Source: Promethearchaeota archaeon
GTDB lineage: Archaea > Asgardarchaeota > Lokiarchaeia > Sigyniarchaeales > SOKP01
NCBI GenBank assembly: GCA_048940925.1
Contig: JBHLOC010000013.1
Span: 1-30,878 of the forward strand
Reading direction: 5' to 3'
DNA: 30,878 bases
Shown: piece after piece, positions 1 to 30,878 of the stretch
Layout: each line of letters starts with the position of its first letter
Numbering within the stretch: the first letter of the stretch is position 1
Position numbers and translations under genes: made by a program
The notes under the pieces: generated by a model
Told to the model about the DNA's origin: nothing
Database searches by the model: none
What the model saw: only the letters and a program-made list of their open reading frames with translations

Positions 1-197
1 TTGGATTAACTGATGTCTTACAGTTTAGACTGCAACCTTTTGGAATACCTCCACAACTTCTTCGTATGTTGCCATATTTTTTCACGCTTTTTTCAATGGT
101 ATCAATTTCTCTTTTCACTCTATCTAAACGTATGAAAAAATTTATAAAAGCCCCAGAAGCTTTAGGTATTCCTTACATACGTGGAGAAAAAAAATAG
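1..197 (+). CDS. ABC transporter permease (nucleoside/simple-sugar type), 3' partial
   Basis: Frame 3 is open from the window edge: GLTDVLQFRLQPFGIPPQLLRMLPYFFTLFSMVSISLF...KAPEALGIPYIRGEKK*, TAG at 195-197. The LPY and P.ALG.PY.R motifs are typical C-termini of BMP-associated permeases, and a BMP gene follows. Confidence 0.8.
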   Translation, partial: GLTDVLQFRLQPFGIPPQLLRMLPYFFTLFSMVSISLFTLSKRMKKFIKAPEALGIPYIRGEKK

Positions 198-358
198 TTC
201 CTCTTATACATTTAAGGATATTTAAATTTTGTTCAAGCTTTTTACTAAACGATTAATATAAATTTAAACCATAGTATGCAAAAGTCTTTTATATTTTAAG
301 TGAACTATTTTTCTTGTAAACAAAATCTAAATCTATAAAAACTAATTTAGATGATAAT

Positions 359-1588
359 ATGGCGGAAAAAAGTAAATATTTTTATCCAGGAATAGCATTA
401 ATTGTTGGACTTGTAATTGGAGGATTAACTGGTTATTTTTCAACCTCACTAATTTTAGGTCCTGGAGCAGGAGCAGAAAGAACCTTGAAAGCAGGATTCA
501 TATATGTAGGTCCTGTTGGAGATATTGGTTGGACATATGCACATGACTATGCAAGGCAAAAACTTGTAGATAAATTTGATTGGTTAAGGACCTCTTATGT
601 AGAAAGTGTTCCTGAGGGTGAAGTATTAAGTTATATTGATAATCTTATTGCTGCTGGTAGTGAAATAATATTCACAACTAGTTTTGGTTATATGGATGGT
701 ACATTAACGGCGTCAAATAATCATCCAGATAAATTATTCTTCCATTGCTCTGGTTATAAGCGCAATAAGAATATGGGGACATATTTTGCTGAATTCTATC
801 AATTATATTTTCTTGATGGAATAATGGCTGGAGCTCTTACACAAACAGATCATATTGGTTATGTTGCAGCTTTTCTAACACCAGAAGTAGTAAGGCATCT
901 AAATGCATATATTCTTGGTGCTAGATTGATTAATCCTAGTGTGACCTTACATGTGAGAGTTATTAGTAATTGGTATGATCCTGAAAAGGCAAGAAGCGCA
1001 GCACAGGCGATGGTCACTGGTGATAATGTTGATATTTTAGCCTTCACTGAAGATTCTTCAGCAATAGTAGAATATGCTCAAGAGCAATATGATGATGGCA
1101 ATAATATTTATGCTTTTGCTCACTATAGTCCTATGTTGCAATTTGGACCTGATGTTGCTATTAGTGGACAATTAGTTCATTGGGATGTTATTTATGAAGA
1201 TATTTTATCCAAAGTTTATGCTGGTGCTTATAATACAACCAATTTAGAAGATGTTGATTATTGGTGGATGTTAAAAGAAGGAGCTATTGAGCTAGGAGCT
1301 GATTTTGGAATACCAATAAATTCAAACTTTAAGGAGGATTTAAAAGCTATGCCTGCTGTAGATCCACTTACAGGTGATTCTACAAACGTATATGATTTAG
1401 TTTTAACTCTAAGAGATTATATGAGTACTGAGAGAGTTCTTTTTGAACCCTTTACTGGACCAATTTATTATCAAAATAATACTCTATGGTTACCTGCTGG
1501 CATTAGAGCCACATATGATGATTTATGGACAATGAATTTTTATATCAAAGGTGTAGATATGGCAGCTCCCTCAATAATAGAGGAATAA
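359..1588 (+). CDS. BMP family ABC transporter substrate-binding protein
   Basis: N-terminal membrane anchor, then GFIYVGPVGDIGWTYAHD, IIFTTSFGYMD, GIMAGALTQTDHIGYVAAF...PEVVRHLNAY and WYDP motifs. Confidence 0.9.
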   Translation: MAEKSKYFYPGIALIVGLVIGGLTGYFSTSLILGPGAGAERTLKAGFIYVGPVGDIGWTYAHDYARQKLVDKFDWLRTSYVESVPEGEVLSYIDNLIAAGSEIIFTTSFGYMDGTLTASNNHPDKLFFHCSGYKRNKNMGTYFAEFYQLYFLDGIMAGALTQTDHIGYVAAFLTPEVVRHLNAYILGARLINPSVTLHVRVISNWYDPEKARSAAQAMVTGDNVDILAFTEDSSAIVEYAQEQYDDGNNIYAFAHYSPMLQFGPDVAISGQLVHWDVIYEDILSKVYAGAYNTTNLEDVDYWWMLKEGAIELGADFGIPINSNFKEDLKAMPAVDPLTGDSTNVYDLVLTLRDYMSTERVLFEPFTGPIYYQNNTLWLPAGIRATYDDLWTMNFYIKGVDMAAPSIIEE

Positions 1589-1604
1589 TTCCCTTAAATC
1601 CCAC

Positions 1605-1622
1605 TTTTTTTTTCTTTATTTA
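1605..1622 (+). terminator. oligo-T terminator after the BMP gene
   Basis: A T9 run and further T-rich sequence about 16 nt after the stop, facing the convergent yjbQ. Confidence 0.55.
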
Positions 1623-1756
1623 CTATAATTAAAATCTCTTTTTAGAGATCGATATAATAATAATTATCTTAACGCTTTTATAGATTTGCCTCCCGTTATC
1701 TAAAGATGAGTGAGATATCCAGAGAACCACATTCAAAAGAAGTGTTTACAAATAAT

Positions 1757-2164
1757 TTATTCTTTTCCTTGAATTTGTACATAAATTCTTCGATTTCGAG
1801 GTCCATCAAATTCCGCCAACATTATTCCTTGCCAAGTACCTAATATTAGCCTCCCATCATGAATTAAAATTTCTATTGATGGGCCTGTTAAAGATGACTT
1901 AATATGAGCATCTGAATTTCCTTCTCTATGAGAAAATCCTGCACTTTTTGGAATAAGTTTTCCTAGATAATTAATAATATCTTTCATAACTGCGGGATCA
2001 GCATTTTCATTAATTGTTATACCCGCAGTAGTGTGTGGGACGAATATTCGACATACACCTTCCCTTATATCTGATTTTTTCACGACTTGACTAATTTCAT
2101 TAGTAATGTTAACAAGCACTTCCCTGCTTGGTGTTCTAACTCTTAATTCATTAAAGCTTATCAT
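1757..2164 (-). CDS. yjbQ: YjbQ/UPF0047 family protein (secondary thiamine-phosphate synthase family)
   Basis: FVPHTTAGITINENADP, HREGNSDAHIKSSL and LGTWQGI...EFDGPRNR signature motifs. Confidence 0.92.
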   Translation of the reverse strand: MISFNELRVRTPSREVLVNITNEISQVVKKSDIREGVCRIFVPHTTAGITINENADPAVMKDIINYLGKLIPKSAGFSHREGNSDAHIKSSLTGPSIEILIHDGRLILGTWQGIMLAEFDGPRNRRIYVQIQGKE

Positions 2165-2217
2165 TTTACCACCCCATCATTTATTCAATAATAAACTTAT
2201 TAATTAGTCTTTACAAC

Positions 2218-2979
2218 TTAAAATTTTCCATGTTTACCTTTTCCTTTTACAAATTCTCTGCTTCCCTCTAAATACTCTCCACTTTGTAGAGTATTTAAGC
2301 CATAATTTAACTCATTTTTCAATGCTTTTTCTAAATCTAATCCATATTGATTATATGTAGATAATCGATCATTATTTAAGCAAACTTGAGGAAAAGCAGC
2401 AATTTTTAAGGCTAATTTCTCAGCTTCAATTCTTGATTGACCTACTTCAACAATATAGTTTGCTAAACCCCAATCGTAAGCTTCTTCAGCGTTAACAGGA
2501 TGTCCTGTGAGAATCATTTCTAAAGCTCGGCTTAATCCTATGATTCGTGGCAGCCTCACAGTTCCTCCATCAATAAGAGGAACTCCAAATCTCCTGTTAA
2601 AGACTCCAAATATAGCATTTTTCTCAACTACACGTAGATCGCACCATAGCGCAAGTTCAAGTCCGCCAGCGACAGCATAGCCTGCCACAGCGGCAATTAC
2701 TGGTTTTGATAATAACATTCTACTTGGTCCCATTGGTGCATCCCCTTCCTCATTAATTCGGTTTCCATTACCCTCTTCTATAGCCTTTAAATTAGCACCG
2801 GAGCAGAAAGTACCATTAGCGCCCCATAATACACCAATTAATGCCTCTTCATCTTGTTCAAAATCCCTAAATGCATTTGCTAATTGTTCAGCAGATATTC
2901 TATCTATTGCGTTTTTTACTTCTCGATTGTCAATTATTATTGTCCAAACAGGATAATTTTTTTCAACTCTAATTACCAT
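2218..2979 (-). CDS. enoyl-CoA hydratase/isomerase (crotonase) family protein
   Basis: FCSGANLK oxyanion loop, KPVIAAVAGYAVAGGLELALWCD, RRFGVPLIDGGTVRLPR. Confidence 0.92.
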   Translation of the reverse strand: MVIRVEKNYPVWTIIIDNREVKNAIDRISAEQLANAFRDFEQDEEALIGVLWGANGTFCSGANLKAIEEGNGNRINEEGDAPMGPSRMLLSKPVIAAVAGYAVAGGLELALWCDLRVVEKNAIFGVFNRRFGVPLIDGGTVRLPRIIGLSRALEMILTGHPVNAEEAYDWGLANYIVEVGQSRIEAEKLALKIAAFPQVCLNNDRLSTYNQYGLDLEKALKNELNYGLNTLQSGEYLEGSREFVKGKGKHGKF

Positions 2980-3053
2980 AAAAAAAAGTAGTGATTAAAT
3001 TACAAATAAATATTCACATTTAAAATTTCAAATAAAATAAAAAAAAGAAATTA

Positions 3054-4139
3054 TTATTGATTTACTAAATATTCATTCATTTCCATAAAGCTGCTTGTTC
3101 TAATCAGAGCTGCTTTAAGAAATTGGAACCCAATATCATATGTAGAACCATCTCCGCCAATATGAATAACCCATGGAATTTCATTAGTATATAAACCCTT
3201 TGTTTTCATTATTTTCTTTGCAGTTATTATTCCATCTGCTACTGTGGCACCAGATTCAAATAGGTGATGTACCCAAGGGACATTCCAGGAGGTTACATTA
3301 TCTTTTGAAGTTGATACTTCAGAACAGCTTGTATTATTTATATAAATAATATTATTCCCCGCCACAGCAGTTGCAGCAGTAGCCATTTGATTTAACACCA
3401 TACCTGCTCCACATCCAGGGCAGAGACCATGTCCTGGCTGCAGATGAGTTTGTGGCTCTAATTTTTTACGATTTATACGATAAATTTCAACTGGTTTTTC
3501 GGCACCAAAATTATCTATTAACATCTTTAACTTCTTATTTCTCTGCTCTGTTAAGTATATAATTTCGTCGATTTGCTTTTCCATAAATTTAGGTCTAAAT
3601 AAATGTCTAAATTTTCCCATAGACTTTAGGTATTCTACAAATTTTTCTTTATCAATATCTAATCCCCGATAATATGTAAAAACAGGAATTCCATCTTTCA
3701 CTCTTATAGTATATAACGGCCAATAACCGCAATCTGTTGCCAATTTTGAAATTTTAAGTGCATCCGCGGCTCCATGCCTCCATCCTCTCATACAATCTGA
3801 GTATGCTTGAATAAAAGCGGAGCCATTTGATTTGAGAGCATCCATCATTTTTCCCATAAAATCATTAGGATACGCTGGATTAACTGTAGCTAGGAAAAGT
3901 TTTTTAGTACCATAAAACGCAAATGGTGTAACTAAATCTTGTTTTACTCCAATCTTTCCAGGTATTTTTTCACCTGCGGGACCTGTTGTAGTGGATGCAT
4001 AGGGCGGTGTTCCTCCACTTTCCTGAATCCCAGTATTCATAAATGCTTCATTATCATAATTAAAGAACAATACATTACATTTTTCGTCTCTAGCTAGAAT
4101 ATCTTCAAAATTTATTATATTTCTTTCTGGTCTTGACAT
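3054..4139 (-). CDS. porB: pyruvate/2-oxoacid:ferredoxin oxidoreductase beta subunit, circularly permuted
   Basis: All PorB motifs are present with the halves swapped: YDNEAFMNTGIQ (aa 28-39), SDCMRGW, YWPLY and GKFRHLF come first, then PGHGLCPGCG (aa 235-244), TSCSEV, VPWVH and GGDGSTYDIGFQ (aa 328-339). ATG is 3 nt after the porA stop, with GGTGA 7 nt upstream. Confidence 0.88.
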   Translation of the reverse strand: MSRPERNIINFEDILARDEKCNVLFFNYDNEAFMNTGIQESGGTPPYASTTTGPAGEKIPGKIGVKQDLVTPFAFYGTKKLFLATVNPAYPNDFMGKMMDALKSNGSAFIQAYSDCMRGWRHGAADALKISKLATDCGYWPLYTIRVKDGIPVFTYYRGLDIDKEKFVEYLKSMGKFRHLFRPKFMEKQIDEIIYLTEQRNKKLKMLIDNFGAEKPVEIYRINRKKLEPQTHLQPGHGLCPGCGAGMVLNQMATAATAVAGNNIIYINNTSCSEVSTSKDNVTSWNVPWVHHLFESGATVADGIITAKKIMKTKGLYTNEIPWVIHIGGDGSTYDIGFQFLKAALIRTSSFMEMNEYLVNQ

Positions 4140-4142
4140 ATT

Positions 4143-5372
4143 TTATTCACCAACCTCGTAAATTTTTTCTTTAGTTTCTCTTACACCGAGATACATATAA
4201 AGTGGACCTTTCATGTCAGTTATTAAACTCATTTTCTTTTTTGCAATATCAAATTCATCTCTTGTTACATCACGGCCTCCCAAACCCACAATAAAGCTCC
4301 TAAAGATTGTTCCAAGCGGATAGAGTGCAGTAGCAACTGACATTGAAAAAGGAGGTAACATTCCATTCAAAGAGTCACTTTTTTCTAATAAGATTAATTT
4401 TTCTAAGTTGTGCTCTTCAACAATTCTTCTTAATTCTTCAAAAGGAAATGGTCTGAAGGCTCTTATTTTAATTAAACCAATATCTTTGTTTTTTGTCATC
4501 CAGCTTATTATATTTCCACACATGGATCCCATAGTACAAATGGCAGTTTTAGAGGAATTATCTAAATTATAAGTTTCAATAAGATTATATTTTCTCTCTG
4601 TCTCATCTTTAAATCTTTTAAATACTTCAGTCATTTGCCCTAATACAGGTTCTTTTGCTTTATCTAAGTTTGCCCTACCTTCCATAAAATATGAGGGAGT
4701 AACAATCCCGCCCCATGTTCCTGGTTTTGAAGGATCAATTGTAGCTCTAGGTTTTTTAGGAGTCATTCTTCTTACAGCTTCGTCAGGGATTAACGTTAAT
4801 TTCTGAACAGAATGAGAGATTATAAATCCATCATGAACAAAAATCGTTGGAAATAATGAATCTTCTGCAATCATTACTGAAAGAATAGCAGCATCATAAG
4901 TTTCTTGCACATTTTCAGATACAATAATGTTCCATCCGAGTTCAGAATTAACTTGGGTATATTCCCATGAATTCCAGATTGATAAATTTGGAGAGTTAAA
5001 AGCTCTTGCTGAAATCATCATAGTCAATGGCAATCTCCATCCCACCGCCATGGGTAATGCTTCTGTCATTAGTAGATATCCTTGACTTGCCGTAGCTGTA
5101 AAAGCTCTTGCTCCTGCGGCACAAGCTGCGGTAGAAAAACTTATTGCTGCTAATTCAGACTCAACATTAACAAATGCAGCTTTTAGTCTACCCTGATGGA
5201 CTACATCAGATAATCCCTCAACAGATTGTGTTTGTGGAGTAATAGGGAACGCACAAATTACATCAGGATCTGTCTGAGTTACCCCACCAGCAACTGCATA
5301 ATTTCCTATCATTGTAGTTGTTATAGGTTCTTTTATTTCTTTAAAAAAGATCCTCATTGGTTCAACACTCAT
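4143..5372 (-). CDS. porA: pyruvate/2-oxoacid:ferredoxin oxidoreductase alpha subunit
   Basis: FPITPQT, VESELAA, RAFTATASQG, DGFIISH, RAFRPFP, GLGGRD; position within the operon. Confidence 0.92.
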   Translation of the reverse strand: MSVEPMRIFFKEIKEPITTTMIGNYAVAGGVTQTDPDVICAFPITPQTQSVEGLSDVVHQGRLKAAFVNVESELAAISFSTAACAAGARAFTATASQGYLLMTEALPMAVGWRLPLTMMISARAFNSPNLSIWNSWEYTQVNSELGWNIIVSENVQETYDAAILSVMIAEDSLFPTIFVHDGFIISHSVQKLTLIPDEAVRRMTPKKPRATIDPSKPGTWGGIVTPSYFMEGRANLDKAKEPVLGQMTEVFKRFKDETERKYNLIETYNLDNSSKTAICTMGSMCGNIISWMTKNKDIGLIKIRAFRPFPFEELRRIVEEHNLEKLILLEKSDSLNGMLPPFSMSVATALYPLGTIFRSFIVGLGGRDVTRDEFDIAKKKMSLITDMKGPLYMYLGVRETKEKIYEVGE

Positions 5373-5387
5373 TTTTATCCACCTCCA

Positions 5388-6371
5388 TCACTCTGGTGCG
5401 GCGCATGAAGCCGGACCTTGTTTTAATCTTTTACTAATCGCTTCAACTGGACAAACTTCAAGACAATTCTGACATGATTTGCAATGAGCCATATCAATGC
5501 CTATCATATGCCATAATCCATCTTCACCTTTTTCTCTCATTATCGCAAAATCAGGACAAATATACCAACATTGAGCACAATCTGTACACTTTTCCTCGTC
5601 CCAAATCATATCCCATTCTCCCCAAGAACCTGTATTTACTTGATTGCTACCTATTTCAATCACATCTTCATCACAGTACCACACACCCCTATCATCCACT
5701 TCTTTAAAGCCTGGTAGGCCAGGATATACTTGTTGCCAAGGAATTTTTGTGTCAACTGTGAAATCAGGATCAAGTCCAATGTCATATACACATGTTTCTT
5801 CCATCGCTTGTTTGATAGCCGTGACATTTTTTCCTGCTATTTCTCCTTTAAAACGTCTCATAATAGCATCTGCCAAAGCATCTATTGTAAATATCGGTCC
5901 AATCCTAAGAAGAGCACCAAGAATAATTGTATTTGTTATGTTTCTGCCTAATACTTCCAAAGCGATTCTAGTGGCATCAATAGTAGCTACATTAATATCA
6001 TTTCTCCCCACAATATTTTGAATATCTGCTTGATTTAAAGTAGTATTAACTACTAACCATCCTCCCTTTGCTAAACCTGCAGTTACATTGATTTCGCCTA
6101 GGAGAGAAGGATCTAATACACAAACAAAATGAGGACCATATACTTGTTCGTTTGATCTAACAAGATCATCATTTGCACTAAGTCTTACATAGCTCTCAGT
6201 GGGAGAACCCATTCTTTCAGCTCCAAAAAGAGGTTGGCATACCCCATAGCCATAGAAGGCTTCAACACATAAATTGGAGGCTGTCACACCTCCTTGTCCT
6301 CCACGTGCATGAAATCTTAAATTTACTACATGATCTTTCAGAATATCTTTTAGTTTTTCTTGAGTCAACAT
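5388..6371 (-). CDS. porC: pyruvate/2-oxoacid:ferredoxin oxidoreductase gamma subunit fused to delta (2x[4Fe-4S] ferredoxin)
   Basis: N-terminal RFHARGGQGGVTA, FGAERMGSP and NTIILGA (gamma); C-terminal TGSW, CTDCAQCWYICP and CKSCQNCLEVCP (delta). Confidence 0.9.
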   Translation of the reverse strand: MLTQEKLKDILKDHVVNLRFHARGGQGGVTASNLCVEAFYGYGVCQPLFGAERMGSPTESYVRLSANDDLVRSNEQVYGPHFVCVLDPSLLGEINVTAGLAKGGWLVVNTTLNQADIQNIVGRNDINVATIDATRIALEVLGRNITNTIILGALLRIGPIFTIDALADAIMRRFKGEIAGKNVTAIKQAMEETCVYDIGLDPDFTVDTKIPWQQVYPGLPGFKEVDDRGVWYCDEDVIEIGSNQVNTGSWGEWDMIWDEEKCTDCAQCWYICPDFAIMREKGEDGLWHMIGIDMAHCKSCQNCLEVCPVEAISKRLKQGPASCAAPE

Positions 6372-6445
6372 TTTTCTTTCAATTTTATAATTTTTTTGCT
6401 TTTCAAATGATTTCTATGAAATAAATCTTAAGATTAAATTTAAGT

Positions 6446-6466
6446 TTTATAGATTAAATCTATAAA
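6446..6466. promoter_or_regulatory. perfect inverted repeat upstream of the por operon, containing a TATA-like TTTATA
   Basis: TTTATAGATT-A-AATCTATAAA, 75-95 nt upstream of the porC start; a second palindrome AATCTTAAGATT lies at 6424-6435. Confidence 0.4.
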
Positions 6467-6520
6467 TTTAATAAGAATTTTCTTAATTAAAAATAAAAGG
6501 GCAATAAAAACACAAGATTT

Positions 6521-7768
6521 TCAATTGAATTCATTATTTAACTTCTCAATAACATCTATGCATAGAAGTAAAACATTTTTTATTCCTTCCTTCGATATTA
6601 AATTTATATTGTCTTTATTTGTGTGCACATATTTCAAACCAGGTTGAGAGCCAATCCAACATGCTTCAAATCCTTCATGTACAACAGGCATATAATCAGA
6701 CCACGCTCCAGTAGGAAGATAAATATCTTTAATGCTGATTTTTAATTTTTTTGCACTCTGCAAAAAAAGTTTTGCTAATTTCTTTGAGGTGGTTTTGCGA
6801 GGTATTCCATAAGATGTAATTAATCTAATTAACTCTTTTCCGCCAACTAAATCAAAATTAATAAAATAAGTTGAATTTCTATCAAAATTTTTTTTATACT
6901 TTTGGATAAAATGCTTTGCGCCTCCTAAATTCAATTCTTCTGAACTAGTGCATAAAAAAATGAAATCAAGATTATCAACAGGATTATTTTTATAAAATCG
7001 AGCAAGTTCAATAACAGTACCTACAGCAGTAGCATTATCAAAAGCTCCAGGAGAATCATTAGCTGTTTTGTTAAAATAATTTAAGCATCCTATTATAACA
7101 ATAACTATACTCATTACTAATAATATATGATTTAATAAGAGAACATCAAAAGAAATGAGGATTTTCACTATACTGAGAATTAAATACGTAATATATAATC
7201 CTAAACATCCAAACGTAAATATCATGAATATGAGAATTCTGATTGATGATGGGAATGTTTGTGATTTAGAATCCCAGTGAGCAATGAATATGACTTTTGC
7301 TTTTGAATTATTACTTTTTGAATCGACAAATATATTTTCAGTTTCATAGTTTTTCTGTTCATTTTTTAGTAATTTGATTTCACTAGTAGTTGCTAAGCTC
7401 AGTACTTTATACGCAATAAAGAAACCTAAACAAATACAACCGATTGTAATGAAGGGATTGATATAGAAGGTTAACGCTGAAAAAAATAAACAAAAACCAA
7501 TAGGAAAAAAAGCATATCGTAAAACAATCCAGTTATAAAATGAAGTTTTGAATTTATCTTGATTCACAATGTTGAATCCTGCCTTATTAAATTCGTCTAA
7601 TACAATTTGATTGGCTCTTTTTTCTCCTTCTGATCCAACTAAGCGTGGGAATGCGAGTTTTTCTGCTATTGCATATACATTTTCTTGATTAATTGTCATC
7701 TGATGATCCTTTTGATTTATTTGTTTTCTATCTAAATTATCTTTTTCTGGTTTTACATCCATAATCAT
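6521..7768 (-). CDS. membrane-embedded M28 family Zn-peptidase
   Basis: PRLVGSEGE, AHWDSK, PGAFDNATAV, SSEELNLGG, NFDLVG, WSDY and HTNKD; two pairs of hydrophobic helices interrupt the catalytic domain. Confidence 0.85.
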   Translation of the reverse strand: MIMDVKPEKDNLDRKQINQKDHQMTINQENVYAIAEKLAFPRLVGSEGEKRANQIVLDEFNKAGFNIVNQDKFKTSFYNWIVLRYAFFPIGFCLFFSALTFYINPFITIGCICLGFFIAYKVLSLATTSEIKLLKNEQKNYETENIFVDSKSNNSKAKVIFIAHWDSKSQTFPSSIRILIFMIFTFGCLGLYITYLILSIVKILISFDVLLLNHILLVMSIVIVIIGCLNYFNKTANDSPGAFDNATAVGTVIELARFYKNNPVDNLDFIFLCTSSEELNLGGAKHFIQKYKKNFDRNSTYFINFDLVGGKELIRLITSYGIPRKTTSKKLAKLFLQSAKKLKISIKDIYLPTGAWSDYMPVVHEGFEACWIGSQPGLKYVHTNKDNINLISKEGIKNVLLLCIDVIEKLNNEFN

Positions 7769-7896
7769 ACCATTATATCATTTAAGAAATATTTAAACCA
7801 CTCGATTGGAAGTAAATTTTTCACTCTTTCCACAAATCCTATAAATGTTATTACTCCTAAATTAGAAATTATCATTGAAATATAATCTGCAGCTGT
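7765..7896 (-). pseudogene. diverged duplicate of the 3' end (43 codons plus stop) of the eIF-2B-family gene at 11134-12093
   Basis: TAADYISMIISNLGVITFIGFVERVKNLLPIEWFKYFLNDIMV* aligns without gaps to TPQNYITGIISDLGILSIKEFLEKVKKSLPIEWFKYFLNDKGL* (24/43 aa and about 91/132 nt identical by hand count). Its TGA overlaps the M28 ATG (ATGA). An in-frame ATG at 7911 would give a 48-aa ORF. Confidence 0.8.
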
Positions 7897-8188
7897 ATCC
7901 GGTCTTACCATATCCCTACCTTCAATACCTCCCTTAAAGAAGGAGGAAAAGTATCCTTCGCCAGAGCCCCGATGATATCAAAATCGTTGTGGTCAGTGGT
8001 ATTTTGGCAAAATCCTGATATTCAGCTATGAAGGACCAAAATGGGCGCTTCAGACTAAGAAAAATCATAAAAAAGATGTAGACATGGAAGAAAAATTGAA
8101 AGCAATAATAGATAATTGGTGATGAGTTGTTCTAGATTGTTATCCATAACCTCAATTAATTTTTCTCTCATTTTTTTCTCTGTGAATT

Positions 8189-9031
8189 TTAATTACTCCA
8201 ACCATGGGTAGCATTAAGAGGGGCGTTAGTCATAAAAGCATTAATATCTCGGATCAAACCATCTTCAATTTTAAAGATCTCATGGAGCAATAAACACCGT
8301 GGTTTGGTACGCAATTCATGTTGTACAGAATCTTCGGGTAATTGTCTATCTTTTACATTAGTCCCTGGTATGTCAAAAATAACTATCCCCCAAACTAGGC
8401 TTCTATTGATATCTACAATAGGATATCGTCGCTCCCGAACCTTCTTTATATAGTCCATGTGATAAAGTCCGGCTTGTGTGCTGAAATTTAGTAAATCGGG
8501 GTTATTCGTTGTTTTAATACCATTTTCTTTACGTTGACAATCTGGATGAAACATGACAATGGATCCATCCGATTTCTCAATCCCTTCAAAATAACTGTCC
8601 GCAATACTAATAAGTTCCTCTCGTGTCAATCGATCAGATTCTGGGATTGGCGCGTCCCAAAGTGGATTGTTTCGTACTGTATCCGGACTGAATAAGGGAT
8701 GACATCCTTTTCTCGAGAGCAAGGTTTCGATTTCTGAAATCCGATCGTCTATGATTTTTAGGCGGAGTACAAACAGGGCTTTCTCACCACCTTTCTCTTC
8801 TAAGACACCCCAAAAACCTGCCTGATTTTCTGAAGCATCTACAAAAGATTTACGTAAAACTATGGTTCGAACCGTTCGCCATATCCCTTCACCTAAAATT
8901 AATGGAGCACCATTTTCAGTAGCCTTATAATTATCAGTCAACTTTATCCGAGTGTGATCGTGGACTAAGAGCGCTTCGAGATAGTCATTGACGAATTGTA
9001 AGAGGTCTTTTCTTTTGTATTTGATATTCAT
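8189..9031 (-). CDS. conserved hypothetical protein, probably two NTF2/SnoaL-like repeats
   Basis: Internal two-fold pattern: DYLEAL...ATENG...LKIIDDRISEIE versus SYFEGI...RKENG...FKIEDGLIRDIN. AAGGAGA RBS overlaps the upstream stop. The fold assignment is inference. Confidence 0.7.
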   Translation of the reverse strand: MNIKYKRKDLLQFVNDYLEALLVHDHTRIKLTDNYKATENGAPLILGEGIWRTVRTIVLRKSFVDASENQAGFWGVLEEKGGEKALFVLRLKIIDDRISEIETLLSRKGCHPLFSPDTVRNNPLWDAPIPESDRLTREELISIADSYFEGIEKSDGSIVMFHPDCQRKENGIKTTNNPDLLNFSTQAGLYHMDYIKKVRERRYPIVDINRSLVWGIVIFDIPGTNVKDRQLPEDSVQHELRTKPRCLLLHEIFKIEDGLIRDINAFMTNAPLNATHGWSN

Positions 9032-9040
9032 ACAATCTCC

Positions 9041-11014
9041 TTATCTAACTGGTATTAACGGGGGTGCGTCTTTGGGTGGTGTTTCATAATGCTCGGTAAT
9101 ACCTGTTTCCATCCGCAGGGTGACCTCATCATCACTAATAAGAAGAAAATTGTCTTTAGCACTGTCGTAAGGGGTCCATGTGGTCTTTTTATCAATTTTT
9201 CCTTGGATATTGGGATCACCAGTTTTGGCAAATTGAACCCACATATCCATCATGTGATTGGCTATCTGATCATCCAGTTCATCAATACCTGGATCAGGCT
9301 GTTTAGCGCCTCCAGTTTTAGAAAGGTTCAATATTGTAACGGCTCTCAGAGCTACTCGAACACATCCAAAAACATACGGAACTTCGAGTCCATGAAATGC
9401 CACAACGCCTTCCTTTCGCCATCGTGTGGGAACGTGTCCAAAAAGGTAGACGAATATGTTTGATTGACTGTTTTTACTCATCACAATAGCCCAATCCTTG
9501 ATCCCCTCTATCATTCCGTAACCCATGTCTGTGCGATTGGCTCCAATAATAATGGGAACATCATTATGCTGTTTCTTATCAAATACCGATGTAGATTCAT
9601 CCAAGAGATACCAGTTGTCGATTGTAATCAGACTTAGATCATTAAAATTTATCTCTTGACTGGCTTTTACTATGTCCTGCCAGGATTTTTTCCGCATTTT
9701 TTTGAGTATATCCTTACCGTCCTTAATACCCAGTTTTTCCACGAGAGCCTCTCCTCGGGCTTCAGCCTCGTTCAAAAACTGTCCATGCCGTTCGTTTATT
9801 GACCATACCCCGCTTTGAATAATCGCTCGATGAAACAGCCCTTTCGCAAGGGGAGAAATGATCAAATAAAACGTTTTACCACCACCGCCGGATTCCCCAA
9901 AAATTGTTACACAATCGGCATCTCCTCCAAATGTGGAAATGTTTTCTTTAACCCATTTTAAAGCAGCAATTAAATCCAGCTGACCATAATTCCCAGAAAC
10001 ACCATTCTTGGATTCTGCACTTAACGCCGGATGAGCCATATAACCCAGTGGACCAAGTCGATGATTTACACTAACATGGATGACACCCTTGGCAGGAAGA
10101 GCTGTGTAGTTATAGATTATAGTGTTAGCTGACGTGGCATGAAATCCTCCTCCGTGAAACCAGACCATCACAGGTAATTTCTTGTTGCCAGTATTCTTGG
10201 GTGCAACGATGTTCAGGTTCAGGCAGTCTTCGCTTAAATTACCATGACTGGTCGGTCCCAATTCTCCTTGACCGCACTGATCTCCCCACTGAGTGCAATC
10301 GCGTACCCTTTCCCATGGAATTATTTTTTGTGGTGGTTTCCAACGCAGGTCTCCTACTGGAGGTTTAGCATAAGGAATACCCAGCCATGTATATGTATTG
10401 TTGCTAGTCGCGTAGCCATTAATTTTACCTGAGGATATTTCTACAATTTTGTGGCAGTCTGATTCTAAACGATTTGGATCTAAACTTGCTTCAAAACTGG
10501 CTTGGGCTGCTGAAGCATTTCGTATGGGTCGCATACCGAAATTGCCAGTATCCGGGAATAACTTTTCGGAATTCAATTTTCTCATTAAAGCCTTCAATAC
10601 AGGATCAGATCGAAATGCTTTGGGAGGCTGATTAAAATTTAGTTGCCCACTATATTCCGAAACAATTGTTGCTATATTTCCTGGAATTAGAATGCCATTG
10701 TTTATATGATATTCCTCATTTAACGTTTGTAATAAGATACATAAATTTATAACACGTTGATCACTTGAGTTCTCTGCTCCCGGGATGATATCGATCAAGG
10801 ATATCGTCTTTTTACCAACAGTTTTTCCGAGGATCAATTTACCAATTGAGAATACCAGAAATTCTCCAGCAATATAATGAAATTGACCTTTTTTATCTGT
10901 TATTCCGGAAAGTGTGGGAGTTTGATAAGATAAGCCTTCAATGGGAATCCCTTGAAACCTGCCAACCATTTCCTTCTTTGTGAATCCTTCACTACTTTTG
11001 TTTTGATTTTTCAT
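9041..11014 (-). CDS. type-B carboxylesterase (COesterase) with an extra N-terminal domain of about 190 aa
   Basis: WLGIPYAKPPVGDLRWKPP, SEDCLNLNI, PVMVWFHGGGF, GNYGQLD, FGGD..CVTIFGESGGG nucleophile elbow, AFHGLE catalytic His, FAKTGDPN. Confidence 0.92.
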   Translation of the reverse strand: MKNQNKSSEGFTKKEMVGRFQGIPIEGLSYQTPTLSGITDKKGQFHYIAGEFLVFSIGKLILGKTVGKKTISLIDIIPGAENSSDQRVINLCILLQTLNEEYHINNGILIPGNIATIVSEYSGQLNFNQPPKAFRSDPVLKALMRKLNSEKLFPDTGNFGMRPIRNASAAQASFEASLDPNRLESDCHKIVEISSGKINGYATSNNTYTWLGIPYAKPPVGDLRWKPPQKIIPWERVRDCTQWGDQCGQGELGPTSHGNLSEDCLNLNIVAPKNTGNKKLPVMVWFHGGGFHATSANTIIYNYTALPAKGVIHVSVNHRLGPLGYMAHPALSAESKNGVSGNYGQLDLIAALKWVKENISTFGGDADCVTIFGESGGGGKTFYLIISPLAKGLFHRAIIQSGVWSINERHGQFLNEAEARGEALVEKLGIKDGKDILKKMRKKSWQDIVKASQEINFNDLSLITIDNWYLLDESTSVFDKKQHNDVPIIIGANRTDMGYGMIEGIKDWAIVMSKNSQSNIFVYLFGHVPTRWRKEGVVAFHGLEVPYVFGCVRVALRAVTILNLSKTGGAKQPDPGIDELDDQIANHMMDMWVQFAKTGDPNIQGKIDKKTTWTPYDSAKDNFLLISDDEVTLRMETGITEHYETPPKDAPPLIPVR

Positions 11015-11020
11015 GGGTTA

Positions 11021-11050
11021 CTTATAATGGAAAGTAATATATAAAGTCAA
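11021..11050 (-). promoter_or_regulatory. candidate promoter of the carboxylesterase gene (TATA box, probable leaderless mRNA)
   Basis: TTTATATA at -31..-24 relative to the ATG with no RBS; overlaps TTGACT-N18-TATAAG. Confidence 0.45.
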
Positions 11051-11133
11051 CAGAATGTGATTTTGGAAAAAATTGGTTTAGTTCTTTATTTTAGATGGAT
11101 GATCGTTTGTGTTTCAAACTTCTAACTTAGGAA

Positions 11134-12093
11134 TCATAATCCTTTATCATTTAGGAAATATTTAAACCATTCAATAGGGAGAGATTTTTTTACTTTTTCT
11201 AAAAATTCTTTTATACTTAGAATTCCTAGGTCTGAAATGATTCCAGTAATATAATTCTGAGGTGTAATATCAAAATAAAAATTATGAACCTTTAATAAAT
11301 CAGTTGTTAGGTTTTTATCATAAATCTCTTCTATTGGTTTTTCTTCTATTATGATTTCTTGATTATAATGACTCTTTAAATTATATTTAAATGAATCAGC
11401 AACGGCATATACATCAATATTTTTAGCATCTGCCAATACAGCAAGAGGGAATGTTCCGATCTTGTTAATAATCGAGCCATTTTTTAAAATACTGTCAACA
11501 CCAATTAGAACTAAATCGATGTTATTGATAAATTTACCCATAGCAGCGTCAATTATCAAATTAGTCTTAAAATATGAAGATAATAGCTCAGCTACTTTAT
11601 GTCCTTCACACAAAGGTCTGGATTCTAGAATATATAATTCAAGGGGGTAATGCTTATTAATGGTCAGAAGTTTATTGATAGTTGAACTATAAGAAATCAA
11701 TAGAATTTTAGATTTTTCTTTTTCTTGAGAGGTTAAGAATTTACTGAATGATTCTTCAAGTGCGTCATATCTTTCTAATTTATCTACTTCAAATTGATTC
11801 AATCTTTCTAATATATTATTTTTTGTCATGATACTTAAATCATGGATTAAGTACCCTATAGTGTTAATTAGCGGGGCCATACTCGGACGTGAATCTATGA
11901 TTTCTTTTGATAAAGTAACAATATCTTTAGTGATATCAGCATTTTCAACCTCATATGAGTTTAATTGATTTCTAATAATAGCAAGAGCCTTATCTATTAA
12001 TTCATTTGCTCCAGAAGTATTATCCTGTTTAATGTCAGATAGCAATGTACTGATTTTTTTAGAATTCATATTATACTCTAATGCAAAAGACAT
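11134..12093 (-). CDS. eIF-2B alpha/beta/delta family protein (aIF-2B / ribose-1,5-bisphosphate isomerase-like)
   Basis: SGA, SRPSMAPLIN, ESRPLCEG, GVDSI...IINKIGT, NFYFDITP. ISYSST replaces the isomerase THC motif, so the catalytic Cys appears to be absent. The true start may be the second Met. Confidence 0.85.
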   Translation of the reverse strand: MSFALEYNMNSKKISTLLSDIKQDNTSGANELIDKALAIIRNQLNSYEVENADITKDIVTLSKEIIDSRPSMAPLINTIGYLIHDLSIMTKNNILERLNQFEVDKLERYDALEESFSKFLTSQEKEKSKILLISYSSTINKLLTINKHYPLELYILESRPLCEGHKVAELLSSYFKTNLIIDAAMGKFINNIDLVLIGVDSILKNGSIINKIGTFPLAVLADAKNIDVYAVADSFKYNLKSHYNQEIIIEEKPIEEIYDKNLTTDLLKVHNFYFDITPQNYITGIISDLGILSIKEFLEKVKKSLPIEWFKYFLNDKGL

Positions 12094-12098
12094 TCTAA

Positions 12099-13067
12099 TT
12101 AATAAAAATTTTTAAAGATGCGACAAATAGCTAAAGCTATCCAATAGGGTAAATCCTTATCTTTGGTCTTAAGCAATTTAAAATCAAATAACCCACTTTC
12201 CAATTGTCGATTGCTTATCTCTTCTATTGCTAATTTAATCTGAGGATGATCAGGTGTAAACCCCAGATGAGAAAGAGAATCCAAAGAAGATATTATGTCT
12301 GTAAACCAAAAAGGAAATGTGACTCGCGTCCAATATTCTTTAGTACGCCTGTCAGGATATTTATCTGGTTGAAAAAACCGTGAAGCTAATAAATACCCCG
12401 CTCTTCTTGCTTCTTTTCTCTCATTATAATTTGGATGAGCAGCAAAAGCTATTAAAACTACTCCAGTGACCAAATGAGAAAATGGTTTGTACTTTAGTGG
12501 TTGAAGTGTTTTGTCACTTTTCATTACCTCAGTCCATTTTGCGTTATGAGTTCTTATAGGTATTGCCCACCCTCCATCATCCTGCCGAACTGATAATAAC
12601 CATTTAAACCCTTTCTCTATACGAGTATCAGTTGAATATCCCGCCTTAATTAACAATTCCATAATAGCTGCTGAATAGTTCGGAGAATATTGATTGCTGT
12701 ATATCCCTCTAAAATCTCCTTCTTCAGTCTGAAATGAGAATAAAAACTCAGCTGCTTTTTTAATTGCTGGATTTGGTTTTTTAAATCCGTATTTCTCTAT
12801 TAAGATACCTATTTGACGATAAGTCTCGATTTGATTGTAATACTCCTGTGTTCTTAAGTCTTTTTTTCCACCAAGATATTTCCATGATCCATTTTCCTGT
12901 TGTTTGTTTAGAATTATTAAAGGAGAAGGCAGTTTATTCAAATTAGCTAATGAGTCTACTTTCTCATTTAATAAATCACGTTTAGAAAAATATAAGATAG
13001 CTTTATTTTCTAAAGATAATAGAGGAGTTATTGGGTCATACTTTAATTTATTTTTCCAATATCTCAA
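12099..13067 (-). CDS. prenyltransferase/squalene-cyclase repeat (alpha/alpha toroid) protein
   Basis: QW-type repeats QQENGSW, QTEEGDF, RQDDGGW and RQLESGLF; TTG start; no DDxxD or DxDD motif seen. Confidence 0.7.
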   Translation of the reverse strand: MRYWKNKLKYDPITPLLSLENKAILYFSKRDLLNEKVDSLANLNKLPSPLIILNKQQENGSWKYLGGKKDLRTQEYYNQIETYRQIGILIEKYGFKKPNPAIKKAAEFLFSFQTEEGDFRGIYSNQYSPNYSAAIMELLIKAGYSTDTRIEKGFKWLLSVRQDDGGWAIPIRTHNAKWTEVMKSDKTLQPLKYKPFSHLVTGVVLIAFAAHPNYNERKEARRAGYLLASRFFQPDKYPDRRTKEYWTRVTFPFWFTDIISSLDSLSHLGFTPDHPQIKLAIEEISNRQLESGLFDFKLLKTKDKDLPYWIALAICRIFKNFY

Positions 13068-13128
13068 GATTGTTAAGATTTCTTTTTTGTATATTTATAA
13101 CATACAATTAAATAATTATCTGACTAAT

Positions 13129-13629
13129 TTATTTTGTTATTTCATCAGCAGCTTTAATATAATCTGGTATAAAATGAGTTCTTAATAAATTTGAATTACC
13201 TGTTGATATTAAATTTCCTTCCAAGTCGTAAATCTCGGCAACAGCATGAATAATATTCCGCCCTTCTCTAATAACCTTCCCTATAACTTTCACTTTTTCC
13301 CCCACTTTTACCTTACCTAAATAATCAACATGAAAATCAATACTGATAGGAAATCCCTTATAACCTAAAGTTGCTGTCATCATTCCTATTGTGTCATCCA
13401 TCAAAGCACATTGCATTCCGCCATGTAATAAACCTGTTGGATTTGCCATCTCTGGCCTTATTTCAAACTGTAAAAGGATTTCACCATATTTTGCTTTAAT
13501 AATCTCTCCTTCTAACCATTTTGTAAAAGGGGGAACGGGTAGATCTTTTAAATTCTTTCCTTTAAAAGTATTAAATAATTTTATCATTCTCTCTGATCTC
13601 TTTTTACTTATAGTTGAGCGATTCATCAT
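13129..13629 (-). CDS. PaaI family (hotdog-fold) thioesterase
   Basis: NPTGLLHGGMQCALMDD signature, then the VDYL and GRNI strands. Confidence 0.9.
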   Translation of the reverse strand: MMNRSTISKKRSERMIKLFNTFKGKNLKDLPVPPFTKWLEGEIIKAKYGEILLQFEIRPEMANPTGLLHGGMQCALMDDTIGMMTATLGYKGFPISIDFHVDYLGKVKVGEKVKVIGKVIREGRNIIHAVAEIYDLEGNLISTGNSNLLRTHFIPDYIKAADEITK

Positions 13630-13816
13630 ATCTTCACGGTTGCTTTTATCAAATTTAGTCAGTTAGGATATTTTATAAGATTTTAGATATCTCAACAATG
13701 AAAAGTAATTTTAAAAATAAGAAGTTTAGGAGAACAAAATTTAAAAACATGAAGACTATTATAAATTCGAAAAAAAAGTATATTCATTTCTAATCAACTC
13801 TCTTTTTTTTTTTTAC

Positions 13817-13849
13817 ACATTAATGTTACATTAATGTTAACATTTAATG
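13817..13849. repeat. tandem palindromes ACATTAATGT x2 plus a degenerate third copy
   Basis: ACATTAATGT at 13817-13826 and 13828-13837, ACATTTAATG at 13840-13849; period 11-12 bp. Confidence 0.6.
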
Positions 13850-13941
13850 AAATTTCCTAGGACTTTCTGTTTCAATTTTAGAACTTATAAAAATGAAGTA
13901 ATAAATTAAAAAAAAAAAATATAGTTATTAAATCTTAATGT

Positions 13942-16011
13942 TTATCTACAGACGAAACCAAATCTTGAAATATGTTTAGATGAGAAACTATAATCTGCCC
14001 ATCCATATTCCATCATTGGACTTATAATAACTATTGCTTCTTCCCATTTATTATAAAACTGAAATCCTGTTTCACTTGAATCCCATTTAAGCCACATATC
14101 ATGTATTCTATAGTTAACGTTGTTCCATTTTGTTATTTTTTCTACTACAGTAACCATGAAATCAATTTCCCATGGTATATTCTTAAGTTCTAATGGAACA
14201 CCGCTCACACTTGCCTCTGCAATATACCAGCCTTCATAATTAAATGCCCAATCAGTCATATAACGAAAACCGATCATTACATTTTTCCCTGCGTAAGGAC
14301 TTAGATCGAAGCTCATAGGCATGAAATCACCACTCCATCCTGTTAATCCAGGTAAATTTTGTACTATTTTATTAAGAGTCGCATCATGATCATAAGTAGT
14401 ATATTCATTTTCTAAGGATACCCAAGTCTTACCCCCATCTTCAGAAACTTGTACAAAACCAAAATCCCAAAAATCTTCAATATCAATATATGTGTAGATA
14501 TCTAAGGTGGGATTTGCAGGATCGACATAAGCTTCACCAGCAAGTAGTACATTTATTATATCTCCTAATCCAGAGTACCAACCCGATTCTGTGAGAGTCC
14601 ATTCTTCAGAATCAGCATTATCATCACCATCGAAATATAATAAGTTTATGTATCCGACATCATTTAATCTGATATAATCAGAGCCGTATGGACCAAGTTG
14701 CCAAACTCCTGTATCATATACATCATCGTCAGAATAGACAATAGTATTTCCAAAACTCTCGCCTGTAGTCAATGCGATATCACCTTTTGAATCTGCAAAT
14801 ACATCATAAATCCTAAGTTCAGTTTCTAATGAATGAAGATCTATGGAATCATAAGAGTATTTTCCATATCCGGGACGATCTGAATCGATCAGGTTAGCAA
14901 TTCGCCAATCGTGAAATACTCTTGTAAGGGATGTCCACCATGGTAGCAACGCGTTAATTCCCGAAACTCCCCCTATTCCTGCTTTAACATAGTCACCCAT
15001 AAACGATTCACCATAATGGTCTGTTAGATAAAGTGCCCATAAATAGGATGACCCATAATCTGCTAGAATGTTAATATCTCCCTGATCTCCCCATTTAGTT
15101 AGAGAATTATCTGGAGTTTGCATGAAATATTCAATTTGGCCAACATCGATTCCATATCCGCACATGGTTTCAGCATATAATGAACAAGCTTCATTCATCC
15201 AATCATCATCACCAGGAAGATAATCATCATGAATGAGATGTTGATATTCATGAGCTATTGTCATTTCATATTGATAAGGAAGTGGTACGCCTGGTCCTAC
15301 TCTAAGAGCCCATTGATGTGAATCAATAGTTATAATATTCCTATCAAAATACATTTCTAATAATGGCATGTAAACTCCTACAACAAAATATGGGTACCAA
15401 TCATTATAATAGCCATAATCTCGAATATTTTCAACCAGAATAACATCTCTAGAGGAACCATTATAGTAATCTGGCCAAAACCCATTATTTCCATCATGGA
15501 AATCAGGAGTTCCATAATATGCAGTATCCTTAGGTAATATATTTGTATCAAATTCATGTCCTAGGTATTGAAGTTGACTATGAGTTACAACAGGATAATA
15601 TGTACTAGTTGGATCATTTCTAGGATCTCCCGCCGGATAACTAAGATCAAGTTCTTTCCATACTTCAGCTGTGTCAGATTTATATGTTAAATTAAATACT
15701 GCCCAGCTAACACCATAAATCGATCCTGAATCATATACTAACCATGTATTAAGATCTCCTACTTCATAATAAGGTGTCCATGATGTCTTTAGATTTGATG
15801 CCATTTCAGGAAGGGGTGGAAGTTCCATATTTTCTAAAAGGGGAAATTCTGCATTTCTTAATTCTGGACCAATGTCATAAGGTTGATATTTATATATATC
15901 TTCAGGTTCAGCTACACCTACAGTGACGAATATACTGAGAGGAAACATAGTAAATGCAAAAAGTATAGTTATTAAAATAGCTACTCTACTTTTATTCAAT
16001 TTTTTTATCAA
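13942..16011 (-). CDS. secreted zinc metalloprotease (immune inhibitor A/M6- or M30-like) with a C-terminal beta-sandwich domain
   Basis: Signal peptide; AHEYQHLIH (HExxH) plus downstream WMNEACS; C-terminal DIEDFWDFGFVQVSEDGGKTW...FDLSPYAGK...FRYMTD block; acidic and aromatic-rich. Confidence 0.8.
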   Translation of the reverse strand: MIKKLNKSRVAILITILFAFTMFPLSIFVTVGVAEPEDIYKYQPYDIGPELRNAEFPLLENMELPPLPEMASNLKTSWTPYYEVGDLNTWLVYDSGSIYGVSWAVFNLTYKSDTAEVWKELDLSYPAGDPRNDPTSTYYPVVTHSQLQYLGHEFDTNILPKDTAYYGTPDFHDGNNGFWPDYYNGSSRDVILVENIRDYGYYNDWYPYFVVGVYMPLLEMYFDRNIITIDSHQWALRVGPGVPLPYQYEMTIAHEYQHLIHDDYLPGDDDWMNEACSLYAETMCGYGIDVGQIEYFMQTPDNSLTKWGDQGDINILADYGSSYLWALYLTDHYGESFMGDYVKAGIGGVSGINALLPWWTSLTRVFHDWRIANLIDSDRPGYGKYSYDSIDLHSLETELRIYDVFADSKGDIALTTGESFGNTIVYSDDDVYDTGVWQLGPYGSDYIRLNDVGYINLLYFDGDDNADSEEWTLTESGWYSGLGDIINVLLAGEAYVDPANPTLDIYTYIDIEDFWDFGFVQVSEDGGKTWVSLENEYTTYDHDATLNKIVQNLPGLTGWSGDFMPMSFDLSPYAGKNVMIGFRYMTDWAFNYEGWYIAEASVSGVPLELKNIPWEIDFMVTVVEKITKWNNVNYRIHDMWLKWDSSETGFQFYNKWEEAIVIISPMMEYGWADYSFSSKHISRFGFVCR

Positions 16012-16104
16012 CTCTCTTTTTATTTTTTGTTAAATTATTTTACAATTCTCAATATTCATCATTGTACATTAAAATAATGAATATATTGGACATAAACTAA
16101 AAGT

Positions 16105-16129
16105 CTTGAAATTTTTAAAAAATTTCAAG
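16105..16129. promoter_or_regulatory. perfect inverted repeat with 12-bp arms in a divergent intergenic region
   Basis: CTTGAAATTTTT-A-AAAAATTTCAAG between the protease and acyl-CoA synthetase starts. Confidence 0.45.
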
Positions 16130-16327
16130 GTGCTTTCTGTGATTTTTATATCTGAAAGCTTGTTATTTAAAATTTTCCCTTTTGTCATTTAACAAAAATG
16201 AAAATAAAAAGAAAGGGATTTTATTCCCATCAAATTTATTCTATTTTGATAAAAATAGAAGAATGATTAATTTATTTTACATCTAAAAATCTTAAAGATT
16301 TAATTTTTTAGACAATTTAATGAAGTA

Positions 16328-17752
16328 ATGAAAAATCAAGGCCCAACAAAGTCAAACGTAAAAGATATTTCTTTTATTAATAATATTAAATCTGTAGCGG
16401 TAGTTGGTCCTTCAAAGAAAAGAGACTACTATTTTTTAAAGAACCATGCTGTGGATTTCAAGGGAAATGTATATGCTGTTCATCCTACTGTAAAAGAGAT
16501 TTCTGGATTTGCCCAAAATAAAATTTTTCCCTCCTTAAAAGAAATTCCTGAAGATATAGATTATGTGTGGATCACTGTTCCTCCATCTCAAATTCTCAAT
16601 GTAATAGAAGACTGCGTCGAGAAAAAAGTTAAATTGGTAAATATATTTACATCAGAATTTTCAGATTCTGGTACAGAAGAAGGGAATAAATTAGAAAAGG
16701 AATTGTTGAGGAGGGCACAAAATAAGGTAAGAATTTTAGGACCAAATGGGATGGGGTTATTCTATCCAAAATTAGGTATAGCATGGCGCCCCCAATTCCC
16801 CACAACCCCAGGTAATATAGGGTTAATTGCTCAATCAGGTGGTATGTGTAATATCGCAATATATGGATCAAAAGCTTTTGGAATTAATTTTTCAAAGGTG
16901 TTTTCTTTTGGAAATGGAGCTGATCTCGATTTTGTGGATTTACTATATTTTTTAAGTAAAGATCCTGAAACTGATATAATATTAGGTTATTTAGAGGGAA
17001 TCAAGGAAGGAAGAATCAATGATTTACAAAAAGTACTTAAAGAGAATAAAAAACCATTGATTATTCTTAAAGGAGGAAAATCAAAATCTGGTTCAGTGGC
17101 AGCAAAAACTCATACAGCTTCGATTTCAGGGGACAATCGTCTGTGGAACGCGTTCTTTAAACAAAATAATGTAATTGAAGTAGATTCTTTGGAGCAATTA
17201 TTAAATACAGCACGTTTGATAGATTATTACGACATTTTTAAACTTAAAAATATGGCACTTTGTAGTATTAGTGGGGGATATGGAGTAGTTTTAGTAGATC
17301 TACTTGAAAAATTTGGAATGACAGTTCCTTCTTTTAGTCTAAATATCCAGGAAAAGTTAAATAAAAAATTCTTTATGCCTGGAACGAGTCCAAAAAATCC
17401 ATTGGATTTAGCAGCTCATTTTTTTTTTAGTAATTTTGTATATGAAGTTATAGATATAGTATTATCAGATAAAAAAATAGATGGATTAATCTTAGATATG
17501 CCCAGTTTTTATTTATCACCTGTGTTCTCCAGAAATAGATATACACAAGATTTTGAAACTAATATGATTAAAAGCTTAAGTTTAGGTCATAAATATAATA
17601 AACCTGTGATTCCGATTATCCAACGACTGAATCGTCCTGAAGATAGAGAGAGGGTTTATAATAAATTAATGGAAAAAAAAGTCCCTGTTTTTGGAGATCC
17701 TCTTGAAATTATACCAATATTACAAAAAATTTCAGAATACAAAAGAAAATAA
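16328..17752 (+). CDS. acyl-CoA synthetase (ADP/NDP-forming) alpha subunit
   Basis: SVAVVGPS CoA-binding fold, RILGPNGMG, AQSGG, SFGNGADL, YLEG, AAKTHTASISG (phospho-His loop), SGGYGV, NPLDL. No ATP-grasp beta subunit in the window. Confidence 0.88.
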   Translation: MKNQGPTKSNVKDISFINNIKSVAVVGPSKKRDYYFLKNHAVDFKGNVYAVHPTVKEISGFAQNKIFPSLKEIPEDIDYVWITVPPSQILNVIEDCVEKKVKLVNIFTSEFSDSGTEEGNKLEKELLRRAQNKVRILGPNGMGLFYPKLGIAWRPQFPTTPGNIGLIAQSGGMCNIAIYGSKAFGINFSKVFSFGNGADLDFVDLLYFLSKDPETDIILGYLEGIKEGRINDLQKVLKENKKPLIILKGGKSKSGSVAAKTHTASISGDNRLWNAFFKQNNVIEVDSLEQLLNTARLIDYYDIFKLKNMALCSISGGYGVVLVDLLEKFGMTVPSFSLNIQEKLNKKFFMPGTSPKNPLDLAAHFFFSNFVYEVIDIVLSDKKIDGLILDMPSFYLSPVFSRNRYTQDFETNMIKSLSLGHKYNKPVIPIIQRLNRPEDRERVYNKLMEKKVPVFGDPLEIIPILQKISEYKRK

Positions 17753-17767
17753 GAAATGAATAAATAT

Positions 17768-20137
17768 TTACTTTAGAGCAATATTACTTACTTGTGAGAC
17801 GATATCAGCAAATTTTTTTCCTTCTGCCGCAGAAACCCATTCTATGATAAACCTCTCGTCAGAAATATTATTTCTCCTCATCCAACTTCTAATCTTTTTT
17901 TCTCGTTTTATGGCAAAATCATTTCCAGAAATGTAATGACAATCTTGCGGATGGCATCCTGTCAACATAACAGCTCCAGCTCCGCGGTTGAAACAATGTT
18001 TAATAAAGGAAATTTTTACTCGTCCTGAACACATAGTTCTAACTATTCTTGTATTAGTTGGATATTGGATTCGACTGGTTCCAGCCAAATCAGCTCCCGC
18101 ATATGAACACCAATTACAAGCAAAAATCAATACCTTCTCTGATGCATTTTCACGAAGAGCTATATCAATCTGTCTGAGAATCATGGCATCTGTGAAATTT
18201 GTCATGGTAATAGCATCTGTAGGGCAATCTGCCGCACATGTTCCACAACCTTTACATAATACTGGATTAATTCGTGCAGGTGTTTTTTTTTCTCGATCAA
18301 CACTAATGGCACCATAAGGACAACGAGATACACATGTCCCACAACTAGTACACTTATCTGTATCCACATATGCATATAAAGGTTCTACATGGTATTCATC
18401 TTTTGAAAGTAAATTTCCACAACGTCCTGCTGCTGCACTAGCTTGTGTAACAGTTTCCCTAATATCTTTTGGTGACTCTGCTCCACCAGCAATAAAAATA
18501 CCATCAGTTGGAGTATCTACTGGTCGAAGCTTAGGATGTGCTTCAATGTAAAAACCTTTTGGATCCTTCGCAATCGGGAAGGGAATTACTCCTGATGATC
18601 CTTCAACTCCTATAGAAAGGACTACTAAATCAAACTCTTCAGAAAGAATTGCTCCAGTGCTTATATTCTCAACAATGATAATAAGATTATTATTGATTGG
18701 ATTTCTCTTAATCTGACCAGGACGACCACGTATAAATAAAACGCCTTCTTCCCGTGATCGGGAATATAGTTCTTCAAATCCTTTACCAAAAGCTCTAATG
18801 TCAATAAAGAATATTGTAACCTCAACATCAGGCCAATGTTCTTTAATTAAAAGACTATCCTTTATACTTTCCATACAACAGAAGTTAGAACAGTAAGGAT
18901 TAAATCTCTTATCACGGGATCCTACACAATTAATAAATGCAATTTTTTTTGGTTTCTTAAGATCGCTAGGACGTACAAGTTCTCCATTTGTTGGTCCTGC
19001 TGCATTAATTAACCTTTCGAATTCAAAGGTGGTTATAACGTTAGAATAATTACCCCATCCATATTCAGGAAGTTTTGAAGCATCAAAAAGTTCAAATCCC
19101 ACTGCTATAATAATGGCTCCAACTTTAAATTTAAAAATCTTTTCGGAATCCTCATAGTTGATAGCTTCTTTTTCACATTCAGGAACGCATTTTCCACAAA
19201 CTAGAGGAGAGAGACCTAAACAGCTCTTTTCATCAATTATATAACTCGCTGGCACTGCTTGTGGATATGGGATATATATTGCCTTCCTCCAGCCTAGGTT
19301 GCCAGAATACTCATCAACAACGTTTTCAGGGCAAACTGAGACGCAATCCCCACATGCAGTACAGAGATTTTCATCTACATAACGCGGTGATTTTTTAACT
19401 GTAACTTCAAAATTTCCAATGTAACCAGAGATTCCTGTAACTTCAGCACAGGAAATTAAAGTAATATTCTCATGATTGCCCACGTCAGCCATTTTGGGAC
19501 CTAAAATGCAGATTGAACAATCCATAGTAGGAAAAGTCTTATCGATGAGGGCCATCCTTCCTCCAATGGTAGGTGCCTTCTCAACAAGAATGACCTCATG
19601 ATCATCTGCCAAATCTAAGGCAGCTTGAATTCCTGCTACTCCTCCTCCAATGATTAAGACTTTTGGAGTAATTGGTACAACAATATCATCTATTGCTTCT
19701 AATAACTCAGCTTTAGCGATAGCCATTTCAATAATTTCTTTAGCTTTTTTGGTTGCCTCTTCTTTTTCTGAAAGATGTACCCAACTACACTGTTCTCGTA
19801 TATTAGCCACTTCTACTAGCGAAGGATTTATTCCCACTCGAGTTAAAAGCTTTTTCCAAGTGGGACCATGCAATCGAGGGGAACATGCAGCTATAACAAC
19901 CTTTTCTACACCCTGCTCCTTAATTGCCGTTTCAATTTCTACTTGTCCTGGATCAGAGCAGGTATAAGTATTAACTTGTACGAGTTTAACCCTTTTATCT
20001 TCTTCAAGTTCTTTTGCTAATTGATCAATATCAACGGTTCCACCTATATTCTTTCCACATTTACATAGAAAAACGCCAATATTAGATTCAATTTCAGCTT
20101 TATCTTTAAAATCAGTTTTATCCTTACTTTCAGTCAT
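17768..20137 (-). CDS. hdrA: heterodisulfide reductase subunit A-like flavoprotein fused to MvhD [2Fe-2S] subunit
   Basis: IGVFLCKCG, AACSP, NIREQCSWVH, IGGGVAG (FAD), KTFPTMDCSICI, CVGSRD, YCSNFCC and ferredoxin motifs; C-terminal FACNWCSYAGADLAG, MCSGRV and GCHPQDCHY match MvhD. Confidence 0.93.
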   Translation of the reverse strand: MTESKDKTDFKDKAEIESNIGVFLCKCGKNIGGTVDIDQLAKELEEDKRVKLVQVNTYTCSDPGQVEIETAIKEQGVEKVVIAACSPRLHGPTWKKLLTRVGINPSLVEVANIREQCSWVHLSEKEEATKKAKEIIEMAIAKAELLEAIDDIVVPITPKVLIIGGGVAGIQAALDLADDHEVILVEKAPTIGGRMALIDKTFPTMDCSICILGPKMADVGNHENITLISCAEVTGISGYIGNFEVTVKKSPRYVDENLCTACGDCVSVCPENVVDEYSGNLGWRKAIYIPYPQAVPASYIIDEKSCLGLSPLVCGKCVPECEKEAINYEDSEKIFKFKVGAIIIAVGFELFDASKLPEYGWGNYSNVITTFEFERLINAAGPTNGELVRPSDLKKPKKIAFINCVGSRDKRFNPYCSNFCCMESIKDSLLIKEHWPDVEVTIFFIDIRAFGKGFEELYSRSREEGVLFIRGRPGQIKRNPINNNLIIIVENISTGAILSEEFDLVVLSIGVEGSSGVIPFPIAKDPKGFYIEAHPKLRPVDTPTDGIFIAGGAESPKDIRETVTQASAAAGRCGNLLSKDEYHVEPLYAYVDTDKCTSCGTCVSRCPYGAISVDREKKTPARINPVLCKGCGTCAADCPTDAITMTNFTDAMILRQIDIALRENASEKVLIFACNWCSYAGADLAGTSRIQYPTNTRIVRTMCSGRVKISFIKHCFNRGAGAVMLTGCHPQDCHYISGNDFAIKREKKIRSWMRRNNISDERFIIEWVSAAEGKKFADIVSQVSNIALK

Positions 20138-20155
20138 AAATTTATCAACTATCTT

Positions 20156-21019
20156 TTATTTAACTTTCTTTTTTCTTGCTTGAATTCGAACTTGTTCTAT
20201 TTTTTTGCTAAATCCTTCTCGCTCCTCTTCAACAAATTCACCGCATATAATAATCCCTTTCTTGTAATCATAAGTAGCTTCGTGAGGTGGCCAATCAACT
20301 TTAATCTTAATTTGCTTTTTTAACCAGTCTAACATCTCCACCGCACCACCTAACCTATTTTTAGACCCATATTGGACAAAACAAGGAGCAAGGACCTCTA
20401 TAAAACTGAATCCTTGATTGTCTAAACATTTAAAAATGCTCTTCTGTAATCTAAGGGTGTCGTATCCTGGCCATCTCGCAACATATGTAGCTCCTGCTGA
20501 AGCTGCTAAACTTACCAAATTAAAAGGAGGCTCCACATTACCATATGGTGTTGTAGCAGTTATATCGCCAAGCTGACTTGTAGGGGCTACTTGTCCTCCT
20601 GTCATGCCATATATATTGTTATTTATACAAAGAACAGTTAACTCTATATTTCTTCTTGCTGCATGGATAAAATGATTCCCTCCTATAGCAAAAAGATCTC
20701 CATCTCCCGATAAAACTATAACCTTTAATTTAGGATTTGCTAATTTTATACCAGTTGCAAAAGGTATAGCTCTCCCATGGGTAGTATGGAAAGCAGGTGC
20801 TTTAAAACAACCGCTGGAACGACCAGTACATCCTATGCCAGAGACAATGGCATAATCCTCAAATGTCAATCCCCTTTCTTTTAAACAGGTGGTAATTGAT
20901 GTAATTACTGTTCCAATTAAACAGCCAGGACAGAAAATAAATCGGTTTAAATTTAACATATCAATTAGGGGGTTACTAAGAGTTTCAGAAGGGATTGATT
21001 TTTGATCTGTTGGACTCAT
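20156..21019 (-). CDS. korB: 2-oxoacid (2-oxoglutarate-type):ferredoxin oxidoreductase beta subunit
   Basis: CPGC, SGIGCTGR, HTTHGRAIPFATG, GDGD...NNNIYGMTGGQ, LAPC in canonical order. Confidence 0.9.
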   Translation of the reverse strand: MSPTDQKSIPSETLSNPLIDMLNLNRFIFCPGCLIGTVITSITTCLKERGLTFEDYAIVSGIGCTGRSSGCFKAPAFHTTHGRAIPFATGIKLANPKLKVIVLSGDGDLFAIGGNHFIHAARRNIELTVLCINNNIYGMTGGQVAPTSQLGDITATTPYGNVEPPFNLVSLAASAGATYVARWPGYDTLRLQKSIFKCLDNQGFSFIEVLAPCFVQYGSKNRLGGAVEMLDWLKKQIKIKVDWPPHEATYDYKKGIIICGEFVEEEREGFSKKIEQVRIQARKKKVK

Positions 21020-21022
21020 AAG

Positions 21023-22168
21023 TTAAACCTCCTTCATCAATTTTTCATAAATAAAGGTTGGACTAAAAGGTATAGTGGTCGGAATTGTAATGCCTGAAAC
21101 AGTAAACAAATGTCGAAATCTCTCGACTTCTCTAATTATCATTCCATAATTCATCTCACAAACGATAACTTTTGAAACCCCCATTTGTCCTATTCTTTCC
21201 ATTAGTTCATCAGGAAAGGGCCATAGAGTTTTTAATCTTACTAGTCCCACCTTATATCCTTTTTGGCGAGCTTGATCAACGGCTTCTTGCACACCTCTAG
21301 CATTAATTCCATAAGCTAATAAAACGATGTCGGCATTTTCTAAATGTTTCTCCTCCCAATTATTAATTAAAGGTCTTGCTTTTCTGATCTTTTCACATAA
21401 CCGTTTAATCAGCACTTCTGCTCCTTCTGGTGTCATTATTGGATTACCCTCTATATCATGAGTTAGCCCAGTAACATAAAAGGAATAGTTAGTTCCAGCT
21501 ATAGCCATTCCGGGTACTAAATCGTCATCAAAAGCTTCAAATGGTTTATATTTCTCAGGAGGGACTTGGGGTTTTTTACGCTCAATTAATTCAATATTGG
21601 AATGGAGATTAACTGCTTCCATCATCTGTCCTAAAATAGCATCTGAAGCGACAATCACTGGTATACGATATTTCTCAGATAAATTAAATGCTTGTATGGT
21701 TAAATCATACATTTCCTGAACCGTAGATGGGGCTAATACAATTATTTCATAATCACCATGGGAAGCATATCTCATTTGAAACACGTCAGACTGAGATGCA
21801 TTAGTGGGTTGTCCTGTACTAGGACCTCCTCTCATTACTGATACGATAACTGCTGGAGCTTCTAACATCATGCCCAAACCTATACTTTCAGCCATAAGAG
21901 AAAGTCCGGGTCCAGAAGTCGCAGTCATAACTTTTTTTCCCGCATATGATGCACCAAAACAGCTTGTGATTGAAGCAAGTTCATCTTCCATTTGAACAAA
22001 TGTTCCATTCACCTCAGGAAGTCGTCTTGACATATAAGCAGCAATTTCTGAGGATGGTGTGATTGGATAACCCGCGAAATAAAGACATCCTGCTGTAATC
22101 GCACCCTCTGCACAAGCATAATTTCCGGTTGTGATTATTCTTCTTTCTCGGGAATTTATTTTACTCAT
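21023..22168 (-). CDS. korA: 2-oxoacid (2-oxoglutarate-type):ferredoxin oxidoreductase alpha subunit
   Basis: GYPITPSSEI, QMEDELAS, TATSGPG, RGGPSTGQPT, TLWPFP, EMNYG. Start revised to ATG 22168 (MSKINSRER, 381 aa), which has an AAGGAG RBS and overlaps the end of korD. Confidence 0.9.
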   Translation of the reverse strand: MSKINSRERRIITTGNYACAEGAITAGCLYFAGYPITPSSEIAAYMSRRLPEVNGTFVQMEDELASITSCFGASYAGKKVMTATSGPGLSLMAESIGLGMMLEAPAVIVSVMRGGPSTGQPTNASQSDVFQMRYASHGDYEIIVLAPSTVQEMYDLTIQAFNLSEKYRIPVIVASDAILGQMMEAVNLHSNIELIERKKPQVPPEKYKPFEAFDDDLVPGMAIAGTNYSFYVTGLTHDIEGNPIMTPEGAEVLIKRLCEKIRKARPLINNWEEKHLENADIVLLAYGINARGVQEAVDQARQKGYKVGLVRLKTLWPFPDELMERIGQMGVSKVIVCEMNYGMIIREVERFRHLFTVSGITIPTTIPFSPTFIYEKLMKEV

Positions 22169-22448
22169 TGAGTATACTCTCCTTAATATCTGTTTCCAAA
22201 ATAAATAATGAAACTGTAGGACATAATCGTTCACATTGCCTGCATCCTGCACATTCATCAGGTTTAACGACGAAAGCATAGTGGAGCATACGGCTATTAA
22301 ACTTTTCTTCACTTATTGCTATGATATCTTTTGGACAGAATGACAAACATAATTCACAACCATCACATTGTTCGGAGTCTATAAATATTTCATATTTTTT
22401 CTCGGGAGAAGGAGGTGGTAGAATGGGTGATCGTTTAGAATTTAACAT
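22161..22448 (-). CDS. korD: 2x[4Fe-4S] ferredoxin, oxidoreductase delta subunit
   Basis: CDGCELCLSFCP and CAGCRQCERLCP; GAGGA RBS; directly upstream of korA. Confidence 0.9.
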   Translation of the reverse strand: MLNSKRSPILPPPSPEKKYEIFIDSEQCDGCELCLSFCPKDIIAISEEKFNSRMLHYAFVVKPDECAGCRQCERLCPTVSLFILETDIKESILNE

Positions 22449-22639
22449 TTTTCAATCCTCTTATAAACATATACTTCAGACTTTTATTTATTCTATTATG
22501 CTTAAAAAAAAATGGTTCTCTTTTAAATTTGCTTTTTCATAGTATAAGTAATACATTAAATAGGGATTTCTACTAATGAAATTAGCTTGCAAAGATAATA
22601 AAAGTTGAATATTATAATGATTTATTTAAGAAAAATAAT

Positions 22640-23206
22640 TTACTGTGATTTATTTGTTAATTCCTTATAGAGCTCTTGACCAAGGTGATAACACTGAATA
22701 TTAACAGCTCTAAACCTTTTTGGCATACTATTTAAAACTTGGTCATAAAATTCTTCCTTTATATCAAATTTTCCACTCTCTTTAAGATATTGAGAAAGAA
22801 AGCCTAAACAAAGAATATTCGCGTTCTTAGCCATTTTTTCTTCATCAGCTCGTCGCGTAATTGGAACTCGATGTAATTCACCTTTTTGAATGATTTCTTC
22901 GGCATTATCAATTGTATGGGCATCAATAAAGGAAAGTGTTTTTTCATTAATGCATTCAGAGGCACGTTCGAATCCATTTTGATCTATAGCAATAAAAATA
23001 TCCGCATCTTTATCGCAGAATGGATATGAGATAGGAGCAGAATTTAGAATAACATCACAAAAAATAGGACCCCCTCTGACGGAAGGTGTATAATCAACTG
23101 CGAGTGTAGCATAATAATCAGCAGCCATGGCAATTCGAACTAATACAGTTCCTAGAAATTTAATACCTTGCCCGCCACGACCAGAAAACCGTAATTTTAA
23201 CTTCAT
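22640..23206 (-). CDS. korC: 2-oxoacid:ferredoxin oxidoreductase gamma subunit
   Basis: RFSGRGGQG, YTPSVRGG, ANILCLG; 191 nt upstream of korD. Confidence 0.85.
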   Translation of the reverse strand: MKLKLRFSGRGGQGIKFLGTVLVRIAMAADYYATLAVDYTPSVRGGPIFCDVILNSAPISYPFCDKDADIFIAIDQNGFERASECINEKTLSFIDAHTIDNAEEIIQKGELHRVPITRRADEEKMAKNANILCLGFLSQYLKESGKFDIKEEFYDQVLNSMPKRFRAVNIQCYHLGQELYKELTNKSQ

Positions 23207-23313
23207 AAATATTACTATTAATAAATGTACCTTGAAAATTATTATGGTAAATTATTATTATTATTTTATTAATTAAATAGGAAAAAATAAAAAATAATAA
23301 AACTATTATGTTT

Positions 23314-23480
23314 TTAAAATATCTCAGGAGACTGATATTCTCCGAATATCTCTCTTAAGACATCACAAATTTCTTGTATAGTAGCATAATTTTTAACCAT
23401 TTCAATTATAATCAGCATAAAATTTTTAGTGGAATTTACAACTTTTTAATTTTTTCTCGTTTATCTTTTACAAATTTCAT
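23314..23480 (-). pseudogene. remnant of a methylmalonyl-CoA/acyl-CoA mutase large subunit
   Basis: NFMLIIIEMVKNYATIQEICDVLREIFGEYQSPEIF* (stop 23314-23316) matches the NLMP.I..AVK.YAT.GEI..VLREVFGEY C-terminus of split mutases. An RBS plus ATG at 23480 reaches a stop after 14 codons. Confidence 0.7.
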
Positions 23481-23499
23481 ATTTTTTCTCCTTATACGA

Positions 23500-23853
23500 T
23501 TAAATTGGCTCAAATAAATAACTATACACTGCTTTTCCATCTAAATCATTACAAATTTTTACATATATAGGCTTTAGTTCCATCCCTGTTTCTAAATTTT
23601 CTTGTGTTGTTATTTGTCCAAGTGCTTTAATTCCATTATCAAATTCTACGACTCCAAGAGCATAAGAATCTTGATTTCGAAATTCAGCGGGAGGTGCTTT
23701 TAAAATAGTATAAGTTAATAACCTGCAAGTTCCTGAAGCTTTAATTATAGAAAATCCCTTATTTTTGCAATTTAAACATCTTAAATGTGATATATGTTGT
23801 AAAAATCCACAATTATTGCATTTTTTCCATTTAATATTTTCTTCATGGTTCAT
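23500..23853 (-). CDS. DUF35/ChsH2-like Zn-ribbon OB-fold protein
   Basis: CNNCG...CLNC Zn ribbon followed by LLTYT...PP..F...YALGVVEFDNG...GQI OB fold. Confidence 0.88.
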   Translation of the reverse strand: MNHEENIKWKKCNNCGFLQHISHLRCLNCKNKGFSIIKASGTCRLLTYTILKAPPAEFRNQDSYALGVVEFDNGIKALGQITTQENLETGMELKPIYVKICNDLDGKAVYSYLFEPI

Positions 23854-23984
23854 TTTTAATGTCTACTAATTTCAGTTATTTATGGAAAAAATTACAGATG
23901 TAAAATAATTTTTTATAAAACTCTAGCTTTTATATCTATTTTTTTTAATTTTGAAAAAATTATACTTTTTTATAGTTCAAAACC

Positions 23985-26027
23985 TTAAACTATAAATATT
24001 TCTGTTATAAGGGGTTCAAGAGCTGGAATATCATTTAATTCAACAATTCGGCTTGTATTATAGAATTTATTAAGCGTTTGCCATATAGGAGTAATATTAA
24101 AAATTTGTTCCGTAAATTTTCTTAATCTTTGTTTCGCTAGATACGTCTGACCTTTAAATATATAGCATACTGAAAATGTGTTAACAGTTCGTAAAAGAAT
24201 AGTATATTCTCCAAATTTTGCTCTATCAAGTCCCTTAGAAAAAAATTCTCCACTAAAAGTATTAAATGCTGTTAAAAAACTACTTAAAAGATCTTCTTCA
24301 AATGCCCACTTTTTGGAAAATTGGTTGGAAAATAAGGGAAATCCTCCTTCTCCGATAATTAGAAGTAATACAGGCACTTCATGAACTAATTTTGGTGGTT
24401 TAACTACACTTTTACCTTCCATACGATCAAAAAGCCCATCAAAAGAGGCTAATTTTATACGTTCTGACATAGGAGCATTTTCTTCCTTAAGTTTCTCCCA
24501 AACACTAACTTGTTCTAATAATTTATCATGTTCCTCTGATATTTTTAAAGCTAACAGATTAAGACCATTTAGTTCGGCAATACGTTGAGCTTGAGTTAAT
24601 AATTTCTTTGTATCATCGATTTTCATTTGGATCAATGCTAGCTTAGCTTGCAACAATTTAGTTTCTGCTAACCATAAATAGGAATGGTGCCTTTCTGCTG
24701 CTAAAAGCATTTTGCTAATTAGGGGATCTAAATCATCCAAGACTTCTTGATTATTAGTTATATTCAATTCTTCTAAGTAAAGTTCACATAGATTAATTAT
24801 TGATAGGTGATAAAGTATAGGAGCAGCAATGTCAGTTGAAATAATTTTATTTAGCAATTTTTCAGCGTCTGTAAGATATCGAATTCGACCACTTTTTTTC
24901 CATACTAATGCCTTAGCTATTTGATATGCCTGAGTAAACGCTTTGCTTTCTGTTTTATTAGTTACTATCTCTAACTTTCCTAAATATTGTTTTGCCCTCT
25001 CAAGATTATTTTTATCAAGATTAATCAAAACTAAATGTAAAAGGGAAGAAAGTATTCCATAAGGGAATCCAAACTTTTCAGAAAATGCAAGGCAGCGTTC
25101 TACACTCTCTAATGCCTTATTAAAGTCACCCTTCATCCTATATGTATTTCCAATACTTAATAAGTTTAATGCTAATTCATTAGTATATCCTTCTTTTTCT
25201 GCTAGAATAACAGACCGGTTATTATATCTTAATGCTCGATCTAATTCACCTCTATTTTTATAAACAGCTCCTATAGTATTTAAAACTTCAATTTTTGTGA
25301 GAATATTAATTTCTTTAATCAATAAACTCTTTTTGCTTAACTTCAATGCACGATTGAAATCCCCTTTTACATAATAGATAAGACCAATCAGTGACAAACT
25401 CGTTGCAATACCAACTTGATTACTTAATTTTTCTTGTGAATTTAAACTCTTTATGGCATACTCTAAAGCAGAATCATGTTCGCCTTTATACACATAAATA
25501 TACCCAATTTCAAAATAGATACGTGCAAGATCTAATATTTTACCGATTTGTTTTCCAATTTCTAAACATTCTAATGCTAAATCTAAAGCCTTATCGAGAT
25601 CATCTTGTAAACAATATTCATGTGTTTTAATTAAAAAAAGTTCCAGTTTAAGTCTTAAGAAATCTGGGTAGGATTTATTAGTAATAGAATCAAATATTTT
25701 CTCAGCTTCTAAAACAAGTTCATGTCCTTTCTTAAAATTTCCTAAGAATATAATGTGAGCTTTAATTATAAGAGCATCAAGGTATTCAGGACCTTCTTTA
25801 TGTTTTTGACTCATAAGATAGGCATGGTCCCCAAATTCTATCGCCCTTTTAAAAAACCCATTATTACAATATATCCTACCTTTTAAAATAAGTAAAGCAA
25901 GTTGGTCTTTAGAAGATATTCCTTCTCTTTCTTCGAATTTTGTAAGGATCTCAAGTGCATCCTCAAATCTACCTTTATACATCAAACTTTCTGCATTTAT
26001 TAATTCCTCTGATTTTGAATTGGACAA
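23985..26027 (-). CDS. tetratricopeptide-repeat protein with a C-terminal longin/roadblock-like domain
   Basis: Several TPR units (IGYIYVYKGEHDSALEY, IGLIYYVKGDFNRALKL, IGAVYKNRGELDRALRY, IGNTYRMKGDFNKALES); alpha/beta tail VLLLIIGEGGFPLFS...LLSSFLTAFNTF. TTG start uncertain; the tail fold is inference. Confidence 0.8.
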   Translation of the reverse strand: MSNSKSEELINAESLMYKGRFEDALEILTKFEEREGISSKDQLALLILKGRIYCNNGFFKRAIEFGDHAYLMSQKHKEGPEYLDALIIKAHIIFLGNFKKGHELVLEAEKIFDSITNKSYPDFLRLKLELFLIKTHEYCLQDDLDKALDLALECLEIGKQIGKILDLARIYFEIGYIYVYKGEHDSALEYAIKSLNSQEKLSNQVGIATSLSLIGLIYYVKGDFNRALKLSKKSLLIKEINILTKIEVLNTIGAVYKNRGELDRALRYNNRSVILAEKEGYTNELALNLLSIGNTYRMKGDFNKALESVERCLAFSEKFGFPYGILSSLLHLVLINLDKNNLERAKQYLGKLEIVTNKTESKAFTQAYQIAKALVWKKSGRIRYLTDAEKLLNKIISTDIAAPILYHLSIINLCELYLEELNITNNQEVLDDLDPLISKMLLAAERHHSYLWLAETKLLQAKLALIQMKIDDTKKLLTQAQRIAELNGLNLLALKISEEHDKLLEQVSVWEKLKEENAPMSERIKLASFDGLFDRMEGKSVVKPPKLVHEVPVLLLIIGEGGFPLFSNQFSKKWAFEEDLLSSFLTAFNTFSGEFFSKGLDRAKFGEYTILLRTVNTFSVCYIFKGQTYLAKQRLRKFTEQIFNITPIWQTLNKFYNTSRIVELNDIPALEPLITEIFIV

Positions 26028-26181
26028 AATTAATTTAGCTCCAGATTTCAGAATTTATTCTCATAAAAGAATATTATTTGAGAAATGAATTCGTATATAT
26101 TCTAAAGAAGAAAATTTTGTTTAAAATATTTTGTAATGATTATAATAAGGAATCTTCTTTTCCTCGTCTTTTAATCATAAT

Positions 26182-28401
26182 TTATTTATTATATAAATTA
26201 CTTGGTTTATAGATAAAATCTTTTAAATTATAAATTGATTTAATTAATCTAGCTGGTTTACTTGTATCATATTTCTTTTTATAATCACAATATTCTTGAG
26301 ATGATAAGGGGGATGGGAATAAGCACTTAATACAAGTTTCCTTTTCAATACAACTTATACAATTCCTTCTTTCTATTTCAATTTTCTGTAAAATTTGAAG
26401 ATTTTGCATGAGTGCTGGGAAGGGTGTTTCAATATCTCCTATAGGATCTGAGTTCCAACAAATTCGTATAGAATTATTATTATCTATTATAGCAGTCTCT
26501 AATTTTTGACAGTTTGCATCTTTAGAAGTCCATCTACAAAGTTTTTCAATTTCAGGTGGTACATTATTCTTTAGAAGATAATTATAACTATCTTCCATTT
26601 TTGAGATTCTATTTAAAAAACTTAAAAGTGTTATAGTATCATAATACGTATGTTCTGTGCAAATTGTGTTACCCACATTATTATTTTCTTCCTCATATTC
26701 TTGTAAAACTGATTTAGTGTCTTTTATTTTAATCAATAATCCAGTCTTTTTACCTATAGAATGCTGTCTTCCTGATTTTAAAGTATTATTTTCCCAATAA
26801 TAACCATGATAATACATTGTAGGAGATAACTCTTCATAAAGAGATATTTCATTCTTCTTATGGTTTTTTTCATATTTTACTTTATTCGGATATAATTGAA
26901 TAATAGCTCCATTTATCGCAAGATTTTCTTGTATCCAATTTATTAATAATGGACTTAAAGTGTCAGAATTAATTATTAAGTTATTGAAGAAAGGTTTCTT
27001 ATTTTTCCGTCTAGTGTCTAATGATAAAATTTTAAGATTCATATAGTCAATTATTCTATTATTTTTTTCTGTAGCGGAATTAGGAGCCAATTTTAATTTG
27101 TATATATCAAATGGAAAGCTATTTTGCGTGAATATCTTATTTTGTTGACCTAGTGGTTTAACCTTATAACCAAATTGTTTATAAATTTGATAAATAGGAG
27201 TACCTTTAAATATGTGAAAAATATTATGTGAGTAAAAATCTAAATCTAATTGTTTAACTAGTTTTAATGTTTTTTGGGCGTCTTGAAGAGATTCACTTGG
27301 TAAACCTACCATAATGCTTACATAAACAGGACATAGTCCAATTTTTTTGGCATAAGTGGTCATCTTTTTTAGTTTCTCAATGAAAGTATGTTCTTTATCA
27401 AGACTTTCTAAAGATTGAGGAGGATTTACCTTACCTATTGCTCTTAAAACTCTCGGCACCGCACTTTCTAATGAAAATCCTATTGAAACAAATCCGGCTT
27501 CCTTCATTAAATCTAGTAATTCTTCATTAATTTTATCACATCGGGTAATACAAGATAAGGGAAGCTTAATATCATTTTCAATGATTCTTTCACAGATTTG
27601 TTTTGTCCTTGAAGGTATTATTGTAAAAGTATCATCATTTATAGGAACAGGTGCAATAGAATTTCTATATTCATTAAGGTACATTAATTCTTTTATTACT
27701 CTTTCTATTGAATGAAAAAATATATTCCTTTTACTCATTATTGCACAATTGCAATATATACAATTTTGATTACATCCCCTTGCAGTAATTATCCCTGTAG
27801 GAGAAGCATAAGATGGGGGGATAATTTCTGAAAGATACGGCGAGGGATATTTGTCCAAATAATTTTTAGTATATCGATTTGAAAGTAAAATATTGCTATC
27901 TGGATTCACAATTAAATTTTTTCTTTTTCTAAAAGTTATACCATTAATATTATCTAAATTGGTTTGATCCAATTTAAAATCATTTTTAGAGAAAGCGGAT
28001 AACAAAAGAACCATAATCTCTTCGCCTTCACCTCTTACGCAAATGTCAATGCTTGAAACACTATCCAAAATTTCTCTAGACTGCACAGTTGGAGTAGGTC
28101 CACCAAAAATTATGATAATTCTAGAACTATAAGCTTTTAATCCTTTACTAATCAATACACACTGCATATAATTTTTTTCATAAACTGTAAATCCAACAAT
28201 TTTAGGTCTAAAGCCTATTATCTTTTTAACACATTCTCTAACATTAAATGACTCATTTGAGATAAATTGCTTCGCAGTAAAACCTTTTTCTTTTAAATAA
28301 GCAATAATATATGCTGATCCCAAATTATATTGAAAATTAGATGAGTTTAAATCACCACCAGAAGGAAATAGCATTAATAGATTAATAGATCTCTCATTCA
28401 A
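26182..28401 (-). CDS. B12-binding radical SAM enzyme with a C-terminal SPASM-like Cys cluster; candidate peptide maturase
   Basis: B12 domain (LGSAYIIAYLKEKG, IVGFTV, IFGGPTPT, VRGEGE), ARGCNQNCIYC (CxxxCxxC), DDTFT, FSLES, MVGLPSES, GTPIY; eight Cys in the last 118 aa including Cx2Cx5Cx2Cx11C. TTG start with GGAGTGA 6 nt upstream. Confidence 0.9.
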   Translation of the reverse strand: MNERSINLLMLFPSGGDLNSSNFQYNLGSAYIIAYLKEKGFTAKQFISNESFNVRECVKKIIGFRPKIVGFTVYEKNYMQCVLISKGLKAYSSRIIIIFGGPTPTVQSREILDSVSSIDICVRGEGEEIMVLLLSAFSKNDFKLDQTNLDNINGITFRKRKNLIVNPDSNILLSNRYTKNYLDKYPSPYLSEIIPPSYASPTGIITARGCNQNCIYCNCAIMSKRNIFFHSIERVIKELMYLNEYRNSIAPVPINDDTFTIIPSRTKQICERIIENDIKLPLSCITRCDKINEELLDLMKEAGFVSIGFSLESAVPRVLRAIGKVNPPQSLESLDKEHTFIEKLKKMTTYAKKIGLCPVYVSIMVGLPSESLQDAQKTLKLVKQLDLDFYSHNIFHIFKGTPIYQIYKQFGYKVKPLGQQNKIFTQNSFPFDIYKLKLAPNSATEKNNRIIDYMNLKILSLDTRRKNKKPFFNNLIINSDTLSPLLINWIQENLAINGAIIQLYPNKVKYEKNHKKNEISLYEELSPTMYYHGYYWENNTLKSGRQHSIGKKTGLLIKIKDTKSVLQEYEEENNNVGNTICTEHTYYDTITLLSFLNRISKMEDSYNYLLKNNVPPEIEKLCRWTSKDANCQKLETAIIDNNNSIRICWNSDPIGDIETPFPALMQNLQILQKIEIERRNCISCIEKETCIKCLFPSPLSSQEYCDYKKKYDTSKPARLIKSIYNLKDFIYKPSNLYNK

Positions 28402-28506
28402 TAATAATCACTCCATGGATTATATGTCTCAGTAAATTATTAGGATTTAAAGTTTTCTTTTCAATATGCCTTGCTTAAGGAAATTTTATTTCTAGTAATG
28501 ATATAG

Positions 28507-28534
28507 AAAAATAAAATATTGAAAACAAAAAAAA
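28507..28534 (-). terminator. T-rich tract between the small peptide gene and the radical SAM gene
   Basis: Minus strand reads TTTTTTTTGTTTTCAATATTTTATTTTT about 17 nt after the peptide stop. Confidence 0.45.
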
Positions 28535-28551
28535 TGATTATATTTGAAATT

Positions 28552-28770
28552 TTATCCTCCTAAAGTCACCCACCATGAAAGAATACCAAAAATCTTTGTT
28601 AATTCTTCAGGTGTTAAATCTCGAACCTGCGCTTTAAGTTGTTTTTCAACTTCAGCACTTAAACTAGCTCCTGTCAATTCTGGGTGTTCTCTAACAGTAT
28701 CAATTATAATTTTTGCTATACGATCACCCAATTTTTCCTTAATATTTTTCTCAAATGCATTATCTGACAT
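28552..28770 (-). CDS. 72-aa putative RiPP precursor peptide
   Basis: GGAGA RBS; charged, probably helical N-region; DLTPEELTKIFG leader motif; hydrophobic C-terminal ILSWWVTLGG; co-oriented 150 nt upstream of the radical SAM gene. Confidence 0.65.
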   Translation of the reverse strand: MSDNAFEKNIKEKLGDRIAKIIIDTVREHPELTGASLSAEVEKQLKAQVRDLTPEELTKIFGILSWWVTLGG

Positions 28771-28831
28771 TTATTCTATCTCCAAAATTTGTGAATTTCG
28801 CTAAATAATCTTATATTATATTATTATGATG

Positions 28832-28860
28832 CAATATTTTACTGTATATATAAAATATTG
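28832..28860. promoter_or_regulatory. inverted repeat overlapping a TATA-like box upstream of the peptide gene
   Basis: CAATATTTTA-N9-TAAAATATTG; the minus strand contains TTTTATATATA. Confidence 0.45.
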
Positions 28861-28979
28861 TTTTTTATTATAAAATCGTTTATTTCATAAAAGAATATGT
28901 TGGACTTCTATTGATTACCCTAAAAGCTTATGCTTTAAATTATTGTTTTTAATAATTACTAATTGTAGAAGTTTAAACT

Positions 28980-29537
28980 TTATAGTTCTGCAGATAATCC
29001 CTTATTTTTTTTATATAATGTATTAATAATTGCATTAAAAGCTTTAATAACTCCTTGACCCGTTTTTGCTGAGGTTATATAATAACCAAAAAAACTCTTT
29101 TTTTCAACTATTTCTTTAATAGCGGATCGATTTATATTGTTTTCATCTATTAAATCAACTTTATTAGCAAACACGACAATAGGAATATTTCCACAATAAT
29201 GATTTACATCTTGCTGCCAGTCTGATATATGGTTAAAACTATCCTCCCCAAGTTTGTTCTCCTCTAAGCTATATACAATAATAGCAGCCTTACTGCTTCT
29301 AAAAAAGGAAGGACGTAAAAAGTGAAAATTATCTTGGCCAGCTATATCCCAAAATAAGAGTCTAATCTGATCACCTTCCATTTCTTTATCAAAGACAGAA
29401 AATTGTGCTCCAATTGTTTTAATATAATCTTTAATGAAAGAACTTTCTGTAAACTTTTTAATTAAAGTTGTTTTACCAACCCTTCCATCACCAACAACAA
29501 CAATCTTAAAACTAAATTTACGTCTTCTCTCTTTCAT
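28980..29537 (-). CDS. Rab/Ras-like small GTPase (Asgard eukaryotic-signature type)
   Basis: G1 GDGRVGKT, G2 YIKTIG, G3 WDIAGQ, G4 NKVD, G5 TSAK; no C-terminal prenylation Cys. Confidence 0.93.
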   Translation of the reverse strand: MKERRRKFSFKIVVVGDGRVGKTTLIKKFTESSFIKDYIKTIGAQFSVFDKEMEGDQIRLLFWDIAGQDNFHFLRPSFFRSSKAAIIVYSLEENKLGEDSFNHISDWQQDVNHYCGNIPIVVFANKVDLIDENNINRSAIKEIVEKKSFFGYYITSAKTGQGVIKAFNAIINTLYKKNKGLSAEL

Positions 29538-29731
29538 TTGAAATCTTTGAAGAAATCAAATAATAATAAATTCTAATTTAAAAATACTAATTAAAATAAG
29601 ATTAGTTATTAATTAATATAAAATTTTGGTTTAAAAATCACCTAAAAATGAAATTTCTTCAAAATTTAGTTATTTTATTCAAGAATTAATATTGAAAATA
29701 ATAAATACTCAGTTTAGTTTGATTAAAAATT

Positions 29732-29776
29732 AAAAAAAAAAAAGAAGGAGGGCATCATTAAGGGACCCCCTCCCCC
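29732..29776 (-). terminator. GC-rich hairpin followed by a long U-tract
   Basis: Minus strand GGGGGAGGGGGTC-CCTTAAT-GATGCCCTCCTTC then about 12 T, downstream of the 84-aa ORF. Confidence 0.6.
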
Positions 29777-29849
29777 TCGCCTTATAACTCCCTGATCTGA
29801 TTTTTCAGCTTTTCAGATGAATAAATCAGCTTGATGAGAATAAATTATT

Positions 29850-30104
29850 TTAGTAAAGTCCGTAATTCCTATAGTAAATGTTTCTTTTAACTTTATCAAC
29901 ACTAAAAACTTCTTCTAAATATTTCGCGTTATATTTTGCTTTCTTTAATAATTTTGACAAAGCTCTTTTGATTGGTTTTTCCTCTGCCTTAACTTTCACT
30001 ACTTCATATTCCCCTTCTAGTGGGGGGAGCTCTTCTAAAATAATTATTTCTTCAATTTTGATTGGCTCCTTAAGAGCTTTTTTCTCGATTAAAACTTCAA
30101 CCAT
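29850..30104 (-). CDS. hypothetical protein (84 aa, acidic N-half and basic C-half)
   Basis: Strong GGGGTGA RBS, host-like codon usage and a downstream terminator; no family recognised. Confidence 0.7.
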   Translation of the reverse strand: MVEVLIEKKALKEPIKIEEIIILEELPPLEGEYEVVKVKAEEKPIKRALSKLLKKAKYNAKYLEEVFSVDKVKRNIYYRNYGLY

Positions 30105-30203
30105 TTTGATAAATCACCCCTTTTTTTTCAAGTTTTGTTTCAAATCTTTTAAACCGAATCTAAACTTGTCAGGATGATGGCAATAATAACCGAAAGTTTT
30201 TTT

Positions 30204-30365
30204 CTATCTTTTTTCGGCTCTCTTTCTATTAGTCAAATCTGGTTTTTCCTCGGTGATGGGAGTTTTTACAGTATATATTTTAGACCATTGCTTAATTTCT
30301 CTTATAAAATCTATATCCAAATATTCATTCAAATCAATCTCGAATTCTTCCTTACTTTCTGTCAG
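30204..30365 (-). CDS. possible 53-aa small protein with a CTG start
   Basis: AAGGTGAT RBS 5 nt before CTG; (M)TESKEEFEIDLNEYLDIDFIREIKQWSKIYTVKTPITEEKPDLTNRKRAEKR*. Confidence 0.4.
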   Translation of the reverse strand: MTESKEEFEIDLNEYLDIDFIREIKQWSKIYTVKTPITEEKPDLTNRKRAEKR

Positions 30366-30402
30366 ACTACATCACCTTCTTTTTTTCATTAATATGATCC
30401 TT

Positions 30403-30555
30403 TTAAAAATACTTAAAATGGTTGTACTTAGAACTGTAAATTATCTCTGATGATTTTATTTTGAGCCTTGCATCTTTTTTCGGTAAAACTATAAATAATC
30501 TTTCAAGTTTTACCGTAGTATCTTTTTTTACTACTGCCTCAATTTCTTTTCTCAT
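30403..30555 (-). CDS. possible 50-aa small protein
   Basis: MRKEIEAVVKKDTTVKLERLFIVLPKKDARLKIKSSEIIYSSKYNHFKYF*; co-oriented with its neighbours; no clear RBS. Confidence 0.35.
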   Translation of the reverse strand: MRKEIEAVVKKDTTVKLERLFIVLPKKDARLKIKSSEIIYSSKYNHFKYF

Positions 30556-30770
30556 TTTTTTATTCTTAAATATTGTTAGAACAGGGATCGATATATAGTT
30601 TTATTATCAGAACTTCGTGTGGACTTTTAGATTTGTTTAAGATCCTATTTTCTAATACTTTTAAAATAATATCTTTTTCTAACAATTTTTATAATTTAAG
30701 AAAGATATGAATATAAAACTAAATTTAGATTTTATAAAAAAAGTAAAAAATATTTAATTTATTTAAATTT

Positions 30771-30878
30771 TTATATACCATTAAAGAAGTTGAATTCAGA
30801 ACTCACAATAATATCTGAAGCAGAAATTCTTTCTTTTATTTCATTAAGATGTTTGATTTCTTCAAAATATCGTGAATT
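30771..30878 (-). CDS. 3' end of an unidentified CDS entering from the right edge
   Basis: Open frame NSRYFEEIKHLNEIKERISASDIIVSSEFNFFNGI* followed by an AT-rich spacer. Confidence 0.5.
   Translation of the reverse strand, partial: NSRYFEEIKHLNEIKERISASDIIVSSEFNFFNGI

Follow-up and report, generated by a model that had tools for sequence, protein, structure and literature searches.

Within the 30,878-nucleotide stretch of DNA from a Loki-type Asgard archaeon analysed here (hereafter, the window), a single open frame at 3054..4139 on the minus strand (4139->3054) encodes a 361-aa protein, P0001, in which the two halves of an OFOR beta subunit follow each other in swapped order. We regard P0001, with a probability of roughly 88%, as a genuine and functional, circularly permuted ThDP/[4Fe-4S] beta subunit of a three-gene POR/VOR-type 2-oxoacid:ferredoxin oxidoreductase (OFOR), its activity being presumed. 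More generally, homology, motifs, and partners place P0001 among the OFOR beta subunits, in the PorB/VorB/OOR group. The circular permutation of this core subunit is genuine, conserved, and transcribed, and the gene carrying it is under purifying selection and accompanied by partner genes; the chemistry is presumed to be ordinary, and the architecture is unusual. The first-pass annotation of this DNA had the coordinates of the open reading frame right, though it left the strand, which is the minus strand, unstated. It had also presented the permutation as one it had not seen described, and in agreement with this, a full-text literature search in which few subscription journals were covered turned up neither a permuted OFOR nor any ThDP enzyme reported to be permuted within a domain.

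To begin with the order of the segments, a phmmer search of the PDB chains aligned P0001 to PorB from Methanosarcina acetivorans (9bt4_C) with an overall E-value of 3e-47, yet in two stretches, with residues 226-347 matching 9bt4_C 3-115 and residues 23-193 matching 9bt4_C 119-282. Jointly, the two stretches span 9bt4_C 3-282, and so the whole PP domain homology. The same swapped two-stretch alignment was found with the oxalate oxidoreductase beta subunit (5c4i_C). A canonical profile built from 57 canonical-order betas agreed with this exchange of PorB halves, which the first-pass annotation had read from the motif order. Across P0001 and 30 homologues, residues from approximately 20 to 205 correspond to profile positions 163-340 and those from approximately 223 to 352 to positions 46-167, the two halves of P0001 together matching positions 46-340. 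Further orthologues from the fetched genomes show an identical split against this profile (12 of 12). In terms of the canonical sequence, the cut falls between '...GDGxxxDIGxxxLxxAxER' and 'GHDIxYVxYDNE...', which is the loop joining the post-GDG helix to the DNE strand, as had been proposed, and the point of the segment swap is at PorB residues 115-119. When aligned with hmmalign, the two halves overlap by about 4 profile positions (164-167).

Searches with the two halves taken separately, a check that the first-pass annotation had suggested, gave the best scores for both with the same canonical Asgard PorB clade. Here, the test for a common source of the halves uses the overlap of top matches only. 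The Spearman correlation between the scores of the two halves over all canonical proteins (rho 0.09) is uninformative, because these proteins had been chosen beforehand within a narrow range of scores. Moreover, a meaningful internal DNA repeat was looked for within the gene and none was found, which bears out the earlier remark that duplicated sequence is lacking. Since P0001 shows a swapped alignment to one and the same homologue, has no internal repeat, and has halves with the same nearest clade, we take it to descend from one ancestral gene by a natural circular permutation, with neither segment present twice.

Followed from its N-terminus, P0001 opens with a new tail (aa 1-21; 4077..4139, minus strand) with the conserved pattern NIIxxxDLLxRxE, which is unaligned to the canonical profile. 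The old C-terminal half comes next (aa 22-200; 3540..4076, minus strand; profile positions 165-338, 9bt4_C 119-282), and this contains the strand and YDNE/NTG part of the ThDP-Mg motif, C116, WPLY, and GKFRHL. The YDNE itself (aa 28-31; 4047..4058, minus strand), as the second half of the ThDP/Mg motif, is located near the N-terminus. Between the two profile matches, at aa 201-225 (3465..3539, minus strand), the old C-terminus is joined to the old N-terminus. The tails of canonical betas account for most of this segment, with just 5-15 residues or so unaligned. This junction had been described as an in-frame linker at aa 205-232; it is indeed in frame, though at approximately aa 201-225 its extent is slightly narrower. 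The old N-terminal half (aa 226-352; 3084..3464, minus strand; profile positions 46-167, 9bt4_C 3-115) holds PGHGLCPGCG (C240 and C243), NNTSC (C272), and GGDGSTYDIG along with the next helix. Its GDG (aa 329-331; 3147..3155, minus strand), the first half of the ThDP/Mg motif, is near the C-terminus, and the chain ends in a new tail (aa 353-361 and the stop codon; 3054..3083, minus strand) that hmmalign leaves as unaligned insert states. Throughout the 31 aligned homologues, C116, C240, C243, C272, G329-D330-G331, N27-Y-D-N-E31, and N35-T-G37 are invariant, with the YDNE, the GDG, and the four cysteines at the residues named in the first-pass annotation. These cysteines (C240, C243, C272, and C116) align to Cys columns of both 9bt4_C and 1b0p as the four ligands of the proximal cluster.

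Such a segment order has consequences for how the gene is recognised by family models, and the suspicion that HMMs would mis-score it proved correct. With P0001, the NCBIfam PorB model (NF008819) gave 205.4 bits in two stretches against a cut-off of 405, and thus this curated model is not passed. Pfam TPP_enzyme_C (PF02775) gave 22.2 bits against a cut-off of 21.9 and covers profile positions 68-150 only. We attribute the failure of P0001 with curated models to its swapped segments, and to this failure in turn the fact that the orthologues from MK-D1, L. ossiferum, and Harpocratesius are all named 'hypothetical protein' at NCBI. Because of this naming, metabolic reconstructions of Asgard archaea can undercount POR-type enzymes. 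As an internal control of normal order, the KorB-type beta of the same window (20156..21019, minus strand) behaved as had been anticipated, giving one continuous TPP_enzyme_C match and a single profile domain in canonical order.

At its locus, the P0001 gene closes a compact unit of three genes on the minus strand, in the order gamma-delta, alpha, and beta. The fused gamma-delta gene (5388..6371, minus strand) matches Pfam POR and Fer4 and has two 4Fe-4S motifs, while the cognate alpha gene P0002 (4143..5372, minus strand) matches Pfam POR_N and PFOR_II. A gap of 15 nt separates gamma-delta from alpha, and one of 3 nt separates alpha from beta. In fact, the alpha stop codon (TAA) is followed by 3 nt and then the beta ATG, 5' of which is a GGTGA Shine-Dalgarno-like site, and so the ribosome-binding site and the 3-nt coupling to porA reported in the first-pass annotation are both in place. 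The unit is preceded on its 5' side by an M28 peptidase gene, and the beta gene is followed on its 3' side by a gene of the crotonase family and one of UPF0047. The order of gamma-delta, alpha, and beta is kept in 10 of the 12 fetched loci; the alpha gene adjoins the permuted beta gene in 11 of the 12, with gamma-delta adjacent as well in 10. For the unlinked cases (genomes G279 and G129), the cognate partner genes were found elsewhere in the same genome.

The alpha subunit P0002 has PorA_Arch as its top NCBIfam model, with 298 bits against a cut-off of 550, and it stays under every NCBIfam equivalog cut-off, including those of the VOR, OOR, and Pad models. P0002 keeps T45, E73, and R123. In D. 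africanus PFOR, we take T45 and R123 to correspond to the Thr and Arg that bind the 2-oxoacid, and E73 to the Glu that activates ThDP. Other POR-type enzymes exist in these genomes, and the permuted gene is an accessory paralogue: besides it, two canonical PorB/VorB-type betas are encoded in the genomes of MK-D1, L. ossiferum, and Harpocratesius, and likewise in the window genome. Those of the window genome, found elsewhere in it by a canonical-profile search, are PorB-type betas of normal order.

Among known systems, P0001 compares well with PorB of the four-subunit pyruvate:ferredoxin oxidoreductase from M. acetivorans (9bt4_C; NF008819), as both halves are homologous, the ThDP-Mg residues are the same, and the four [4Fe-4S] cysteines are shared. 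Like this PorB, P0001 is also partnered with a PorA-like alpha and PorC/PorD-like modules. In contrast, the P0001 unit has the swapped order, a fused gamma-delta, and an alpha under the PorA equivalog cut-off. The canonical porC-porD-porA-porB operons of other Asgard classes (L022-L027) have the same set of subunits and supply the nearest canonical relatives of both halves; however, their betas are of normal order with 326-328 aa, gamma and delta are encoded separately, and their alphas share only 31-36% identity with P0002. Given these operons, with their unfused gamma and delta genes and distant alphas, the permuted unit is a strongly diverged, class-specific paralogue rather than a simple rearrangement made in place. 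The second-best solved relative is the oxalate oxidoreductase beta subunit from Moorella thermoacetica (5c4i_C), for which VIA-align gave a Z of 11.9 and a rmsd of 2.9 with 173 residues aligned. This chain is of canonical order, and the oxalate-specific models are far under their cut-off on P0001. ThDP families differ in the order of their PYR and PP domains, as for example do transketolase and pyruvate decarboxylase. These domain reorderings likewise build a ThDP site from segments of differing linear order, but whereas whole domains are reordered in the other families, P0001 is cut within the PP domain, in the GDG...N motif.

The AF2 model of P0001 is compact (pTM 0.85, pLDDT 79), with low confidence only at aa 32-67, in the ThDP loop region. 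The junction (aa 201-225) is modelled as a helix end and a strand with a pLDDT of approximately 87. A Foldseek search with this model found 9bt4_C at an E-value of 1.8e-10, and with VIA-align the best matches were chains of PFOR, OOR, and POR (Z of 11.5-13.5, rmsd of 2.7-4.3, and approximately 170-190 residues aligned). The nearest solved folds are thus OFOR chains, though these sequential aligners span just 173-208 residues, or about half of the model, as is expected for a permuted chain, and the identity of the fold goes beyond what they can prove. The predicted alpha-beta complex has a score of 0.85 against 0.01 for the best of three controls. Out of 80 solved complexes, 58 attain that mark, as do 2 of 110 mismatched pairs. 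The runs of the complex model show a contact agreement of at least 93% and a partner pLDDT of at least 83. Since similar complexes are already solved, this model speaks for likeness rather than for binding. On the beta subunit, the predicted alpha interface comprises aa 262-322 and 339-358, and therein the new C-terminal helix and tail, with tail residues 355 and 357-358 within the predicted set of alpha contacts.

From these data, the architecture of the protein can be pictured as follows. The chain begins just ahead of the DNE beta-strand and continues through the old C-terminal half, from where a short junction leads to the old N-terminus (CxxC, C, and GDG), and it stops past the post-GDG helix. 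In the fold, the two chain ends would be brought together, such that the GDG...DNE/NTG ThDP-Mg site is restored. Similarly, the four cysteines would restore the proximal cluster, and the beta subunit would pair with alpha in the usual way.

A search of 5.8 billion proteins gave 191 matches. Over 100 of these extend over the full length with identities of 55-90%, and they come from many independent assemblies. The first-pass annotation had named canonical order in close relatives as an outcome that would count against the permutation, and the opposite was found, as the permuted order is present in every one of the 31 homologues aligned and in each of the 12 loci fetched. Exact look-up placed orthologues in the closed genomes of cultured Promethearchaeum syntrophicum MK-D1 (QEE14985.1, DSAG12_00808), Ca. 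Lokiarchaeum ossiferum B-35 (UYP46588.1, NEF87_002873), and Ca. Harpocratesius repetitus, with those of MK-D1 and L. ossiferum being single-contig genomes. When 400 Asgard genomes were searched, matches over the full length (E-values from 1e-124 to 1e-241, 51-94% identity) were limited to the window's class, in families f1-f7. The sole exception outside the class is a 266-residue fragment, 88% identical and at a contig end, which is probably mis-binned. The suggestion that the permutation could mark the lineage is upheld by this distribution. Other Asgard classes gave half-length matches only, and 8 of the 8 that were fetched are PorB proteins of canonical order. Among the matches listed from 1.84 billion cluster representatives, two alone are continuous through the permuted junction, namely the full-length P0123 and P0124, which is a fragment spanning it. 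Four shorter single-stretch matches (75-130 aa, 77-85% identity) resemble fragments of the permuted family, and the remaining listed representatives are either two-stretch matches of canonical order or short half-length pieces.

Within the window's genus, the alpha and the permuted beta are both present in 37 genomes and both absent in 12, with 5 being discordant; in at least 3 of these 5, the gene is at a contig edge. As alpha and beta are present or absent together within the genus, the gamma-delta/alpha/beta unit is gained or lost whole. The operon is missing from approximately one-quarter of the genomes in the genus, some of them 98-99% complete, and is therefore dispensable.

With respect to expression, the RNA-seq data for MK-D1 list DSAG12_00808, 00809, and 00810 at 286, 372, and 314 (PMC7015854, Supplementary Table 4), which is similar to other catabolic genes in this strain (PMC7015854). 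In the same paper, the three genes are named PFOR beta, alpha, and delta/gamma by KEGG/COG only, and the permutation is unmentioned (PMC7015854). The substrate would be pyruvate or other amino-acid-derived 2-oxoacids, which would be converted to acyl-CoA along with reduced ferredoxin. A role in the oxidation of amino-acid-derived 2-oxoacids would fit the neighbouring M28 peptidase gene and the fermentation of amino acids, of Loki type, that is described for MK-D1 (PMC7015854). Going further, one might suppose that a new OFOR subclass is defined jointly by the permutation, the fusion of gamma with delta, and the strongly diverged alpha. In such a subclass, the free chain ends at the ThDP site and the alpha interface would make regulation, the exchange of cofactor, or the range of substrates differ from those of canonical POR/VOR. 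An enzyme of Loki-class archaea dedicated to oxidising amino-acid-derived 2-oxoacids would be an example of this, though we hold such a subclass to be a tentative idea, and somewhat doubtful.

OFORs are central to the metabolism of carbon and amino acids in anaerobes, and few signatures in enzymology are as well conserved as their ThDP motif. That a natural permutation cuts this motif and yet is under strong selection across a whole Asgard class means that the PP domain tolerates new termini at the cofactor site. The permuted beta offers a ready case for how permutations arise and become fixed, and at the same time provides a clean shared derived character of the Lokiarchaeum/Promethearchaeum class. 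Its presence in two cultured strains makes biochemistry feasible.

Given that the window genome is in 90 contigs with an estimated contamination of 8.4%, it could be asked whether an assembly or gene-calling artefact, i.e., a collapsed tandem duplicate or a chimeric contig, merely imitates a permuted gene. There is hardly any chance of this, and we consider the explanation effectively refuted already, as P0001 is a single ORF whose order recurs in the more than 100 independently assembled proteins of 55-90% identity and in all 12 loci, the single-contig genomes of the cultured MK-D1 and L. ossiferum included. Nor does the DNA contain an internal repeat, and its junction is under purifying selection. 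Here, the dN/dS of the permuted beta against its 94%-identical orthologue is 0.04 overall (dS 0.65), and by part it is 0.03 for each half, 0.03 for the new N-terminal tail, and 0.14 for the junction. Alternatively, the gene could be real, but encode a catalytically dead or repurposed paralogue with a structural or regulatory role, the cut motif having destroyed ThDP binding. The break within the GDG...N motif, the long stem branch (1.19) of the permuted clade, the dispensability of the operon in the genus, and the uncertainty of AF2 at aa 32-67 would all be compatible with this. Nevertheless, we find it very unlikely, since the residues for ThDP/Mg, the [4Fe-4S] cluster, and the substrate carboxylate are all invariant across orthologues of 51-94% identity, and the dN/dS in each half is as low as just given. 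In addition, the gene co-occurs with, and usually adjoins, the full set of partner subunits, and its transcript level in MK-D1 matches that of other catabolic genes.

As to how the order came about, the permuted gene might also have arisen by fission at the GDG/DNE loop, reordering of the half-genes, and refusion, or as a chimera of halves from two paralogues. Some public short proteins (P0205 and P0272) do start exactly at the break, though both are unconvincing as split forms, since only 8 nt separate P0205 from the end of its contig, and P0272 is on a contig of 3.6 kb that has no partner genes. Moreover, a LAGLIDADG, intein-like insertion is found directly after GDG in another PorB (P0222), and hence this region tolerates interruption. 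The chimera version is at odds with the same nearest canonical clade for both halves, whereas against fission and refusion are the canonical tails that account for all but some 5-15 residues of the junction, and the overlap of the halves by about 4 profile positions, which is what duplication and trimming predict. We therefore judge an origin by fission or from two paralogues to be quite unlikely. Altogether, five short proteins starting at the break (P0205, P0237, P0257, P0259, and P0272) were rejected as split forms, P0205 and P0272 for the reasons given, and three of the five being without a start Met.

For the tree, the permuted sequences were put into canonical order, for the alignment only, and combined with 71 canonical betas. 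The permuted clade is monophyletic (SH-aLRT 100), with a stem of 1.19 changes per column and short internal branches. Its sister is a group that includes the canonical PorB of other Asgard classes, with a support of 94, which is under the 95% mark for strong support. The permutation would thus have had a single origin that predates the radiation of the Lokiarchaeum/Promethearchaeum class. No tandem beta-beta intermediate was seen among the best 150 representatives, all of which have at most two stretches, and neither a tandem nor a split intermediate was found among the matches listed from the 1.84 billion cluster representatives, with short candidates followed. The most likely route, if weakly favoured, is the tandem duplication of a canonical Asgard-type porB with in-frame fusion, after which the outer halves would have been trimmed away and lost. 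We favour this duplication route because the junction is made of canonical tails, the halves overlap slightly, and the N-terminal tail can be paired with the post-GDG helix. This last pairing is tentative, as it comes from one HMMER alignment, in which aa 12-22 are matched to the final part of that helix in 1b0p. At the other end of the chain, the 'MNEYL' of the C-terminal tail resembles 'DNEAY', a weak likeness noticed by eye only.

All of the permuted-beta operons that we examined carry a single fused gamma-delta gene (5388-6371 on the minus strand in the window), whereas other Asgard classes encode gamma and delta as separate genes in their canonical porCDAB operons (L022-L027). In two genomes the operon is unlinked. 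The permuted beta gene of genome G279 (L006, G279:C1:1502548-1503597) lies about 0.54 Mb away from the gamma-delta/alpha pair (G279:C1:2045955-2048108), and the gamma-delta gene of genome G129 is carried on a different contig. As for the genes that flank the operon in the window, all on the minus strand, these are an M28 peptidase gene upstream (6521-7768) and two genes downstream (1757-2979), one of the crotonase family and the other of UPF0047 (YjbQ-like), with their conservation as neighbours being confined to close relatives (loci L009 and L010).

Within the beta subunit itself, the orthologues from Harpocratesius, MK-D1, and L. ossiferum (L003, L004, and L005; proteins P0274, P0302, and P0273, respectively) have about 18 inserted residues (GMAK...-type) past about residue 158 (window-protein numbering). 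Separately, the metagenomic protein P0222 has a LAGLIDADG_3 homing-endonuclease domain (residues 100-159) N-terminal to a PorB fragment, whose match begins at model position 102, directly past the GDG. This looks like an intein-type insertion within the ThDP motif, with the permutation break following about 16 residues downstream.

In five genomes, the sequences that match the permuted gene each contain one in-frame stop, this being TGA in G163, G274, and G273, TAA in G159, and TAG in G123; these could be pseudogenes, sequencing errors, or the read-through of inserts. An additional partial copy (G178:C42:8055-8399), spanning residues 247-361 with 76% identity, was noticed in G178, a genome of the same genus as the window, with the full-length permuted gene lying about 2.5 kb away. 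Moreover, G075, which belongs to another class, holds a 266-residue piece of the permuted gene (88% identity) at a contig end (G075:C23:2002-2799), most likely on a mis-binned contig.

What the first reader, a model, noticed from the sequence alone, without database searches (positions are those of the whole stretch)
26182..28860. Candidate archaeal RiPP system: Trp-Trp core precursor plus B12-radical SAM maturase
Seen: a 72-aa ORF with a good RBS lies directly upstream of, and co-oriented with, a B12-binding radical SAM gene. Its segment L52-TPEE-L57-TK-I60-F-G62 reproduces the L(-12)/L(-7)/I(-4)/G(-2) spacing of double-glycine, Nif11 and NHLP leaders (ELSxxELxxVxGG). A compositionally distinct core, (I)LSWWVTLGG, follows. 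Known: cobalamin-dependent radical SAM enzymes methylate RiPP building blocks or residues (TsrM on Trp C2, PoyC on Val C-beta), and rSAM-SPASM enzymes crosslink Trp in peptides. Inference: this is a minimal two-gene peptide-modification system in an Asgard-like archaeon, acting on the WW/V/T core. I do not know of a described example. The -1 residue is Ile rather than Gly/Ala/Ser and no C39 transporter is nearby, so the motif may serve enzyme recognition rather than cleavage and export.
Basis: partly seen in the sequence, partly recalled or inferred. Interest (0 to 1): 0.88.

Follow-up and report, generated by a model that had tools for sequence, protein, structure and literature searches.

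The report
Undescribed peptide plus radical-SAM modification system
A 72-residue peptide gene and the large radical-SAM enzyme gene after it form a conserved pair in Loki-type Asgard archaea and several bacterial phyla, which looks like an uncharacterised peptide-modification (RiPP-like) system whose enzyme has an unusual domain combination.

Summary
On the minus strand, a 72-aa ORF (28552-28770) lies 150 nt upstream of a 739-aa B12-binding radical SAM gene (26182-28401).

All 22 orthologous enzyme loci in related Asgard genomes, and most bacterial loci read, carry a co-oriented 57-100 aa ORF just upstream.
- These ORFs are homologous. A profile built without the window peptide finds it at E 2.9e-9.
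- They share a roughly 50-aa helical leader and a short, variable, hydrophobic C-terminal tail.
- Across 101 related genomes, all 24 strong peptide matches lie next to the enzyme.
- Four metagenomic peptides sampled at random were again followed by the same enzyme.

- Trp-Trp is not conserved. One aromatic in [WFYH]-x-[T/S]-Φ-Gly-COOH is.
- The double-glycine pattern is not conserved, and no C39 peptidase was found in the genome.
- The system is not Asgard-specific.

The enzyme is odder than described. After the B12 and radical SAM domains come a cysteine-free radical-SAM-like barrel and a SPASM-like domain with eight invariant Cys.

The chemistry is unknown. I favour B12-dependent C-methylation, with an aromatic-to-Cβ crosslink second. 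I found no description of this family.

The parts
28594..28770 (-). Leader part of the 72-aa peptide (about residues 1-59). It is a helical domain with the pattern h-K-E-x-h-G-x3-A-x2-h-h...G-x2-L, shared by archaeal and bacterial relatives.
   Evidence: Alignment and jackknife profiles. Profile A4 recovers it at E 2.8e-12. The ESM Atlas model is a small helical bundle with pTM 0.60. GGAG lies 9 nt before the ATG.
28555..28593 (-). Putative core or tail (about residues 60-72, IFGILSWWVTLGG). It holds the family motif aromatic-x-Thr/Ser-hydrophobic-Gly at the C-terminus (W67-V-T-L-G, plus one extra Gly here).
   Evidence: 20 of 31 distinct archaeal tails match [WFYH]x[TS][VILA]G(x)?-COOH. The tail is identical in the 76%-identical homologues apart from the extra Gly, with only synonymous codon changes.
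28522..28534 (-). Oligo-T tract (T8-G-T4) 18 nt after the peptide's stop codon, inside the 150-nt spacer. It may be an archaeal termination or attenuation signal between the peptide and enzyme genes.
   Evidence: Read directly from the sequence. Its function is inferred, not tested.
28003..28332 (-). B12-binding (Rossmann-like) domain of the 739-aa enzyme, residues 24-133.
   Evidence: Pfam PF02310 at 54.1 bits against a cut-off of 32.1. Many columns are invariant across 37 homologues. The model superposes on CysS, TokK, TsrM, MgmA and OxsB.
27256..27792 (-). Radical SAM core, residues 204-382, with C210-x3-C214-x2-C217. C219, C270 and C284 are conserved as well.
   Evidence: Pfam PF04055 at 63.6 bits. 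Cys conservation is 22/22 in Asgard orthologues and 17/17 when bacterial homologues are included.
26602..26994 (-). Cysteine-free alpha/beta region (about residues 470-600). In the model it superposes on the radical SAM barrel of SPASM-type enzymes, so it looks like a degenerate second barrel.
   Evidence: Model of residues 430-739 has pLDDT 82.6. The top 11 of 48,161 chains are all radical SAM enzymes, aligned over model residues 37-300. There is no conserved Cys in this stretch.
26272..26556 (-). SPASM-like domain (about residues 616-710) with eight invariant Cys: C622-x8-C631-x16-C648 ... C681-x2-C684-x5-C690-x2-C693-x11-C705.
   Evidence: Invariant in 22 Asgard orthologues and in 29-37 metagenomic homologues; kept in 15 of 17 sequences of the set that includes bacteria. 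TIGR04085 (SPASM) gives sub-threshold hits in 11 of 37 members and is the only recurring family. Fold matches include PqqE, SuiB, anSME, TigE, ChlB and CteB.
23985..26027 (-). 680-aa TPR protein with an unassigned C-terminal alpha/beta domain. It is the conserved downstream neighbour of the enzyme in Asgard loci, and its role is unknown.
   Evidence: Pfam TPR hits. A member of the same protein cluster lies next to the enzyme in 22 Asgard loci, downstream in 20. Among the many paralogues, the best orthologues (E below 1e-200) all sit next to the enzyme.
28980..29537 (-). 185-aa Ras/Rab-like small GTPase. It is a conserved upstream neighbour in most Asgard loci, and a link to the system is only suggested by synteny.
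   Evidence: Pfam Ras at 1.9e-40. It is 83% identical in the homologous contig L028. Cluster c2 is present in 14 loci.

Best explanation
The 72-aa ORF encodes the precursor, or substrate, peptide of the 739-aa enzyme encoded 150 nt downstream. Together they are one member of an undescribed RiPP-like family found in Lokiarchaeia-type Asgard archaea and several bacterial phyla.

The peptide has a folded helical leader of about 50 aa, conserved from archaea to bacteria. I infer that the leader docks on the enzyme. It is followed by a short, hydrophobic, lineage-variable C-terminal tail. In Asgard peptides the tail usually ends in aromatic-x-Thr/Ser-hydrophobic-Gly-COOH; here it is W-V-T-L-G-G.

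The enzyme has a single catalytic radical SAM site (C210/C214/C217) next to a B12-binding domain. These are followed by a cysteine-free radical-SAM-like barrel and a SPASM-like domain whose eight invariant Cys probably hold two auxiliary [4Fe-4S] clusters.

What is shown: the gene pairing, the homology of the peptides, the leader-versus-tail conservation pattern and the domain make-up.

What is inferred: the enzyme modifies the tail by radical chemistry. My preferred reaction, at about 45%, is cobalamin-dependent C-methylation of one or more tail residues at or near the conserved aromatic/Thr positions. In that case the SPASM-like clusters would act as a built-in electron path. Second, at about 30%, is an aromatic-to-Cβ crosslink of the triceptide type on the aromatic-x-T/S motif.
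For: - **Pairing in Asgard genomes.** All 22 full-length orthologues (44-66% identity) in related genomes have a co-oriented 62-100 aa ORF ending 64-216 nt upstream. Three loci carry two tandem copies.
- **Pairing in bacteria.** Bacterial homologues at 37-41% identity mostly have a 57-89 aa upstream ORF as well, twice in tandem.
- **Peptide homology.** An archaeal profile built without the window peptide finds it at E 2.9e-9, and finds 7 of 10 bacterial peptides at E of about 1e-3 or better.
- **Exclusive co-occurrence.** Profile A4 run over 101 related genomes gives 24 hits at E of 9e-10 or better, and every one lies just upstream of the enzyme gene. No such hit appears in genomes without the enzyme.
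- **Wider distribution.** Against 1.84 billion representative proteins, A4 finds 162 clusters, and 145 of the best 150 are 60-117 aa. Four of these sampled for context gave 8 places. Six have the B12-binding plus Radical_SAM gene of 733-766 aa (one cut at 480 aa) directly downstream, one is cut by a contig end, and one has a different gene there.
- **Selection.** dN/dS is 0.45-0.5, and the tail is held by synonymous changes only.
- **Enzyme class.** Pfam B12-binding and Radical_SAM score above their cut-offs. Foldseek top hits are CysS, TokK, TsrM, MgmA, OxsB and AprD4. The nearest named family is ApyD, a RiPP B12-rSAM that β-methylates the penultimate Tyr of its peptide (10.1101/2023.10.30.564719).
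- **SPASM-like part.** Eight Cys are invariant in Asgard orthologues and kept in nearly all bacterial homologues. TIGR04085 is the only recurring hit, in 11 of 37 members. The structure search of the C-terminal half ranks PqqE (Z 6.6, rmsd 4.8, 213 aligned), SuiB, anSME, TigE, ChlB and CteB on top.
- **Corrinoid supply.** The genome holds 19 B12-binding domains, including about ten corrinoid-protein-sized ORFs, so the organism plausibly uses corrinoids.
Against: - No modification has been observed, and no RNA data set holds the locus.
- No leader peptidase or exporter is conserved. An M4 peptidase is adjacent in only 2 loci.
- The leader is long and folded, which is unusual though known for NHLP-type RiPPs.
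- The SPASM assignment is below family cut-offs: Pfam gives no hit, TIGR04085 scores at most 22.9 bits against a cut-off of 27, and fold Z-scores of 5-6.6 lie in a range the tool calls common.
- Cobalamin binding is untested. AprD4, the best sequence match among solved structures, is to my knowledge a B12-domain enzyme that works without cobalamin.
- CobS, CbiB and a PduO-type adenosyltransferase were not found in the genome, so any corrinoid must be imported.
- A few loci have divergent tails lacking the motif (L032, L036, L041, L066). In one genome (G027) the upstream ORF was not recognised by the profile.
Confidence: 0.75

Rival explanations
1. The pairing is the same, but the reaction is an oxidative crosslink rather than methylation. 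The conserved aromatic residue would be joined to Cβ of the residue two positions later (Thr/Ser), as in three-residue cyclophanes (triceptides). The SPASM-like clusters would take up the electron.
For: The aromatic-x-T/S motif sits at the C-terminus in 20-24 of 31 archaeal tails, and one bacterial tail repeats H-I-V three times. Triceptides are defined by aromatic-to-Cβ links on Ω1-X2-X3 motifs (PMC11499958). The triceptide synthase ChlB and other crosslinking SPASM enzymes are among the top fold matches of the C-terminal half. Eight Cys are invariant. B12-rSAM enzymes are reported to do C-S, C-P and C-C chemistry besides methylation (10.1101/2023.10.30.564719).
Against: The only radical SAM cluster motif lies in the class-B module, whose nearest characterised relatives are methyltransferases. 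The barrel attached to the SPASM-like domain has no Cys motif. Many bacterial tails lack a clear aromatic-x-x pattern.
Confidence: 0.25
2. The small protein is not a substrate but a dedicated partner of the enzyme, for example a chaperone, an electron or metal carrier, or a regulatory subunit.
For: The N-terminal 50 aa look like a folded helical domain. Many Asgard members carry twin CX3C motifs that could bind a metal. No peptidase or exporter is conserved nearby.
Against: The variable part is the C-terminal tail and the conserved part is the N-terminal domain, which is the pattern of precursors. Tandem gene copies differ mainly in the tail region (L037, L043, L080). The twin CX3C is absent from the window peptide and from the bacterial ones.
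Confidence: 0.1
3. The peptide is the precursor of a small redox cofactor, as PqqA/PqqE and MftA/MftC are.
For: It is a short peptide followed by a radical SAM enzyme with a SPASM-like domain. PqqE is the top fold match of the C-terminal half. The modification site would be at the extreme C-terminus, as in MftA (from my own knowledge).
Against: The tails differ widely between lineages (WVTVG, FITVG, NYETIGR, IFVSIG, bacterial YGFIIP, CAIFLS and so on), whereas to my knowledge cofactor precursors keep invariant reacting residues. The system is patchy, present in about 21 of 53 genomes of the genus. No PqqB/C/D-like or MftB/D/E-like genes were seen nearby.
Confidence: 0.05
4. The peptide is a double-glycine-type (bacteriocin-like) peptide, cleaved after G62-I63 and exported.
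For: The spacing L52/L57/I60/G62 in this one peptide resembles ELSxxELxxVxGG. The hydrophobic positions 57 and 60 are conserved as hydrophobic in relatives.
Against: G62 is not conserved, and no GG/GA/GS pair precedes the tails. No NHLP, Nif11 or other leader model is hit by any of 33 members. No Peptidase_C39 match was found in a genome that is 100% complete by marker genes.
Confidence: 0.03

Closest known systems
ApyA/ApyD of aminopyruvatide biosynthesis (NCBIfam NF050148, rSAM_ApyD)
   Same: It is a RiPP system in which a B12-binding radical SAM enzyme acts on a residue close to the peptide's C-terminus, and ApyD β-methylates the penultimate Tyr. It is the best named-family hit of the enzyme (E 3e-29).
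   Different: The score of 102 bits is far below the 750-bit cut-off and covers only the B12 and rSAM part. ApyD has an RRE and no SPASM-like domain. The precursor families are unrelated. The Apy cluster also needs P450 and MNIO enzymes, which are absent here.
Class B (cobalamin-dependent) radical SAM methyltransferases with solved structures: CysS, TokK, TsrM, MgmA/QCMT
   Same: The order is N-terminal B12-binding Rossmann domain followed by a radical SAM barrel. They are the top structural matches of the full model (E 7e-16 to 2e-14).
   Different: Sequence identity is only 15-19%. To my knowledge none of them carries a second barrel-like region plus an 8-Cys SPASM-like domain. Most act on small molecules or a large protein rather than on a dedicated precursor peptide.
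SPASM-domain peptide maturases (PqqE, SuiB, CteB, anSME, TigE, the triceptide synthase ChlB)
   Same: [quoted passage not shown] They are the top fold matches of residues 466-730.
   Different: In those enzymes the barrel in front of the SPASM domain is the catalytic one and there is no B12 domain. Here that barrel has lost its cluster motif, and catalysis must come from the upstream class-B module. The Pfam SPASM model is not matched.
Triceptides and Haft's FxSxx-COOH system (FxsA/FxsB/FxsT)
   Same: The substrate motif is aromatic-x-small/hydroxy residue near or at the C-terminus. Those clusters include a TPR protein, and NCBIfam has HaaT and FxSxx-COOH TPR models, which the window's TPR protein hits weakly. 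The triceptide definition is in PMC11499958.
   Different: The maturase class differs. The TPR similarity is generic (31 and 19 bits against cut-offs of 1125 and 300). The resemblance to FxSxx-COOH rests on my recollection of that motif and was not tested with sequences.
NHLP/Nif11 'protein-like leader' RiPP precursors (proteusins and relatives)
   Same: They have a long, structured leader followed by a short core, and B12-rSAM C-methyltransferases (PoyB/PoyC) act on hydrophobic cores in proteusins (from my own knowledge).
   Different: None of 33 peptides hits the NHLP or Nif11 models. There is no double-glycine cleavage motif and no C39 transporter.

Membership tests
RiPP-type precursor/maturase system (generic) | A small precursor gene lies next to the modifying-enzyme gene, and this holds across the family | tested here: met
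   22 of 22 Asgard orthologue loci and most bacterial loci. All 24 strong peptide hits in 101 genomes lie next to the enzyme. 6 of 8 metagenomic places.
RiPP-type precursor/maturase system (generic) | The precursor is bipartite, with a conserved leader and a variable core | tested here: met
   The alignment and profiles match the N-terminal 50-60 residues across domains, while the tails vary.
RiPP-type precursor/maturase system (generic) | The core is post-translationally modified | not testable with these tools
   This needs co-expression and mass spectrometry.
RiPP-type precursor/maturase system (generic) | A leader peptidase and/or exporter is present in the cluster | tested here: not met
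   None is conserved. An M4 peptidase is adjacent in only 2 loci, and no C39 peptidase was found in the genome. Many RiPP clusters also lack these genes, so the feature is not strictly defining.
Class B (B12-binding) radical SAM enzymes | An N-terminal B12-binding domain plus a radical SAM domain with CX3CX2C | tested here: met
   PF02310 at 54.1 bits (cut-off 32.1) and PF04055 at 63.6 bits (cut-off 29.5). C210/C214/C217 are invariant. Fold matches to CysS, TokK and TsrM.
Class B (B12-binding) radical SAM enzymes | The enzyme binds and uses cobalamin | not testable with these tools
   There is only indirect context: 19 B12-binding domains in the genome, but CobS, CbiB and a PduO-type transferase were not found.
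SPASM/twitch radical SAM subgroup | A C-terminal 7-8 Cys motif (CX9-15GX4C ... CX2CX5CX3C ... C) matched by the SPASM models | tested here: inconclusive
   There are eight invariant Cys with similar but not identical spacing (CX8C-X16-C ... CX2CX5CX2C-X11-C). Pfam gives no hit. TIGR04085 is below cut-off in 11 of 37 members. No PDB sequence hit.
SPASM/twitch radical SAM subgroup | The fold resembles solved SPASM enzymes | tested here: inconclusive
   The top 11 VIA matches are all radical SAM enzymes: PqqE Z 6.6 (rmsd 4.8, 213 aligned), SuiB 6.4, anSME 6.1. Foldseek E-values are 0.02-0.2. The ranking is consistent but the scores are moderate.
ApyD family (NF050148) | The score reaches the equivalog cut-off | tested here: not met
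   101.9 bits against a cut-off of 750.
Double-glycine / NHLP / Nif11 leader peptides | A match to the leader models and a conserved GG/GA/GS cleavage site | tested here: not met
   No such model is hit by any of 33 members. G62 is not conserved.
Double-glycine / NHLP / Nif11 leader peptides | A C39 peptidase-domain transporter is present | tested here: not met
   PF03412 was not found in the window's genome, which is 100% complete by marker genes.
Triceptides (three-residue cyclophane RiPPs) | An Ω1-X2-X3 motif is present in the core | tested here: met
   [WFYH]x[TS] precedes the C-terminal hydrophobic-Gly in 20 of 31 archaeal tails. The motif is short, so this alone is weak.
Triceptides (three-residue cyclophane RiPPs) | The maturase is a canonical rSAM-SPASM 3-CyFE, and an aromatic-to-Cβ crosslink is formed | not testable with these tools
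   The catalytic module here is class B. The crosslink needs MS and NMR.

The most novel reading that the evidence does not exclude
The modified peptide is a signal rather than an antibiotic. In Asgard archaea it would be read by the orthologous TPR protein that always follows the enzyme gene, and coupled to the Ras/Rab-like GTPase encoded just upstream. That would form a peptide-ligand to TPR receptor to small-GTPase pathway in a close relative of eukaryotes.

Bacterial versions of the same peptide/enzyme pair sit instead beside hybrid sensor kinase-phosphatases or TPR proteins. The enzyme itself would be the first described fusion of a cobalamin-type radical SAM module with a SPASM-type auxiliary-cluster module.
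Probability: 0.12. Interest if true: 0.9.

Novelty: new variant of a known kind. Interest (0 to 1): 0.72.

Why it matters
In the literature held here I found no described RiPP from Asgard archaea. I also found no described radical SAM enzyme that joins a B12-binding class-B module to a SPASM-like two-cluster module; the reference classification keeps those two subgroups apart.

This locus gives a compact, testable pair of one 72-aa peptide and one enzyme. About 160 sequence clusters of natural variants span two domains of life, so substrate rules and chemistry could be mapped quickly.

If the reaction is new, for example methylation supported by built-in electron-transfer clusters or a B12-assisted crosslink, it widens radical SAM enzymology. 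If the conserved TPR and GTPase neighbours take part, it bears on how small-GTPase signalling is wired in the archaeal relatives of eukaryotes.

Tried and rejected
- **Single-sequence search with the 72-aa peptide.** It found only two close homologues and weak hits in related genomes. The recurring 82-88 aa ORFs among those weak hits are not family members (E 0.02-0.6 with the family profile).
- **Pfam and NCBIfam on the peptide family.** No recurring family was found. DUF6364 at E 0.053 is noise, and three Tim10-type hits reflect twin CX3C motifs.
- **ESM Atlas look-alikes of the peptide.** Only generic helical bundles came back.
- **PDB sequence search with a profile of the Cys-rich domain.** Nothing meaningful.
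- **Pfam on the isolated C-terminal domain.** No SPASM hit.
- **Foldseek on the C-terminal half.** No match at E of 0.001 or better, although the weak top rows are SPASM enzymes.
- **Literature.** Searches for Asgard or Lokiarchaeal RiPPs, for B12 plus SPASM enzymes and for Bacteroidales RiPP mining returned nothing describing this family.
- **Not done.** Peptide and enzyme could not be co-folded, and model coordinates could not be inspected. The distance between the SPASM-like Cys and the active site is therefore unknown.
- **Chance ORF.** This reading is rejected on homology and selection.


Full report
**What is at the coordinates**

Both genes lie on the minus strand.
- A 72-aa ORF at 28552-28770 starts with ATG and has GGAG 9 nt upstream.
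- After a 150-nt spacer comes a 739-aa ORF at 26182-28401, with a TTG start preceded by GGAGTGA.
- The spacer begins with an oligo-T tract (28522-28534).
- Pfam finds a B12-binding domain (residues 24-133, 54.1 bits) and a Radical_SAM domain (residues 204-382, 63.6 bits) in the large protein, and nothing significant in the small one.
- Upstream lies a Ras-family GTPase (28980-29537). Downstream lies a 680-aa TPR protein (23985-26027).

**Is the small ORF real?**

A direct search finds only two close homologues (76% identity, 71 aa, ending ...GILSWWVTLG). Two of the three contigs that carry them continue into an orthologue of the enzyme (87% and 67% identical). The third ends at the peptide's stop codon and, like one of the others, shows an orthologue of the GTPase upstream (83% identical).

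Between the window and these contigs, dN/dS of the peptide gene is 0.45-0.5. The last ten shared codons differ only at two synonymous sites. The ORF is therefore a conserved coding gene.

A six-frame search of 100 related genomes finds 22 full-length orthologues of the enzyme (44-66% identity, about 745 aa). Twenty-one are in the window's genus, one of them split over two contigs. The other is in a second family, in the genome that the named-contig scan identifies as Candidatus Lokiarchaeum ossiferum.

Every one of these loci has a co-oriented ORF of 62-100 aa ending 64-216 nt upstream of the enzyme gene, and three loci have two tandem copies.

A scan of named genomes adds more Asgard loci, labelled Promethearchaeota, Hod-, Hermod- and Thorarchaeota. 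Unexpectedly, it also adds full-length homologues at 37-41% identity in Bacteroidales, Aminicenantes, Desulfobacteraceae and others. Most of those bacterial loci also have a co-oriented 57-89 aa ORF just upstream, and one has two tandem copies.

**The upstream ORFs are one family**

- The aligned ORFs share an N-terminal domain of about 50 residues, with the pattern ...T-h-K-E-h-h-x3-h-G-x3-A-x2-h-h-x2-I...G-x2-G-x2-L..., followed by a short tail.
- A profile of the archaeal peptides built without the window sequence finds the window peptide at E 2.9e-9. It finds seven of ten bacterial peptides at E of about 1e-3 or better. The bacterial profile finds six archaeal ones at E below 0.01.
- Run over 101 related genomes, the family profile (A4) gives 24 hits at E of 9e-10 or better. 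Comparison with the enzyme coordinates shows that all 24 lie directly upstream of the enzyme gene. Genomes without the enzyme give only weak hits (E above 1e-3) inside large unrelated ORFs.
- Against 1.84 billion representative proteins, the profile finds 162 clusters, and 145 of the best 150 are 60-117 aa. Their sequences show the same conserved leader and very different short tails.
- I looked up the genomic context of four of these. Of eight places, six show a B12-binding plus Radical_SAM gene directly downstream (733-766 aa, or cut at 480 aa and 44% identical to the window's enzyme). One is cut by the contig end. One has a RACo-like gene instead.

**What the tails look like**

Of 31 distinct archaeal tails, 20 end in [WFYH]-x-[T/S]-[V/I/L/A]-G, optionally followed by one more residue. 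Relaxing the Thr/Ser position raises this to 24. Examples are GHWVTVG, GYWATVG, MGFITVG, NYETIGR, IFVSIG, QWISLGG and the window's WWVTLGG.

Trp-Trp is therefore a local variant, and the conserved element is a single aromatic residue two positions before a hydroxy residue. Bacterial tails differ more (YGFIIP, GCAIFL(S), LGFVIAVP, HIVPHIVAPHIVMP and others) but are again short, hydrophobic and rich in β-branched residues.

- The hydrophobic positions L57 and I60 are conserved as hydrophobic, probably as an amphipathic helix before the tail. G62 aligns with S, L or M.
- None of 33 peptides hits an NHLP, Nif11 or other leader model.
- No C39 peptidase domain was found in the genome.

**The enzyme**

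The CX3CX2C motif (C210, C214, C217) is invariant.

The full-length model (pTM 0.83) matches cobalamin-dependent radical SAM enzymes best: CysS, TokK, TsrM, MgmA, OxsB and AprD4, at E 7e-16 to 2e-11. The best named family is ApyD (E 3e-29, but 102 bits against a cut-off of 750). ApyD is a RiPP B12-rSAM that β-methylates the penultimate Tyr of its precursor.

Residues 430-739 are not covered by those matches.
- They contain eight Cys that are invariant in 22 Asgard orthologues and 37 metagenomic homologues, and kept in nearly all bacterial homologues: C622-x8-C631-x16-C648 ... C681-x2-C684-x5-C690-x2-C693-x11-C705.
- From my own knowledge, this spacing parallels the SPASM pattern, which binds two auxiliary [4Fe-4S] clusters.
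- Sequence support is weak but specific. The SPASM model TIGR04085 is the only family that recurs, in 11 of 37 members, with best E 8e-5 on the isolated domain. All hits are below cut-off.
- A separate model of residues 430-739 (pLDDT 82.6) gives SPASM enzymes as the weak Foldseek top rows: CteB, anSME, TigE, ChlB and SuiB.
- In the Foldseek-independent search of 48,161 chains, the top eleven are all radical SAM enzymes: PqqE (Z 6.6, rmsd 4.8, 213 aligned), SuiB (6.4), anSME (6.1), TigE (6.0), ChlB (5.8) and CteB (5.7), followed by BtrN, MoaA, SkfB, BlsE and viperin.
- These alignments span model residues 37-300 and almost the whole target chains. The Cys-free alpha/beta stretch (about residues 470-600) therefore superposes on their catalytic barrel, and the Cys-rich stretch on their SPASM or twitch domain.

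I read the protein as a class-B module fused to a degenerate radical-SAM barrel plus a SPASM-like domain. The Z-scores are moderate, so membership of the SPASM subgroup stays inconclusive. The consistency of the ranking is the argument for it.

RadicalSAM.org treats B12-binding and SPASM/twitch enzymes as separate megaclusters, and I found no paper describing the combination.

**Mechanism**

Shown: the pairing, the peptide homology, the leader/tail conservation pattern and the domain content.

Inferred: the helical leader docks on the enzyme, possibly on the degenerate barrel, and the C-terminal tail enters the single radical SAM active site beside the B12 domain.

I rank the possible reactions as follows.
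- **C-methylation, about 45%.** The catalytic module's relatives are methyltransferases, including one acting next to a peptide C-terminus. The B12 domain is highly conserved. The organism has many corrinoid proteins, although it lacks CobS and CbiB and must import corrinoids. The two extra clusters could serve as an internal electron path for re-reducing the cofactors. That last point is speculation.
- **Aromatic-to-Cβ crosslink on aromatic-x-T/S, about 30%.** This is suggested by the motif, by the definition of triceptides and by the auxiliary-cluster domain, which is typical of oxidative crosslinking enzymes.
- **Other chemistry, the remainder.**

**Context**

In Asgard loci the order is GTPase, peptide(s), enzyme, TPR protein, with little variation. 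The TPR protein belongs to a very large paralogous family in this genus, with hundreds of matches. The best orthologues (E below 1e-200) are exactly those next to the enzyme.

Bacteroidales loci have a different TPR protein of about 700 aa beside the pair. Aminicenantes-type loci have a hybrid sensor (Reg_prop, Y_Y_Y, HisKA, HATPase, receiver, SpoIIE) directly upstream. Signal-transduction genes thus recur beside the pair in three lineages. This suggests regulation by, or signalling through, the peptide, but that is only a lead.

A quick tree places the bacterial enzymes as one clade beside the main Asgard clade, with Lokiarchaeum ossiferum outside both. This fits a single inter-domain transfer of uncertain direction. 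I did not test it further.

**Verdict**

Three sequence-level details (Trp-Trp core, double-glycine spacing, Asgard-only) are not supported, and the two-gene reading is doubtful.

The system appears undescribed. It combines a new leader family with an unusual enzyme architecture, so I rate it a new variant of a known kind. No biochemical evidence exists yet.

Another first-stage note on the same stretch (e1-5591561) had independently flagged the B12 plus 8-Cys combination, and my tests agree with it.

Noticed in passing
L061:2132-2377, L064:1550-1801, L062:2077-2331 and other Asgard peptide genes: Many Asgard leaders carry twin CX3C motifs (for example ECIQECI...LKDCIEKCL), and three of them weakly hit the Tim10/DDP zinc-finger model. 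The window's peptide and the bacterial peptides have no Cys in the leader.
   Followed up: partly
window 23985-26027 and its paralogues genome-wide: The 680-aa TPR protein belongs to a massively expanded family in this genus. At least 11 matches per genome were scored in many genomes, and more than 400 matches were found in 64 genomes. Its C-terminal roughly 150-aa alpha/beta domain has no Pfam match.
   Followed up: partly
window 29850-30104 (minus strand); L065, L067, L070 upstream regions: An 84-aa protein (MV[QE]VL...EELP...KYNA.YL...YRN...) is conserved upstream of the peptide in many Asgard loci. So is a second small protein with the motif KRALKRWKQSFSYY. Neither has a family hit, and their function is unknown.
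   Followed up: no
L081:2-2185, L111:3-3704, L115:1149-5780, L116:2-2647: In Aminicenantes-type bacterial loci, a hybrid sensor (Reg_prop, Y_Y_Y, HisKA, HATPase_c, Response_reg, SpoIIE phosphatase) lies directly upstream of the peptide gene and is co-oriented with it.
   Followed up: partly
L080:4538-6079 and L069:336-2003: A thermolysin-type M4 metallopeptidase lies next to the pair in one Aminicenantes locus and one Asgard locus. It is a candidate leader peptidase, but it is not conserved elsewhere.
   Followed up: no
L079 (three copies), L083, L115:6260-10781, L116:3127-7648: Some bacterial loci carry two or three tandem paralogues of the 740-aa enzyme behind a single peptide gene.
   Followed up: no
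L114:2799-4183: One contig carries the same 70-aa peptide as L113, but it is followed by a gene with RACo (reductive activator of corrinoid proteins) domains instead of the enzyme.
   Followed up: no
P0045 (755 aa), P0096 (242 aa), P0076, P0147: A few long, apparently secreted proteins contain 3-7 tandem repeats that match the leader profile. The leader fold may therefore derive from, or be related to, a wider small helical repeat domain.
   Followed up: no
whole genome G000: CobS, CbiB and a PduO-type adenosyltransferase were not found, although the genome has 19 B12-binding domains, about ten of them in ORFs of corrinoid-protein size. The organism probably depends on imported corrinoids.
   Followed up: partly
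G029:C46:11394-11555, G012:C87:45836-45997, G025:C132:4173-4334, G075:C84:9659-9820: A recurring ORF of about 375 aa gives weak hits (E about 3e-3 to 6e-3) to the leader profile away from the enzyme. It is probably noise or a distant helical similarity, and I did not examine it.
   Followed up: no
window 28555-28560: The window's peptide ends in Gly-Gly (GGA GGA TAA), whereas its two closest homologues end in a single Gly (GGA TAA). One other Asgard peptide (L075) also ends in LGG.
   Followed up: yes
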